Positions 1-64,000 of a stretch of 64,000 nt of DNA are shown here, in pieces. The first letter of the stretch is position 1. Each line of letters begins with the position of its first letter. Location: the NCBI GenBank assembly GCA_963798485.1, contig CAWCTR010000014.1:64001-128000 (forward strand), read 5' to 3'. Origin of the DNA: an uncultured delta proteobacterium (GTDB lineage: Bacteria > Desulfobacterota > Desulfomonilia > UBA1062). Made by a program: the position numbers and the translations under genes. The notes beneath the pieces are model-generated. The model saw only the letters and a program-made list of their open reading frames with translations, was not told where the DNA came from and did not search any database.

Positions 1-452
1 TCCTTGGCGCTGTCATCCTTCATCTCGATCAGCCGGTTGATGGCGCTTAAGATTTCCTGTTTCGGTGCGAGGATACGCTTGATGTCCTTGAGGTGCATGA
101 TACGCGAGATGTCGAAAAACGCCTCTTGCTCACCAGGGTCATGTACGGCCACTACCATGGTATCTTGCAGCATTTTTACCGGTACCATGACATACTTTCT
201 GAGATAGTTCACCGGCAGTTTGTCAAGCACGGCAGGATCCACCTCCAACGCGCTGATGGTCTGGACTGAAGGGATGTCCCACTGTCTTGAAAGCGCACTG
301 ACCATGTCATGGTCGTTTACCGCGCCGGTAATCACCAGGGCGTCCTTCAGCGGAATGCCTCGTTCACTCTGCACGGATCTGGCCTTTTCGAGGGAGGCCA
401 CATCAAGTAGCTGCATTTCGAACAGCACGTTCTCAAGGCTTGTTCTTATCAT
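1..452 (-). CDS. gspE: Type II secretion ATPase GspE/PilB family, N-terminal part (runs off the window start)
   Basis: ATG at 452 overlaps the gspD end. The open frame MIRTSLENVLFEMQLLD...KYVMVPVKMLQDTMVVAVHDP...KQEILSAINR resembles the GspE N1 domain. It lies directly downstream of gspD. Confidence 0.8.
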   Translation of the reverse strand, partial: MIRTSLENVLFEMQLLDVASLEKARSVQSERGIPLKDALVITGAVNDHDMVSALSRQWDIPSVQTISALEVDPAVLDKLPVNYLRKYVMVPVKMLQDTMVVAVHDPGEQEAFFDISRIMHLKDIKRILAPKQEILSAINRLIEMKDDSAK

Positions 453-2652
453 CCGACTTTCCCTTTTTCGAGGTGTCCAACGTTTCCTTTATCATCTCAG
501 CTTCACGGTCCTTCTCACGGTAGAGAACCTGCGCCTTATCATTCGTATCGATGATGTAGGGTGTGAGGAAGATATAGAGATTGGTCTTCTGCCTTGTCCT
601 GCTAATCGTTTTAAACAGATAGCCCAGGATCGGTATGTCCCCGAGGAACGGCACCCGGTTATTGCCCAGCGAGAGGGTATCACCTATGAGGCCGCCGATG
701 ACCATAGTGGAACCATCGTGCACGTTCACCACCGTGCTGGCGGACCGTTTCAGGGTTGTCGGGGCGTACAGCTGAGATCCGGTGCCTTGCACAAGGGTGG
801 AAGTTTCCGTGTAGAGCTTCATGCGTATATCGCCCTGTTGGTTGATCTGGGGGGTGAGCTTCAGGGTAACCCCCACATCGCGGTAATCGAAGGTCTGTAC
901 CGTATTGTTTAGGTTGGTCGTGTCCGTAGTCTGATTCGTAAGGTAAGGGACATTCGAACCTACCTTGATCTCCGCCTCCTGGTTGTCCATGGTGAGGATC
1001 TGGGGTGTGGAAATAACGTTCACATCCGTGTCATTGGCCATAGCATTGATAAAGGAGGACATATTGGGGAAGGTGAGCGAAGTGCTTCCTTGTTTAATGG
1101 TGATGGCCTCACCTATAACACCCAGAAGCGGACCGGTAGGGAGATCGCTTGGGCTGGTGATAAAGCTGCTTCCGGTTCTCCCGATAACCGCCCCTGTCTT
1201 GTTTTGTTGATCATAATTAAACTCACTTGCCAAGGTCGACTGCACCCCAAAATTAAAGTCATGTTCGGTGTTCACCTCCATGATAAGGGCCTTGACATAG
1301 ACCTGCTTTCGCTGGATGTCGAGATACTTGATGGTCTCTAACAGGCTCTTATAGGCATAGGGGTCTGCATAGATTATGAGTGAATTCGTCTCCTTGTCCG
1401 GACTGATCTTGATGTTCTGCTCCTTCAGGGCAGGATTCTGGGTTGTCTTTGGTGCTGCCGGTTGTTGTGGTTGTGGCACCCCTTTCTGGCCTGCTGATGG
1501 TGTCACCGGCGCCTCAGGGTTCGCGGGTGTTGGTATTTCGGTTAAGACCTTGGCCATGTCTTCTGCATTGGCATACTGGAGATAGACTACGTGAATATCC
1601 TCTTTTCCTGACGGGGTAGGTATATCGAGTTTCTTGATAAGCTCTTCGATGCCGCTGACATCAGGGGGTGCCGCCAGCACGATGAGTGAATTGGTCCTCT
1701 CATAGGGAATTATCTTTGTTGCGATTTTTGCCCCGGTCGCATCCGGCTGGCGCATGGTCCTCAACCGCTGCGCCTCATCCTGCTTTCCCTCGGAGAGGAT
1801 GTCATTGAGCTTGGATGCAAGGTCTGCCGCCGAGGCATAGGTGAGCGGGTATATTTTCACTTCCTGGGCAAACCCGGCCACATCAACCACCTTGAGTATA
1901 TCCATGAGTTTCTTGATGTTCGACTTGTTGTCGGTGACGATCAGGACATTGCTCTGGGGGTATGACAGAAGCTGGGATGAGGCCTTGGACATGAGCGGTG
2001 AGAGCAGGTTTTTAATGTCATTGGCGTCTACATACTTGAGCTGGATGATCTGGGTGACCATGGTGTCGTCTTTCTGCTGTGGAGGTTCCATGGTGGTTTC
2101 CAGGCTCTTGGTTATGGCATCTGCGGACCTGACAATCTTTGTTACCCCGCCCATATCGACCGTGCCGAAACCGTTTACCTCCAGCACACTCAAGAATACC
2201 CGGTATGCTTCGTCCAATGACATTTTCCTCGGAGAGATAACCGTAATCTTGCCGGTAACCTTGTCGTCGATGATAAAGTTCTTGCCGGTAATGTCAGCGA
2301 TGAACTTGATAAAAACCTTGATATCCACCCCGTCAAAGTCCATGGTTATGAACTGTCCGCCCGAGCCTGCCGCGTTTCTTGTGATCGGCTGTCTTGTATT
2401 GGCGGCCGTCGTGGTTGCCGAAGAATCACTCTGGGGGGTAAGGGCCTCTTGAGAGGTGCTGTTGTTTGTTCCAACCTTGGATTTCTTTATGACCGGCTGC
2501 TTTACCGTGCTTGCAGCCTTGGGCTTCTCAGGCGTGGTCTGCTGTGGTACAGGCGCAGGCGCATCATCCTCGATAAGCCTGGCAGCCCATACACCGGAGA
2601 CGCACACAACCAAGATCAGAACAGCAACAGATATGACCCTGTGTATATCCAT
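433..2652 (-). CDS. gspD: Type II secretion secretin GspD
   Basis: Signal peptide, N0 motif ITMDFDGVDIKVFIKFIADITGKNFIID, secretin C-domain STPQILTMDNQEAEIKVG...VPFLGDIPILGYLF. Confidence 0.95.
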   Translation of the reverse strand: MDIHRVISVAVLILVVCVSGVWAARLIEDDAPAPVPQQTTPEKPKAASTVKQPVIKKSKVGTNNSTSQEALTPQSDSSATTTAANTRQPITRNAAGSGGQFITMDFDGVDIKVFIKFIADITGKNFIIDDKVTGKITVISPRKMSLDEAYRVFLSVLEVNGFGTVDMGGVTKIVRSADAITKSLETTMEPPQQKDDTMVTQIIQLKYVDANDIKNLLSPLMSKASSQLLSYPQSNVLIVTDNKSNIKKLMDILKVVDVAGFAQEVKIYPLTYASAADLASKLNDILSEGKQDEAQRLRTMRQPDATGAKIATKIIPYERTNSLIVLAAPPDVSGIEELIKKLDIPTPSGKEDIHVVYLQYANAEDMAKVLTEIPTPANPEAPVTPSAGQKGVPQPQQPAAPKTTQNPALKEQNIKISPDKETNSLIIYADPYAYKSLLETIKYLDIQRKQVYVKALIMEVNTEHDFNFGVQSTLASEFNYDQQNKTGAVIGRTGSSFITSPSDLPTGPLLGVIGEAITIKQGSTSLTFPNMSSFINAMANDTDVNVISTPQILTMDNQEAEIKVGSNVPYLTNQTTDTTNLNNTVQTFDYRDVGVTLKLTPQINQQGDIRMKLYTETSTLVQGTGSQLYAPTTLKRSASTVVNVHDGSTMVIGGLIGDTLSLGNNRVPFLGDIPILGYLFKTISRTRQKTNLYIFLTPYIIDTNDKAQVLYREKDREAEMIKETLDTSKKGKSDDKNKP

Positions 2653-2668
2653 GTTCCCCCCTTATTCA

Positions 2669-3388
2669 TCACTGCGCGCGAATAATGTCTTCAAATTCCC
2701 TACTGCCTTTGAGCGAAGCCAGGTCGGGATCACGCCGCGCCCATAGCCTCGCCTCAGGCTGCATGCTGCATGCCTGTCGTAAAGATGAAAGCGCTGCATC
2801 ATTCTTTTTCAGTCTCGCATAGGCGCAGGCCATGTTGTAAAAGGGTTCCACATAGTCTGCCGAATATCTTCGCGCCTGGATGAAAAATGTCAACGCCTTT
2901 GCAGGATCTCCTTTAGCTAATAGCACACTCCCCATATTATTCAATAACCGGGCATCATTCGGTTTAAGCTTCCTCACGGTTGTATAGGTTTCAAATGCCT
3001 TATCATAGAACTTGATCTCATAGTAGAGGCTGCCGAGTCTCAGGTATGCCTCGGCAAATGCGGGATTCCTGGAGATGACCTGAGAATACGCATGAATGGC
3101 GTCCGTCATCTGTCCCTTGGAGCGCAGCCTGTCGGCTTTATTCATGAGGTCGAGAATCCGACCCGTATCCTCCTGTACCGGTTGTTCCACTTCATGGCCG
3201 ACAGTACGGGCCTTACCGATAATCCCGATGCCGTAGAGTAATGCCGTGGTAAGTGCCGAACCCAAAAGAATAGCTGCAATGATAATCCAGTAGATCCTGT
3301 GTGACCGGCCCCCCTCACTCACAATCGCACTGGACGCAACGTGCCTGTTCATCTGGGTCCTCTTGAGGGCCTCGTAAATGGAGCTCAT
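2669..3388 (-). CDS. GspB-like membrane-anchored TPR protein
   Basis: N-terminus MSSIYEALKR resembles the GspB/ExeB N-terminal motif. One TM helix is followed by TPR repeats. The gene overlaps the gspA stop. Confidence 0.7.
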   Translation of the reverse strand: MSSIYEALKRTQMNRHVASSAIVSEGGRSHRIYWIIIAAILLGSALTTALLYGIGIIGKARTVGHEVEQPVQEDTGRILDLMNKADRLRSKGQMTDAIHAYSQVISRNPAFAEAYLRLGSLYYEIKFYDKAFETYTTVRKLKPNDARLLNNMGSVLLAKGDPAKALTFFIQARRYSADYVEPFYNMACAYARLKKNDAALSSLRQACSMQPEARLWARRDPDLASLKGSREFEDIIRAQ

Positions 3389-4941
3389 CTGCCACCTTCT
3401 GCGATATTACGTAAAAGCACCAAGGTCTCTGGGCCCGTGATGCCATCCCTCTTGAGACCGAAGACCTCCTGAAATTTTTCCACCCCGTGTACCGTCTCAA
3501 CCCCGTATACCCCGTCAGGCATAATGGCAAGCATACCGAGGCGGAACAGGACTTTCTGTATTTTCTCCACCTCATCACCGGCCGTGTTTATGCTGTATAT
3601 GGTCTCATGAAGGGGTTTCGCATAGGGGACCATGACATTCCACCGGTAAAGGTTCTTGAATTCATCTAGGGGGATCTCAATAACAGCCCTGTTTTTTCCA
3701 ACCACCCGGACAAATGACGCCTCCGTCTTAAGCATGACGAGATAACCGCCGTCCATGGAAACAATTGCCGATGATGGAAGGTACTTGAGGTAATCCGGCT
3801 GGGGATGAAGGTTCAGGGCATCGGGCCCGGCAAGCCCGTCGGGCAGCTGGCTTAAGATATCCAAGGCGACGTTATAGTCCGACATTATCCAGTCCTTTGA
3901 ATCATGCCTTGGCGGCACATGCCCCTTTGCAGGCACATCGGAGGGGGCCTGCGGTGTTACGGATGCCTCCTGAACCGATGCCGCTGTTTTCTGGTCTTTT
4001 ACACTCACCTTAGCTCCCGGCATTTCAAAGCGGTGTGGAAAAACTCCAGGCCAGACAATGACGGCCATCAATACCGCCAGGGCACTGAGCACGGGCACTA
4101 TTAACTTATGTATGATCTTGGGTCGGGAGTAGTTTCCTCGGAGTTCCCGGATGGCGCCGAGCACAATGCGTGAGGTAATCCTTTTTGTGGCCTTTAAATA
4201 ACCAATGAGCAACGAGCGCTCTGCAACCGCATTGATCCTTCTTGGTATACCACGGGAATGACGATAGATGAGTCTGAGTGCCAAGGCAGTAAAGGTAATA
4301 TCACCACGGGCCCCCGATATGATAAGCCTGTGATTGATGTAGCTTTTTGTGTCCCTTAGGCTCAAAGGCCAAATATGGTATCTCAGTACTATCCTGTCAT
4401 CGAGCTGCTTCATGTTAGGTGAGGCCAGGACCTTTACAAGCTCGGGTTGCCCAACCAGGACGATCTGGAGGAGTTTTTCCTTTTCGGTCTCCAGGTTCGA
4501 CAGCATACGGATCTGCTCGAGGACATCCATTGAGAGATTCTGGCACTCATCGATGATGAGCACGGCATTCTCTCCTGCAACGAATACGTTGATGAGGAAG
4601 TCGTAGAGCTCATCAAGCAAGGCCTTTTTCGAGCTGGACAAAGCATTTAAACCGAAATCCTGGTTGATTGTCTGAAGAAGCTCTATGTCCGACAGCGCAG
4701 GGTTCAATACGAGTGCCGTACGCACCGTCTTGGGAAGGATTCCGAGCAAGGCCCTGCAGATGGTTGTTTTGCCTGCGCCCACTTCGCCGGTTATCATGAT
4801 GAAGCCTTTGCGCTGATCTATCCCATAGCGCAGATATGACAGCGCTTCCTCGTGCGCCTTGGACAAAAAGAGGAACTTCGGATCCGGGGTGACATTGAAA
4901 GGGTTCTCTGATAACCCGAAGTACTGCTCAAACATGCTCAT
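3385..4941 (-). CDS. gspA: GspA/ExeA AAA ATPase with C-terminal peptidoglycan-binding domain
   Basis: PFNVTPDPKFLF, Walker A GEVGAGKT, Walker B LIIDE, LVGQPEL, a TM helix, and a PG-binding motif DGVYG...FQ...GLKRDGITGPET. Confidence 0.9.
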   Translation of the reverse strand: MSMFEQYFGLSENPFNVTPDPKFLFLSKAHEEALSYLRYGIDQRKGFIMITGEVGAGKTTICRALLGILPKTVRTALVLNPALSDIELLQTINQDFGLNALSSSKKALLDELYDFLINVFVAGENAVLIIDECQNLSMDVLEQIRMLSNLETEKEKLLQIVLVGQPELVKVLASPNMKQLDDRIVLRYHIWPLSLRDTKSYINHRLIISGARGDITFTALALRLIYRHSRGIPRRINAVAERSLLIGYLKATKRITSRIVLGAIRELRGNYSRPKIIHKLIVPVLSALAVLMAVIVWPGVFPHRFEMPGAKVSVKDQKTAASVQEASVTPQAPSDVPAKGHVPPRHDSKDWIMSDYNVALDILSQLPDGLAGPDALNLHPQPDYLKYLPSSAIVSMDGGYLVMLKTEASFVRVVGKNRAVIEIPLDEFKNLYRWNVMVPYAKPLHETIYSINTAGDEVEKIQKVLFRLGMLAIMPDGVYGVETVHGVEKFQEVFGLKRDGITGPETLVLLRNIAEGGR

Positions 4942-4958
4942 CCGTCCCAGTCATAACG

Positions 4959-5810
4959 TCACTTCAGCGGCACACTCACCGTGGTGGTTGTTCCTTGCCG
5001 CTCGATCTCCACTTGCACATTTGTATTGCTCTGGAGTTCCTGGTAGGCATTCAGGGCATCCTGCGGGGTGCGGATAGGCACGCCGTTTATTGACTTGATT
5101 ATATCGCCGGTGCGCACACCGAGCTCATAAACCTTCGCTCCTTCAGCAACGTCGCTCACCCTGAATCCATAGGGCTGACCTCCACGATAGTATGGGACTA
5201 CCCGGGCGCTCCCTAATAACTGGTCCATGTTTTTCATGGCATCCGGCACACCGCCGGCGCCTGCAACAGAGTTTCCAACTGGGAATCTCGGATTTCTGCC
5301 CGTCCTGGCGGTCCTTGAAGCAAGCCCTGGTCCGGATTTAGTTTCTTCAATCACAAGCATTTTCTGCTGGCCGTTCACATCCATGATCACCTTGTTTCTG
5401 AATATTGCTATGAGAGTTGCCCCCTTAAGGGTATCGCCGATACGGTAGAGTTTTTGAGCGTTCGACTCCTCAATGATGGCCCTGGCAATTTCGCTGGGGC
5501 CTGTTATGGTGCCTTTAAGAAAAATCCCCATTTCAGCAAGCGGCCTTTCCGCATCGCCGGCAATGGGCTGATCCTGGCCTGTGGGCCGCGCCTTGGCAAC
5601 CTTGAGGAGGTCACGGTTGAGGATAACCTCGTAAGTGCCCTTGGTCTTCAGTGGTTTGTTTAGGCTTAAGCCGGCCGCCGGGGCAACCTTCTGGGGCCTA
5701 GGTGGGTTATAGAGTGCATGGCCTAATATCGTGGTTATGATCCCTGCAAGCACCCATATGAACAAGGTGATCATCACCATTGTTGCAATCAGCTTATAGC
5801 GTCTGTCCAT
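4959..5810 (-). CDS. gspC: Type II secretion protein GspC (TM + HR + PDZ)
   Basis: N-terminal TM, LKGTITG..AIIE..QKLYRIGD, C-terminal PDZ (GVRTGDIIKSING). Confidence 0.9.
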   Translation of the reverse strand: MDRRYKLIATMVMITLFIWVLAGIITTILGHALYNPPRPQKVAPAAGLSLNKPLKTKGTYEVILNRDLLKVAKARPTGQDQPIAGDAERPLAEMGIFLKGTITGPSEIARAIIEESNAQKLYRIGDTLKGATLIAIFRNKVIMDVNGQQKMLVIEETKSGPGLASRTARTGRNPRFPVGNSVAGAGGVPDAMKNMDQLLGSARVVPYYRGGQPYGFRVSDVAEGAKVYELGVRTGDIIKSINGVPIRTPQDALNAYQELQSNTNVQVEIERQGTTTTVSVPLK

Positions 5811-5817
5811 CTATAGT

Positions 5818-7836
5818 CTAGACCCTGTCAAACCCATAGAACCTCATGCTGAAGCTCCCCCTTCCTCGTGTCAATGACCGCAGGGCGGTGGAATAGCCAA
5901 AGGTGTTCGACAAGGGAATATATGCCTTGATTTGGTGATATTTCCCCTTGATGACCACACCCTCTATGCTCGCCTTCCGGGCCGATAGATCTCCCACAAC
6001 ATCCCCCACATAGTCTTCAGGAGCTAATGCGTCAAGCTCCATAATGGGCTCAAGCTGGATCACACCGGATTTTTTCATGGCATCCTGCAGGGCCATTTGA
6101 GAGGCAATCTTCAGACCCTGGCCGGTGGTCTTGTCGGTAAGCACCACCTTATCCACGTGAACATCAATGTCCACCACCTCGTAACCGAACATGGGATCGG
6201 CCAGGCATGCCTCCGCAAGGCCGTTCATGAGATAATCTTTTAAACCGTTTTCAAGTGCCTGGTCCAGATGGAACGAATTTCCGATGCCTCTCTTGGCAGG
6301 TTTTATATTCAGCTCTACATGCCCGTAATGTGCGTTATCGCCGATGAGCTTATCGAATATCTTCTGGGCCTGTGAAGGTTTATCGATAGATGCACAATAC
6401 AGCACCTGGGGCTTGCCCACATTGATGTCCACCCCAAAAGCAGTCTTGAATCGATCAAGGGCGATCTCCAGGTGAAGCTCCCCCATGCCGGCAAGTATCA
6501 CCTGGCCGGTATCCGGGTCTTCATGAACCTTGATTGTCGGGTCTTCCTCCATGATCTTGCGCATGGCCTCAAAAAGACGCTCGGATGACTCCGAGGTCTT
6601 GGGTTCGATGGCAACCGATATAACGGGCTTCTGTACGTCAATGGTCTCAAGCACCAACGTTTCGCCCTGGATCATGATGGTGTCGCCTGTTACAGAGTCC
6701 TTCAGGCCTACGGCAGCAACAATGTCGCCTGCCGATGCCTGTTCGATACGCTGCTTCTGATGGGCATGCATGGAGAACAGGCGTGCGACCTTCTCGGATG
6801 TCTCCCGTGTGCTGTTGTATACATCATCACCTACATGGAGCGTTCCGGAATACAACCGTAAGTATACCATCCTCCTGCCTTCATCCATGTATACCTTGAA
6901 TACGTATGCAACAAGGGGCCCTTTCGGGTCCGGATGGATGAGGACCTCTTCAAGAGATTTTTTTGAATGGGCTACAACAGGCTTTACTTCCATCGGTGAA
7001 GGCAGGTAATCTATCACCGCATCGATCAGGGTCTGGATACCTTTGTTCTTCAGTGCGGAACCGCACAGTACAGGGACCAGTTTCTCGTCTATCGTGACCT
7101 TGCGTATGGCCTGCTTTATCTTTTTTTCATCCGGCTGTTCACCGGCAAGAAACTTTTCCATAATCTCGTCGTTAAAGTCAGAGAGCCTCTCCAGCATATT
7201 ATCACGGGCCAGCACAGCCTCTTGGACGATCTCTTCGGGTATGGGCGATGCCACGAAATTGGCCCCTAAGGTATCATCGTCCCAGACAAGCCTCTGCATG
7301 GTTATGAGGTCAATGACACCCTTGAAGGTATCCTGCTCATAGTAGGGGATCTGGATGGGAAGCGGCGTCACCTCCAAGCGTGTCCTGATCTGATCGAGCA
7401 CGGATTTGAAGTCGGCCCCCATGCGGTCCAGCTTATTGATGAAGGCCATGGCCGGGACATGGTATTTCCTGGCCTGCTGCCATACAGTCTCGGTCTGGGC
7501 CTCAACACCGCCGACAGCGCAGAGGATTACCACCGCCCCATCGAGCACCCGCAGCGACCGCTCGACCTCGATGGTAAAATCCACATGGCCGGGTGTGTCG
7601 ATGATGTGGATATCATGGTTGTTCCATTCACAGGTCGTGACGGCCGAGGTGATGGTGATGCCTCGCTCCTGCTCCTGAGGCATCCAGTCCATGGTGGCCT
7701 GGCCGTCGTGCACCTCGCCCATGCGGTGGATCTTGCCGGTGTAGTAGAGGACCCTTTCTGTTACCGTTGTCTTGCCCGCATCGATATGGGCGACGAAACC
7801 AATGTTCCTCACCCTTGAGAGATTTCTTGTTTTCAT
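5818..7836 (-). CDS. fusA: Elongation factor G paralogue (EF-G2-like, outside the str operon)
   Basis: AHIDAGKTT, QERGITITSA, DTPGHVDF, NKLD, GMGELHL. Start moved to ATG 7836 (MKTRNL). Domain IV is divergent. Confidence 0.9.
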   Translation of the reverse strand: MKTRNLSRVRNIGFVAHIDAGKTTVTERVLYYTGKIHRMGEVHDGQATMDWMPQEQERGITITSAVTTCEWNNHDIHIIDTPGHVDFTIEVERSLRVLDGAVVILCAVGGVEAQTETVWQQARKYHVPAMAFINKLDRMGADFKSVLDQIRTRLEVTPLPIQIPYYEQDTFKGVIDLITMQRLVWDDDTLGANFVASPIPEEIVQEAVLARDNMLERLSDFNDEIMEKFLAGEQPDEKKIKQAIRKVTIDEKLVPVLCGSALKNKGIQTLIDAVIDYLPSPMEVKPVVAHSKKSLEEVLIHPDPKGPLVAYVFKVYMDEGRRMVYLRLYSGTLHVGDDVYNSTRETSEKVARLFSMHAHQKQRIEQASAGDIVAAVGLKDSVTGDTIMIQGETLVLETIDVQKPVISVAIEPKTSESSERLFEAMRKIMEEDPTIKVHEDPDTGQVILAGMGELHLEIALDRFKTAFGVDINVGKPQVLYCASIDKPSQAQKIFDKLIGDNAHYGHVELNIKPAKRGIGNSFHLDQALENGLKDYLMNGLAEACLADPMFGYEVVDIDVHVDKVVLTDKTTGQGLKIASQMALQDAMKKSGVIQLEPIMELDALAPEDYVGDVVGDLSARKASIEGVVIKGKYHQIKAYIPLSNTFGYSTALRSLTRGRGSFSMRFYGFDRV

Positions 7837-7856
7837 CGGGCTACTCACACCCTCTA

Positions 7857-8654
7857 TTATACACAAAGATCTACATCATATACATATTTCATTTCACGTC
7901 CGAGAAAATGCTCACCAAGCTCAATGAACCTCGGTGATGAGTCTGAAAGGTAATAGCTTATGTCCGAGCTCCCTGAACAATCACCCTGAGGTCCTACAAT
8001 CCCCTTGACCTCCCGTGCCGTGGAGAGCGCAGAGTCCACTATGGTTACGCCTTTTCCCATAACCTTTGAAAGAATATTTTTAAGCAGGGGATAATGGGTG
8101 CATCCGAGCAGGAGTGTGTCCACCCTTGAATGAATAATGTCTTTCAGGTAACGCCTGGCCACCTGCTCGGTGATCTCATCTTCATACCAGCCCTCCTCGA
8201 CCAAAGGTACGAATAGGGGGCATGCCTGGGGAAAGATCTCAAGACCTTGTTTTAAGGACCTCAACGTTTCCTCGTATGCATGGCTCTTTATGGTTGACGA
8301 GGTGCCGATGACACCGATCCTGCTTACAGCGCATTCCACGGCAGCCCTGGCTCCCGCCTCCACCACCCCGATGACCGGGAAGTGAAACTCGTCCTTCAGG
8401 GCGGTTATGGCATGGGCGCTTGCCGTATTACAAGCAATCACCAACATGTCGATATCCATGGAGGCAAGAAAGCGCGCGCACTGAAGGCTGTAGCGGATAA
8501 TGGTCCTGGACGACTTGGTGCCATAGGGCAGCCTCGCCGAGTCCCCGAGATAAACCATGTCCACACCGGGAACCAGCTCAAGAAGACACTTGAGGACCGT
8601 AAGCCCCCCTATTCCCGAATCGAACACTCCGATACGTGAGATCTTTTTATCCAT
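7857..8654 (-). CDS. murI: Glutamate racemase
   Basis: FDSGIGGLTV, PYGTKS, ACNTAS, LGCTHYP. Confidence 0.97.
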   Translation of the reverse strand: MDKKISRIGVFDSGIGGLTVLKCLLELVPGVDMVYLGDSARLPYGTKSSRTIIRYSLQCARFLASMDIDMLVIACNTASAHAITALKDEFHFPVIGVVEAGARAAVECAVSRIGVIGTSSTIKSHAYEETLRSLKQGLEIFPQACPLFVPLVEEGWYEDEITEQVARRYLKDIIHSRVDTLLLGCTHYPLLKNILSKVMGKGVTIVDSALSTAREVKGIVGPQGDCSGSSDISYYLSDSSPRFIELGEHFLGREMKYVYDVDLCV

Positions 8655-8714
8655 ACGGAATCAGCTTTCGCGCAGTTTAGCGTTAGAAAATTGGTTATCT
8701 GTCTAGTGCTTTTG

Positions 8715-8741
8715 CAAAGTACTGTCAAGAAAAGTCGATAA
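8715..8741 (+). promoter_or_regulatory. Sigma-28 (FliA)-like promoter candidate upstream of ompA
   Basis: CAAA-N15-GTCGATAA versus consensus TAAA-N15-GCCGATAA. Confidence 0.35.
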
Positions 8742-8873
8742 GCTTTTCGGGGACACAATACTCAGTGTTACACAAAATAATTGACTTTTTTGCTAATATC
8801 ATATGGTATTAAGTATCTATTTTCTTTGTTGGACATTGTAAGAGATGTGATGAATGAGGAGGATGTATTCTCT

Positions 8874-9962
8874 ATGAAAACTATTCGCATCATACATGCC
8901 GCCGCGTCATTAATCCTTTCCCTTTTTCTCCTCTATCCATCCGGGGCATATGCCGAGCTCAAACCTGGTACCATTAATATTACCCCATCTCTGGGCGGTT
9001 ACGATGTGGGCGGCGGTCTGCACTATGCCAGCGGAATGGACTGGGGTATAGGGGCCGGCTTGAACTTCTCTGAAGAACTTGGGAGTGAATTCAACTTTAA
9101 CTCAATTGAATCAAGAAGCGGCGGAGACAGCGGTAGGATCCTGCTTTATAGGTTCGACCTCCTCCTTCACCTGAAGGGCCTCCTTTCGGACAACACAGTT
9201 CCCTATGTTTCCCTCGGCCCCGGGTTAACCTCATATAAAAACAACGGCCTCGGCAACCAGAAGGGATATGACTTCATACTCGACCCCGGGTTCGGTCTGA
9301 AGCACTACCTCTTAAAGAACTTGGCCTTGAGGGGTGATGCGCGGTATATTATGGATTTCACGGGAAAGAATCTTCATCACAATCTGCTCTATAATGCCGG
9401 CCTCACCTTTGAATTCGGCCTGGATGACGAAAAACCCGCAGCCCCTGCGCCTGTTGAACCTGTTGCGGAAGAGATATGCCCTCCCGGACCTGACGGTTGT
9501 GTAGAAAAAGATTGGTGCAAGAAAGACAGCGATGGGGACGGGGTTCCTGACTGTCTTGACAAATGTCCGGATACTCCCAAAGGGATCAAGGTAGATGCCA
9601 ATGGCTGTCCGCCTGCTGCTGAGCAGGGCGTAATCATCTTCAGGAACATACTCTTCGACTTTGACAAGTCGAACATCAAACCGGAATCTTTTGCTGTCCT
9701 GGATGAGGTTGTTGAATATCTGGCGACAAACAAGGGTCTTAAGATGGAAATTCAGGGCCACACGGATAACAAAGGCACGGATGAATACAATATGAAACTA
9801 TCCTATAAACGCTCAGACTCAGTGAGAAACTATATCGTGGGCAAAGGGATCGCCCCGGAACGATTGAAGGTAAGCGGTTTCGGCTTTAGCAAGCCTGTTG
9901 CACCCAATGACACCGAAGAGAACAGGACCAGGAACAGGAGGGTGGAGTTCAAGCCCATCTAA
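8874..9962 (+). CDS. OmpA/OprF-family outer-membrane protein (beta-barrel + Cys-rich TSP3-like linker + OmpA_C)
   Basis: SD GAGGAGG before ATG 8874, signal peptide, DSDGDGVPDCLDKCP repeat, FDFDKS...GHTD...NMKLS.KR...NRRVEF. Confidence 0.9.
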   Translation: MKTIRIIHAAASLILSLFLLYPSGAYAELKPGTINITPSLGGYDVGGGLHYASGMDWGIGAGLNFSEELGSEFNFNSIESRSGGDSGRILLYRFDLLLHLKGLLSDNTVPYVSLGPGLTSYKNNGLGNQKGYDFILDPGFGLKHYLLKNLALRGDARYIMDFTGKNLHHNLLYNAGLTFEFGLDDEKPAAPAPVEPVAEEICPPGPDGCVEKDWCKKDSDGDGVPDCLDKCPDTPKGIKVDANGCPPAAEQGVIIFRNILFDFDKSNIKPESFAVLDEVVEYLATNKGLKMEIQGHTDNKGTDEYNMKLSYKRSDSVRNYIVGKGIAPERLKVSGFGFSKPVAPNDTEENRTRNRRVEFKPI

Positions 9963-9981
9963 AGTAACAGTTACCCTATCT

Positions 9982-10027
9982 AAAGAGAGCGGGTGAATAA
10001 GCCTGCTCTCTTTCTTTTAGTTTTTTT
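9982..10027 (+). terminator. Intrinsic terminator after ompA
   Basis: AAAGAGAGCGGG...CCTGCTCTCTTT hairpin followed by a T-rich tract. Confidence 0.8.
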
Positions 10028-10094
10028 ATAGTGGCGATACAAACGATCCTTGAGGTATAAGTCTCATAATTCTTTATTAGTGTCCGGAGGGACT

Positions 10095-11348
10095 ATGGAA
10101 CACCGTATAGGGGTAATCGGACTTGGGTATGTGGGTCTGCCCCTAGCTGTTGAGTTCGGTAAAAAATACTCAACTGTGGGTTTTGATATTAATGAGACGA
10201 GGATATCCGAGCTCAAGGCATTCTCAGACAAGACCCTCGAAGTAACCAGCAACGAACTGCAGGCCTCAAACCTTTTGAACTTCACCACAAAATCTGAAGA
10301 CCTCAGGCCCTGTACGGTTTTTATCGTAACCGTGCCCACCCCCATTGACGTATCCAACAGGCCCGACATCTCCTTGCTGCTCAAGGCGAGCGAGACCGTG
10401 GGCAAGGTCATAAAGAAAGGCGACATCGTTGTCTATGAATCCACGGTCTATCCGGGCGCCACGGAAGACGACTGCGTGCCGGTCATTGAAAAGACATCAG
10501 GGCTGGTATTCAACCGCGACTTCTTCTGCGGATACAGCCCTGAGCGCATTAACCCGGGCGACAAGGCGCATCGTCTTACAAACATAACGAAGGTCACATC
10601 AGGGTCCACCCTTGAAGTCGCCAAGATTGTCGATGAACTCTATCGATCCATTATTACGGCAGGCACCCACCTCGCCCCATCCATCAAGGTGGCTGAGGCG
10701 GCCAAGGTCATTGAGAACGCCCAGCGAGACATCAATATCGCCTTTGTCAACGAACTGGCAATGATCTTCGCCCGAATGGACATCAAGACCGCTGACGTGC
10801 TCAAGGCGGCAGGGACAAAATGGAACTTTCTGCCGTTCTCTCCGGGACTGGTGGGAGGGCACTGTATAGGCGTAGATCCCTATTACCTGACCCATAAAGC
10901 CGAGAGCCTCGGGTACATACCCCAGGTGATCCTGGCCGGCCGCAGGATCAATGACGGTATGGGCAGGTATGTGGCCACCCAGCTCATCAAGATGATGATT
11001 AAGAAATGCCATCGCATCACAGACACGAAGATCCTGGTGCTCGGCATTACCTTCAAGGAGAATTGCCCTGACATCAGAAATTCAAGGGTCATTGATGTTA
11101 TCAGCCAGCTCAAGGACTTTGACTGTACGGTGGAAATATTCGATCCCGTGGCGGATCCTCATGAGGTAAGACACGAGTACGGCATCGATATCATATCCCG
11201 GCAAGACCAACTCACTTCATATGAGGGCATCATGGTGGCTGTGGCCCATGATGAATTCAAAACCCTTGACCTTGATAAGCTCAAGGCCAGGAACTGTGTG
11301 GTGTACGATGTGAAAAACATCTGCCCCAATGCAGAGGCAACGTTATAA
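10095..11348 (+). CDS. UDP-GlcNAc/GalNAc 6-dehydrogenase (TviB/WbpO/WecC family)
   Basis: [56 protein letters not shown] before ATG 10095. Confidence 0.92.
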
Positions 11349-11387
11349 AGCTCATAAAAACACAATCGAGGAGGAACGTATTACGCT

Positions 11388-11855
11388 ATGAACAATATCT
11401 GGGCGCCATGGAGGATTGAATATATAACTTCACCAAAGGACCTCTCGTGCGTCTTCTGCACTGCCCCTGAGGCAAAAGACAAGCTCATTCTTACTTCAGG
11501 CAGGCTCTGCTTTGCCATCATGAACCGCTTCCCGTATACCGCAGGTCACTGTATAGTCGCCCCCTACAGGCATGTTGCGGATCTTACCGAACTGGGCACT
11601 GAAGGGCTTTGCGAGATCATGACAATGACACAGTCGATCCTTACCGCAATGAAGTCTGCCTTGAAGCCCGAAGGGTTCAATGTCGGGTTCAACCTGGGCG
11701 ACGTCGCCGGCGCCGGGATTGCAGACCACCTGCACATGCACATCGTGCCCCGTTGGAAGGGTGACACCAACTTCATGCCGGTCCTGGGTGACACGCATAT
11801 AATCTCAGAACACATCGACAACACCCGGGACAAAATTATGAGGAACCTCCCTTGA
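11388..11855 (+). CDS. HIT-family hydrolase (Ap4A phosphorylase-like)
   Basis: WAPWR, CVFC, HLHMHIVPRW. Confidence 0.93.
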   Translation: MNNIWAPWRIEYITSPKDLSCVFCTAPEAKDKLILTSGRLCFAIMNRFPYTAGHCIVAPYRHVADLTELGTEGLCEIMTMTQSILTAMKSALKPEGFNVGFNLGDVAGAGIADHLHMHIVPRWKGDTNFMPVLGDTHIISEHIDNTRDKIMRNLP

Positions 11856-12181
11856 GATACCTTAAGGCAGCCATCTTTTTTATCCTTGCAGTTGCCGGTA
11901 TCCTTTTTGGTATATCCAACCAGGATAGCGCCACGGTACATGTCTTCTGGTACTACTCAAGATCCTACCCCTTGTATCTCGTCCTCTTTGCCTGTTTCCT
12001 TGCAGGGACCATAACAGCAATCCTCTATGCTTTCATGTCGGGAGGCGACCTGAAAAATGAGGAGCGCCGCCTGAACAAGCGTCTGGAGGATCTCAATGGC
12101 AGGATTGTTCAGGCCCAGGCCGCAAGAAGATCCCTCACCCCGCCGGGGGGTACTGATGGACCATCCGGAACCACCCCATAA
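11852..12181 (+). CDS. LapA-family (DUF1049) membrane protein
   Basis: Two TM segments, SNQ..ATV, PLYLVLF..FLAG, C-terminal coiled coil. TTG start overlaps the HIT stop. Confidence 0.75.
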   Translation: MRYLKAAIFFILAVAGILFGISNQDSATVHVFWYYSRSYPLYLVLFACFLAGTITAILYAFMSGGDLKNEERRLNKRLEDLNGRIVQAQAARRSLTPPGGTDGPSGTTP

Positions 12182-13073
12182 CCCGCTACCCCGGCTGCCC
12201 GGGTGGCTGAAAAAAAACAGAGACCTCTCTACGCTGCACCACCTGAAGGCAAAATTCCGGCACTCCGGGCTCTCCACGGTGTGTGAAGAGGCAAGGTGCC
12301 CCAATATCTGTGAATGTTTCCATGAACCCACTGCAACATTCCTCATCCTCGGGGATGTGTGCACCCGTTGTTGTTCCTTCTGTTCGATTCGCAAGGGAAC
12401 CCCGGCTCCCGTAGACCGCAATGAACCTTTCCTTGTCGCACAGACTGCAGAAGAAATGGGGTTGGGACATGTAGTCATCACCTCGGTCACTCGAGATGAC
12501 TTGCCGGACAAGGGCGCTTACGGATTTACTTCGACTATCCGGGCCATCAGGGATCTCATACCTGCATGCGCTATTGAAATACTCTCCCCTGACTTTTCCG
12601 GCAGGCAGGACCTGCTGGAGATCGTTCTGGGCGAGAAACCCGATGTGTTCGGCCATAATGTTGAGATGCCGGAGAGGCTCTATCCTTCAATCAGGCCATG
12701 CTCAAGCCTGACAAGGAGCCTTGATGTGCTCAGGGTTATCAAAAAAATCTCTCCGGAGACAATAGTCAAATCTGGGTTCATGGTAGGACTCGGCGAGTCT
12801 GAATCGGAGATAAAGGATCTTCTGGGGTCTCTAGCTGATGCCCGGTGTGATGTGGTGACCATCGGCCAGTACCTGAGACCCACCAGGTTACAGATACCGG
12901 TCGCTCGCTACTGGGAACCTGATTTTTTTACAAGCTGGTCCAATCTTGCGAAATCACTTGGTATAGGCTATTGTATTGCAGGACCGTTTGTGAGGAGCTC
13001 CTACCGCGCCAAGGAGGTCCTTAAAGATATACGATATTCACAGCACAATATGTGTAAGGATAAGAGTGAGTAA
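12156..13073 (+). CDS. lipA: Lipoyl synthase
   Basis: CEEARCPNICEC, CTRCCSFC, TIGQYL, RSSY. Confidence 0.96.
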   Translation: MDHPEPPHNPLPRLPGWLKKNRDLSTLHHLKAKFRHSGLSTVCEEARCPNICECFHEPTATFLILGDVCTRCCSFCSIRKGTPAPVDRNEPFLVAQTAEEMGLGHVVITSVTRDDLPDKGAYGFTSTIRAIRDLIPACAIEILSPDFSGRQDLLEIVLGEKPDVFGHNVEMPERLYPSIRPCSSLTRSLDVLRVIKKISPETIVKSGFMVGLGESESEIKDLLGSLADARCDVVTIGQYLRPTRLQIPVARYWEPDFFTSWSNLAKSLGIGYCIAGPFVRSSYRAKEVLKDIRYSQHNMCKDKSE

Positions 13074-13083
13074 AGGAGAACAC

Positions 13084-14409
13084 ATGGATACGATTCAGAT
13101 CGGGCTCATCGGCTTAGGCACCATCGGAACCGGGGTCGCCAAGACTTTGCTGGAGAACAAGGCGCTTCTGGAGGACCGGCTCGGTTTCTCTTTAACCCTG
13201 AAAGGGATTGCCGACATCGATATAACCAAAGACCGTGGTATCAGCATCCCTACAGGGCTGCTCACCACAGATGCCAATAAGCTCATCGATGACCCTGAGA
13301 TCGACATCATTATCGAGCTCATCGGTGGGATTGAGACTGCAAAGACCTTCATACTGAAAGCCCTGAAGAGGGGAAAGCATGTAGTGACCGCCAACAAGGC
13401 GCTTCTTGCATCCCATGGCAAAGAACTGTTCGACGCCGCCCAGACATATGGGAAAGACCTCTACTATGAGGCCGCAGTAGGCGGAGGAATACCCATCATC
13501 AAAACCCTGCGTGAGGCCTTTATCGCAAACAACTACACCTTTATTTACGGGATATTAAACGGTACTTGCAACTACATCCTCACCGAGATGGGTGAGAAAG
13601 GCTCATCCTTCCAGAAGGCATTGGCCCAGGCCTCAAAGCTTGGTTATGCAGAGGCCGACCCTACCTTGGATATAGAAGGCATCGATGCAGCACATAAGCT
13701 CGCACTGGTAACCAGCCTCGCCTATGGCGTACCGCCTGACATGCATGGTGTATATGTTGAGGGGATAAGCAACCTTGACAAACTCGATGTAACCTTTGCC
13801 CGGGACCTGGGCTATAAGGTAAAGCTGCTGGCCTTGGCCATTGACAGGGGCGACAAGGTTGAGGCCCGTGTACATCCGACGCTTGTTCCCCTGAATTACC
13901 TTTTGTCCAAGGTCGACGGCGTATTCAACGCCTTTTATGTGCGGGGAGACATTGTAGACTCCACCCTCTTTTACGGTAGGGGAGCAGGGATGATGCCCAC
14001 AGCCTCGGCCGTAGTGAGCGACCTTGCAGATATCGGGAGAAATATTCGTGCAGGCATCGCAGGCCGGATCCCCCACCTGGGATATCGCAAGGACATTTCG
14101 AATCCTAAAAAGTACATGCCCATCGACGACATCCAAACAAATTATTACCTGAGGATAAATGCCTCGGACAAACCGGGCGTGCTGGCAAAGATAGCGGGCA
14201 TCTTGGGAGAGCGTGACATCAGCATTGTCTCTGTAATCCAGAAGGCGGGTGAAGATAAGGATTTCACACCCGTTGTCTTGCTGACGCACGAGGCAAAGGA
14301 ATCGAATGTAAGGAAGGCCATTATAACTATATCCGCCCTTAAAGAGGTAAAAGGGACCCCTGTGGTGATCCGTGTAGAGGACAGGAAGCTGAAGAACAGA
14401 CCTGCATAA
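13084..14409 (+). CDS. hom: Homoserine dehydrogenase with ACT domain
   Basis: GLGTIGTG, VVTANK, EAAVGGGIP, NGTCNYIL, GYAEADPT, C-terminal DKPGVLA. SD AAGGAG. Confidence 0.96.
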   Translation: MDTIQIGLIGLGTIGTGVAKTLLENKALLEDRLGFSLTLKGIADIDITKDRGISIPTGLLTTDANKLIDDPEIDIIIELIGGIETAKTFILKALKRGKHVVTANKALLASHGKELFDAAQTYGKDLYYEAAVGGGIPIIKTLREAFIANNYTFIYGILNGTCNYILTEMGEKGSSFQKALAQASKLGYAEADPTLDIEGIDAAHKLALVTSLAYGVPPDMHGVYVEGISNLDKLDVTFARDLGYKVKLLALAIDRGDKVEARVHPTLVPLNYLLSKVDGVFNAFYVRGDIVDSTLFYGRGAGMMPTASAVVSDLADIGRNIRAGIAGRIPHLGYRKDISNPKKYMPIDDIQTNYYLRINASDKPGVLAKIAGILGERDISIVSVIQKAGEDKDFTPVVLLTHEAKESNVRKAIITISALKEVKGTPVVIRVEDRKLKNRPA

Positions 14410-14486
14410 TGAGTACCCTCTAAGCATTTCAACATAACTAGTGGTACTATTTTTAATGGTAACTGCACAAAAGGAGACTGAAAGAC

Positions 14487-15689
14487 TTGAAATACATTAT
14501 CCTGCTCGGCGATGGAATGGCTGATGAGCCTTTGGCAGAGCTTGACGCCAGGACCCCGCTTGAAGTCGCCCAAACACCCTACATGGACTCCCTTGCCTCC
14601 CAGGGAGAATTGGGCTTGGTATGCACCGTAAAAAAGGGTTTCCCTCCGGGTAGTGATGTGGCGAACATGACAGTGCTGGGTCTGGATCCGTCCCAATACT
14701 ACACAGGCCGGGCTCCTATCGAGGCCGTGAGTATGGGCGTTGATCTTGCCCCTACAGATACAGCCTTCAGAATCAATCTCGTAACGATCACGCCAAAAGA
14801 TGGCCACCTGATTATGGAGGACTACTGTTCGGACCACATAACCACCGATGAGGCCCGTGAACTCATCGTGAATCTCTCCGGAATCGCGGCCGACAATCCT
14901 GCAATAGCCATGTATCCGGGCATCGAGTACCGGCACCTCATGGTCATTCACGGTTATCACATGCCCGACTTGAGGACTACGCCGCCTCATGATATCACCG
15001 GTGAGCGTATAGATCGGTTTCTCCCCAATGATCCTATGCTGGTCGATATCATCAAAAAATCCATGGTATTTCTGAAAGACCAGCCCATTAATGCAAAAAG
15101 AAAGAAAATGGGTAAACGTCAGGCCACATCACTGTGGCCCTGGGGTGAAGGAAAGGCCATGCAGGTCCCTACCCTCCAGAAAGAATACACCATATCCGGG
15201 GCCATGATCTCTGCTGTGGATCTTCTCAAAGGGCTTGGGAGGCTCAGGGGCATGGAGGTGATCAACGTGCCTGGCGCCACAGGCTGGATCGACACCAACT
15301 ACCTTGGCAAGGCTGAGGCTGCCATAGATGCGCTGAATCGCCATGATTTCGTTTATGTCCATGTAGAGGCCCCGGACGAAGCCGGACACGGGGGACATTT
15401 AAAAGAGAAGATTAAGGCCATCGAGGATTTTGATTCCAAGATCGTTGGGCACATACTTGACAGACTGAATACGGGCAACTCTTCCTTCAGGCTCCTGGTC
15501 CTTCCTGACCACCCAACCCCCATATGCAAGAAAACCCATACATCCGACCCGGTGCCTTATGTGCTCTATGACAGTACCCATGGAACAAATACAAAGCGTT
15601 GTTTCACAGAGAATACTGCCGGCAGCACCGGTGTCTTTATAGAGGAAGGTCATACCTTGCTGAAGAGGCTCTTGAAATCCTTTCAATGA
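14487..15689 (+). CDS. apgM: Cofactor-independent phosphoglycerate mutase, ApgM type
   Basis: GDGMAD, PGSDVAN, HVEAPDEAGH, PDHPTP..THT. TTG start with SD AAGGAG. Typical neighbour of hom. Confidence 0.9.
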   Translation: MKYIILLGDGMADEPLAELDARTPLEVAQTPYMDSLASQGELGLVCTVKKGFPPGSDVANMTVLGLDPSQYYTGRAPIEAVSMGVDLAPTDTAFRINLVTITPKDGHLIMEDYCSDHITTDEARELIVNLSGIAADNPAIAMYPGIEYRHLMVIHGYHMPDLRTTPPHDITGERIDRFLPNDPMLVDIIKKSMVFLKDQPINAKRKKMGKRQATSLWPWGEGKAMQVPTLQKEYTISGAMISAVDLLKGLGRLRGMEVINVPGATGWIDTNYLGKAEAAIDALNRHDFVYVHVEAPDEAGHGGHLKEKIKAIEDFDSKIVGHILDRLNTGNSSFRLLVLPDHPTPICKKTHTSDPVPYVLYDSTHGTNTKRCFTENTAGSTGVFIEEGHTLLKRLLKSFQ

Positions 15690-15742
15690 CCCTGCTTATT
15701 TTCCGGAGTTTTTGCGTAGAAAGGAATGTTCAGATCGCTTCA

Positions 15743-16642
15743 CTAATTCCTTTTAAATGCCGTCATAAAGCTGCCCTGTCTCTCGATCTCAATATCGAGC
15801 TGGGACATAAGTGATACGATGTCTTCAGTAGAAAAGTGATGCCTGCGTTCCTGTATTATCGGCAAAATATCCCGGTCAACAGTAATGAAGTGTCTGTCCT
15901 TCAATGGCGTTATCCCCTTGGCGGTGCACAAAACGTCAGCCAGATGCACACATATGGTGAAGATGGGATCGACATCTGACAGCACCGGGGTATGATGATG
16001 AGCAACCGTATTCACTACATCAGGAGGAAACATCCATGAATTGAGTAAAATTTGCCCGACTTCTGCATGGGTAATTCCGAAAATTCTCTTCTCAACTGCA
16101 TGATAGCTATAATTGTTGCCATCTTCCTCAATGGCATCAAGAAGCCTGCTAAAGGTATCGGCCATATACTGAGATATGAATATTTTTCCCACATCATGGA
16201 GAAGCCCTCCAACAAAGTACTTACCATCTATCTTCAGATTCAGGTACTGGGCGATCATCCTGGTGCCGACTCCAACAGAAAAGCTGTGCCTCCACAACTG
16301 TTCCGAAAACTCAGACCCTTTCCTGTTAAACATCTGGAGCACAGACATGCCCAGGGCAATATTCTGGATCTCTTTGAATCCGAGGACAACGACAGCATGA
16401 GATATAGTGGAGATCTTCTTCACAAACCCATAGTATGCCGAATTCGCCACGGTAAGAATCCTTGCCGTAAGGGCGGGATCGCTCTCGATGATATTGGTAA
16501 GGTCTGAAGCGGATGAGTTTTTCCTGGAGATCACATCCATGATCTCATTGATAATGCTGGGCAGGGTGAGAATGTCCGGGGCCCTGTCCAGAATCTCCAT
16601 GATGCGTTCCCGTTCAGTGTCGGGATTAATGTTCCCTTCCAC
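15743..16642 (-). CDS. HDOD-domain signalling protein
   Basis: TLP, DPALTARIL..ANSAYYG, LWRHS, GLLHDVGK, HAEVG..LL.SW.FP, HHH. Confidence 0.92.
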   Translation of the reverse strand: MEGNINPDTERERIMEILDRAPDILTLPSIINEIMDVISRKNSSASDLTNIIESDPALTARILTVANSAYYGFVKKISTISHAVVVLGFKEIQNIALGMSVLQMFNRKGSEFSEQLWRHSFSVGVGTRMIAQYLNLKIDGKYFVGGLLHDVGKIFISQYMADTFSRLLDAIEEDGNNYSYHAVEKRIFGITHAEVGQILLNSWMFPPDVVNTVAHHHTPVLSDVDPIFTICVHLADVLCTAKGITPLKDRHFITVDRDILPIIQERRHHFSTEDIVSLMSQLDIEIERQGSFMTAFKRN

Positions 16643-16649
16643 ATTAAAT

Positions 16650-16677
16650 CAGTCGGTAAAATGGGTATGTTTCTTAA
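16650..16677 (-). promoter_or_regulatory. Sigma-28-like promoter candidate for the leftward HDOD gene
   Basis: Minus strand TTAA-N16-ACCGACTG, 7 nt before the GTG start. Confidence 0.35.
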
Positions 16678-16698
16678 TTGTTACTCGTTAATTATCCT

Positions 16699-16726
16699 TA
16701 AAGAGCCGTTTCTCATATCCCGATAA
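16699..16726 (+). promoter_or_regulatory. Sigma-28-like promoter for the rightward HDOD gene
   Basis: TAAA-N16-CCCGATAA, 8 nt before ATG 16735. Confidence 0.55.
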
Positions 16727-16734
16727 GATCTTTG

Positions 16735-17784
16735 ATGGATATTCATGTTTTTTTATGGTCTCTAATAATCGTCTCTGTGTGCATTGGGGCCTATATTGCC
16801 TTCACCAGCATAAGGACCGAAAAGAAGAAACCAATCCTTAAAAAATCGCCGGCCCGTTATGTCACAGTCCCATCTGATGAGGCTATCCATACATTTCATG
16901 ATGCATATAATCTGGAATGGAAACCTCTTCGTGACGAAAATCGACAGATACCTCCGCAGATTCAAGAAATAGTCAACAAGATCGAAAATATTTCTCCTCT
17001 CATTACGGAACTATCATCCAAGCTTAATGATCCTGATATAGACCCAAAGCAAATCAGCAAGATAATTATTCAGGACCAGGGACTCACCTCTTTTATCCTG
17101 AAGCGGGTGAATTCGCCCTATTATGGACTCCTGCAGAAGGTGGACAACATCTACAACGCTATTGTCATCCTCGGTTATAACGAGATCTACCGGATTGTTA
17201 TGGAAGAAAGGACCCACAAGATCGGTATTAAACCGGACAAGGTAGAATGGGTACATGCGAATCTGACATCAAGCATTGCTGCTTACCTTGCCAGCGCCAG
17301 CCGGCTTGGCGTGCAAGGCGGAACAATGGTTACCCTTGGCATGCTCCATGATATTGCACGAACCATCATGATACAGTCTCTTGCTCCTCCTCCCAATGCG
17401 TTATCGGTAGATCCTAGGCAAAGGCTGAAACAGGAGATTGATCATTTCGGGGTCGATCATGCAACACTTGGGGCTGTCCTTGCCAAACGCTGGGGCATGC
17501 CTCCTCGTCTTGTCTCGTGTATTGAGCGGCATCACTGGCCCATGTTCTGGCCCTTACGAGAGATAGGCCAATCCTGTAACGATATTCTCAAGGAACTATC
17601 AATCTTAACCATATCCGACATTGCGGCCAAGAACTTCACCCAAGAGATAAAGGGCCCCTATATCGGCGATGACTATTACCGTTATATCAACAGGCAACCC
17701 AAAATGGAGAGTATCCTCGTCCCTGAAATCACAAGAGATCTGAGGCGGATCCACAGGGTCATGCTTGATCCTGAACAACTCTAG
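16735..17784 (+). CDS. Membrane-anchored HDOD-domain protein
   Basis: N-terminal TM, DQGLTSFILKRVNSPYYG, GMLHDIA, HATLG..LA.RW.MP, HH. Confidence 0.88.
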   Translation: MDIHVFLWSLIIVSVCIGAYIAFTSIRTEKKKPILKKSPARYVTVPSDEAIHTFHDAYNLEWKPLRDENRQIPPQIQEIVNKIENISPLITELSSKLNDPDIDPKQISKIIIQDQGLTSFILKRVNSPYYGLLQKVDNIYNAIVILGYNEIYRIVMEERTHKIGIKPDKVEWVHANLTSSIAAYLASASRLGVQGGTMVTLGMLHDIARTIMIQSLAPPPNALSVDPRQRLKQEIDHFGVDHATLGAVLAKRWGMPPRLVSCIERHHWPMFWPLREIGQSCNDILKELSILTISDIAAKNFTQEIKGPYIGDDYYRYINRQPKMESILVPEITRDLRRIHRVMLDPEQL

Positions 17785-17855
17785 ATATTACAAGTGGTGG
17801 GGGTATGTGAAGTATAAAGGCAACAATCCACGATCACTTTGTGCCTGTGCCCCTT

Positions 17856-17880
17856 TACCTTTGGGGATTCCCCGAAGGTA
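17856..17880. terminator. Hairpin between convergent genes
   Basis: TACCTTTGGGG-ATT-CCCCGAAGGTA inverted repeat; U-tracts are weak. Confidence 0.5.
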
Positions 17881-17895
17881 TGTTATAGGGCTTAC

Positions 17896-18162
17896 TCAGC
17901 TGATAACTTTTGATACTCGTTGAGAATTAAGGCTGTACAGTCCTGAAGAGACGTTTTCAATGCCCTTGGTCACATTAGAGAGAATCTTTTTTGCCTCTTC
18001 AACATTTTCTACTCGGGACCCTGATGCCTGTTTGTTTTCAACTGACACAATATCTGCAATCCGGTCCTGGGATTGTACATCTTGTGTCTTCTTCTTGTAT
18101 TCAGAGTCTTTCTCTTTCGTTATAAGATTGATTACATTCCCCAATTCAGGATTGACCTTCAT
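17896..18162 (-). CDS. Small protein (88 aa) with a flagellin C-terminal/FlgM-like segment
   Basis: SD AGGGG(A) and a sigma-28 promoter. ENKQASGSRVENVEEA resembles the flagellin ENxxAAxSRIxDxDxA motif. Confidence 0.7.
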   Translation of the reverse strand: MKVNPELGNVINLITKEKDSEYKKKTQDVQSQDRIADIVSVENKQASGSRVENVEEAKKILSNVTKGIENVSSGLYSLNSQRVSKVIS

Positions 18163-18194
18163 GGCGGTCCCCTTTCAAGTGTTCTCCCTTTAAC

Positions 18195-18221
18195 TTATCG
18201 GTGGTCATTCACAATACTTTA
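18195..18221 (-). promoter_or_regulatory. Sigma-28 (FliA) promoter
   Basis: Minus strand TAAA-GTATTGTGAATGACC(15)-ACCGATAA; one mismatch to TAAA-N15-GCCGATAA. Confidence 0.75.
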
Positions 18222-19049
18222 CTCTTTTTTTAGATTGATAAGCATTTTATATAATTCATTCCTGCCGATACCTGTCTCCTGGGAGAGCACATGGAGGACA
18301 TCCTTCCTGGAATGACCCAATCCCAACAGAGATATCGCACGGTCCTTTATTGACTCATGATCAAGGGTATCACTATTGGGTGCACCGCTGACAATTACTG
18401 TCACCTCTCCCTTGATCTCATGGTCTTCAAGTCGGGAAATCAACTCATCGGCGGTACCTCTGATATATTCCTCATGGATCTTGGTAAGCTCTCTTGCCAC
18501 GCATAATGTCCGCTCAGGCATAAATCCCTTGATCAATTTCATCAAGGACAGTAGCCTCCGTGGTGACTCATAGCAGATGGTCACATCGGTCGATGCCTTC
18601 ATCCTTAAGAGCTCTTTTTCAGTTAAGTCTTTCTGCCTGGGGAAAAAACCGATGAAACGAAAAGGGGCCTCAAAGCCTGATGCTGATAATGCGGTAATAC
18701 AGGCACACGGTCCCGGTAAGGCTTCCACCCTGCCCCCTTTGGCACGTACTTGTGCTACAAGCCTGGATCCAGGGTCTGAAATGGTAGGTGTGCCTGCATC
18801 ACTCACCAGCGCAATATTCTTTCCCCTATCAAGTTGATCGAGGATATAAGCAGTCTTCCTTGCCTCACTGAAACGTTCGCAACTTACAAGAGTCTTATTA
18901 ATTCCATAATGGGTTAAAAGCTTTTTCGTGTGCCTGGTGTCCTCGCAGAGGATTAGATCCACCTTTTCAAGAATATCGATGGCCCTCAACGTTATGTCCT
19001 TGAGATTACCAATGGGTGTAGGGACGAGATACAGAGTCGATTTATCCAT
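18219..19049 (-). CDS. rsmI: 16S rRNA C1402 2'-O-methyltransferase
   Basis: LYLVPTPIGNLKDITLRA, EDTR, SDAGTPTISDPG, YESPRR, RELTKIHEE. Confidence 0.97.
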   Translation of the reverse strand: MDKSTLYLVPTPIGNLKDITLRAIDILEKVDLILCEDTRHTKKLLTHYGINKTLVSCERFSEARKTAYILDQLDRGKNIALVSDAGTPTISDPGSRLVAQVRAKGGRVEALPGPCACITALSASGFEAPFRFIGFFPRQKDLTEKELLRMKASTDVTICYESPRRLLSLMKLIKGFMPERTLCVARELTKIHEEYIRGTADELISRLEDHEIKGEVTVIVSGAPNSDTLDHESIKDRAISLLGLGHSRKDVLHVLSQETGIGRNELYKMLINLKKE

Positions 19050-19136
19050 AAACTTTTAATACTTTCTCCTTTTTACCAATGCCTGTCTTATGGTATATAT
19101 GTTTTTTACCGCTAAGGGAAGAAAGAGACCTCTGAA

Positions 19137-20849
19137 ATGGAGTCACTTAAGCTCGGCGGGAAGCCGATAGAAAAGATGATCGAGAGTACTCCGGAATATA
19201 TGAAGAAGCTCTTCATAATGCCCGACTCGTCGGACAGGTTCGTGGAGTTCGGCATTCATCTGCTCGACCTTATTCATGATTTTTTTAAAGAGAAGGGCGG
19301 GATTCATTCTTCCGTATCTATGGAAGATCTGGCAAGAATATTCAGCAATATCGAGATGCCTTGTGATCCTCATCTCATCAAGGATGTCCTTGATGAGATC
19401 AAGCATAATATCGTCAAGCATTCGGTAAAAGTTGCCAACCCTTATTATATCGGCCACATGACAAGCGCTATTCCCTATTTCATGATCCTGCTTGAGATGA
19501 TTGCCGTGAGCCTCAACCAGAACCAGGTGAAGATAGAGAGCGCCAAGGCATCTTCCTTTGTAGAAAGGGAGTTCCTGTGCTGGATTCACCGGCTCATCTA
19601 TAACAGCAATGCTGATTTCTATAAGAAACATATACAGAACCCTAAAATTGCCCTGGGCAATATCACCTCGGATGGGACAGTCGCCAACATCACTGCCTTG
19701 ACCCTTGCCATGGCCAAGGCCTTTCCCCCCGATAATAGGGGATTCAGGGGGGTCCGGGTTGAAGGGCTCGCCAGGGCGCTGGATCACTACGGTTACAGAC
19801 AGGCACTCATCCTCGTTTCCAAGCGTGGGCATTACTCCATCTGCAAGGCAGGCACCATACTCGGTATCGGCGAGCAGGGGGTAATACGCACCCCTGTCCA
19901 ACCCTGCATCAATAAGATTGATATCAACAAGCTTCAGTGCATTGTAGAGAAGATCAGGAAAGAAGACAAGATTGTCGGGAAACCAACGAAATTCGTGGCC
20001 ATCGTAGGTATCGCCGGGACAACAGAGACAGGAAACATTGATGACCTTGATTCTCTGGCTGAAATCGCGCAGCAACTCGGCGCCCATTTCCATGTGGATG
20101 CCGCATGGGGCGGCGGGGCGCTGCTCATGGATGGAGCACGGGGGATGATGCGGGGAATCGAGAAGGCCGACTCCGTAACCATGGATGCCCATAAGCTCCT
20201 TTATGTCCCAAACAGCTTAGGCGTATGCGTATTCAAGGATGTGGAGGATTCCAGGTTCCTCTACCATACATCAAACTACATTATCCGCGAAGGTTCAGTG
20301 GACCAGGGCAGGTTCACCATTGAAGGGTCACGGTCTTTTTCTTGCCTCAAACCATGGGCGTCCATAAAGATCTTCGGTAAAAACGGCTACAAGATCATCT
20401 TTGACCATGCGCGCGATCTGCAAAACACCTTTGTTGAATTCATCGAGCGGGATCCCCTTTTCGAACTGATGAATAAACCCGAACTCTTTATAATTAATTA
20501 CCGGTTCATCCCTGAAGAGTTAAGATCGTTGCTTAACGAGTTGATGAAGAATTCCAGAAAGAATTCGGATCGCATCACCACCATCAACAAGCTTATCAAC
20601 AACCTTAACATAGAGCTGCACAAGACCATACGTGATCATGATATGTCTTTCGTATCCCGCACCAGGATAGAGTCTACCAAATACGCCCCAAGAAAGATCG
20701 TAGTGCTCAGGGCCATAACCATCAACCCTAACACGGAACGATATATGCTCAAACAGATACTGAATGAGCACAGAAGCATGGGAATCAGATTATGGCGGAA
20801 CATGAAGAAGGGCTGCCTTGACTCCAACGGGGTTCTCAAGACTGCATAG
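19137..20849 (+). CDS. PLP-dependent group II decarboxylase, PanP-like (putative aspartate 1-decarboxylase)
   Basis: YIGHMTSA, LNQNQVKIE, AGTTETG.ID, HVDAAWGG, DAHK (PLP lysine), EGSR. Confidence 0.8.
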   Translation: MESLKLGGKPIEKMIESTPEYMKKLFIMPDSSDRFVEFGIHLLDLIHDFFKEKGGIHSSVSMEDLARIFSNIEMPCDPHLIKDVLDEIKHNIVKHSVKVANPYYIGHMTSAIPYFMILLEMIAVSLNQNQVKIESAKASSFVEREFLCWIHRLIYNSNADFYKKHIQNPKIALGNITSDGTVANITALTLAMAKAFPPDNRGFRGVRVEGLARALDHYGYRQALILVSKRGHYSICKAGTILGIGEQGVIRTPVQPCINKIDINKLQCIVEKIRKEDKIVGKPTKFVAIVGIAGTTETGNIDDLDSLAEIAQQLGAHFHVDAAWGGGALLMDGARGMMRGIEKADSVTMDAHKLLYVPNSLGVCVFKDVEDSRFLYHTSNYIIREGSVDQGRFTIEGSRSFSCLKPWASIKIFGKNGYKIIFDHARDLQNTFVEFIERDPLFELMNKPELFIINYRFIPEELRSLLNELMKNSRKNSDRITTINKLINNLNIELHKTIRDHDMSFVSRTRIESTKYAPRKIVVLRAITINPNTERYMLKQILNEHRSMGIRLWRNMKKGCLDSNGVLKTA

Positions 20850-20894
20850 CAATCCCTGTCAATATCACTTCGCACATATTCTTGCGCACACTGA

Positions 20895-20923
20895 TTGACA
20901 AGCTCATCATACACCTTTATCTT
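20895..20923 (+). promoter_or_regulatory. Sigma-70 promoter, apparently leaderless
   Basis: TTGACA-N17-TATCTT, then 8 nt to ATG 20932; no SD. Confidence 0.65.
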
Positions 20924-20931
20924 AAAACAAT

Positions 20932-22812
20932 ATGATCCTCAATTGGCAGTCAACCTATTCAAGCAGGCTCACCGATGCAAGGACCGCGCTTTCCCGTATT
21001 AGGAGAGGTGCGAGGATCTTCATAGGCTCTGCATGCGGCGAGCCACAGCTCCTTGTTAAGACCCTCATCGATGTGGCGGAGAACCTTACAGACACCGAGA
21101 TCATCCACTTTTTGGATCTCGGCATCGCGCCGTATACCGATGAGAAATATGACTCTAATTTCCGTCATAACGCCCTTTTTATCGGATCGAGCACCAGGGC
21201 CGCAATCAAAGAAGGCAGGGCCGACTATACGCCCATCTTCCTCTCCGAGATACCGCTACTCATGCACCAGGGCAGCATGCCCATCGATGTTGCCCTCATC
21301 ACCGTTTCGCCACCCGACAATAACGGATATGTAAGTCTGGGGATCTCGGTCGATATCACCAAGACTGCCGCTGAGGTGGCAAGCTATGTGGTAGCAGAGG
21401 TTAATCCGAACATGCCCCGCACACTGGGTGACAGTTTCCTCCATGTGACCGAGATCAATGCCTTTGTAGAGAACGATATTCCCCTGTTGGAGTTTGTTCA
21501 GAAAGCACCGGGAGACATAGCCAAGGCTATCGGTGAGCATATTGCTGATCTCATTGAAAATGAGTCCACCATTCAGACTGGTGTAGGAAGGATCCCCAAC
21601 TCGGTATTCCCATACCTTATGAATAAAAGGGACTTGGGCATCCATACTGAGACCTTCACCGAAGGTCTCATTGATCTTATCGAAGCGGGTGTCATCACCT
21701 GTAGGAAGAAGACCCTCTATCCGGGAAAGATTGTTGCAGCCTTCTGCATGGGCACCAAGCGCCTGTACGATTATGTGCACAATAATCCCTTGTTCGAGTT
21801 CCGTCCATGCCAATATGTCAATGACCCCTATGTGATCGCACTTAATGACAAGATGGTCTCCATCAATTCCGCGCTGACTATTGACCTGACCGGACAGGTA
21901 TGCTCCGATTCCCTTGGCTTTGAGTTTTATAGCGGCATCGGCGGGCAGGTGGATTTTGTACGGGGCTCTGCCATGTCAAGGAGGGGCAAGTCCATCATGG
22001 TGCTCCCTTCCACCACGGATGATGGGAAGAATTCCAGGATAGTCCCCTATCACTATCCTGGCAGCGGTGTCGTCGTCACCAGGGGGGATATCCATTATGT
22101 AGTCACGGAATATGGCGTTGCCTATGTGCATGGAAAATCCATACGTGCAAGGGCCATAGCACTTATCAACATCGCGCATCCGAACTTCCGTGAGGAACTC
22201 CTTCAAGCAGCCAAAAAACAAGGCTATGTATATAAAGATCAGATCCTGCCCGTAGAGATCTATCCAAGAGAATATGAAACCTACTGGACCGACAAAAAAG
22301 GGACCGAGATCTTCTTCCGTCCTGTCAAGGCCACTGATGAGCGGGCCATCCAGGACGAGATGTATGCCTTGCCGGAACAGGACATCTACACAAGGTTCTT
22401 TCACAATTTGAAATCTTTCCCCCATAAACTTGCTATGCCGCTTGCGGCCATAGACTATAATGATAAGATGGCCATTGCTGCGGTTACAGGCAAAGAGGAG
22501 CCTGAAAGCCGGGAACAGATTGTTGCTGTAGGGCATTACATACGAGACCCACAGAATAGTTTTGCCGAGGTCGCCTTCACCACACACCAGGATTGGCAGA
22601 ACCGGGGCATCGGCACATTTCTCCTGCAGTATCTTATCCGTATTGCCAAAGAAAAGAATATCAAAGGGTTCACGGCCGATGTCCTGGCACGGAACACCCC
22701 GATGATGAAAGTATTCACCAAGGCAGGATATCCCCTTAAGGCACATCTTGAATATGGCGTTTATGAGCTTGAGATCCCCTTCATTGATGAGGAGCACAAG
22801 GACGAGCGTTAG
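20932..22812 (+). CDS. Acetyl-CoA hydrolase/4-hydroxybutyrate CoA-transferase fused to a C-terminal GNAT domain
   Basis: GRADYTP, EVNPNMPRT, LGIHTE, SGIGGQVDF, VVTEYG, IAHP; C-terminal AEVAF...QNRGIG. Confidence 0.9.
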   Translation: MILNWQSTYSSRLTDARTALSRIRRGARIFIGSACGEPQLLVKTLIDVAENLTDTEIIHFLDLGIAPYTDEKYDSNFRHNALFIGSSTRAAIKEGRADYTPIFLSEIPLLMHQGSMPIDVALITVSPPDNNGYVSLGISVDITKTAAEVASYVVAEVNPNMPRTLGDSFLHVTEINAFVENDIPLLEFVQKAPGDIAKAIGEHIADLIENESTIQTGVGRIPNSVFPYLMNKRDLGIHTETFTEGLIDLIEAGVITCRKKTLYPGKIVAAFCMGTKRLYDYVHNNPLFEFRPCQYVNDPYVIALNDKMVSINSALTIDLTGQVCSDSLGFEFYSGIGGQVDFVRGSAMSRRGKSIMVLPSTTDDGKNSRIVPYHYPGSGVVVTRGDIHYVVTEYGVAYVHGKSIRARAIALINIAHPNFREELLQAAKKQGYVYKDQILPVEIYPREYETYWTDKKGTEIFFRPVKATDERAIQDEMYALPEQDIYTRFFHNLKSFPHKLAMPLAAIDYNDKMAIAAVTGKEEPESREQIVAVGHYIRDPQNSFAEVAFTTHQDWQNRGIGTFLLQYLIRIAKEKNIKGFTADVLARNTPMMKVFTKAGYPLKAHLEYGVYELEIPFIDEEHKDER

Positions 22813-22821
22813 TTAGAGGCA

Positions 22822-22853
22822 TAAGGGAGGGCAAATAGTGCCCCCCCTCTTTA
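22822..22853. terminator. Bidirectional terminator candidate
   Basis: AAGGGAGGGCA-AATAG-TGCCCCCCCTCTT between convergent genes. Confidence 0.6.
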
Positions 22854-22857
22854 GGTT

Positions 22858-23766
22858 TTATTTCTTCCCTTTGTGGAAGAGGAGAACAAACGGGGCTGCG
22901 ATATAGATTGAGGAATATGTCCCTGTGACGACGCCGATCAGCATGGCAAAGGCGAACCCGTGGATCACGTCTCCTCCCATGAGGTAAAGACAAAGCACGA
23001 TTATAAACACGGTCATGGAGGTGAGGATCGTCCTGCTCAGGGTCTGGCTGACACTGTCGCTCATCAGGCTCGCCATGTCATATGAACCTGTCTGTTTCTT
23101 CATATTCTCCCTGATCCTGTCAAAGACCACTATTGTGTCGTTCAGGGAGTAACCAAGCAAGGTAAGCAGTGCTGCAATAACCGTCAGCGATATCTCTTTG
23201 CCGGTTAAAGAGAATATGCCTACCGTAAGGGTTATATCATGCACCAGGGACAGTATGGCCCCTATGGAAAAACTGAACTCGAATCGAAACCAGATATATG
23301 CAATCAGGCCTATACATACATACAGGCACGATAGTAATCCCTTGGTCTTCAGGTCTCTGCCGACTTCCGCCCCGACCACTTCGACCCTTCTAATGTCTAC
23401 CTTGTCTTTCCCGAAGGCCGAGTTCAGGACATTCTGGATCCTTGTAGACTCATTTTCCTTAGAACCGCTCTGAACCTTTTGCATCCTGATAAGGAATTCA
23501 TTGCCTTGGGCATTGGCGCCGGTAATACTTTGTATCCGCGCATCGCCAAAACCTATTTTAGCAAGGGCCTTTCTCAATTCCTCGGTCTGCACAGGATTTT
23601 TAAAGGCAACCTGCATCTCGAGTCCTCCGGAGAAATCTATTCCATAATTCAACCCTCTCCAAAAGATGGAGATGAGGCCTATTGAAATAAGAACTGCTGA
23701 AAAAACATAGGCATATTTTCTGTAGCCTATGAAATCAATTCGTGTACCCGGTCGTATGAGCTCCAT
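22858..23766 (-). CDS. secF: Protein translocase subunit SecF
   Basis: GIDFSGG, LVHD, GYSLNDTIVVFDRIREN, QTLSRT, GTYSSIYIA. Confidence 0.97.
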   Translation of the reverse strand: MELIRPGTRIDFIGYRKYAYVFSAVLISIGLISIFWRGLNYGIDFSGGLEMQVAFKNPVQTEELRKALAKIGFGDARIQSITGANAQGNEFLIRMQKVQSGSKENESTRIQNVLNSAFGKDKVDIRRVEVVGAEVGRDLKTKGLLSCLYVCIGLIAYIWFRFEFSFSIGAILSLVHDITLTVGIFSLTGKEISLTVIAALLTLLGYSLNDTIVVFDRIRENMKKQTGSYDMASLMSDSVSQTLSRTILTSMTVFIIVLCLYLMGGDVIHGFAFAMLIGVVTGTYSSIYIAAPFVLLFHKGKK

Positions 23767-23777
23767 GAAAACCTCCT

Positions 23778-25352
23778 CTAGATACTGATCCGCTCGATTT
23801 TTCTGTTATTAACCATCCACTCCATGATCCATCTGCAGAACACTAACGCTGTAAACAATGTTGCAAGAATACCAACACTTAATGTAACAGCGAAGCCCTT
23901 TATAGGCCCAGTGCCGAACTGGAACAGAACCAAGGCAGCGATCAGGGTTGTGATATTGGCATCGAGAATAGCTGACAGTGCGTTATTATACCCGGCTTCA
24001 ATGGCCATTTTTGGTGTTCGGCCTAGCCTCAGCTCCTCTCGTATGCGTTCGAATACGAGGATGTTTGCATCCACGGCGATACCGATGGTGAGCCCCATAC
24101 CGGCAATGCCGGGCAGTGTTAAAACCGCGCCAAAGATTGCCATAACACCGACAACGATAATAATATTCCAGATAAGGGCAAAATCAGCAAGAGAACCTGA
24201 CCACCTGTAATAGATAACCATGAATATGATAACCAGCAGACCACCCACCAAGGCTGCATGGATACCCATATTAATGGAATCCTTACCCAAAGACGGTCCT
24301 ACTGTCCGCTCTTCCAGGATATCAACAGGGGCAGGAAGGGCGCCTGCCCTGAGCACGATAGCCAGGTCCTTGGCCTCAGCATCGTTGAACCTTCCCTCGA
24401 TCATGGCCTTGCCGCCCGAAATGGCATCCCTGATTACAGGGGCTGAGTACACCTTTCCATCAAGGAGGATTGCAAGCCTTTTGCCTATGTTCTCTCCGGT
24501 GACCCTTTCAAATATACGCGCACCTTCAGGGTTGAAGGATATGGACACATACGGTTCATTATAAGTGGCCTTGATGCTAACTCGTGCATCATCGATCATA
24601 CTGCCGTTCAGTACGGTCTGCTGCCTAAGGAGAATGGGCTGCTTGCCATCCTTCATATACGCAACATAGCTGCCTTCAGGCACATCACCTGAAACCGCCT
24701 TTTCCACCGAATGTTCCTCGTCAACCAGCTTGAATTCGAGCGCTGCGGTCTTTCCGATGATCTTCTTGGCCCTCTCAGGATCGGTAAGTCCGGGGATCTG
24801 GACAACAACCCGTTCCTTTCCTTCGGGAATGACGGAAGTCTCACTTATCCCAAGCCCATTGATTCGGTTCCGGATGGTCTCAATCGCCTGCTCAACGGCC
24901 TGTTCCTGTATCTTCAGCACCTCTTGGGCCTTCATCTGATAGGTAAAGGATGTTGACCCCTCTTCAGTCTTGCTGTCTACCTCCGTAAGGAACGGGTAGG
25001 AGTCATTCATGATTTTTGACAGGGCGTCAGCATCTTCCTTGCTCCTGACCTGTATGATAAGTTTATCAGGTGCTTCAGGAGCGACCTTGGTGTAATGAAT
25101 GCGTGAACTTATCATCTGCGGTTTTATATCACCTGCAATGATATTAAGCCTTCCTTCAACCGCTTTAATTGATTCCACCTTCAGGACTAAATGGATGCCG
25201 CCCTGCAGGTCAAGACCCAGCCTGATCTTTGATTTGGGCCCGATCCAGCCCTGGGGCAGCTCCGCCTTTCCAAGGAAGCTGGGGATGGCAAAGACCAGCC
25301 CAACAACCACCACTGCCAGGATGAGTATCCCCCTGAATTTGAAGTTATCCAT
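23778..25352 (-). CDS. secD: Protein translocase subunit SecD
   Basis: LGLDLQGG, LRAGALPAP, VGPSLG, LTLPGIAG, AVDANILVFERIREE. Confidence 0.97.
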   Translation of the reverse strand: MDNFKFRGILILAVVVVGLVFAIPSFLGKAELPQGWIGPKSKIRLGLDLQGGIHLVLKVESIKAVEGRLNIIAGDIKPQMISSRIHYTKVAPEAPDKLIIQVRSKEDADALSKIMNDSYPFLTEVDSKTEEGSTSFTYQMKAQEVLKIQEQAVEQAIETIRNRINGLGISETSVIPEGKERVVVQIPGLTDPERAKKIIGKTAALEFKLVDEEHSVEKAVSGDVPEGSYVAYMKDGKQPILLRQQTVLNGSMIDDARVSIKATYNEPYVSISFNPEGARIFERVTGENIGKRLAILLDGKVYSAPVIRDAISGGKAMIEGRFNDAEAKDLAIVLRAGALPAPVDILEERTVGPSLGKDSINMGIHAALVGGLLVIIFMVIYYRWSGSLADFALIWNIIIVVGVMAIFGAVLTLPGIAGMGLTIGIAVDANILVFERIREELRLGRTPKMAIEAGYNNALSAILDANITTLIAALVLFQFGTGPIKGFAVTLSVGILATLFTALVFCRWIMEWMVNNRKIERISI

Positions 25353-25366
25353 TATAACCCCCGCAA

Positions 25367-25687
25367 TTATTTTTGAGTCGCATCTGCACTCTTCTTGTGC
25401 GCAATGAATTCTCTGGAGACCTTGATCTTTACTTTGTCTCCTACGTCAAGGGTAAGGACATTGTCCGTAATGCCAACGACCTTGCCATGAATGCCCCCGC
25501 TGGTAATAACATCGTCCCCCTTGTCAATACTCTCCAGCATCTGTTTTTGTTCCTTGGCCTTCTTCTGCTGGGGCATGATAAGGAGAAAATAGAATACAAT
25601 AAATATCAGGACCAGGGGGGCCACACTCATGAGAAAGCTCATAGTATCTCCGCCGCCAAGTCCTGCTGCATTTGCAACGCTAATCAT
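25367..25687 (-). CDS. yajC: Preprotein translocase subunit YajC
   Basis: FYFLLIMPQQKK, GDDVITSGGIHG. Confidence 0.95.
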   Translation of the reverse strand: MISVANAAGLGGGDTMSFLMSVAPLVLIFIVFYFLLIMPQQKKAKEQKQMLESIDKGDDVITSGGIHGKVVGITDNVLTLDVGDKVKIKVSREFIAHKKSADATQK

Positions 25688-26789
25688 CGTATATCTCCTT
25701 AATCCTTTTTTTCAAATCGCTAAATTTTTGTTCCCTAATGGAATGCCGTATATCAAACATTAATTCAAGATAGAAATGCAAATTATGAATGGTATTCAGG
25801 ATTGAACTGAGTATTTCACCTGATACAAAGAGGTGTCGCAGGTAGGCCCTGGAGAAATTTCTACAGGTGTAACAGGTGCAGAATTCATCAGGAGGAGCTG
25901 GGTCCTGGCGGTATTGTGCCTGTTTCAGTGACATTTTCCCATTCCTTGTAAAGAGCATCCCATTCCTGGCATTGCGGGTCGGCAGGACACAGTCAAACAT
26001 ATCGACCCCTTGGGCAACCGCTTCAACGATATCCACAGGAGTGCCTATGCCCATGAGGTACCGGGGTTTGTTCCCGGGTAGATGATTCACCGTCTGATCG
26101 AGCATGTGTACCATTGTGTCGTGTCCTTCCCCGACCGAGAGCCCACCTATGGAATAACCATCAAAAGGTAGCGCGGTGATGTCATGTGCACTCTTCTCCC
26201 TCAGATCGGGGTACATGCCACCCTGGACGATGCCGAACAGGGCGGCATCCGTCTTTTTCGCGTCCAGGCTCTTCATGGCCCACAAGCTTGTCCTGTCAAC
26301 AGAGGTTTCCACATATTCCCTTGTACTCGGAAAGGCAACGCACTCATCAAGGCACATCATGATGTCTGATCCCAGGTCTTCCTGAATCTGAACAGCCTTT
26401 TCCGGCGTAAGCATCCTTCGACTGCCGTCGATATGGGAGGCGAACTGGACCCCCTCATCGGAAATCTTCATAAATCTCGCCAGGCTGAATACCTGATATC
26501 CCCCGCTATCGGTAAGGATAGGACCATCCCATCCCATGAAGGTATGCAGCCCGCCGAGTGTCTTTATCAAATCCTCCCCCGGCCTCAAATGGAGATGGTA
26601 CGTGTTTGATAATATAATCTGTGCCCCGATGGATGTAAGCACCTCAGGTGTCACGGCCTTCACGGTGGCGGCAGTGCCTACCGGCATAAAGGCAGGGGTA
26701 TCTATGCTGCCGCGGCGTGTTACGATCTTCCCGCACCGTGCTGGACCATCTTCGATCTCCAGATTATAACTAAATAATGAGCATGGCAT
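25680..26789 (-). CDS. tgt: tRNA-guanine transglycosylase
   Basis: TPAFMPVGT, NTYHL, TDSGGYQV, GIVQGG, FDCVLPTRNARNG, CTCYTC. Start approximate. Confidence 0.96.
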   Translation of the reverse strand: MPCSLFSYNLEIEDGPARCGKIVTRRGSIDTPAFMPVGTAATVKAVTPEVLTSIGAQIILSNTYHLHLRPGEDLIKTLGGLHTFMGWDGPILTDSGGYQVFSLARFMKISDEGVQFASHIDGSRRMLTPEKAVQIQEDLGSDIMMCLDECVAFPSTREYVETSVDRTSLWAMKSLDAKKTDAALFGIVQGGMYPDLREKSAHDITALPFDGYSIGGLSVGEGHDTMVHMLDQTVNHLPGNKPRYLMGIGTPVDIVEAVAQGVDMFDCVLPTRNARNGMLFTRNGKMSLKQAQYRQDPAPPDEFCTCYTCRNFSRAYLRHLFVSGEILSSILNTIHNLHFYLELMFDIRHSIREQKFSDLKKRIKEIYDD

Positions 26790-27777
26790 CGCCATAACTG
26801 TAAAACCTATACCTTCGTTCAACGGCCTCTTTATAAGCCTTCATAATCCGATCATGCCCGCCAAAGGCACTCACCAGCATCAGGAGTGTGGAGCAAGGCA
26901 GGTGAAAGTTGGTCAGTAGCGCGCCGACTGACTTGAATGAAAATCCATTATAGATGAATATGTCTGTTGATCCTTTTCCAGGGGAGATCCTTCCTTGGGA
27001 ATGCATGAGGTGTTCCAGCACCCTGGTGGTCGTGGTGCCCACAGATACTATCCTCTTTCCTTTTGCCCTGGCATTATTAATGGCATCAGCTGCCTTGTGT
27101 GTTACAGCGAATTCTTCGGGGTGCATGGTATGTTCTTCTATTGACTCTGTGCGTACAGGGGTAAAGGTTCCAGGACCAACGTGCAGGGTCACATACACGA
27201 TCTCTATTCCTGATGATTCAATATTCCCAAGCATGTCTTTAGTGAAATGGAGACCGGCTGTAGGTGATGCTACAGAACCGTCATGACGTGCATATACCGT
27301 CTGATATGATTCTGAATCCTTTTCTTCTGGTTCCCGGTCGATATAGGGCGGCAGCGGAATCTTGCCTATACTCAGCACCTTTTTTTCTTCTGAGAAGGTC
27401 AACACACAGTCCTTACCTTCCCTATTCTCCACGAGCGCCTCAAGATTGTCGGCAAACATGATGACAGCACCCGCCCTCGTGGGTTTTGAGGCGCTTACGA
27501 GACATCTCCACTTCGTACCCTCTATTTGTTTGAGCAGGAGCACCTCCACCTGCCCCCCTGTCACTTTCCTGCCCAGGAGTCGCGCCGGTATAACCTTTGT
27601 ATCGTTCAGGACAAGCACATCTCCGGGATGAAGATAGGCAGGGAGGTCACTGAATTGTTTATGAAAAATCTTTCCCGTGTCCCGCTCCACGACAAGGAGC
27701 CGCTCCATGCCCCTCTCAAGGGGGTATCCGGCAATGAGTTGCCTTGGCATGTTATATGAGAATAGCTCAGTTTTCAT
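26770..27777 (-). CDS. queA: S-adenosylmethionine:tRNA ribosyltransferase-isomerase
   Basis: NDTKVIPARL, PLPPYI, YQTVYA, PTAGLHFT, TNFHLP, YSYGDAM. Confidence 0.97.
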   Translation of the reverse strand: MKTELFSYNMPRQLIAGYPLERGMERLLVVERDTGKIFHKQFSDLPAYLHPGDVLVLNDTKVIPARLLGRKVTGGQVEVLLLKQIEGTKWRCLVSASKPTRAGAVIMFADNLEALVENREGKDCVLTFSEEKKVLSIGKIPLPPYIDREPEEKDSESYQTVYARHDGSVASPTAGLHFTKDMLGNIESSGIEIVYVTLHVGPGTFTPVRTESIEEHTMHPEEFAVTHKAADAINNARAKGKRIVSVGTTTTRVLEHLMHSQGRISPGKGSTDIFIYNGFSFKSVGALLTNFHLPCSTLLMLVSAFGGHDRIMKAYKEAVERRYRFYSYGDAMLII

Positions 27778-27844
27778 GCTTGCTCTATAATGCTGAGAAA
27801 ATAATCCATAGGTGTGGTCTTATATCTAAGATGATATGAAGGCG

Positions 27845-28864
27845 TCAATCCCGGAAAGACTTACAGTATCCTTCAGAAAATACCGGGGCTGCAATGGATT
27901 GTACCAGGCAGAGCGGATCGGGGCCGTAAACAACCCTATGACCTGAAGTACCCTTTGCCTTACTATATCTGAGGCATATGCCGGCTGCCCAGGCAAGATT
28001 CTCATCCGTATCGTGACCCCTTAATATGCAGAGTGGCCCGGGCACATCGTCTATCTTCAAAAAAGTATTGCCCGGATAGACAATGGTTGAGATAATCTCG
28101 TTTTCTTTCTCATCCCTCCCGACAATGAGTATGGTCCCTCTATTCAACACAAACTCCCTGCCAAGTACATCGGCAACGAGATCAGCCTTCTCAGGAAGGG
28201 CAGGTGAAAATCTGGCAAAGGTCCTCTTTACTTTATTTGAGATCTGCTCATCCGTAAGCAGACACCCACCTGCAGGCGTTGGCATATCTTCCTTTTTGAT
28301 GCCGTATGCAAGTGCACGCTCTATCTGTATCTTCCTCCCCCTGCCCGTTATGTTCCAGAGCCCTTCTCTTCTGACGATAACCATCCGCTCAGGTAGCGTC
28401 TCGATTAATTGCCGGGCGCATAAAGGTCTCAGGAGAATATCCTCCAGTCCGGACTCCCTCTCGATAACCTTCATGGTATCAGAGCGTTGCGACATTGGAC
28501 GCTGTCCAAGTACTTCACCGGTTATGACAAATGATGCATCCATTTTATCGATCAGTTCTTTTGTTTTCCTGAGCATTCCAATCTTGCAGTCGATACATGG
28601 GTTGAGGTGTTTTCCAAAACCATGGGCGGGCTTATTCACAATACGGATAATGTCATTCGTATAATCTATGATATGAATGTTAATATTATACTTATCCGCA
28701 TGTGCCTTTTTGAATTTCTCAGGATCTCGGAGGGCATCGAATCCAAAGAAAGGTGTGCAGAAATACAAGGGAATAACATCGATCCCCTGTTCTTCCATGA
28801 GCTTGATGGCAAGGATGCTGTCAAGCCCCCCGGAATACAGTGCAATACATCGCCTTGGCATCAT
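27845..28864 (-). CDS. PP-loop tRNA sulfurtransferase-like protein (ThiI/MnmA-related, C-terminal DUF814-like)
   Basis: SGGLDS PP-loop, NPCIDCK, TGEVLGQRPMSQ, PAGGCLLT. Confidence 0.8.
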   Translation of the reverse strand: MMPRRCIALYSGGLDSILAIKLMEEQGIDVIPLYFCTPFFGFDALRDPEKFKKAHADKYNINIHIIDYTNDIIRIVNKPAHGFGKHLNPCIDCKIGMLRKTKELIDKMDASFVITGEVLGQRPMSQRSDTMKVIERESGLEDILLRPLCARQLIETLPERMVIVRREGLWNITGRGRKIQIERALAYGIKKEDMPTPAGGCLLTDEQISNKVKRTFARFSPALPEKADLVADVLGREFVLNRGTILIVGRDEKENEIISTIVYPGNTFLKIDDVPGPLCILRGHDTDENLAWAAGICLRYSKAKGTSGHRVVYGPDPLCLVQSIAAPVFSEGYCKSFRD

Positions 28865-28933
28865 CTATACTAACTTTAATAAGAAAAAAATAAAGTCTAT
28901 ACCTCACTACTCACGTGAGGTATAGACTACTCC

Positions 28934-29009
28934 TGGCGGGAGCGACGAGACTTGAACTCGCGACCTCCGGCGTGACAGGCCGGCGTTATAACCACTTAAC
29001 TACGCCCCC
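28934..29009 (-). tRNA. tRNA-Asp(GTC)
   Basis: GGGGGCGTAGTTAAGTGGTTATAACGCCGGCCTGTCACGCCGGAGGTCGCGAGTTCAAGTCTCGTCGCTCCCGCCA; 76 nt, CCA encoded. Confidence 0.97.
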
Positions 29010-29026
29010 TTAATCCATCATCACTC

Positions 29027-29102
29027 TGGTAGGCGGAACAGGGATTGAACCTGCGACCTTCGGCTTGTAAGGCCGACGCTCTCCCAACTGAGCTACCCGC
29101 CC
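29027..29102 (-). tRNA. tRNA-Val(TAC)
   Basis: GGGCGGGTAGCTCAGTTGGGAGAGCGTCGGCCTTACAAGCCGAAGGTCGCAGGTTCAATCCCTGTTCCGCCTACCA; 76 nt. Confidence 0.97.
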
Positions 29103-29126
29103 TGATTCTTATTTTATCAGAAAGAA

Positions 29127-29402
29127 CTACTTGTTTACGACTTCCTTGAACGCCTTGCCGGGTCTGAAGCGAGGTGCCTTTGAAGCCTTGATCTTGATGG
29201 TCTCTCTGGTCCTGGGATTTACTCCCTGTCGTGCGGCCCTCTGGGCAACATCAAACGTACCAAAACCAACTAACGTAACCTTATCCCCCTTTTTGAGTGC
29301 CGTCTGGATGGCCTCTGTGGTTGCATTAATCGCCTTCTCAGCAGCAGCCTTGGGGATCCCCGCCTTATTTGCCACAACGGATATCAACTCTGTCTTCGTC
29401 AA
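29127..29402 (-). CDS. hup: DNA-binding protein HU
   Basis: MTKTELI, VTLVGFGTF, RAARQGVNPRT, PRFRPGK. TTG start with SD AGGAGG. Confidence 0.96.
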   Translation of the reverse strand: MTKTELISVVANKAGIPKAAAEKAINATTEAIQTALKKGDKVTLVGFGTFDVAQRAARQGVNPRTRETIKIKASKAPRFRPGKAFKEVVNK

Positions 29403-29453
29403 AGCATACCTCCTATAAATGATATTTGTTTTCCCATGCCCCAGTGCACCTGA

Positions 29454-29482
29454 AAACTAACAACATTTATAATGGCTGTCAA
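29454..29482 (-). promoter_or_regulatory. Sigma-70 promoter of hup
   Basis: Minus strand TTGACA-N17-TAGTTT with extended TG. Confidence 0.6.
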
Positions 29483-29486
29483 TAGC

Positions 29487-29618
29487 TCAGTTAAGGGCAC
29501 ATGCGATTATCTGGTCCATGTGTTCCACAAGATTGACCTGTCTTCCGTGTAACATATCCGTTGGAGTCTCGTGCAGGTCCTTCTCGTTATCCACAGTGAT
29601 GATCACAAGCTCAAAATT
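29487..29618 (-). pseudogene. lon: Remnant of the Lon protease C-terminus
   Basis: Minus frame reads NFELVIITVDNEKDLHETPTDMLHGRQVNLVEHMDQIIACALN*, matching the Lon end (VIIP.xNEKDL.EIP....V.HMDEVL..AL). It sits at the canonical lon position between clpX and hup. Confidence 0.8.
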
Positions 29619-30872
29619 TTATGCCTGAGAGGTCTTTCTCTCGTACACAATAATAGGCGGTTTACCCTTGAGCACCACATCCTGGCTGATGATGCATTCT
29701 TTGACCCCTTCCATGTCAGGGATATCGTACATGATGTCGAGCATGATCCCTTCCATGATTGATCTCAGGCCTCTCGCGCCGGACTTGCGCTTCATGGCTT
29801 CGGTAGCGACGGCCTTCAGTGCGTCTTTGGTAAAGGTAAGGTCCACCCCTTCGAGCTTCAACAGGGCCTGATACTGCTTCACAAGGGCGTTCTTGGGTTC
29901 GGTGAGGATAATAATAAGGGCATCTTCGTCAAGTTCATGGAGCGTGGAAACCACTGGCATGCGGCCGACAAACTCGGGGATCATCCCGAACTTGATAAGG
30001 TCTTCCGGTTGTACGTTCTTCAGTATCTCTCCGATATCGTGCTCTTTCTTTCCTGAGATCTCAGCAACAAAACCGATGGTCTTCTTGTCCAGTCTCTGAG
30101 AAATTATCTTATCGAGGCTGATGAATGCCCCTCCGCAAATGAAGAGGATATTGGACGTGTCGATCTGGATGAACTCCTGCTGGGGGTGTTTGCGCCCGCC
30201 TTTGGGTGGGATCGAGGCCATGGTGCCCTCAATCATCTTGAGCAGGGCCTGCTGCACACCCTCGCCTGATACATCCCTGGTGATGGATGGATTGTCGCCC
30301 CTTGAGGCAATCTTGTCGATTTCATCAATATATACGATGCCCTTCTGGGTACGCTCCACATCATAATCAGCATTCTGGAGGAGGTTCACTATAATGTTTT
30401 CCACATCCTCCCCGACATATCCCGCCTCGGTAAGCGTTGTGGCGTCTGCAATGGTGAAGGGTACATCAAGGATCTTGGCCAGTGTCTGCGCAAGCAGGGT
30501 CTTACCGCTTCCCGTGGGACCGATGAGCATTATGTTACTCTTGCTTATCTCCACCCCTCCGATGTTGGTGTTCGATTCAATCCGTTTATAATGGTTATGA
30601 ACCGCCACGGACAGGATACGCTTTGTCATCTCCTGGCCGATGACATACTCATCGAGAACCTCTTTTATCTCAGAGGGCTTGGGGATATTGGATGATGTGC
30701 TGAAATGCCGGTACTCACCCTCCTCTTCAGCGAGGATCTCGTTGCAAAGGGCGATGCACTCGTCACAGATGTATACATCAGGCCCCGCGATAAGCTTCCG
30801 GACCTCTTCCTGTGACTTTCCACAGAACGAGCACCTCAGCCCGGGCCTGTAGTGGTCATTAATTTTTGGCAT
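29619..30872 (-). CDS. clpX: ATP-dependent Clp protease ATPase subunit
   Basis: CSFCGK Zn finger, [29 protein letters not shown] loop. Confidence 0.98.
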
Positions 30873-31482
30873 CCGCCTTCTCCCCTTCTTTCTCCTTGGT
30901 GGGTCTCTTGAAGATGACGTGATCTATTATACCATACTTATGCGCTTCTGTCGCATCCATGAAAAAATCGCGTTCCGTATCGGTTGCTATCTTATCTATA
31001 GGCTGTCCGGTATGTTTTGACAAGATCTTGGTGAGGGCATCTTTGAGACGCGACATCTCTGCAACCTGGATATTCACGTCCGTGACCTGCCCCTGGGCTC
31101 CACCAAGAGGCTGATGGATCAAAATACGCGAATGCGGCAAAGCATAGCGCATGTCTTTTTCTCCTGCGGCAAGGAGTAATGCGGCCATGGACGCCGCCTG
31201 TCCGATACAGATTGTACTCACCTTGGACTTGATGTACTGCATAGTATCATAAACCGCCAATCCTGCAGTCACCGAACCTCCCGGCGAGTTGATGTAAAAG
31301 AAGATGTCCTTGTCAGGGTCTTCGGATTCCAGAAAGAGAAATTGGGCCACAAGAAGGTTGGCAATATCGTCATCGATCTCGGTTCCAAGCATGACAATCC
31401 TGTCCTTGAGCAACCGAGAATAGATGTCGTAGGAACGCTCCCCGCGGCTTGTCTGCTCCACTACTATGGGAACCAGTGTCAT
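30859..31482 (-). CDS. clpP: Clp protease proteolytic subunit
   Basis: [27 protein letters not shown]. Confidence 0.98.
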
Positions 31483-32783
31483 GCGGTCTTCTCCTCAATG
31501 CTAGCCACCTCTATGATGGTTGAATTTGTTATAATATAGTCATACACCTTTCGCTCCAATATGCCGAATCTCATCTCTTCCAGGCTTCCCCTCTCTTCGA
31601 AGCTCTTTCGAACAGCATCAGGTGTCATAGAGTACTTTTCGGCCATTGATGCAATTTCCTTGTCTAAATCTTCATCGGTAGCCTCAATGGCATTTGCCTT
31701 CGCTATGGCCTCGATGAGCAAGGTGGTCTTCACAAGCTTCTCAGCGGATGTCATGGTCTCTTCCCTCAGCGCTTCGCCATCGGGATAGACATCCTGCATC
31801 CTGACCCCCTGGGATGAAAGCCTCTGGGATATCCCCTGGAGCATCATCATGGCCTGGAACCTGACCATTGACTCGGGAACATCGAACGGGTTGGCCTCCA
31901 TGAGCTTGTCTGAGAGCTGTTTCTCCATGTATGTCCTGGAATCAGCCTCGAGCCGCCCGATAAGATCTTCCCCAATGGCCTTCCTGAGCTCGTCCACGTT
32001 CTTTACATCCTTGTGCACCATCTTGGCAAACTCGTCATCAAAAACAGGCATCTCCTTTTGCTTTATCCCCTGGACCTGAATCCTGAGCCCGGCCGACTTA
32101 CCCCTCATATCCTCCAGAAAATGGGTTTCGGGAAAGGTTATCTTCACCTCTTTGATATCACCGGTCTTAAGCCCCAACACCTCATTCTCAAGCCCTGGGA
32201 AGGCGCTCCGGACACCCGCTTCAATCGTGATCTTGTCCCTGTTCAACTTCTCGTTTTCCTCGCAGGTAATGTTAACAATAGCATAGTCACCGGTCTTAAC
32301 TTCAAAATCAGGATCGTCCACATCCTTAACCGTGGCATAGGTTTCCAACAACCTTGTAATGACGTCATCGATGTTCTTATCTTCCACTGCAATCTTCGGC
32401 TTTTTCAACTCAAACCCGGTATAAACCTGTGGTACTACCTCCGGCTTCACATCGAACTTCGCAAAAAATGAAAAATCTTCATTCTCCTTCGGCGGTTCAT
32501 TCTCAAACTCCGGGACCGACACAACAAAAACATTCTGTTCTTTTGCCGCCTCTTCAAACTTATCCCTTACAAGTTTACGGGAGAGTTCATTGTTGATGTA
32601 GTCCTGGTAGTACATCTTAATAATGTGCCTGGGCGCCTTTCCTTTTCTGAATCCTTTTATCGCAACACCCTGGGCAATCTCTTGATAGATCTCCTGCGTT
32701 ACCGTAGTCACTTCCTCTTTGGAGACAAACACCTTCATCTGCCTCTTTGTGCCACCGACATCAATAATCTCGACCTTCATCAT
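31479..32783 (-). CDS. tig: Trigger factor
   Basis: GFRKGKAP signature, FKBP-like middle domain, upstream of clpP. Confidence 0.95.
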
Positions 32784-32836
32784 GAATCCTTTCTCTATCT
32801 GCCGAAGTGGCTATTCCTTTCTCATGTATCCTATAT

Positions 32837-33592
32837 TCAGGTCAATGGCTTTTTCGGTAAGATAAGAGCCTGGAAGATCATCTCCATGTCATGGTGGTAT
32901 GAGTTGTCTTGATTATAAACTATCAAGGGGCTCTCGATGGTGAACTCTTTGCCTCCATCACGCACCCCGCATACAAGGCAGATCTCGCATGTCCTTGTAG
33001 GGGATGTATATACGCACCTCATTTGTTTCGGCTCGATCCGTATGGCCCGCATGGCACACAGGAGATCCGGCACTCTCCATGCCGGATACACGATGTATAA
33101 TCTTCCCAGCGGCCGCAAGAGCCCATACGTCTTCTTCAGCAGCACATCAAGATCCAGAGAGATCTCATGCCTGGCTATTGCCTTTGACCTGTCCGGGTTT
33201 ATCCTGCCGGTGGAAAGCGGCCTGTATGGGGGATTCGCAACCACGGCATCAACCCTGGGTCCGGAATAATCTTTTATATCACAGCAGGTTATCTTGACCT
33301 TATCCGACAGGCCTGAGCGCTCAATGGACCTTTTTGACATCTCAGCCAGGTCTTCCTGTATCTCTATGCCGGTTACATGGAGTCCCTTCACGGCTGAAAG
33401 AAGGATAGCAACCACACCTGAACCTGATCCTATCTCAATGACTTCTGTTCCTGGGGCCTCATCTACAAAGGCCCCGAGGAGATACGAATCGAGCGAGTAC
33501 CGGTAACCTTTTTTCTTCTGGAGGATGGACAGGTTGCAACACGATAAGCTATCGAGCGTCTCATCCTTATTCGGCTCGCATTTTCCCTTCAT
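32837..33592 (-). CDS. tRNA1(Val) A37 N6-methyltransferase family (TrmN6/YfiC)
   Basis: GYRYSLDSYLL, EIGSGSG, ANPPY, AIARHE. Confidence 0.85.
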   Translation of the reverse strand: MKGKCEPNKDETLDSLSCCNLSILQKKKGYRYSLDSYLLGAFVDEAPGTEVIEIGSGSGVVAILLSAVKGLHVTGIEIQEDLAEMSKRSIERSGLSDKVKITCCDIKDYSGPRVDAVVANPPYRPLSTGRINPDRSKAIARHEISLDLDVLLKKTYGLLRPLGRLYIVYPAWRVPDLLCAMRAIRIEPKQMRCVYTSPTRTCEICLVCGVRDGGKEFTIESPLIVYNQDNSYHHDMEMIFQALILPKKPLT

Positions 33593-33626
33593 CCATCTCT
33601 ATCCCTTTCACGGCAACTCAATCGGA

Positions 33627-34358
33627 CTATTTATCACTGGAACCAACTTCTGCTTTCATGAGGTCTTCAAACAAGGTAGGGGCTATTGCCATGACGTCAT
33701 TAAACATGAGGTATGCCAGACGTCTGATCTCCCACTCGGCAGACTTCTCAAGGCGAAGCTCGAAGAAATGCCGTAAGGACCGGGCATTGACATAGACATA
33801 TGCCGCTGTGGACCACCCCACAGGCATGAGCCTTCTCAGTTCCTGGTTGCGCACCCCAAGCTTCTGGAGCTCTTCGTAGACATCCATGGAATGCCTGTGT
33901 TCCCTTTCATAAGCCTGATAGATGGATTTCACCTGGTCTTCTGAATCGATATATTCCAGTGCCGGGTAAATGAACATATTCTTGTTGGCCTTTACATATC
34001 TCGTAGATCGGAAGGTCCACCCGATGCCGATCCTATGGCGTGTCCACTGGCCGGCCAGCGATTTGGACACCCCTGTCACATAGTAGACAAACTGTACTGC
34101 CTCCAGGCAGGTCTGGTGGCCCCATGAGATAAGCTTCTTGTTGAGCCGCAGGTCGTCCTCGTGGGTGCCTTCCGATTCATGGCTCTGCCTGGCGGTATAG
34201 GCCGGTAAGGTCTCAATGGTTACATCCTGGGAGGCCATTTCTTCTACGGGCGTGGTAACCCCGATAAGCTTAACCATGGGTTCCTCGTTCCTGAACAGGC
34301 CCTGCCTGATATTGCTCCACTTTTCTATATGTTCCATCTCGGAATTGAAGTACTTCAA
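33627..34358 (-). CDS. thyX: FAD-dependent thymidylate synthase
   Basis: GHQTCLE, QWTRHRIGIGWTFRSTRY (RHRx8S), NARSLRHFFELR...WEIR. Confidence 0.88.
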   Translation of the reverse strand: MKYFNSEMEHIEKWSNIRQGLFRNEEPMVKLIGVTTPVEEMASQDVTIETLPAYTARQSHESEGTHEDDLRLNKKLISWGHQTCLEAVQFVYYVTGVSKSLAGQWTRHRIGIGWTFRSTRYVKANKNMFIYPALEYIDSEDQVKSIYQAYEREHRHSMDVYEELQKLGVRNQELRRLMPVGWSTAAYVYVNARSLRHFFELRLEKSAEWEIRRLAYLMFNDVMAIAPTLFEDLMKAEVGSSDK

Positions 34359-34939
34359 AATGGTCTCTCCTCCTTGCCATTGGTTGAAACCCGCTCACCC
34401 TGCCACACCCCCCTGTATGGCACTGCATTACCCTCAATGGGGAAAAATGCGATGCACAGGATACGGAAACCCATCTGTATCTCCACATCCATGAACCCCT
34501 GATGCTTCATACCCACGGTAAGCTTGCCCTGGTAATTAGGTGATATAAAGGCCGTTTCCAGCGGTATGCCCGAACGGATCAGTGTGGTGCGCGGCCTTAT
34601 GTATGCAAAAAGATTCGAGGGCAGATTGATCTGCTCAATGGTCTGGAAAAGCAGATAATCACCCGGCTTGACCGTAAACACCCCATCGGGCATGTCGGTT
34701 ATATCCATGAGCTTGTCAATCTCGGGGGTGACTCGGCTGTCTCTCATAAGACATGCCTTGCCAATAGGTTTGTATACTGCACCAAGACGCAAGTCCACGG
34801 TGGTACCCTCAATACCGTCAATCTGGTCCGTGCCAAGATACTCGACAAGAGGTTTCATCACATTCTTTCGAGTGATGTGGTCTTCCACCTCAACCCCATG
34901 GCAAATCATCTGGATGATCCTGTCGGCCCCCAATACCAT
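34355..34939 (-). CDS. Trimeric dUTPase/dCTP-deaminase-family protein
   Basis: VDLRLG, TIEQINLP, PRTTLIRSG, SPNYQG, YRGVWQG. Confidence 0.8.
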   Translation of the reverse strand: MVLGADRIIQMICHGVEVEDHITRKNVMKPLVEYLGTDQIDGIEGTTVDLRLGAVYKPIGKACLMRDSRVTPEIDKLMDITDMPDGVFTVKPGDYLLFQTIEQINLPSNLFAYIRPRTTLIRSGIPLETAFISPNYQGKLTVGMKHQGFMDVEIQMGFRILCIAFFPIEGNAVPYRGVWQGERVSTNGKEERPF

Positions 34940-35476
34940 CTACAGCCTCCTCTTCGATGTGTCACCACTCATGAATTGCATAGCATACTCCATTGTCTCA
35001 TTATTGATTCCCAGTTGTTCAACTATCGTGTGGCTCAATGCAAGCACATCCTTCCAATACTGGTCTCGCTCCGGGATGGGTGAATCATAGGGGTGCTCAT
35101 AGACAACCCTGGCGATTCCCGACATCACGATGAGTTTAGAGCACGTTATACACGGTTCGAGCGTGCAATATATGGTTGCCCCCTCAAGGCTGACCCCCTT
35201 CTTTGCTGCCAGAGAGACGGCATTGGCCTCTGCATGGGCTGATCTGCACATGTCATACTTCATGGCCTCAGGCCATTTGAGTGACCTCCGGAAGCAGATC
35301 CCGTCATCCATGCAATGGGATTGCCCCGGCAGAGAGCCATTGTAGCCCGTTGTAACAACCTGCTTGTCCTTAACCACGACAGCACCGGTTGGCCTTGAAA
35401 GGCATGTTGAGCGGGAGGCTGCCAGTTTTGCAAGCATCATAAAGTATTCATCCCATGAAGGTCTTCTCTGACTCAT
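34940..35476 (-). CDS. dCMP deaminase (ComEB family)
   Basis: RPSWDEYFM, RSTC, TGYNG, HAEANA, PCITC. Confidence 0.93.
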   Translation of the reverse strand: MSQRRPSWDEYFMMLAKLAASRSTCLSRPTGAVVVKDKQVVTTGYNGSLPGQSHCMDDGICFRRSLKWPEAMKYDMCRSAHAEANAVSLAAKKGVSLEGATIYCTLEPCITCSKLIVMSGIARVVYEHPYDSPIPERDQYWKDVLALSHTIVEQLGINNETMEYAMQFMSGDTSKRRL

Positions 35477-35504
35477 ACAGGTGGCCTCAAAAATACTTAT
35501 TAGT

Positions 35505-35547
35505 GAAAACAGGTGGGCTTCATATAATACGAAGTCCTAGAACCTGT
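35505..35547 (-). terminator. Terminator-like hairpin downstream of the DUF2156 gene
   Basis: Minus strand ACAGGT.GGACTTC-loop-GAAGCCC-ACCTGT-TTT; it may overlap the promoter of the dCMP deaminase operon. Confidence 0.5.
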
Positions 35548-35670
35548 AAAGATTCAAACCTGGGATTTCAAAAGAGATCAGCTTTCTAGACAATCGATGA
35601 GCATGAGCTTGGAATTAAATACGGACCGAGGCACATCGCCTGCGGCCCGATATTTCCTTAACAATACAAG

Positions 35671-36738
35671 CTACAGAATATTAGAAATCAGGAACAACGT
35701 GAGCATGGACTTAGAGGGCAGTATTTCTCGGTGTCCACAGAATGTCTTTTGCTCTACACCCTCAAACCTGGACTTGGTGAAGTATAATCCCTTGAAGCTG
35801 TATATCATGTTTCCATACTTATAGAGCAGTCGGATAATCATCTTCGTGAGCTTTGACTCACAGGGCGCATCCTTCTCATCCACAACCGCCGGGCACAGGC
35901 CGAGGTGCAAATACTTCACCCCCTCTTTCTTGAAGACTTCCATGGCATGGCACATGAGGGGATAGAAGATCCCCTGCTTGAATTTGTTGCTGAACCGGGA
36001 GATGTTGGGTACATAGCTGACTACCTTGCCGTCCTTATAGAGCGGATCGAAAAAGATAAAGCCTACGAGTTTTCCTTCATGATACGCACAGAACTTTCTT
36101 GTACCTTCCTGGTATTCCTGGTCCATGGGACGGATGAGAAAAACGACCTCACGGTTTCTAACCTTGCGGGTCTTGAGCCATTCCTTTGTAAGCTGGCGGC
36201 ACCCATCTTCTGAACTGTTCTCTTCTATCGTCACACCCTCCTTCGTGGCATGATTTACCGATGTCCTCAGGACCTGTTTTTTCTTGCCCTTGAGATCCCA
36301 TTTCTCAAGATCGACCACTGATTCGATACCAAACTGGGTAGCGTAATACCCTAACTTCTCATGAAGAAATTCTGCCATACCCTGAGAGATCTGGACAAAG
36401 GCAGTGTTTGTCCTATCCTTGAGAAACTCCCGGATGAGGAGTTCCCTGTCTTTCACATCACAGATAGGGTCAGCAAGGACGAACCGGGTACCCCATTTCT
36501 TCCTGTAGGTTATGAACCCGACCCCTGGTATATCGAAAAAGTGCATTTCCGGTTGCAGCATTGAAAAGGACAGGCAGTGATCACCGTATTTCCTGAGGTA
36601 GGAGATCCTCTCGTCGAAGGAGAATACATCAATCCCTGCACGGGTGCCGGGTCTGTAATCATCTATGGAGATAACCTTGGCCGGGAAGAACTCCCTTGGA
36701 CTCCTTACGAGTGGTTTTACCTGCGCCATGGTACTCAT
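35671..36738 (-). CDS. Stand-alone DUF2156 / LPG-synthase C-terminal domain protein (aminoacyl-tRNA-dependent transferase fold)
   Basis: VLADPIC, FVQI, GIES.VDL..WDLKGKKKQVLR..VN, LVGFIFFDP, FKKEG...LHLGLCP, YSFKGLYFTKSRF; no TM segments. Confidence 0.8.
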   Translation of the reverse strand: MSTMAQVKPLVRSPREFFPAKVISIDDYRPGTRAGIDVFSFDERISYLRKYGDHCLSFSMLQPEMHFFDIPGVGFITYRKKWGTRFVLADPICDVKDRELLIREFLKDRTNTAFVQISQGMAEFLHEKLGYYATQFGIESVVDLEKWDLKGKKKQVLRTSVNHATKEGVTIEENSSEDGCRQLTKEWLKTRKVRNREVVFLIRPMDQEYQEGTRKFCAYHEGKLVGFIFFDPLYKDGKVVSYVPNISRFSNKFKQGIFYPLMCHAMEVFKKEGVKYLHLGLCPAVVDEKDAPCESKLTKMIIRLLYKYGNMIYSFKGLYFTKSRFEGVEQKTFCGHREILPSKSMLTLFLISNIL

Positions 36739-36774
36739 ATATGCATCTCTCCTTTTTTATTATCCGTTTATGCC

Positions 36775-38382
36775 CTAGCGATTTTTCCCGAAACGCTCAT
36801 GGCTCGTGACCCAATCTAAAGATGAGAGAGCTCCTGCCAGCGAGATCTCGCCTGCTATCACGACTGCTGCTGCAATCTCTGCGAACTTTAGGACCTTGCC
36901 CTGACCACAGCATCCAAGGATATCGAGACACTCTCTCTGGGTAGGAAGGCCGGTGCCTCCTCCATGGGTGGCCACAATGAGAGAAGGCAGCGTTACTGAA
37001 CCATAGAGGTCCCCTTCCGGTGTTATCTCGGTATAGATGAGAGTCGCAGCAGACTCAGCGACATTGGCTACATCCTGTCCGGTGGCAATAAAGAGTGCTG
37101 TCAGTGCGTTTGCCGCATGAAGGGCATTGCTTGAAGAACCTGCCATAAAGGCGCCAAGGTTGCCTACTCGGCAAAGATGGTCGAGGGTCTCCGGGTCAAC
37201 CCGCATATGCTGGATCATGACCTCTCGCGGAATGACGATCTCCGCCGTGACTCTCTTCCCTCGTGTATTCATGGTATTGACCACAGAAGCCTTCTTATCA
37301 GTAGCAAAGTTTGATTCCATATAGAAGTGGCGGACGGTATTTACCTGGGCAAGGATCCAACTGCATGCCGTGAAGGTGGCCATACTCACCATATTCTGCC
37401 CTGCCGCATCACCGGTGAAGTAATTGAACCGTAGATATACGAACTTGCTTGCCTGGTATCTTTCGACATTGAGAAACTTTGCTACCCTGGAACAGGACTC
37501 GGCCTGCTGGCGGATCTCATCGATATGTTCATCAATCCATACCACGAAGTCCCTGGCTTCCCGAGCTGAATCGAATGCAAAAGCAGGTGCCCTCTGCATA
37601 CGGTCTTCTACGACGGTGGTGGTCGTACCGCCGCACATGTTGATGATCTTCATGCCCCTGTTGTATGATGCCACCAGAGTCCCTTCGCTGGTGCATAGGG
37701 GGATGAGGAACTCGCCCTTTGCATGCTCGCCGTTGATCTTGACAGGCCCTGCAAACCCAAGGGGTATCTGCGCTACGCCGGTGAAATTCTCAATATTGCC
37801 CTTTGTGACTATAGGATCAAAAGAATGGTGTTTAACATGATGAAGGTGAACGCCGGTATATTCTTCTACGAAATCCTGTCGTTGACGGACGATATCCATA
37901 TCGTAATTATTCTGCTTGTCGCATGGAACCTTTTTCTGTGTTGTTCTCGTTTCAATAACCGAGTCCTTAGCTTCCAGATCCAGTATGCCGTAAGGATCTG
38001 TATTGCAGGATATGGTGATCTGATGTTCGATATTTTTCGCAAGGGCGATTGCCCGTGCATGAAACTCTACATCCATCCCCATGGGGAAAGGAAGAGGCTG
38101 GTCCTGGTTTATCTCATTGGCCTTGAGTTTAGTTCCGTTATTCCTCATGATCACATCATCCAAAGGGATTTCGAGGCCATTGATGCAAATGCCTGTAATG
38201 CCTGTAATTAAACCATCTTTCATAGGATTTTTAATAGTGAATGATACTCCGTCGTCGACATTCTTCAGGCTTCCGATGGAATAGATCTTCTTCAAGATGA
38301 GAGGAGATATCGCAATATGATTCTTTGGTTCCGATATCCTGCTGATAGACACAAGTCTTGGTTCTGTCGTTGTATTTCGCAT
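36775..38382 (-). CDS. Class I HMG-CoA reductase with an extra N-terminal domain
   Basis: IENFTG, TSEGTLVASYNRG, TGDAAGQNM, NFATDKK, ATGQDVAN, HGGGTGLP, SHE. Start placed at ATG 38382 behind SD AGGAAGGGA. Confidence 0.9.
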   Translation of the reverse strand: MRNTTTEPRLVSISRISEPKNHIAISPLILKKIYSIGSLKNVDDGVSFTIKNPMKDGLITGITGICINGLEIPLDDVIMRNNGTKLKANEINQDQPLPFPMGMDVEFHARAIALAKNIEHQITISCNTDPYGILDLEAKDSVIETRTTQKKVPCDKQNNYDMDIVRQRQDFVEEYTGVHLHHVKHHSFDPIVTKGNIENFTGVAQIPLGFAGPVKINGEHAKGEFLIPLCTSEGTLVASYNRGMKIINMCGGTTTTVVEDRMQRAPAFAFDSAREARDFVVWIDEHIDEIRQQAESCSRVAKFLNVERYQASKFVYLRFNYFTGDAAGQNMVSMATFTACSWILAQVNTVRHFYMESNFATDKKASVVNTMNTRGKRVTAEIVIPREVMIQHMRVDPETLDHLCRVGNLGAFMAGSSSNALHAANALTALFIATGQDVANVAESAATLIYTEITPEGDLYGSVTLPSLIVATHGGGTGLPTQRECLDILGCCGQGKVLKFAEIAAAVVIAGEISLAGALSSLDWVTSHERFGKNR

Positions 38383-38640
38383 TATTCCCTTCCTTTCATT
38401 AAATCTGGGAAAAAATCCCAACTTACCGATTGTTGTTTTTTCCATCCAGGGATATTAACCATGTCCCAATGATAATCACGAAACGTGCCAAGATTGGGCA
38501 AATAAATTACGAAACTACCCTCAGTCGATTATCAGGCGCTGTCTAGTACTATTTTTAGTATAACATGTTATTTCGATAAGTTATAAAACATGATCCTAGT
38601 GGATAATATTTTGTTATGTGAATTATTTTTCCACTATCCG

Positions 38641-38656
38641 AAGAAAAGCTTTTCTT
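38641..38656. promoter_or_regulatory. Perfect 16-bp palindrome in the HMGR/sensor-kinase divergent region
   Basis: AAGAAAAGCTTTTCTT, extended by TATCC...GGATA. Confidence 0.4.
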
Positions 38657-38785
38657 GGATAAACAAAAAATCATAATGGTTAACAAGCAAAGATTAAACT
38701 GCTATGAAAAAATATCAATCGAGTTTTTTGGGGGGGGCGGTTCAATATTATTCTATGCCAGGCGTAAAGGTGCCCATAACAATAT

Positions 38786-40651
38786 ATGACTTCTACAAAA
38801 AGGTTGATTACAAAACTCACCATACGCCTCGAACTATACATCAATCTCATTGTAGTTCCATTGGCTTTATATTACGGAACCATTGCAGGAATGTTTCAGG
38901 GGAAAAAGTTGTTATATGTTATCTATACTGCAATAATATCGGCAACCCTTGCAACCCTCTTCGGCATGTCCATCCGTATATGGAAGCTTAACGGGATCTT
39001 GAATGCCCTTGATGCAGGGACAGAAGACTATGCAAAGATCAAGCTTGATCTTCTCTCCTACCCCACAACCGAGAGCATTGTCATAGTTCTTCGATGGGTC
39101 CTCGGCCTGGTGTGTCAATATGCGATTTTGCAGTCATCGGTTGGGATTACATGGTTTGAGACATTGCCGGTATTCTTTATCCTGCTTCTCTGTATCCCTA
39201 TAAACAGCATCATATCCTATTGCACTACGGAACATCTCCTTTCGCCTGTCCTCATGGATGATCGCATCAAAGGGGTACATCTCCCTCGGGACTCATATAC
39301 CCTATTCAGTGTCTCTTCCCGGACTACATTCATTGTTATCTCCGTTCTTATCATCCCTTTGGTCACCCTTGGTCATTTTTTATTCATATCCCATCTCCAG
39401 GCCATCAGTCTTAGTGATCTCTCCTTCAATGTTTTTATTATCCTGTCACTTTCACTGGCTGCCATCTTTGTAACCGTGCATGAATCGAATGCAGGTATAC
39501 AGTCAGGATTGAGAATGACCCTGGAGACCCTGGGAGAGCTCGAAAAGGGAAATCTCCTTGTAGCGCCTATACCATTGTTAGCCAAGGGAGAAATCGGTGT
39601 CATCAGCCAATCCGTGAATGTCCTGGCCCATTCTTTACGAAACTCAGAAGAGATGTTCTCAAAGGCCTTCAGATCCAGCCCAGTCGGAATTGTAATCTGG
39701 AGGGTTATCGATGGCTGCTTTCTCAATGTGAACGAAAGTTTTTTCAAGATATCCGGTTTTTCAAGGGATTCTGTCATAGGGAGGACCCTTGAAGAAGTCG
39801 GGCTCTTTAATACAATCTCTGACTATTACCGTATGGTCCAAACCCTTCAAGGTCAAGGACAGGTCCGTGGATTTGAAACAGAATTCCACACCAGCACCGG
39901 AGAAATCAGGATGGTCACCATATCAGCCGAGATGATCATGCTCACGGATGAGCAGTGTATGATAGCGACCATAGAAGATGTCACTGAGAAAAAGACTTTG
40001 GAAAAAGAGATCCTGATTATTGGTGAAAGGGAGCGACAGAAAATCGGCCAGGACCTGCATGACGATCTCGCCCCGCACCTCATAGGCATTGAGGTTATGA
40101 GCGAGTTATTGAAAAAAAAGCTCCAGGAAAACAGTGTTCCTTCAACCGGTGAGGTAGAAAAGATCAGGAGCCTGATCGAACAGGCCATTCAAAAAACAAG
40201 GAGACTCTCCAGAGGATTATGCCCGGTCTTCCTCGCTGATCACGGGCTTGAGTCATTGTTGCAGGAGATGGCATCAAACATAAACGAGGTATATGGGATT
40301 ACCTGCATGTTCCATTATCAACAATCCATCTTAATCGATGACATTTCCATATGTACCCATATATACTATATAGTACACGAAGCCATTTATAATGCAATAA
40401 GACATGGGAAGGCAGACAGGATTACTATTGATTTATTGTATGAAAATAATATTGTGATGCTTACCACCGCAGATAACGGCATAGGAATGCAAAACCATGA
40501 GGAACCACAGGGTATGGGGCTCAAGATTATGAATTTCCGCGCAAATATGATAGGGGCGAATTTAACAATATCCAGCAATCAGGACAAAGGTACCAAAGTG
40601 ACTCTATCTTTCAAGTATGATGGTCATAATGAAACGAATATTTGGAAATAA
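38786..40651 (+). CDS. Membrane sensor histidine kinase (multi-TM, HAMP, PAS, HisKA_3)
   Basis: About 6 hydrophobic segments, GEIG HAMP, FSKAFRSSP PAS, ERERQKIGQDLHDDL, EAIYNAIRHG, DNGIG, GMGL. Confidence 0.92.
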   Translation: MTSTKRLITKLTIRLELYINLIVVPLALYYGTIAGMFQGKKLLYVIYTAIISATLATLFGMSIRIWKLNGILNALDAGTEDYAKIKLDLLSYPTTESIVIVLRWVLGLVCQYAILQSSVGITWFETLPVFFILLLCIPINSIISYCTTEHLLSPVLMDDRIKGVHLPRDSYTLFSVSSRTTFIVISVLIIPLVTLGHFLFISHLQAISLSDLSFNVFIILSLSLAAIFVTVHESNAGIQSGLRMTLETLGELEKGNLLVAPIPLLAKGEIGVISQSVNVLAHSLRNSEEMFSKAFRSSPVGIVIWRVIDGCFLNVNESFFKISGFSRDSVIGRTLEEVGLFNTISDYYRMVQTLQGQGQVRGFETEFHTSTGEIRMVTISAEMIMLTDEQCMIATIEDVTEKKTLEKEILIIGERERQKIGQDLHDDLAPHLIGIEVMSELLKKKLQENSVPSTGEVEKIRSLIEQAIQKTRRLSRGLCPVFLADHGLESLLQEMASNINEVYGITCMFHYQQSILIDDISICTHIYYIVHEAIYNAIRHGKADRITIDLLYENNIVMLTTADNGIGMQNHEEPQGMGLKIMNFRANMIGANLTISSNQDKGTKVTLSFKYDGHNETNIWK

Positions 40652-40657
40652 ATCGAT

Positions 40658-41314
40658 ATGAACAGCTCTAAGATGGTCAAGATACTGATTGTGGAAGATC
40701 ATGAAATTTTCCGGCTTGGAATCAAAGAACTGATCAACCATGAGCATGATCTTACCGTGTGTGGCGAGGCGGAAGATGTCGATACCGCCAGGACCCTCAT
40801 AAAAGAATTCCATCCTGACATGGTCATCATAGATATCACCTTGAAAAAAAGCAACGGCATGGAGCTCATCAAGGAGATCAGCACCTTTCATAAGACTATG
40901 AAGATGCTTGTTCTGTCCATGCATGACGAGCTCCTTTACGCCGAACGGTCTCTTCAGGCCGGCGCACAAGGCTATATCATGAAGCAGGAGACCTCAAAGT
41001 CAATAGTAAAGGCCATTCGCCACATTTTGCAGGGTAATATCTATGTCAGCGAGAGCATCATGAGCAATCTCCTGAACAGGGTGCGGACCGGCCAGGATAC
41101 TTTTGAGAAGTCACCGGTTGAGAACCTTTCTGACCGAGAGCTTGAGGTCTTGAGAAGGATCGGACAAGGAAGATCTTCCAGTGAGATTGCCGATGAAATG
41201 AACCTGAGCATAAGCACCATCAGCACTTATCGTGAGAGAATCAAAGAAAAACTTCAGTTGAAAAATTCTGCGGAACTCGTACGATATGCCGTCCACTGGG
41301 AAGAGAATAAGTAA
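40658..41314 (+). CDS. NarL/FixJ-family response regulator
   Basis: IVEDHEIFR, IIDITL, LSMH, GYIMK, LSDRELEV LuxR HTH. Confidence 0.95.
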   Translation: MNSSKMVKILIVEDHEIFRLGIKELINHEHDLTVCGEAEDVDTARTLIKEFHPDMVIIDITLKKSNGMELIKEISTFHKTMKMLVLSMHDELLYAERSLQAGAQGYIMKQETSKSIVKAIRHILQGNIYVSESIMSNLLNRVRTGQDTFEKSPVENLSDRELEVLRRIGQGRSSSEIADEMNLSISTISTYRERIKEKLQLKNSAELVRYAVHWEENK

Positions 41315-41540
41315 TATTCAATAAATATCGTTTTTATTCTCTTACATAAAGCCATTCAGTCTCCTAAGTTTTATAACATCTCCTGTAATGTATCATTCTA
41401 CATTGCACTACAAGCAGCCACTACAAAAGATTAGCTTCCCCCTTGATTGAATCATATGAGAGATTATTAGTATAATATAATTACATTATGAATAGGAGCA
41501 CGGCACTATACTATATAAAATAAATACCGGAGGTGGTCAC

Positions 41541-43400
41541 ATGGGCGGTGGGTACGCAGGAAAATTCTTACATGTTAATTTAACAAATGCGACCTGTTCT
41601 GATTTCATAATTGATGATGCCACATTGAAAAAATGCATCGGTGGAAGTTGTCTTGCCGCCAAGCTATTTCTCGACAGGTATCCACTTGATCTCGATCCCC
41701 TGGCCCCGGAAAACCCGTTCATGATCATGACAGGCCCTATGGTGGGCAGCGGATTCCCCGGCACATCAAGGTTCAGCATCTGTGCAAAATCCCCCCAGAC
41801 AGGGATATGGGGTGAGTCCGCCTGCGGGGGCACCTTCAGCCCGGATCTGAAACGCTCAGGATACGATGGTATCATAATAGAAGGAAAGGCGAATACCCCC
41901 GTGTACCTATCCATAACGGATGATGGTGCGCAGATCATGGATGCATCGCATTTGTGGGGCAAGGACATCTACGAAGCCACGGACATCCTCAAGGCACCGG
42001 ACAAATCGCTCAAGATCCTTGCTATCGGGCCTGCCGGTGAGAATCTTGTAAAGATAGCCGCCATCGGAAATGACAAGGGCCATTTCAGCGGAAGGACAGG
42101 CCTCGGCGCCGTCATGGGCTCCAAAAACCTGAAGGCCATCATTGTGAAGGGCTCCAAAAAGCTCACCAAGGCCGATGAAGAGAAGTATAAACAGTACTTG
42201 AAGGAAGCCATGCAGGAGGTGAAAGACTCGGCCCTTGCAGACGGTATCCACCAGATGGGGTCCGACGCCAACATGGACCTCGGCATGATCTCGGGTGATG
42301 TTCCGGTCAAGAACTGGACCGTGGGCGAGGACTTCATGCTCTCATCCAGCCTGAGCGGACCGACCATGAAGGAAAAATATCTCACCAAGGCCCATGCATG
42401 CTCGAACTGCCCGGTTGCCTGCAAAAGGGTGGTCAAGGTGGACGAAGGCCCCTTCAAAACTGATGAAGGTCCCGGGCCTGAATATGAAACATGCGGCACC
42501 TTCGGCACCATGATGATGAACCCAGATCTGGCAGCCGTGATCAAGGCCAATGAGCTCTGCAACAAGTACGGCATGGACACTATCAGCTGCGGTTCGGCTA
42601 TTGCCCTGGCCATGGAGCTTTATGAAAAGGGCATTATTACAAAAGACGACCTGGGTGGGCTCGATCTCACCTGGGGAAACATGGATGCAGCGATTGCATT
42701 GATCAAGAAGATCGCATACCGGGAGGGTTTCGGTGATATCCTGGCCGAAGGGAGCGTGAAGGCAGCCCTTAAGATAGGCAAAGGTGCCATTGATTTAGTA
42801 GTCTCGGTCAAGGGCCTTGAGGCCCCCATGCACGACCCCAGGGGTTTCCACGGTATGGGACTTGCCTACATGATGTCAAACAGGGGGGCCTGTCACCTCC
42901 AGCATGCAGTACTCGCAACAGAGCAAGGCATGGCCTCATGGCCGCAGCTCTTCGACATGAAAGACGACTACGTGGGCACCACCAGCGTCGGCAAGGCAGC
43001 GCTTGTATACAATTCCGAGAACTACGGCATCCTGGGGAATTCGCTCGCTATCTGCCACTATCTCATCGATATATTAAAACCCGAGACCATCCTGGGAGCC
43101 TTCAATGCCATCACCGGTTGGGACCTGAGTCAAAAGGACCTTCTCAAGGCCGGCATGAGGGACTGGACACTGAAACGCGGATTCAACAACCTGCTGGGCA
43201 TCACCGTGAAAGACGACAAGCTCCCCAAGAAGCTCCTGACTGCCCTCGAAGAGGGTGGGGGTGCAGGTTCCGTACCTGATGTCGAGCTTCTCCTGAAAGA
43301 GTATTATGCGCTACGCGGCCTCGACGAGAGGGGCTACCCAAAGATAGAGATGCTTACCGAGCTTGGCCTGGATGAACTTAAGAACAGACTCTATACATAA
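41541..43400 (+). CDS. aor: Aldehyde:ferredoxin oxidoreductase (W/Mo-pterin AOR family)
   Basis: KSPQTG..GES..GG, IGPAGEN, GRTGLGAVMGSKNLKA, CSNCPVAC, PEYET, GMDTIS, HDPR, RGACH. Confidence 0.95.
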   Translation: MGGGYAGKFLHVNLTNATCSDFIIDDATLKKCIGGSCLAAKLFLDRYPLDLDPLAPENPFMIMTGPMVGSGFPGTSRFSICAKSPQTGIWGESACGGTFSPDLKRSGYDGIIIEGKANTPVYLSITDDGAQIMDASHLWGKDIYEATDILKAPDKSLKILAIGPAGENLVKIAAIGNDKGHFSGRTGLGAVMGSKNLKAIIVKGSKKLTKADEEKYKQYLKEAMQEVKDSALADGIHQMGSDANMDLGMISGDVPVKNWTVGEDFMLSSSLSGPTMKEKYLTKAHACSNCPVACKRVVKVDEGPFKTDEGPGPEYETCGTFGTMMMNPDLAAVIKANELCNKYGMDTISCGSAIALAMELYEKGIITKDDLGGLDLTWGNMDAAIALIKKIAYREGFGDILAEGSVKAALKIGKGAIDLVVSVKGLEAPMHDPRGFHGMGLAYMMSNRGACHLQHAVLATEQGMASWPQLFDMKDDYVGTTSVGKAALVYNSENYGILGNSLAICHYLIDILKPETILGAFNAITGWDLSQKDLLKAGMRDWTLKRGFNNLLGITVKDDKLPKKLLTALEEGGGAGSVPDVELLLKEYYALRGLDERGYPKIEMLTELGLDELKNRLYT

Positions 43401-43430
43401 CACCTTAATCCTTAAGAGGAGGTATTTTTT

Positions 43431-43859
43431 ATGGCAAAAGTGAAGGCATTGACGCAGGAATGGATGGATGCATACAAGGCAGCGATCGTATCGGACCCTG
43501 ATTACAAGCAGATCGCCAAGGACTGGGAGGGGAGCGTTTCACTGATCGTGAATGCAGACCCATCCAAGGGAGTCCCCGAGCCTGTTTATCTCTTCCAGGA
43601 CTACTGGCACGGCGACGTGGGAGAGTTCATTGTGTGCGACAAGGCAAAGGCCGAGAGCGCAAAGTTCGTCATGACCGGCGACTATTCCCGCTGGAAGCAG
43701 GTAGCCCTCAAAGAGCTTGATGCCACCAAGGGACTCCTGCAGGGCAAGCTGAAGATGAAGGGTGACCTGCCTTATGTGGTGAGGAACATCAAGGTAGTCA
43801 ACAAGGTCGTCGATGTCCTTGGAAAGTTTGAAACACAATGGCCTGATGACCCTGCATGA
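43431..43859 (+). CDS. SCP2 sterol/lipid-binding domain protein
   Basis: EW..AY......Y...AKDWEG, FVMTGDYSRWK, LDATKGLLQGKLKMKGD. Confidence 0.85.
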   Translation: MAKVKALTQEWMDAYKAAIVSDPDYKQIAKDWEGSVSLIVNADPSKGVPEPVYLFQDYWHGDVGEFIVCDKAKAESAKFVMTGDYSRWKQVALKELDATKGLLQGKLKMKGDLPYVVRNIKVVNKVVDVLGKFETQWPDDPA

Positions 43860-43876
43860 TTAATAAGGAGAGATAA

Positions 43877-45040
43877 ATGGCTTACGATTCAGATTTATCA
43901 TTCAATTATTTTGGACCGACGAAGATTATCTTCGGGGTGGATTCATCGAAAGATGTTGAAATCGAGATGAGCTATTTAGGAGGCGCAAAGGCTGTCGTTG
44001 TCACTGATCAGGGCATTATCAATGCAGGCCTCATCGATCACATCGTGAAGGCGCTGGGCAGCAAGTGCGTAGGTGTATTCAGCGATATTCCTCAGGACAC
44101 CGGGGTGGAGGTAGTGGATGCAGGCGCGTCCTTTGCCAAAAAGAACGGTGCAGATATCGTTGTCAGCGTAGGCGGAGGCAGTGTCATCGATACGGCCAAA
44201 GGCATGTGCATATTGCTTACTGAAGGCGGCAATCTGCGGGACTTCAATGGTGTCCAGCTGTTGTCAAGACCTCAGACTCCGCATGTTGTAATCCCCACTA
44301 CGGCAGGTACAGGCAGTGAAGTAACCAATGCCGCGGTTATCATGGATAAAGAGAGGGGCCAGAAGCGTCTGGTCGTTGAGAATTTCAACGTTCCAAGGCT
44401 TGCCATCCTTGACCCTAAGATGACGGTCAAACTGCCCAAGCTCATGACGGCAGGCACGGGCATGGATGCCATGACTCACGCAGTGGAGGCCCTGCATGTC
44501 ATACCGCATGAACCTATAACCGACGCCTTGGGCATCCATGCTATCCGGCTGCTCTTCCAATACCTGCCTGTATGTGTTGAGAACGGCACGGACCTCGTTG
44601 CCCGGGGTCAGGTACAGATCGCGGCCACTATTGCCGGATGGGCCTTTGGTATCGCGGGTGTGGGCAACGTGCATGCACTGGCCCACTCCATCGGGGCCGT
44701 TGCCCATGTGCCGCACGGCATTGCAAACGGCATCCTTCTGGCGGACTGTATGGAATTCAACCTAGAGAGCTGCCCCGATGCCTATGCCATGGTGGCCGAG
44801 GCCTTCGGGGTCCGCGATAAGGGCATGGATGACATGGATGCCGCCAAGGCAGCTATTGCCGCCATAAGAGAATTCACCAAGAAGATCTCGCACCCCCAGA
44901 GGCTCTCGGAGTGTAAGGTGAAAGAGGCCGATATCATAAAGGCTGCCGAGCTCAGCCTGAGCGACGGAGCCATCGTAAGCAACCCACGGCTCGTGCTCGA
45001 TGCATCCGAGGTACTCGAAATCTATAAAAAAGTACTCTAG
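43877..45040 (+). CDS. Iron-containing alcohol dehydrogenase
   Basis: GGGSVIDTAK, PTTAGTGSE, GMDAMTHAVE, HALAH, HGIAN. Confidence 0.95.
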   Translation: MAYDSDLSFNYFGPTKIIFGVDSSKDVEIEMSYLGGAKAVVVTDQGIINAGLIDHIVKALGSKCVGVFSDIPQDTGVEVVDAGASFAKKNGADIVVSVGGGSVIDTAKGMCILLTEGGNLRDFNGVQLLSRPQTPHVVIPTTAGTGSEVTNAAVIMDKERGQKRLVVENFNVPRLAILDPKMTVKLPKLMTAGTGMDAMTHAVEALHVIPHEPITDALGIHAIRLLFQYLPVCVENGTDLVARGQVQIAATIAGWAFGIAGVGNVHALAHSIGAVAHVPHGIANGILLADCMEFNLESCPDAYAMVAEAFGVRDKGMDDMDAAKAAIAAIREFTKKISHPQRLSECKVKEADIIKAAELSLSDGAIVSNPRLVLDASEVLEIYKKVL

Positions 45041-45046
45041 AATTCC

Positions 45047-45080
45047 AGGGAAGGGAGGCATATTGCCGCCCTTCCCTTTA
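45047..45080 (+). terminator. Strong hairpin between adh and the second SCP2-like gene
   Basis: AGGGAAGGGAGGCA-TAT-TGCCGCCCTTCCCT-TTA. Confidence 0.65.
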
Positions 45081-45109
45081 CGATTCAACATCTCCAGGAG
45101 GTAATTATC

Positions 45110-45529
45110 ATGGCAGAAAATATCGTTGATAACCGCGCCGAAGAGGTGCCCTTTTCCTATGTAATCGCAGATCTCCTCTCGGGCAATCTCCAGCAGAAGC
45201 CCAAGAAGATGACTACATTCAATAACATGTTCGGCGTAGTGGCCCTGAACCTGCCGGATATAGAGGCAGCGGTAACGCTCATCTTCGCAGGTGGACGACT
45301 ACGGATCGAACCGGGTATCCTGGGCAAGCCCGACCTCATCATTAACTCCAGCTCTGAAAATATAATTTCGCTCAATGCCATCAACATCAAGTTCGGGCTT
45401 CCTTACTACTTCGACGAGGCTGGCAGGAATGTGCTTAAGCAGCTATTGAACGGCGACCTCAAGATAAAGGGCATGTTTCTCCACCCCATACTCCTTACAC
45501 GACTCACCAAGATCATGTCGGTGATGTGA
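45110..45529 (+). CDS. SCP2-like fold protein
   Basis: AVTLIFAGGRLRIEPG...PDLII...LLNGDLKIKG pattern; SD AGGAGG. Confidence 0.7.
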   Translation: MAENIVDNRAEEVPFSYVIADLLSGNLQQKPKKMTTFNNMFGVVALNLPDIEAAVTLIFAGGRLRIEPGILGKPDLIINSSSENIISLNAINIKFGLPYYFDEAGRNVLKQLLNGDLKIKGMFLHPILLTRLTKIMSVM

Positions 45530-45549
45530 GGTTGACTCCCCCTTGATAA

Positions 45550-45597
45550 CTACAACACCTTTTCCATAAAGGCCTTGACCCTGCTGAAGAAATCCAA
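45550..45597 (-). pseudogene. Possible scar of a polar amino-acid ABC transporter ATPase C-terminus
   Basis: Minus frame LDFFSRVKAFMEKVL* resembles the GlnQ-family end (RtkaFLskvL); lies downstream of the orphan binding protein. Confidence 0.4.
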
Positions 45598-45667
45598 GGT
45601 AAAAGGGTAATGAAAGACAACAGGAACAGCGCGACAAAGATCACGTTGCCTGAATGCGGTTAGCGTC

Positions 45668-46480
45668 TTATTTCCAGGAAGTGATGTCATCCCCGAACCA
45701 CTTGATGGATATCTTCTTCATGGTGCCATCCTTGAACATGCCATCCAGGGTCTTCTGGATCTTGTCCTTAAGCTCGGCATCCTCTCTCCTGATGCCGATA
45801 CCAATGGGCTCAGAGAGGAGCGATTCCTTGAGGACCGAATATTTGCCATATTCGCCGGGCGTCTGCAACAGGTAGTAGCGGCCCACGAGTTCATCCACTG
45901 CCAGGACGTCGATCCTGCCGATCTTCAGGTCCATGAAGGCATCGGTGTTCTTATCATACTTTTTGATCTCCTTGAACTTCTTGTTCAGCTTCTTAAGGGC
46001 CTCTTCAGAGGTAGGGCCAAGCAGTACACCCACAATCGTTTCTTCATTGAGGTCTTTTAAGCCCTTAATCTTGTTGTTGCCCTTCTTTACCACGATGACC
46101 TGCTTCTCCATAATATAGGCCTTGGTGAAGGCGATCTTTTTTTCGCGCTCGGCAGTAATGGACATTGTTGACCAGATGATATCGAACTTCTTGGACTTCA
46201 ATGACAGGATGATGGTATCCCATACCGTCGGGAGGTGTTCTACCTTGATACCGAGCCTCTTTACCAGCTCCTTGGATGCATCGATGTCAAAGCCCACAAG
46301 CTCGTTCTTATCTTTGCGGAACTCCATTGGCGGGAAGGCATCATCAATACCTATAGTGAGTTTGCCTTCTTTCTTTACCCTCTCCCATGAACCATCGTCA
46401 GCTGCAAATAGGGTATTCGTAAACACAAAGGCCAAGGCTGCCGTTAATAGAACAGCCAATAATCCTTTCTTCATATACAT
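45668..46480 (-). CDS. Polar amino-acid ABC transporter substrate-binding protein
   Basis: Signal peptide, GIDDAFPPMEF, GFDID, MSITAER, DLKIGRIDV, ISIKWFG. Confidence 0.93.
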   Translation of the reverse strand: MYMKKGLLAVLLTAALAFVFTNTLFAADDGSWERVKKEGKLTIGIDDAFPPMEFRKDKNELVGFDIDASKELVKRLGIKVEHLPTVWDTIILSLKSKKFDIIWSTMSITAEREKKIAFTKAYIMEKQVIVVKKGNNKIKGLKDLNEETIVGVLLGPTSEEALKKLNKKFKEIKKYDKNTDAFMDLKIGRIDVLAVDELVGRYYLLQTPGEYGKYSVLKESLLSEPIGIGIRREDAELKDKIQKTLDGMFKDGTMKKISIKWFGDDITSWK

Positions 46481-46584
46481 TCCCCCTCAGATAATTGTGG
46501 TTTCTTCAACAGGACTATTTAATCACATATCAGGAAATTTCAAGAAGACATACATGAGAAGAGTTAACAGTGATCAGTAGGTGG

Positions 46585-47631
46585 TCACTCTTCAACTACA
46601 ATTGTGCCCGGATGTGTATCAATGATCTCGCCGATAATTGCCGCTTCTTCAACACCGCCTTCTCTAAGCTGTAAAACGAGCTTTCCGGCATCATCACCGG
46701 GCAGTACGATAAGCAGTCCGCCTGAGGTCTGGGGGTCGAACAGTGTTATTACAAGCTCATCACTGATACCTTGCTGGATATCAACCATCCTAGTCCTGAA
46801 TTCCCTGTTCCTGTATGCCCCCCCAGGAATCAACCCCATACGGGCATATTCCAGCGCTTCAGGAAAGACATGCACCAGCGTTGCATGGATTTTCATACCC
46901 ACATCAGTGCCCTCTATCATCTCGCATGCATGGCCCAGCAGGCCGAAGCCTGTAACATCGGTGCAGGCATGGACATTAAAGGATTCCATGACCTCTGCGG
47001 CTTTACGATTGAGGGTCTTCATTGATCGGACAGCCTTTTCCTCGGCTGCCTTGCTTGCCATGTCCGCCTTGATGGCCGTGCTGATAATCCCGCACCCCAA
47101 AGGCTTGGTGAGGATGACAGCATCACCCGGTATGCCCCCGGTATTTTTCAGGACCTTGTTTGGGTGGACCGTGCCGGTAACGGACAGGCCGTATTTGATC
47201 TCAGGGTCGTCCACACTGTGTCCTCCCACCAGAAGGACACCGGCCTCGACCATCTTGTCTGAGCCCCCCCGCAAGATCTCCTGCAAAATGGCAATGTCAA
47301 AAGTCTTTTCCGGGAAACAGATAATATTCATGGCAAGCAGCGGCCTGCCCCCCATGGCGTAGACATCGCTTAAGGCATTGGCCACTGCGATCTGGCCGAA
47401 ATCATAAGGATCGTCCACGATGGGGGTAAAGAAATCCAGGGTAAGGATCAAGGCCAGATCCTGGGCGATCCTGTACACCCCTGCGTCATCGGGTCTGTCC
47501 ATCCCGACGATTAGGTTCGGGTCATGCATGACCGCTATCGAGCGCAATGCCTTGTCCAGAAACTCCGGACCGAGCTTGCAGGCTCAACCAGCGCCGTGGA
47601 CGGTATTGGTAAGTTTCACCTTCTTGTCCAT
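46585..47631 (-). CDS. selD: Selenophosphate synthetase containing selenocysteine (UGA at codon 16)
   Basis: SD GGAGAG and ATG 47631 give MDKKVKLTNTVHGAG-U(TGA 47584-47586)-ACKLGP, in frame with DDAGVY, DFFTPIVDDP, ANALSDVYAMGG, GGHS, DPQTSGGLL; 348 aa. Confidence 0.95.
47548..47583 (-). promoter_or_regulatory. Bacterial SECIS element of selD
   Basis: Apical stem GTCCGGA-GTT-TCTGGAC 13 nt after UGA, plus a lower GCCT/AGGC pairing. Confidence 0.7.
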
Positions 47632-47760
47632 TCTCTCTCCATTTTCACAGGCGCTATTCGCTTGATGAAATAAAATATCTTTCCTCGACCTACTGCCTAA
47701 ATCACTGCATCTAGTGCCTGTTTCTCAACCATCTATAACTCAAAATAAGAAATGTTTCCA

Positions 47761-47789
47761 TTGATACCCTCAAATACCCAAGGTATGAT
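47761..47789 (+). promoter_or_regulatory. Sigma-70 promoter of the LysR gene, apparently leaderless
   Basis: TTGATA-N17-TATGAT, then 8 nt to ATG 47798; no SD. Confidence 0.65.
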
Positions 47790-47797
47790 GCAAAATC

Positions 47798-48727
47798 ATG
47801 AACCCCGACAAGTTCAGATTCATCACACTCCAGCAATTGGATGCCCTTGTGTGTCTTGTCGAGGAGCGGGGCTTCTCGAAGGCTGCCCGCAAGATGCTGC
47901 TTACCCAGCCTTCTCTGAGCAAACATATTAAAAACCTTGAGGACTTCACCTCGTGCCGACTCATCAACCGGGCCAAGTCCGGCATAAGCCTCACTACTGA
48001 GGGCTCCATCCTCTATGGGTACGCCAAGAGGATATTGCGGCTCAGGGACGAAGCCCGCGACAAGATCATCCTGGCAAAAGATACTGCGTCGGGCCTCATC
48101 TTTACCAGCGCCAGCACCATACCTGCTACATACCTGCTCCCGAGAGTCCTCACCACGCTAAGAAAAACATACCCGGAAATCAGGGTCCATTTATCTCCAG
48201 GCGACAGTGACAGTGTCATCCACATGGTGATTGACGGTCATGCCGAAATCGGGTTCATCGGGAAACCGGTTCACGATAAAAGGCTTCTGTCCGAGCCTGT
48301 CTGGTATGATGAGCTTATTCTTGTTGCTTGCAAAGGCCATCCTTGGGAGGCCTCTTGCGGGGTGAGTGTTTCAGAGCTGGCACAGGAACCCTTTATCATC
48401 AGGGAAAAGGGCTCAGGCACCATGTCTGTATTTGATGAATATCTTAAAAGCCAGAATGAAACCATGCTTTTGAATTTTCAGATCGTGAGCGAAATGGGCT
48501 CCACTGAGGCGGTTAAAGAGTCGGTCATAGCAGGCCTTGGTGTTTCCGTGCTTTCCATCCATGCCGTGAGGCGCGAGCTTACCCAGGGCATCCTGGTCCG
48601 TGTACCCCTTAAAGGCCCGAAGATCAGACGGCCCTTCTTTATGATCCGCAAGAAACAGTTCACCCCCCTGCCGCAGCACCTGCTGTTCATGGAAACGGCA
48701 AAGGCACATCAAAGCGATATCGCTTGA
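47798..48727 (+). CDS. LysR-family regulator (CysL-like, selenium-metabolism-associated type)
   Basis: FSKAA..LTQPSLS.HIK.LE HTH, ASTIPATYLLP, REKGSGT, STEAVKESV.AGLG; divergent from selD. Confidence 0.9.
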   Translation: MNPDKFRFITLQQLDALVCLVEERGFSKAARKMLLTQPSLSKHIKNLEDFTSCRLINRAKSGISLTTEGSILYGYAKRILRLRDEARDKIILAKDTASGLIFTSASTIPATYLLPRVLTTLRKTYPEIRVHLSPGDSDSVIHMVIDGHAEIGFIGKPVHDKRLLSEPVWYDELILVACKGHPWEASCGVSVSELAQEPFIIREKGSGTMSVFDEYLKSQNETMLLNFQIVSEMGSTEAVKESVIAGLGVSVLSIHAVRRELTQGILVRVPLKGPKIRRPFFMIRKKQFTPLPQHLLFMETAKAHQSDIA

Positions 48728-48860
48728 CCTTCGAGACTTGCGGTGGTCCTACACCCCCATGCCTGCAGGTGATTATTTTACCCTTTCCGAAAAGATAGTG
48801 ATCTGGTAAGAAACCCGCTGAGCTTTAAAACTATCATCTCAAGATAAAGGTAAAACCAGT

Positions 48861-50012
48861 ATGTCATCAGACGTGATTTATGTTGATTATCAGGAACTTA
48901 AGCGATTCATGAGAGAGGGCTTTATCGCCCTGGGCGTCCCCGAGGCCGATGCCCGGATCTGTGCAACCGTTCTCATCGAGTCGGATCTAAGGGGCATCGA
49001 ATCCCACGGCATCGGAAGGTTCAAGATGTATGTGGACCGCATGAAGGACGGCATCATCAGCCCGGTTGACCGGCAGACCATTATCAAGGAAACCGATAAT
49101 ACAGCCCTCATTGATGGGGGTGACTCTCTGGGCCACATAGTGGCTCACAACGCCATGCAACTCGCCATCGACAAGGCCCGGAAAAATAACGTGGGCATAG
49201 TTGCGGTAAAAAACAGCACCCACTTCGGTATTACAGGCTACTATCCCACCATGGCTGTCAAGAACAACATGGTAGGTCTTGCCTTCTCCAATGCACGGCC
49301 CTCAGTGGCTCCCACGTTTGGTTTAGAGCCCATGATAGGTACAAACCCCATCAGTTTCGGCGCCCCCTGTGATGAGACATATCCCTTCCTGCTGGATATC
49401 GCCACATCAACCACCCAGCGCGGCAAGATAGAGGTCTATGCCCGTGAGGGCAAGCCGACGCCCAAAGGCCTCACCATTGATATGAATGGCAACGAGCCGA
49501 CCGACAGCAAGGCCCTGCTGAAGCTGTTCGTTGACGGCACTGCATCGCTCCTGCCATTAGGCGGCGCCGGTGAAGAGCTTGGTGGGCACAAAGGCTACGG
49601 CCTGGGTGTCATGGTGGAAATCCTGTGCGCGGCCTTCTCCGGCGGAAGCTTCGGCAAGGATTTGACCGGCTTTGACGGTGATAAGAGCGTCCCCCACCGG
49701 CTCGGCCACTTCTTTGTCGCCATCAATATCGAGAGCTTCGTGCCTGTCAAGGTCTTCAAGATGATCACCGGCTCCATTATGCGCGAGATCAGGTCTTCCG
49801 CCAAGGTCCCCGGCCAGGACAGGATCTTCCTTGCAGGCGAGAAGGAATTCGAGATGATCGAGCGCCGCAAGAAAGAGGGCGTTCCAATCAATAAATCACA
49901 GCAGGACATCATGATCGGGCTTAAAGATGAGCTTAAACTCGGGAGTTTTGACTTCCCTTTTTTCTCACATGACAGGGCTCCCATACAAAACGCTCAACAC
50001 CATACTTCGTGA
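48861..50012 (+). CDS. Ldh_2 (malate/L-lactate/sulfolactate dehydrogenase-like) oxidoreductase
   Basis: DLRGIESHG, NSTHFG, GTNPI, LDIATS, GGHKGYGL. Confidence 0.9.
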   Translation: MSSDVIYVDYQELKRFMREGFIALGVPEADARICATVLIESDLRGIESHGIGRFKMYVDRMKDGIISPVDRQTIIKETDNTALIDGGDSLGHIVAHNAMQLAIDKARKNNVGIVAVKNSTHFGITGYYPTMAVKNNMVGLAFSNARPSVAPTFGLEPMIGTNPISFGAPCDETYPFLLDIATSTTQRGKIEVYAREGKPTPKGLTIDMNGNEPTDSKALLKLFVDGTASLLPLGGAGEELGGHKGYGLGVMVEILCAAFSGGSFGKDLTGFDGDKSVPHRLGHFFVAINIESFVPVKVFKMITGSIMREIRSSAKVPGQDRIFLAGEKEFEMIERRKKEGVPINKSQQDIMIGLKDELKLGSFDFPFFSHDRAPIQNAQHHTS

Positions 50013-50880
50013 ACGCTTCGGCGTCCGTGTACAGAAGATCACCCTCGACGCGGGCCTGACATGCCCACACCGCGACTCTGACAAAAGAGGCGGCTGCATT
50101 TATTGCAATGCCCAAGGTTCCGGAACAGGTGCGCTAGGCCGTGGTATAGGCCTTAAGGAACAGATAGAAGAGCAGATGCAGGCCATGAAGAGGCGTTACA
50201 AGGCCCAGGCCTTTATCGCCTATTTCCAGTCCTTTTCCAACACCCATGCACCTCTTGATGAATTGAAATCCATTTTCAATACCATTCTCCCTTACCCTGA
50301 GATCAAGGGCCTTGCCATCGGGACCCGTCCCGATTGTATAGACGAAGACAAACTCAGCCTCATCGAATCATATACCCCTGAGCGCCTCATCTGGATGGAA
50401 TATGGACTCCAATCCGGCAACGATAAGACACTTTTACGCATCAACCGGGGTCATGATGTGAGGACGTTCATTGATGCAGTCACGCTTACCTCACGCTTCA
50501 ACCTGCGCCGGTGCGCCCATGTCATCATCGGGCTGCCGGGTGAAGGCATGGATGACTATCTTTCTACAGCCCGGCTCATATCCTCGCTCCCTATTACCGA
50601 CATCAAGCTCCATCTGCTCTATGTGGTCAGGGGCACACCTCTTGAGGCAATGTATAATCGTGGCGAATACACACCCCTGTCCCAAATGGAATACGCACGG
50701 GCAGTGACGCAATTCATCGCCCATCTCCGTGAAGACATCGTAATCCAGCGCATCACCGGCGACCCGCATGCCGATGAACTCATTGAGCCGAAATGGGCAC
50801 TGGACAAGGGCAAGGTGCGCCAGGCCATTCATGATGAGTTTGCCTCGTCGAGCATAATCCAGGGCTGTATGGTCGGATGA
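49969..50880 (+). CDS. Radical SAM protein, YhcC/YtqA (TIGR01212) family
   Basis: LDAGLTCPHRD...GGCIYC, AYFQSFSNT, GTRPD, EYGLQS, INRGH, HVIIGLPGE. Confidence 0.9.
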   Translation: MTGLPYKTLNTILRERFGVRVQKITLDAGLTCPHRDSDKRGGCIYCNAQGSGTGALGRGIGLKEQIEEQMQAMKRRYKAQAFIAYFQSFSNTHAPLDELKSIFNTILPYPEIKGLAIGTRPDCIDEDKLSLIESYTPERLIWMEYGLQSGNDKTLLRINRGHDVRTFIDAVTLTSRFNLRRCAHVIIGLPGEGMDDYLSTARLISSLPITDIKLHLLYVVRGTPLEAMYNRGEYTPLSQMEYARAVTQFIAHLREDIVIQRITGDPHADELIEPKWALDKGKVRQAIHDEFASSSIIQGCMVG

Positions 50881-50883
50881 GAT

Positions 50884-51831
50884 ATGCGGGCATACAATCT
50901 CGATTTTGACAAAGGCCTCTTCCTTGCCCCGCTCTCGGGCTATACGAGCTGGCCCATGAGGATGCTGTGCAGGGAGTACGGGGCAGAGCTCTGCTATACC
51001 GAGATGATCAGTGCCGCAGGCCTTATCCGGAACACGCAAAATACAGGGTCACTCCTGAAGAGACCGCCCGAAGATACCCCCCTGGTTGCCCAGATCTTCA
51101 CCAATTCTCCTGAAGATGCGGTTCATGCGGCCCACATGATTGAAGACCGGGGCTTTGACGGCATCGACATAAACATGGGCTGCCCGGTAAAGAAGGTGGT
51201 GTCCAAAGGCGCCGGCGTAGCGCTTATGGCCGAGCCGGATCTAGCTGTCCGCCTGGCCCAGACCGTGATCAGGAGCGTCAATATCCCGGTGAGCATCAAG
51301 ATGCGCGCCGGATGGGATGCAAGCTCGCTCAATGCCCCTGCCCTGGCCGAGGCCCTGGAATATGCAGGCGCAGACTCCATCATACTTCACCCCAGAACGC
51401 GCTTCGACATGTACCGTGGCAGGCCCAGGTGGGAGATCCTCAAGGAGGTGAAAAACCGCATCATGATCCCTGTTATCGCGAGCGGAGATATCCGCACACA
51501 AGATGATGTGAACATGCTCAAGGGTGTCGGTGCGGATGCCTTCATGATCGGCAGGGGGGCGATCGGAAGGCCGTGGATCTTCCGCGAGCTTAAAGGCGGC
51601 CCTGCCCCTACCATGAACGAACACAAGGAACTCATGCTCAGGCACCTGGACATGCTCTGCACCTGTCATGGGTCAAGGCCCGGTGTGCGTCATATGAGGA
51701 AGTTCCTCTCATCCTATGTAAAAGGACTGCGCGGCGCCGCCCATTTCCGTATGGAGGCTTGCCTCCTCGACAAGCCCGGCCGGATTGCACAGAAAATCGA
51801 GGAATACTTTGCAGGGATCGATGAAGGATGA
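50884..51831 (+). CDS. dusB: tRNA-dihydrouridine synthase
   Basis: LAPLSG, TEMIS, DINMGCP, KMRAGW, HPRT, MIGRGA.GRPWIF. Confidence 0.9.
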   Translation: MRAYNLDFDKGLFLAPLSGYTSWPMRMLCREYGAELCYTEMISAAGLIRNTQNTGSLLKRPPEDTPLVAQIFTNSPEDAVHAAHMIEDRGFDGIDINMGCPVKKVVSKGAGVALMAEPDLAVRLAQTVIRSVNIPVSIKMRAGWDASSLNAPALAEALEYAGADSIILHPRTRFDMYRGRPRWEILKEVKNRIMIPVIASGDIRTQDDVNMLKGVGADAFMIGRGAIGRPWIFRELKGGPAPTMNEHKELMLRHLDMLCTCHGSRPGVRHMRKFLSSYVKGLRGAAHFRMEACLLDKPGRIAQKIEEYFAGIDEG

Positions 51832-51938
51832 GAGCATGGGAGTCCGAGGCTGAAGCCGTTAAAATAATTTTTAATCCATCCAGTGCTCCCGGCATGGCGT
51901 CTCCCTTCTTTGTCACGATTGTAAGCAATCTACTATTG

Positions 51939-53078
51939 TCATGATTGAAGTACACGCCCGATGGTCATGATTTCCGCCTCCTTCGTTCCCTCGTAAAGCT
52001 CGAGGATTTTGGCATCGCGGTACCATTTCTGAACGGCATATTCATCCATGTAGCCGTACCCTCCGTGGATTTCGACAGCGGCATTGGCGCAGAAGACGGC
52101 GGTCTGTCCTCCCAGGTACTTGCACATGGCGGCCAGGTGAAAGTCCGGCTTGCCGGCATCGACAAGCCATGCAGCCTTGTGGGTAAGCGTTCTGAGCGAT
52201 TCGATTCTAATGGCCATTTCCGTCAGTTTGGCCATGGTGATCTGATAGCTGCCGATAGGCGCGCCGAAAACTATTCTTTCCTTGGCATACTTGACGGCCG
52301 CGTCCAGGCAGGCCTGAGAAAGTCCTATCGCCTGACAGGAAACCAGAATCCTTGTAATATCAAAAAAATGCATCAACTGATGGAATCCCCGGCCTTCTCT
52401 TCCGATAAGGTTTTCTTGGGGGACACGAACGTCCTCAAAGCTAATTTCCGATGTATCACTGGCCCGTATGCCCATCTTTCCGTGGAGCTTGTTGCGGATG
52501 ACTCCTTTTGCATCGCCGGGGACGATAATCTGGCTGAAGCTGTTATGCCTTTTTTCCTCAGGCTTAGTGATGCACTGCACCACCATAAAATCGCAGACGG
52601 TCCCATTGGTGATAAACATCTTATTACCAGTAATGATAAAATCGGTTCCGTCTCTCACCGCCCTGGTTTTGTACCCTGCGACATCCGTACCGGCGTTGGG
52701 CTCGGTGAAGGCCCCGGCCGATACCCATTCCCCACGGCATACGGGAGGGATATATTTCTGTTTTTGTGCTTCCGTGCCGAAATAAAAAATGGCTTCACAG
52801 CCGAAAGAGGCCGCCACAATATTCAGTCCAATGCCCATATCCACTCGGGAAAGTTCTTCGGTAATGATAGCGTTACCCAGAATACCGACACCCGCGCCCC
52901 CATAGGCTTCTGGCACCCATGCAGCCACAAGACCCAGTTCGGCAGCCTTCCTGCGTATGTCAGGGGTATACTTTTCTTCCTTGTCACAGTCAAAAGAGAT
53001 CGGAGCTATCTCGTTCACAGCAAACTTATAGGTCATGTCCTTCAACATTTTGTGCTCTTCAGATAGATCGTAATTCAT
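51939..53078 (-). CDS. Acyl-CoA dehydrogenase
   Basis: FTEPNAGTD, GNKMFITNG, KMGIRASDT, EIHGGYGY, YRDAKILELYEGT. Confidence 0.96.
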   Translation of the reverse strand: MNYDLSEEHKMLKDMTYKFAVNEIAPISFDCDKEEKYTPDIRRKAAELGLVAAWVPEAYGGAGVGILGNAIITEELSRVDMGIGLNIVAASFGCEAIFYFGTEAQKQKYIPPVCRGEWVSAGAFTEPNAGTDVAGYKTRAVRDGTDFIITGNKMFITNGTVCDFMVVQCITKPEEKRHNSFSQIIVPGDAKGVIRNKLHGKMGIRASDTSEISFEDVRVPQENLIGREGRGFHQLMHFFDITRILVSCQAIGLSQACLDAAVKYAKERIVFGAPIGSYQITMAKLTEMAIRIESLRTLTHKAAWLVDAGKPDFHLAAMCKYLGGQTAVFCANAAVEIHGGYGYMDEYAVQKWYRDAKILELYEGTKEAEIMTIGRVLQS

Positions 53079-53102
53079 GGTTTTTCTCCTTTCCGATGCT
53101 CG

Positions 53103-53415
53103 TTAATAGAAGTTCTTCCCATTGAGCTTTGGGCTGAGTTCGATCAGATCGGACCACCTCATGGGTCCACCCTTATCGTCGGGGAATCCCGTGCCCCAGA
53201 TCATTCCCACATCGATCATCCTGGGATCGTCCACGATATTCCTGGCCAGGAGATCTTTCCCGACCTTGGCCATGTCCGGGAGGAGAACCCATCTGACTTT
53301 CCTCGGCCATTGCCGCCTTGGGTTCTTTAAGGACAAACAATGGGAGGACGTCCGGGTCTACGGTGCCATCTTTCACGAAGAACCCTTTCCCTGATATTTA
53401 CAGACCTAGGCGTTC
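53103..53415 (-). pseudogene. Degraded C-terminal fragment of a FadB/FadJ-type 3-hydroxyacyl-CoA dehydrogenase
   Basis: ERLGL*ISGKGFF..DG.VDPDV (stop at 53398-53400), frameshift near 53285, then IDVGMIWGTGFP..KGGPMRWSD. Confidence 0.8.
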
Positions 53416-53472
53416 CGGTTCCGATACCCGCTTTATAGTTGTCTCGGCATGAACAGCTTCTTTCTCGATCCC

Positions 53473-54693
53473 TTAAGGAACACGCAGGATGACCGCTTCA
53501 CCTTGGGCAAGGCCGCCGCAGATGGATGCCACGCCATATCCGCCGCCCCTTCGTTGGAGTTCATAAGCCATATGCATGGTGATTCTGGCAGCGCTGGCGC
53601 CAACCGGGTGCCCGATCGCAATGGCGCCGCCATTGACATTGGTCCGGTCCATTATGGCCTGCCATTTTCCATTATTGCCATCCGCCAGGATTTTTGTGGA
53701 CGTCAGGGTAACGGCGGCAAAGGCCTCGTTGATCTCAATCATATCCATCTGGTCGAGGGTTAATCCAGCTTTATCCAGGGCCTTTTGGATCGTATGGGCC
53801 GGGATCTCCGCGATAGCCCGCGGCACCATTGCCGATGCCACGGAAGCCACGATCGTGGCCAAAGGTTTCAGCCCCTTTTCTTCCGCTTTCTTCCTCGTCA
53901 TGATGAGGATCGCACTGGAGCCTGCGCTGATGGGCGGCGCATTGCCCGCCGTAACCGTCGGGCTCCCGTAAATGGGTTTCAACTTGGCAAGAGCTTCCAT
54001 GGATGTTTTCCGGGGCGACTCATCCTTGTCGATGACAATGGCCTCGCCTCTTTTTTGCGGGATCACCACGGGCATGATTTCCTCGCCTACCTTAAACTTC
54101 CCTTCGGCAAAAGCCTTTGCATATTTTGATTGGCTCCCCAACGCCCATGCATCCTGCATCTCTCGCGTTATACCATGCTCCACGGCGACTTCTCCCGCGT
54201 CCTTAGCGACGGTATTGAAGCCCTTGGCCGTGTAGCCCAGCTCAAAGAGTGAATCTATGAGCTTGATATGCCCCAACTTGGTTCCTTTTCTCAGGCCGGG
54301 GGCTAAATGAGGTGTCCGGGGCATATTCTCGGAACCAACGGCCATGGCGATTTCCGCTTCGCCTGCCTTGATGGCCCGCACGCCCAAGCGCAGGCAGGTG
54401 AGGGAAGAACAGCAGGCCCGATCGAGGGTGAGGGATATGTTCTCTGCCGGGAATCCCGCCAGAAGCGTGGCCTGCCTCGCCGGCACATCCGTCTCCAGCG
54501 CAAGTTCGGCCAGGACGCAGCTGCCGTAACTGATATCATCGACTTCACCGGGATTTATGCCGGCACGCCGTACGACCTCTTGCATCACCATGACACCGAG
54601 GTCAATACTGGGGATATCCGCCATAGCTGAATCAAAATTGCTGAAAGGCGTTCTCACGGCGCTGACAATAACAATATCATCTTTGCAATCCAT
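53473..54693 (-). CDS. Acetyl-CoA acyltransferase (thiolase)
   Basis: AVRTPF, RACCSS, TAGNA, EINEAFA, NGGAIAIGHPVGAS, ICGG. Confidence 0.95.
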   Translation of the reverse strand: MDCKDDIVIVSAVRTPFSNFDSAMADIPSIDLGVMVMQEVVRRAGINPGEVDDISYGSCVLAELALETDVPARQATLLAGFPAENISLTLDRACCSSLTCLRLGVRAIKAGEAEIAMAVGSENMPRTPHLAPGLRKGTKLGHIKLIDSLFELGYTAKGFNTVAKDAGEVAVEHGITREMQDAWALGSQSKYAKAFAEGKFKVGEEIMPVVIPQKRGEAIVIDKDESPRKTSMEALAKLKPIYGSPTVTAGNAPPISAGSSAILIMTRKKAEEKGLKPLATIVASVASAMVPRAIAEIPAHTIQKALDKAGLTLDQMDMIEINEAFAAVTLTSTKILADGNNGKWQAIMDRTNVNGGAIAIGHPVGASAARITMHMAYELQRRGGGYGVASICGGLAQGEAVILRVP

Positions 54694-54753
54694 CTTATGT
54701 GCTCTCCTTTTTGTTTGTTATATGTCCATGAATGTTAATTGTCGTAATCCCGG

Positions 54754-55521
54754 CTATTTGGCGGCCATCCGGATTGCCCCATCGATCCTGATCACTTCGC
54801 CGTTCAGCATGGGATTTTCAATAATATGACGGGCCAGGGCGGCGAATTCCTCCGGTCGTCCCAGCCGTTGAGGGAACGGCGCCATTTTGCTCAGTGCTTC
54901 ACGAGCCGCCTCCGGCAAGCCATGCAATAAAGGCGTGTCGAACAGGCCTGGTGCAATCGTCATCACCCGGATGCCGTAGTCCGCACATTCCCTGGCGATG
55001 GGCAGGGTCATGGCCACGATACCGCCTTTGGAGGCACTGTAATCCGCCTGTCCAATCTGGCCGTCGAAAGCCGCCACCGATGATGTGTTGATGATGACAC
55101 CCTTCTCGCCTTCGGAATTGGGCTCGTTTTTGACCATCTGTTCAACAGCCAGCCGGATCACGTTGAATGTACCGATAAGGTTAATCTGAATCGTCCTGTT
55201 GAAAGCGGCCAGCGGCATAGGTCCTTTTTTGGACAGAACCTTCATGGGCGCGCCACCCCCTGCGCAGTTGATCGTAATGTTGATCGCGCCGAAGGCTTCC
55301 ATGGTCTTATTGACGGCCGCCTGGACGCCTGTTTCGTCGGCCACGTTTGTTTGAGCGAAGATGACGTCCTTGCCGAGTTCTGCGGCAATCTTCTCCCCCC
55401 TGTCAGCTGCAAAATCAAAGATAGCTACCTTTGCCCCGCCTTTGAGCAAATTCCGGACGCAGGCTTCTCCCAATCCGGAAGCGCCGCCCGTAACAATCGC
55501 AACACTGTCTTTAATAATCAT
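54754..55521 (-). CDS. SDR 3-hydroxyacyl-CoA dehydrogenase (HSD10 type)
   Basis: [50 protein letters not shown]. Confidence 0.93.
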
Positions 55522-55813
55522 GGTTCCTCCCTTCCTATTTTAAACCCGGCCATTTCCTCCGGTTTATTGTTGCATCCCACTATGATTGGTATGTAATGCA
55601 TACTTACCTTTTAAGTCAACTTTTTTCCCATTGCTAATCCGCCGGTTCCGGCGTGTAGATAAAAATATGGAGTTATAAGAACGGCTGGTTATTTTTATGT
55701 AGAGGATGAGCAACGTGTCGGGAGACTATACGGGCAGAAAAGTCCTTTGGAAGGGGCTGATGATAGCACTCATATCAGCCGGGGAAGACGGGGATAGATT
55801 TTATGTGAGATCG

Positions 55814-56473
55814 TTAAACATCCCTGGAAATACTTTTTTTCCTGCCTGACCTCGTCTGTTTTTGAATGCCGTTGAAAACGAATTTACAGATCTCATCCGT
55901 ATATGACTCGGGCGTTACATTCGTTCCGAATATCACTTTCGGCAGGCACATGTGTTCAATGGCGCCGTTGATCATTTGACTGGCATATCGGGCGGAGATA
56001 TCCGCGCGTATATCTCCTCGTTTGACGCCCTCCTCGATAATCTTCATGAGGATATTTGAGTATTCCCTGATCTGTTCATACGTCTCGCTTTTAAAAAAAG
56101 CGGGGAAACTACGGACTTCTATAATGAGGATTTTCGCAAAGACCGGCGTTTCGTGGTAATAATTCAAAGTCGAGGAAATGAACGTCCTGATTTTGTCAAA
56201 GGTACCTTCGGCAGCCTGAAGATGTTGACGGAGGATCTTGAGGAAATCCGAATTATATTCCTGTAAAACGTCGTGCATGAGGTTCCGCTTATCTTTGAAG
56301 TACTTGTAAATCAAGGCCTCGTTGACGCCGGCGGTTTCTGCAATTTCCACCCATGTAATTGCGTCGAAACTTTTTTTCTTCAGGAGCGATATCATTGCCT
56401 TGGAGATCTTAATGCGGCCCGGCGGGGCTGGTGGCCGCTTCTGATCTTTTAGTCCAGTCACCTTCATCATCAT
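55814..56473 (-). CDS. TetR/AcrR (FadR/YsiA-like) regulator
   Basis: IAETAGVNEALIYKYFKDK HTH; IIEEGVKRGDIR. Confidence 0.9.
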   Translation of the reverse strand: MMMKVTGLKDQKRPPAPPGRIKISKAMISLLKKKSFDAITWVEIAETAGVNEALIYKYFKDKRNLMHDVLQEYNSDFLKILRQHLQAAEGTFDKIRTFISSTLNYYHETPVFAKILIIEVRSFPAFFKSETYEQIREYSNILMKIIEEGVKRGDIRADISARYASQMINGAIEHMCLPKVIFGTNVTPESYTDEICKFVFNGIQKQTRSGRKKSISRDV

Positions 56474-56497
56474 ACCTACAAAAGGAGAGATTTTTAG

Positions 56498-56538
56498 ATA
56501 AGTTTACACTTATATTTACATGCGAAGTGTGTTGTCAA
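56498..56538 (-). promoter_or_regulatory. TetR promoter overlapped by an inverted repeat (candidate operator)
   Basis: Minus strand TTGACA-N18-TATAAG; palindrome ATAAGT-N4-ACTTAT at 56498-56513. Confidence 0.55.
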
Positions 56539-56690
56539 TGAAAACTGATCACCAAGGAATAAAGACAAGGAGTTTAAAGCAAGGATAGGGAAACTTTGGG
56601 GATGCCAAACCGGTTTTTATCGATAGAGCCAACATAAAGGCATAAAATCTATTTATTCCAGTTGCAATCAAAGTCATCATTTAAGAAAGG

Positions 56691-59156
56691 TTACTTTTCA
56701 CCCAACACCTTTCTGATGGTTCTGGCCAGGTCTTCAATCTCAAAGGGCTTCATGAGAAATTCTCGAACTCCAAGCTCCTTTGCCTTCTCTTCCGTCATAT
56801 GTTCACTATACCCTGTGCATAGGATAATCGGGATGTCCGGACGGATTTTCATAAATTCCAGGGCCATCTTGTCACCCGTCATGACCGGCATGATGATGTC
56901 AGTAATCACAAGATCAAACTGCTCGGGGTGTTTCTGAAAAAGATCAAGGGCCTCTATGCTGCTTGTCCTGGAAACAACACGGTATCCCAGGTATCTTAAT
57001 CTCTCTTTTGTTGCCTTTACCAGAATCTGCTCGTCATCAATGAACAGTATCCGCTCGGTTCCATTCAGGGAAGGAGTCCCGGCGCGAGATGTCACTGCAT
57101 CTTTTTTGAATTCAATTTCCGGCAGATATATTTCAAAGGTGGTTCCTTCTCCCGGCATACTCTTACAGGTGATAGCCCCTTTGTGGCTTTTCACTATCCC
57201 GTGCACGACTGACAAACCCAAGCCTGTACCTCGGCCCTTTTCTTTGGTGGTAAAATAAGGATCAAAGATCCGCTCCAGAACCTCAGGGGGCATGCCATGT
57301 CCTGTATCTCTTATCGAGAGCCTTAAATAAGGTCCGGGTGGCAAATCCAGTGCAAGGGCTTGAGTATCTTCATGTATCTCAACTTTGTTCAGGCCCACTT
57401 CCAGCACCCCCCCCCTTTCGTCCATGGCTTGAGCAGCATTGGAACAAAGGTTCATCACCACCTGATGAATCTGGGTGGAGTCTGCCATAACACGGCCATT
57501 TGCCTGAAGGTTCTGCCGGATCTCAATGGTCTTGGGTAAGATTGCACGAAGCATCTTCAGTGGTTCTTTAATGGCGGTATCGAGCTTAAGTTGAATAAAT
57601 TCATGCTTGGTTCGGCGGCTGAAGGCAAGTATCTGTCTCACGAGGTCTTTTGCCCTGTTTGTTACCTTGAGTACCTCGTCAATATTTTTTCGTACCTTGT
57701 CGGGATCTGAAACATTTTGCATCCCGCGTTCCGTATAAGCGATAATGGCTGAAAGGATATTATTGAAATCATGGGCGATACCACCGGCCAATGTACCCAG
57801 TGCCTCCATCTTATGAGCCTGTACAAGTTGAGCCTCAAGTTTCTTTCTTTCGTCTTCAGCCCGCTTGCGGTCAGTTATGTCGAGCGAAACATTGGCGAGA
57901 AGCATTGGTGCTCCTGTCCCAGTTTCTGTGATGGTGAAGGTAACTGCGTGTACATCAGTAAGTTTGCCGGTCTTGAGGTTGCGATATTGCAACTCACCTT
58001 CCCAGGTGCCACCCTCCATCAGTGCCGGCAGGAGTTCACATTGCACCTTCTCTTGTAAATGATCAGGTATAACCTGAAGGATGTTTACCTGTTCAACCTC
58101 TTCAGGATAAATGCCCAACATAGCTCTCCCTGCTTCATTGAGAAAGATCATCTTCCCGTCAAGGTTTGACAGGTTGACGAACTCGCTGCTGTACCTGACC
58201 AATGATGCCAACTTCTGGAGTTCTTCCTCCACTTGTTTGCGCTTGGTGATGTTTTCAAGTGTTTCGATGGCTCCTACCAGGTCTCCTGAAGAATTCCTGA
58301 TCACGGCTGCGGTAAAACGAAGCCATGTTCCTTTTTCCCCCAGAGATGGAAAAAAGTCGGTGGCTTCATAGGCCTCATTGATTAAAGGAGACTTACTGAA
58401 CTTGTTGGGATACCACTCGTGAATCGTTTCTAATGCTCCATCGACAATAAGATCGGCCATGCAAGGCCTTTGGTTGTCATAGAAGGCCTTCCAGTGATCA
58501 CAGGTGCCTACCATGTCCCCCGTTTTCATCCCGCTCAAATGCTCCAAGGCCTCATTCCAGGAAATGACCCTATGATCTTTGTCAATGACAAAAGTGGCAA
58601 TTGGGGAGCCATGGAGGATAATCTGCAGTCTCTGCTCGCTCTCTCTCAGCGCCTCTTCGGCTTGTTTACGCTCGGTGATATCCCGGATTACCCCGTCGTA
58701 GGAAATGAGATTACCCCTTAGATCAAAGTGGAGCACCGGTGTGTTACTGACCCAACGCACACTTCCATCTTTGCGACGTATACGGTGCTCGATACGGCCG
58801 ATATTATCTCCCTTAAGAATCTGTGAGGCATGATCCCGGACTATTCCCTGGTCTTCTTCCACAACCATGTTGAACCACAGAAAGGGATCCTTTTCTAACT
58901 CCTCGGCGGTGTATCCGGTCACGGGTTCACAAACAGGAGTATGCAATGTGCGGACAGCAATGCCATCTTCAACTTCAACGGTGAAGATGTAATCGGTAAT
59001 AGCCGAGGTTATCCGGCGATACCTCTCTTCGCTCTCCTTAAGGGCATCCTCTATCTTATTGTTATCAGTATTTGATTTTTCTAATTCGGTTACCAGTCGG
59101 CGAGCATCAACCAACTCTTTTATGAGCTGCTCTTTTGTTACACCTTCATAATTCAC
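56691..59156 (-). CDS. Cytoplasmic hybrid histidine kinase (3 PAS, HisKA, HATPase, REC)
   Basis: DITERK PAC motifs, LAGGIAHDFNN, NLCSNA, DTGHG, PYFTTK..GTGLGL, FIDDE, ITD, CTG, KP. Confidence 0.95.
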   Translation of the reverse strand: MNYEGVTKEQLIKELVDARRLVTELEKSNTDNNKIEDALKESEERYRRITSAITDYIFTVEVEDGIAVRTLHTPVCEPVTGYTAEELEKDPFLWFNMVVEEDQGIVRDHASQILKGDNIGRIEHRIRRKDGSVRWVSNTPVLHFDLRGNLISYDGVIRDITERKQAEEALRESEQRLQIILHGSPIATFVIDKDHRVISWNEALEHLSGMKTGDMVGTCDHWKAFYDNQRPCMADLIVDGALETIHEWYPNKFSKSPLINEAYEATDFFPSLGEKGTWLRFTAAVIRNSSGDLVGAIETLENITKRKQVEEELQKLASLVRYSSEFVNLSNLDGKMIFLNEAGRAMLGIYPEEVEQVNILQVIPDHLQEKVQCELLPALMEGGTWEGELQYRNLKTGKLTDVHAVTFTITETGTGAPMLLANVSLDITDRKRAEDERKKLEAQLVQAHKMEALGTLAGGIAHDFNNILSAIIAYTERGMQNVSDPDKVRKNIDEVLKVTNRAKDLVRQILAFSRRTKHEFIQLKLDTAIKEPLKMLRAILPKTIEIRQNLQANGRVMADSTQIHQVVMNLCSNAAQAMDERGGVLEVGLNKVEIHEDTQALALDLPPGPYLRLSIRDTGHGMPPEVLERIFDPYFTTKEKGRGTGLGLSVVHGIVKSHKGAITCKSMPGEGTTFEIYLPEIEFKKDAVTSRAGTPSLNGTERILFIDDEQILVKATKERLRYLGYRVVSRTSSIEALDLFQKHPEQFDLVITDIIMPVMTGDKMALEFMKIRPDIPIILCTGYSEHMTEEKAKELGVREFLMKPFEIEDLARTIRKVLGEK

Positions 59157-59458
59157 GTTTTCTTTTCTCCTGCCATGGAACCAGAGGTTCGTTTTTCTTG
59201 AAATCCCATTTGATCAGTAAGTTAATATTACCTCCAAATATTATAACATGAACCTGCACGAAAACCACAAGGAGTTGCTTGGTTGTCTTAGGGCTGATCC
59301 ATACTGCGTGCTTTCAATGCAGTCTTTGTTTTTTCTAAGCAGGAGGGATTGTCGCCTACAGGAAAGGCATTTCCATTCATATGGTAAAAATATTCCCATA
59401 TGACATGTATTACAAGCATACAATATTGCTAACAAATTGATATTCCGCCAACAATATT

Positions 59459-59475
59459 TTGGCAATCATTTTGCA
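59459..59475 (+). promoter_or_regulatory. Sigma-54 (-24/-12) promoter
   Basis: TTGGCAATCATTTTGCA = GG-N10-GC, about 80 nt upstream of ATG 59557. Confidence 0.65.
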
Positions 59476-59556
59476 ACAAAAAAATGGACTGTGCAAAGGA
59501 GAAATGAGCTCCTTATAATAAAGGATGCATTTTTATAAAAGCGCGGTCATTTTTAG

Positions 59557-62520
59557 ATGGAGTTCTACATGGGGATTACTAGGTCAAGGAAGACCTGCGG
59601 GTTTTCTTTGCTTATCATACTTTTTTGTTCCGCCTTTTTGTGCTCCGGGAAAGGATATGCCCAGGAGTGGGAATGGCAGAACCCCCTTCCGCAGGGTAAC
59701 AACCTGAATTCCGTCTGGAGCAATTCAAGCAATGATGTCTATGCCGTAGGATACAATGGCACAATCCTGCACTATGACGGCGCCACCTGGAACACCATGT
59801 CCAGCGGAACGAGCAGCGATCTCTGGTGCATCTGGGGCAGCTCTGGCAACGATCTCTTTGCTGTTGGAAATAATGGAACAATCCTTCACTTTAATGGGAG
59901 CACGTGGAGTGCCATGGCCAGCAGTACCACCAGTTACCTCTGGGGTATTTGGGGCTCTTCAAACAGCGATGTCTTTGCTGTTGGATATAATGGAACGATC
60001 CTTCATTATAACGGCACCGAGTGGACCGGCATGAACAGTGGTACAAACACAACGCTGAGAGGGATCTGGGGTGATTCGAGCACTGAAGTCTATGCTGTAG
60101 GATATGATGGTACGATCCTAAGCTACAACGGCACATCATGGAACATCATGAACTCAGGGTCGCATAAAGCCCTGTTAGGGATCTGGGGCAGCTCGAGCAG
60201 CGATGTCTTTGCAGTTGGATACGATGGCACTATGCTTCACTTTGACGGCACATCCTGGGGCATCATGAATGCGGGCACCCGTAAGGACCTTCTCAGTATA
60301 TGGGGAAGTTCCGCAAAGAGCATATATGCCATAGGTGATGCAGGGACGATCCTTCATTTTGATGGCAGCTCCTGGAGCCCGATGATCAATAATGGAACAA
60401 GTAATATCAATGGCGTAGGAGGTGTTTCGGATAAGTGTATTTATGCTGTAGGGGCCGGAGGGATGGTTTTAAGCTATGACGGCAGCGAATGGGCCTCCAT
60501 GACAAACGGCAAAAAGAATAAACTGTTAGCCATCCTGGGAAACTCGAAAACCGACATCCTTGCCGTTGGTGGTGAAGGTACTGTCTTGCATTATACTGGC
60601 AGCATCTGGAATTCCGAAAACATTGGGACAAATAACTCCCTTAACTGCGCCTGGAGCCCAGCAGGAAACGATATCTTTGCCGTGGGAAATAATGGTGCGA
60701 TCATTCACTATAATGATGGTGCCTGGAACGACATGACAAGCGGGACCACCAATATCCTCACGGGGGTATGGGGAACCTCGGGAAATGATGTTTTTGCCGT
60801 AGGGTATAATGGAACAATCCTTCACTATGACGGCAGCAACTGGAGCCCGATAAGCAGCGGAACAACGTCGAATCTCACCCAGGTCTGGGGGACTTCAGGA
60901 ACCAATGTGTTTGCCGTTGGGGAAAGAGGCACGATACTTCACTATGATGGTGCCGCATGGACCAGCACATTCAAAGGTACTCCCAACACGTTATTGGGGA
61001 TCTGGGGCAGTTCGGCAACCGATGTCTTTGCCGTAGGAGAGGCCGGTACGATCCTGCATTATGACGGCACTGCCTGGAGCCCGATGAACAGCAAAATAAC
61101 CTCCCTTCTTAATGGCGTATGGGGCGGCTCGGGAAGCGATGTATTTGCTGTTGGCGAGGAAGGTTCTATCCTCCATTATGACGGTACAGCGTGGAGTATG
61201 ATGAGCAGGGGGACGCGTAACTCTCTCTACAAGATCTGGGGCTGTTCAGCCGATGTGTTTGCCGTAGGTGATGCAGGGACAATTCTGCACTACAATAAAT
61301 CAGAGATTCAAACACCCCCCCCTTCTTTACCACGGGTCTTAGATGTAGCCTCTTCAGCCGTTCTCAAAGATAAAACTGATGCTGTTGCCGGTGTATATAA
61401 AGACGAGTCAATAAGATTGAATACCTCTTCGCAGAATTCCGGAAATGAGGCATCGGGGAACCCTGACGTTCAGAACCATAGCCTCCCTCATCCTGAGATA
61501 AATAAGGAAGAAACTAATGCTGTTGCCGGTGTATTTAAAGACGAGACAACAAGACTGAATACCTCTTCGCAGAATTCCGTAAATAAGGCATCGGGGATCT
61601 CCGACGTTCAGGACCATAGCCTCCCTCATCCTGTAATAAATAAGGATGAAACTAATGCTGTTGCCGGTGTATTTAATAAAGACGAGTCAACAAGACTGAA
61701 TACCTCTTCGCAGAATTACGGAAATGAAGCATCGAGGAACCCTGACGTTCAGAACCATAGCCTCCCTCATCCTGAGATAAATAAGGAAGAAACTAATGCT
61801 GTTGCCGGTGTATTTAAAGACGAGACAACAAGACTGAATACCTCTTCGCAGAATTCCGGAAATGAGGCATCGGGGAACCCTGACGTTCAGAACCATAGCC
61901 TCCCTCATCCTGTAATAAATAAGGAAGAAACTAATGCTGTTGCCGGTGTATATAAAGACGAGTCAACAAGATTGAACACCTCTTTGCAGAATTCCGGAGA
62001 TGAGGCATCGAGGATCTCCGACGTTCAGGACCATAGCCCCTCTCCTCTGGTAACGAACACGGAGATTCCATCAATCACCCCTCAGGTAGAAACTGATGTG
62101 GATATTATATCGTCCCACAGCACCTCTGGTTCACCTTCACTTAAAGATGATGCCGGCAATAACCGGGAGGCCGACATGATAAGCAGCGTGCCGTCTGATG
62201 AAGCAGTATCACGGGATAGAAAACAAAGAACCTCATCCATAAACAAACATGAAGATGGTACGCCCCAACCAACAGTCCGCAATGAGGGTGTTCATTCTGT
62301 CCTCATAAATGCTATAGGTCCTGATCCCGCAGGGCTGAAGGCAAAAAAGGTTCCAAATCCAAAAAGTAGAGAAGCTGAAAGGAAAGAACGTGGTGGAAAC
62401 AGCTTTTTCTCAGCGAATATTTTATATGATCAATTTATCCAGGAGATGTCACTTGTAGTCCTTGCGGCCTTAGTGCTCCTCGGTGTTTTAGGCATCTACC
62501 GAAGGCTTGGGAGTAACTGA
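59557..62520 (+). CDS. Membrane-anchored surface protein: 14 x ~39-aa beta-propeller repeats, tandem-repeat stalk, C-terminal TM
   Basis: Signal peptide, WEWQNPLPQGN, repeats LxxIWGSSxxDVFAVGxxGTILHYDGxxW, 46-aa repeats, terminal LVVLAALVLLGVLGIYRR. Confidence 0.88.
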   Translation: MEFYMGITRSRKTCGFSLLIILFCSAFLCSGKGYAQEWEWQNPLPQGNNLNSVWSNSSNDVYAVGYNGTILHYDGATWNTMSSGTSSDLWCIWGSSGNDLFAVGNNGTILHFNGSTWSAMASSTTSYLWGIWGSSNSDVFAVGYNGTILHYNGTEWTGMNSGTNTTLRGIWGDSSTEVYAVGYDGTILSYNGTSWNIMNSGSHKALLGIWGSSSSDVFAVGYDGTMLHFDGTSWGIMNAGTRKDLLSIWGSSAKSIYAIGDAGTILHFDGSSWSPMINNGTSNINGVGGVSDKCIYAVGAGGMVLSYDGSEWASMTNGKKNKLLAILGNSKTDILAVGGEGTVLHYTGSIWNSENIGTNNSLNCAWSPAGNDIFAVGNNGAIIHYNDGAWNDMTSGTTNILTGVWGTSGNDVFAVGYNGTILHYDGSNWSPISSGTTSNLTQVWGTSGTNVFAVGERGTILHYDGAAWTSTFKGTPNTLLGIWGSSATDVFAVGEAGTILHYDGTAWSPMNSKITSLLNGVWGGSGSDVFAVGEEGSILHYDGTAWSMMSRGTRNSLYKIWGCSADVFAVGDAGTILHYNKSEIQTPPPSLPRVLDVASSAVLKDKTDAVAGVYKDESIRLNTSSQNSGNEASGNPDVQNHSLPHPEINKEETNAVAGVFKDETTRLNTSSQNSVNKASGISDVQDHSLPHPVINKDETNAVAGVFNKDESTRLNTSSQNYGNEASRNPDVQNHSLPHPEINKEETNAVAGVFKDETTRLNTSSQNSGNEASGNPDVQNHSLPHPVINKEETNAVAGVYKDESTRLNTSLQNSGDEASRISDVQDHSPSPLVTNTEIPSITPQVETDVDIISSHSTSGSPSLKDDAGNNREADMISSVPSDEAVSRDRKQRTSSINKHEDGTPQPTVRNEGVHSVLINAIGPDPAGLKAKKVPNPKSREAERKERGGNSFFSANILYDQFIQEMSLVVLAALVLLGVLGIYRRLGSN
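61371..62055 (+). repeat. Intragenic tandem repeat, ~4.8 copies of 138 bp (one copy 141 bp)
   Basis: GCTGTTGCCGGTGTA recurs at 61381, 61519, 61657, 61798 and 61936. Confidence 0.95.
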
Positions 62521-62633
62521 GTCGCTGTAAGGAAATAGTTGTACGTCTGAAAGCGTCCCTGAAATAAATGTCTCATATATTATTCCTTACACCTTGTACC
62601 CTATGAACCATTCATGTACATATTCAAGAATAT

Positions 62634-64000
62634 ATGACCCAGATCAAAATACTTTCTCAGGACCTCATTAACCAGATCGCTGCGGGCGAGGTCATTGAAC
62701 GGCCGGCATCCGTGGTGAAGGAATTAGTGGAGAATGCTATTGATGCCGGGGCTAAGGGCATATCCGTGGAGATGGAGGGCAATGGCCTGGAGCTCATCCG
62801 GGTTTCGGATGATGGCAACGGGATGGACGAGGAAGGGCTGGAGCTTGCCATGAAGCGTCATGCCACGAGCAAGATCAGCACGGTGGACGATCTCTTCGCA
62901 ATCCGAACGCTCGGCTTCAGGGGAGAAGCCCTGCCGAGTATCCTGTCTGTGAGCAGGTCTGTAATATCCACAAGAATGCATTCATCACCCTATGGATATT
63001 CTGTTGAGATGGAAGCAGGTTCCATTACCAGGCGCACCAAGAAAGGTATTCCCCCAGGGACCATCGTGGAGGTGGCTGACCTTTTCTTCAATACCCCTGC
63101 ACGCAGGAAGTTCCTTAAGACAGCGGCCACGGAGCAGAGAAACGTCATCGATGTGGTCTCGCGCTATGCACTGGCCTACCCGCTTATACGTTTTGTCCTC
63201 GAGATCAATAACAGGGCAGTCCTGAGCCTCCCTGCCCAGTCAAGCCTGCAGGACCGTGCATCGAATATACTCGGCACCAAGCTCTCAGCAAGCCTCATCC
63301 CGTTTAGGCGGGAACTCCCCGGTATTACCATACATGGGCTTATGGCTATGCCTAATGAGACGCGTCAGAACCGCTCCGGTATCCATGCGTATGTGAACAA
63401 CCGTTCTGTCAGGGATGTACTGCTGAGTTCTGCTGTTATTGAAGGTTACAGCGGCATGCTCATGAAGGGTAGATACCCCATAGCAGTGCTCTTTATTGAG
63501 GTGGACCCGGCTGAGGTGGATGTGAACGTACACCCTGCAAAGGCGGAGGTGAGGTTCATGCATGCCTCTGCTGTGTTCGGTATAGTGGCAAAAACCATGA
63601 AGGAGACGCTGGTGCCCAGAAGGATGGACGATGCAGATTATACTGAGATTACCACGCCGCCTCCGGCTGCTCGTAATAACAAAACATTGTATACATCCTC
63701 TGAGGTACGTGAAGGTATGTCGGTTGTGTATGGCCCCAAAGCGCTGGCCCGGATGGAGGCAGGCAGCCTCTTTAACGAACCTTCCCAGCCGGATCGGGCT
63801 GCATTCACCTATTCCGACAAGGCCATTATCGGCATACTGCATGCCACCTATGTCCTGCTCCAGGATGACTCGGCGCTGTATATACTTGACCAGCACGCCG
63901 CCCACGAGCGGATAACCTACGCGCGGCTTATGGCCCTGCACTCAAAAGGCCCTATGAGCACCCAGCTATTGTTGAGCCCCATGATCATGGAGCTAAGCCC
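62634..64000 (+). CDS. mutL: DNA mismatch repair protein MutL (runs off the window end)
   Basis: MTQIKILSQDLINQIAAGEVIERPASVVKELVENAIDAG, HATSK, GFRGEAL, DVNVHPAK, DQHAAHER. Confidence 0.96.
   Translation, partial: MTQIKILSQDLINQIAAGEVIERPASVVKELVENAIDAGAKGISVEMEGNGLELIRVSDDGNGMDEEGLELAMKRHATSKISTVDDLFAIRTLGFRGEALPSILSVSRSVISTRMHSSPYGYSVEMEAGSITRRTKKGIPPGTIVEVADLFFNTPARRKFLKTAATEQRNVIDVVSRYALAYPLIRFVLEINNRAVLSLPAQSSLQDRASNILGTKLSASLIPFRRELPGITIHGLMAMPNETRQNRSGIHAYVNNRSVRDVLLSSAVIEGYSGMLMKGRYPIAVLFIEVDPAEVDVNVHPAKAEVRFMHASAVFGIVAKTMKETLVPRRMDDADYTEITTPPPAARNNKTLYTSSEVREGMSVVYGPKALARMEAGSLFNEPSQPDRAAFTYSDKAIIGILHATYVLLQDDSALYILDQHAAHERITYARLMALHSKGPMSTQLLLSPMIMELS

Follow-up and report, generated by a model that had tools for sequence, protein, structure and literature searches.

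A two-gene unit in the 64,000-nucleotide stretch of DNA that we analysed (the window) may encode a route to an aminoacylated lipid. The first gene specifies what looks like a fatty acyl-CoA reductase of the FcrA type, which would make a fatty alcohol, and the second a soluble, stand-alone DUF2156 protein, which would esterify that alcohol with an amino acid taken from aminoacyl-tRNA. We put this reading at about even odds (a probability near 0.5), the transferase chemistry being a prediction. The reductase has been kept beside a soluble DUF2156 protein in many relatives among the sulfate reducers, which suggests an undescribed amino acid-fatty alcohol lipid. The initial annotation of this DNA had coupled a class I HMG-CoA reductase (HMGR) to a tRNA-dependent transferase in a pathway to an aminoacyl ester, with mevalonate or another acyl-CoA-derived alcohol as acceptor; the conserved pairing and a genome with MEP genes agree with that interpretation, whereas HMG-CoA reductase is the wrong functional label and mevalonate is an unlikely acceptor.

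The layout of the unit had been described correctly: both reading frames lie on the minus strand, separated by a 36-nucleotide gap with a GGAGAG Shine-Dalgarno sequence, and a hairpin follows downstream (Table 1). The GGAGAG lies 8 nucleotides upstream of the DUF2156 ATG. Read from its first ATG, the reductase frame spans 36775..38445 and yields a 556-residue form. Alignment of the orthologues shows that they start at the same M-R/G-N-x-T, and GGAAGGGA is found upstream of position 38382; given the coincident orthologue N-termini and this upstream sequence, the start at 38382, with a 535-residue product, is better than that at 38445. RNA folding gave the hairpin 3' of the unit an energy of -26.6 kcal/mol (z -3.68), equalled by none of 200 shuffles, and together with UAUUUAAUU it likely terminates the two-gene unit. 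A generic promoter and terminator scan returned nothing that exceeded shuffles and did not list the hairpin at 35616..35653.

Table 1. Features of the two-gene unit, in positions of the window
Feature	Position	Strand	Basis
FcrA-type reductase with Lad domain (535 aa)	36775..38382	-	PF00368 2.4e-123 and PF25653 4.9e-24
Lad N-terminal beta-sandwich, about residues 25-145	37948..38310	-	AF2 model, fold match
HMGR-fold catalytic domain, residues 165-532	36787..37890	-	closest solved relative archaeal HMGR 6hr7, E 2e-87
Intergenic spacer, 36 nt, with ribosome-binding site GGAGAG	36739..36774	-	direct sequence reading
Soluble stand-alone DUF2156 protein (aminoacyl-tRNA transferase fold), 355 aa	35671..36738	-	PF09924 9.2e-54
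GC-rich hairpin followed by UAUUUAAUU; likely terminator	35616..35653 (approximate limits)	-	RNA fold

The Pfam match of the reductase to PF00368 (2.4e-123) covers residues 186-553 of the 556-residue form. The class I catalytic set of Glu, Lys, Asp and a C-terminal His, picked out in the initial annotation, is confirmed by alignment with human HMGR, in which Glu233, Lys363, Asp437 and His528 (535-residue numbering) align with human E559, K691, D767 and H866; all four are unchanged in 81 of 81 related sequences. Lys376 is the equivalent of K704. At the positions of human S684, K735 and L862, the reductase has Glu356, Gly407 and Trp524, and the same 81 of 81 comparison finds D or E at the first of these, A, G, C, S or T at the second and W at the third. 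The canonical S/K/L pocket triple occurs in just two among the 150 nearest representatives of the reductase, and the score against TIGR00533, the NCBIfam HMGR equivalog, is 350.8 bits, below the cut-off of 441.8. FcrA is an HMGR-derived fatty acyl-CoA reductase, with the roles of the pocket residues set out by Grossi et al. (2025, ISME J; PMC11948995), and is defined there by a retained catalytic tetrad, three changes in the HMG pocket and, in part of the family, a Lad beta domain. The characterised FcrA enzymes are those of N. pharaonis and P. breve. By its tetrad, the three pocket changes and its Lad domain, the supposed HMG-CoA reductase thus looks like a fatty acyl-CoA reductase of the FcrA type, and the pocket signature and the Lad domain contradict the earlier functional label. 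The same two features make mevalonate improbable as the alcohol and a fatty alcohol the likely product. The Glu356 change had also been considered as a sign of an amine-bearing substrate (aminoacyl-CoA), an idea that we downgraded because the same change defines FcrA. Lys735 appears in print as 'Lys795' in PMC11948995.

The N-terminal domain of the reductase had been overlooked in the initial annotation. This Lad domain (PF25653, 115 residues, 4.9e-24 in Pfam) has an AF2 model with a mean pLDDT of 80.9, about 90 across residues 30-140, and at least 10 strands; its closest fold is the beta subunit of a C-glycoside deglycosidase (Z 14.7, rmsd 2.4, 116 residues). Lad is described as a carrier domain for long alkyl chains (PMC11948995). 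It also occurs fused to a URO-D-like domain, without FcrA (G033, G269:C90), and is not specific to the pairing of FcrA with DUF2156.

The isoprenoid genes of the host were sought in its genome assembly (4.3 Mb, 97.5% complete, 7% contamination). Neither the N nor the C domain of HMGS had a match in the window or the whole genome, mevalonate-diphosphate decarboxylase had none in the whole genome, and the mevalonate kinase model found there just a weak, sub-threshold GHMP match. The MEP genes Dxr and IspH are present. The earlier remark that the window has no genes for HMG-CoA synthase or mevalonate kinase is therefore correct and extends to the whole genome, and the comparison of MEP with MVA genes that it proposed came out on the MEP side, with no MVA genes found.

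The second protein matches PF09924 (9.2e-54 in Pfam) over profile positions 4-296 of 298, and a profile search matches it to the L-PGS structure 4v36 (E 2.7e-23). Its AF2 model (pLDDT 82.1) retrieves 4v36 in Foldseek (E 3.3e-22, TM 0.71/0.80) and then 4v35 (E 6.5e-20); the top solved matches are aminoacyl-phosphatidylglycerol synthase domains, followed by FemX and Sbb17, all of them aminoacyl-tRNA transferases. A basic helix at residues 152-166 lies between the two GNAT halves, with K152, K154 and R158 invariant and K150 and K153 nearly so. As the initial annotation had stated, the 355-residue protein is soluble: no transmembrane segment was found (hydropathy averaged over 19 residues peaks at 0.9), and the MprF-type flippase or membrane domain is absent (NF033480 score 103.7 versus a cut-off of 600). 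Longer, fused relatives were looked for and not found, which counts as weak evidence. We infer from sequence and fold that the protein belongs to the MprF-synthase type of tandem-GNAT aminoacyl-tRNA transferases, with use of the aminoacyl-tRNA donor predicted.

To see how widely the two genes occur together, we collected 77 genome loci by way of the DUF2156 protein, six of them cut by contig ends. FcrA-Lad adjoins DUF2156 in 51 of the 77 (39 in the order FcrA then DUF2156, 12 in the reverse), a count inflated by kinship, since a single phylum contributes most of the loci. The pairing, for which the initial annotation had called for a neighbourhood survey, is thus not unique to this genome, which itself holds a second pair. 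That second pair, which lies on a different contig, had not been noticed before; between the two pairs FcrA is 74.6% identical and DUF2156 62%. The paired genes diverge together (r = 0.92): in 44 of 50 loci, whichever of the two pairs is nearer for one gene is also nearer for the other. Tandem duplicated pairs occur at three loci (L049, L050, L079). In a further 16 of the 77 loci, an unrelated thioester or fatty-acyl reductase, PF07993, replaces FcrA. The DUF2156 proteins of these 16 loci group in one clade (SH-aLRT 100), which requires a single change of partner on the tree, and a swap to an unrelated reductase beside one DUF2156 clade is what would be expected if the transferase needs an alcohol-forming step. 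The scores of the PF07993 partner fall well short of the curated cut-offs for all named reductase families, and its substrate is for that reason a matter of inference. Four of the 77 loci have no reductase neighbour despite room for one.

Surveyed from the Lad side, DUF2156 adjoins in 24 of 38 metagenome loci. It is absent beside some close FcrA-Lad genes (L104, L105, L148) and never found beside the more distant Lad-FcrA genes L126-L131. Setting synteny neighbours aside, the recurrent neighbours across the 77 loci are a methyltransferase, Fe-ADH and a C45 protein; a SAM methyltransferase accompanies 35 of the 51 FcrA loci, and none is a neighbour in the window. In keeping with the FcrA assignment, a paralogue of the reductase (H3) overlaps a gene whose score against the long-chain acyl-CoA synthetase model, 666 bits, exceeds the cut-off of 625. 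No such pairing of FcrA with a ligase was found within 1.5 kb at the loci of the three nearest H3 orthologues (L133-L135), and ligases of weak similarity adjoin more distant homologues (L145, L149, L151, L153). Neither the pairing of FcrA with DUF2156 nor the predicted chemistry was found among the papers listed in searches of the openly accessible literature, in which PMC11948995 was covered by its main text, and no paper there joins DUF2156 with HMG-CoA reductase. The words 'aminoacyl' and 'MprF' are absent from the main text of PMC11948995.

The pathway that we propose would begin with the FcrA-type enzyme, which, with its HMGR fold and tetrad, would reduce a long-chain acyl-CoA to a primary alcohol in a four-electron reaction. 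As a prediction this step is well supported, by sequence and by the characterised homologue. The alkyl chain would presumably be held by the Lad beta-sandwich, which could possibly hand the fatty alcohol to the DUF2156 protein. With this alcohol as hydroxyl acceptor and aminoacyl-tRNA as donor, the DUF2156 protein would then form an O-aminoacyl fatty alcohol, an ester that as a single-chain lipid would be cationic or zwitterionic. In a third step, proposed for relatives only, the adjacent SAM methyltransferase would probably methylate this product. We tentatively suggest that there may well be undescribed lipids of this kind in the Desulfobacterota, namely O-aminoacyl fatty alcohols that are amino-acid analogues of wax esters and are N-methylated in many lineages.

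The conserved adjacency of FcrA and DUF2156 fits equally well with an indirect link, in which the FcrA alcohol enters an alkyl-glycerol, ether or other hydroxyl lipid and DUF2156 aminoacylates that lipid. According to PMC8913301, the bacterial DUF2156 enzymes characterised so far all act on glycerolipids, and ether-lipid roles are proposed in PMC11948995 for FcrA where WS/DGAT is missing. We nevertheless consider this unlikely, given that ether-lipid genes (PlsC-like, AGPS) do not recur in the 77 loci and that the two-gene unit is found alone in varied gene contexts.

It is less plausible still that the two proteins serve separate pathways, with FcrA supplying wax esters or other uses, DUF2156 acting on phosphatidylglycerol or an unrelated acceptor, and the adjacency being inherited synteny. 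The kinship among the loci would favour this, as would the presence in this genome of a full-length MprF (855-residue frame) and of a WS/DGAT (391 bits versus a cut-off of 310), by which a fatty alcohol could feed wax esters here. However, an isolated synthase domain makes no aminoacyl-phosphatidylglycerol in E. coli, as reported in PMC8131360, and inherited synteny accords poorly with both gene orders, the swap to a non-homologous reductase, the tandem duplications and the co-diverging paralogous pairs. Moreover, WS/DGAT was found in none of three related genomes that bear the pair (G115, G209, G321), so that these relatives do not need the alcohol for wax esters.

A reversed order, in which the reductase would turn an aminoacyl thioester, formed by DUF2156 from tRNA on CoA or some other thiol, into an amino aldehyde or amino alcohol, is very improbable; no DUF2156 protein is known to have a thiol acceptor. 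Such a module would have no need of a neighbour that forms acyl-CoA; the named families that match the PF07993 partner best, all below threshold, are aminoacyl-thioester reductases (TIGR01746, Lys2-type, MxcG), and DUF2156 domains occur inside PKS lines beside carrier proteins (PMC3870968). The pocket changes of FcrA, however, fit a long alkyl chain, and so does the description of Lad as an alkyl carrier (PMC11948995). Finally, an ordinary HMG-CoA reductase making mevalonate, whether for isoprenoids or for an aminoacyl-mevalonate, is hardly credible: the strong PF00368 match and full tetrad would suit it, but the equivalents of S684, K735 and L862 are altered, the score falls under the TIGR00533 cut-off, HMGS, MK and MVD were not found in a genome that has MEP genes, and the characterised FcrA is described in PMC11948995 as not reducing HMG-CoA.

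If the FcrA-type reductase and the DUF2156 transferase do act in sequence on a fatty alcohol, a function would be gained for the numerous stand-alone DUF2156 proteins of bacteria, of which one search returned 452 homologues of similar length. Lipid aminoacylation that depends on tRNA is known for glycerolipids, through the MprF family, and has been known for fungal sterols since 2020. Its extension to simple alkyl chains would make the fatty alcohol a third kind of acceptor. The case would also be an instance of a broader rule that pairs HMGR-fold reductases with head-group enzymes (a kinase, a BtaA-like protein or DUF2156); the catalytic domain has distant relatives that are fused to hydroxyl-derivatising enzymes, namely APH/EcKL kinases and the BtaA-like DUF3419. 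According to the FcrA authors, fcrA often occurs without WS/DGAT and so must serve other pathways (PMC11948995). FcrA, described only in 2025, gains a conserved partner besides the wax-ester synthase. For annotation, FcrA-type genes are no evidence of a mevalonate pathway.

Among known systems, VlmA of valanimycin biosynthesis is likewise a soluble, stand-alone aminoacyl-tRNA transferase with a small-molecule acceptor; that acceptor is a hydroxylamine, and VlmA belongs to an actinomycete gene cluster without a reductase partner. The wax ester route (fatty acyl-CoA reductase and WS/DGAT) follows a common logic, from acyl-CoA to alcohol and then to an ester, but its donor is acyl-CoA and its product neutral, whereas the route proposed here would draw on aminoacyl-tRNA as donor and give a charged product. 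The C-terminal synthase domain of MprF (4v36, 4v34, 6lv0) shares PF09924, the tandem GNAT fold and the basic helix between the halves; unlike MprF, the present protein has 355 residues, about 22% identity, no flippase or membrane domain, and a reductase as its partner gene. With FcrA as described in PMC11948995, the reductase shares the HMGR class I fold, the catalytic tetrad, an acidic residue at S684, a small one at K735 and Trp at L862, the Lad domain and a host without the MVA pathway. There, FcrA is partnered by WS/DGAT for wax esters, with ether-lipid genes suggested as well, whereas the conserved partner here is a DUF2156 transferase. Known too are the fungal enzymes ErgS and ErdS, the ergosteryl-glycine and ergosteryl-aspartate synthases, in which DUF2156 likewise esterifies a non-glycerol lipid hydroxyl from aminoacyl-tRNA, ErgS being a free-standing enzyme that acts on the lipid alcohol ergosterol (PMC8913301). 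Their acceptor is a sterol and their host a eukaryote, whereas the acceptor proposed here is a linear fatty alcohol in the Desulfobacterota, with its putative maker encoded in the adjacent gene.

The reductase in the window, initially annotated as a class I HMG-CoA reductase (HMGR), does keep the catalytic set of that class: Glu233, Lys363, Asp437 and His528 align with Glu559, Lys691, Asp767 and His866 of human HMGR. The assigned function did not hold, however, as Glu356, Gly407 and Trp524 replace human Ser684, Lys735 and Leu862, and exactly these changes form the pocket signature of FcrA, an HMGR-derived fatty acyl-CoA reductase (Grossi et al. 2025, PMC11948995; the paper prints Lys735 as 'Lys795', but the numbering offset shows the intended residue). 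All 81 related locus-derived sequences carry Asp or Glu at the S684 position, Trp at the L862 position, and Ala, Gly, Cys, Ser or Thr at the K735 position. At the N-terminus, a 'Lad' domain of 10 strands containing a hydrophobic pocket is also described (Grossi et al., PMC11948995); the N-domain of the window reductase was modelled as a confident beta-sandwich (pLDDT 80.9), closest among solved folds to the non-catalytic/accessory beta subunit of C-glycoside deglycosidases (8qvc_B, Z 14.7; DgpB 7bvr_B, Z 13.9). On the HMGR-type model TIGR00533 the protein scores 350.8 bits, against a cut-off of 441.8. As the initial proposal of a product outside ordinary isoprenoid supply would lead one to expect, the genome (97.5% complete) encodes Dxr and IspH, has no match to HMG-CoA synthase or mevalonate-diphosphate decarboxylase, and has only a sub-threshold match to mevalonate kinase; three related pair-bearing genomes (G115, G209, G321) all have IspH and none has HMG-CoA synthase. 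HMGR identity was thus rejected on the pocket changes, the sub-cut-off score and the missing mevalonate genes, and the enzyme is, judged by its sequence, an FcrA. Elsewhere, PF25653 Lad is fused to a URO-D-like PF01208 domain that replaces the reductase, so Lad is not specific to HMGR-fold enzymes, whatever its Pfam name.

A 36-nt spacer separates the reductase gene from the DUF2156 gene, whose ATG is preceded by GGAGAG at 8 nt and whose stop is followed by a GC-rich hairpin and a U-rich run (-26.6 kcal/mol, z -3.68), a hairpin absent from the list of a generic terminator scan. The surrounding genes are housekeeping, with dCMP and dCTP deaminases, ThyX, a methyltransferase, tig and clpPX downstream; a divergent two-component pair lies upstream. 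Some relatives have a same-strand row of C45 protein, unknown, Fe-ADH, methyltransferase, FcrA and DUF2156; the window's own Fe-ADH is just 37% identical to the Fe-ADH of that row.

A profile from 30 members of the DUF2156 family matches the lysyl-phosphatidylglycerol synthase domain 4v36 (E 2.7e-23). The AF2 model (pLDDT 82.1) best matches L-PGS and A-PGS (E 3e-22, TM 0.7-0.8), then FemX and Sbb17, all of them aminoacyl-tRNA transferases, and the basic helix joining the GNAT halves is conserved in the family. No membrane segment was found in the window protein, which falls far under the score of the bifunctional MprF model. Elsewhere the genome encodes MprF at full length as well as a third stand-alone DUF2156, which shares its row with DUF4185, an alpha/beta hydrolase and a LysE exporter.

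Locations of the reductase-DUF2156 unit and of related features
Feature	Location	Strand	Remarks
Reductase	window 36775-38382, longer ORF to 38445	minus	535 aa; PF00368 2.4e-123, PF25653 'HMG-CoA_red_N' 4.9e-24 (Pfam)
Lad domain of reductase	window 37948-38310	minus	
DUF2156 protein	window 35671-36738	minus	355 aa; PF09924/DUF2156 9.2e-54 (Pfam)
Row of aldehyde:ferredoxin oxidoreductase, SCP2 lipid-carrier-like protein, Fe-alcohol dehydrogenase	window 41541-45040	plus	3 kb upstream of the pair, past the two-component system
HMGR-fold paralogue	own genome, C4:107993-109174 (L014)	plus	
HMGR-fold paralogue	own genome, C14:136835-138013 (L015)	minus	
HMGR-fold paralogue	own genome, C18:19620-21227 (L013)	minus	
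MprF	own genome, G000:C14:502859-503719		855-aa frame
Third DUF2156	own genome, L016:10041-10916 (G000 C7)	minus	291 aa; very divergent
Lad-PF01208 fusion	L157:5888-7477 (G033)	plus	
Lad-PF01208 fusion	L158:1956-3503 (G269)	minus	
Possible wax-ester locus	own genome, L159 (G000 C10:104001-119000)		in order: 624-aa Fe-ADH, unassigned 735-aa protein, 626-aa alpha/beta hydrolase, WS/DGAT, another hydrolase

The pairing noticed initially recurs widely. A DUF2156-alignment search, with one genome per species, gave 77 loci, nearly all in Desulfobacterota judging from record titles; by tblastn, FcrA-Lad adjoins DUF2156 in 51 (39 upstream, 12 downstream), and a ~436-aa PF07993 reductase lies downstream in 16. 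The remaining 10 have neither reductase, six being cut by contig ends and four having room. Conversely, scanning metagenomes with the Lad alignment yielded 38 loci, 24 with DUF2156 adjoining; the L097 record ends 64 residues into DUF2156, five have too little room to judge (L101, L102, L122 and the short fragments L116 and L125), and two close (L104, L105) and six distant (L126-L131) homologues have no DUF2156 beside them, nor does L148 in a related genome. Contig 18 of the same genome carries a second pair (FcrA 74.6%, DUF2156 62% identical), and across 50 loci the two genes agree in 44 cases on which of these two pairs is the closer (r = 0.92), indicating that the pairs diverged as units. 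Tandem duplicated modules also occur (L049, L050, L123, L124 and L079), ordered DUF-FcrA-DUF-FcrA, or DUF-PF07993-DUF-PF07993 in L079. The DUF2156 match falls into two overlapping pieces in L085, L120 and L121, which suggests a frameshift or assembly error. A small clade (L034, L042, L047, L053) nested among FcrA-linked DUF2156 proteins is without an adjoining reductase, the downstream sequence of L047 being only 808 nt.

As shown by its sequence together with the characterised homologue, the FcrA-type reductase is predicted to convert long-chain acyl-CoA to the alcohol. This fatty alcohol, perhaps carried by Lad, would be the acceptor of the DUF2156 transferase, which would use aminoacyl-tRNA to attach an amino acid to it as an ester; we put the probability of this reading at roughly one half. 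The strongest argument that the transferase needs the alcohol-forming step is the replacement of FcrA by a non-homologous acyl-thioester reductase; the DUF2156 proteins linked to PF07993 group in a single clade (SH-aLRT 100), so that the tree requires just one partner switch. Relatives would then probably methylate the product: of the 51 FcrA loci, 35 have a SAM methyltransferase of ~214 aa no more than 700 nt away, versus only 1 of the 16 PF07993 loci; this gene is not adjacent to the pair in the window. WS/DGAT was found in none of the three related pair genomes, which speaks against wax esters as the sink in those genomes; the window's own genome does have WS/DGAT. An indirect link, joining FcrA and DUF2156 through a more complex lipid, would agree just as well with the conserved pairing and is conceivable, if unlikely. 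Mere synteny, to be set against pairs diverging as units, is improbable, and a reversed order via an aminoacyl thioester is very improbable. True mevalonate synthesis, with the catalytic residues kept and the pathway genes missing, is hardly credible.

The genome holds four HMGR-fold (FcrA) paralogues. One of them, H3, sits in a row with overlapping ORFs (TetR, reductase, long-chain acyl-CoA synthetase), and the gene overlapping it passes the long-chain acyl-CoA synthetase model; another, H4, stands alone next to a transposase; its S684 position is still Ser, but the remaining two pocket positions are Val and Trp. The nearest 150 representatives (P0123-P0272) of 3735 catalytic-domain matches are seldom canonical: the pocket triple Ser/Lys/Leu occurs in only two of them. 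A Pfam scan of 40 of these 150 found HMGR behind an adenylation domain, with or without a carrier (10, including adenylation-carrier-HMGR), followed by an APH/EcKL-type kinase (16; HMGR-kinase, adenylation-carrier-HMGR-kinase), preceded by PilZ (5), with BtaA-like DUF3419 (2), or with an acyl-CoA-binding domain (HMGR-ACBP, 1). Most of these fusions look uncharacterised; they fit a view of the HMGR fold as a general thioester-to-alcohol module, with a further enzyme acting on the new hydroxyl, and together suggest a family of alcohol-forming modules. Neither the FcrA-DUF2156 pairing nor the predicted chemistry was found in the open literature searched, and the main text of the FcrA paper (PMC11948995) contains neither 'aminoacyl' nor 'MprF'. 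The components themselves have published counterparts, in FcrA on the one hand and in the lipid-aminoacylating DUF2156 enzymes on the other.
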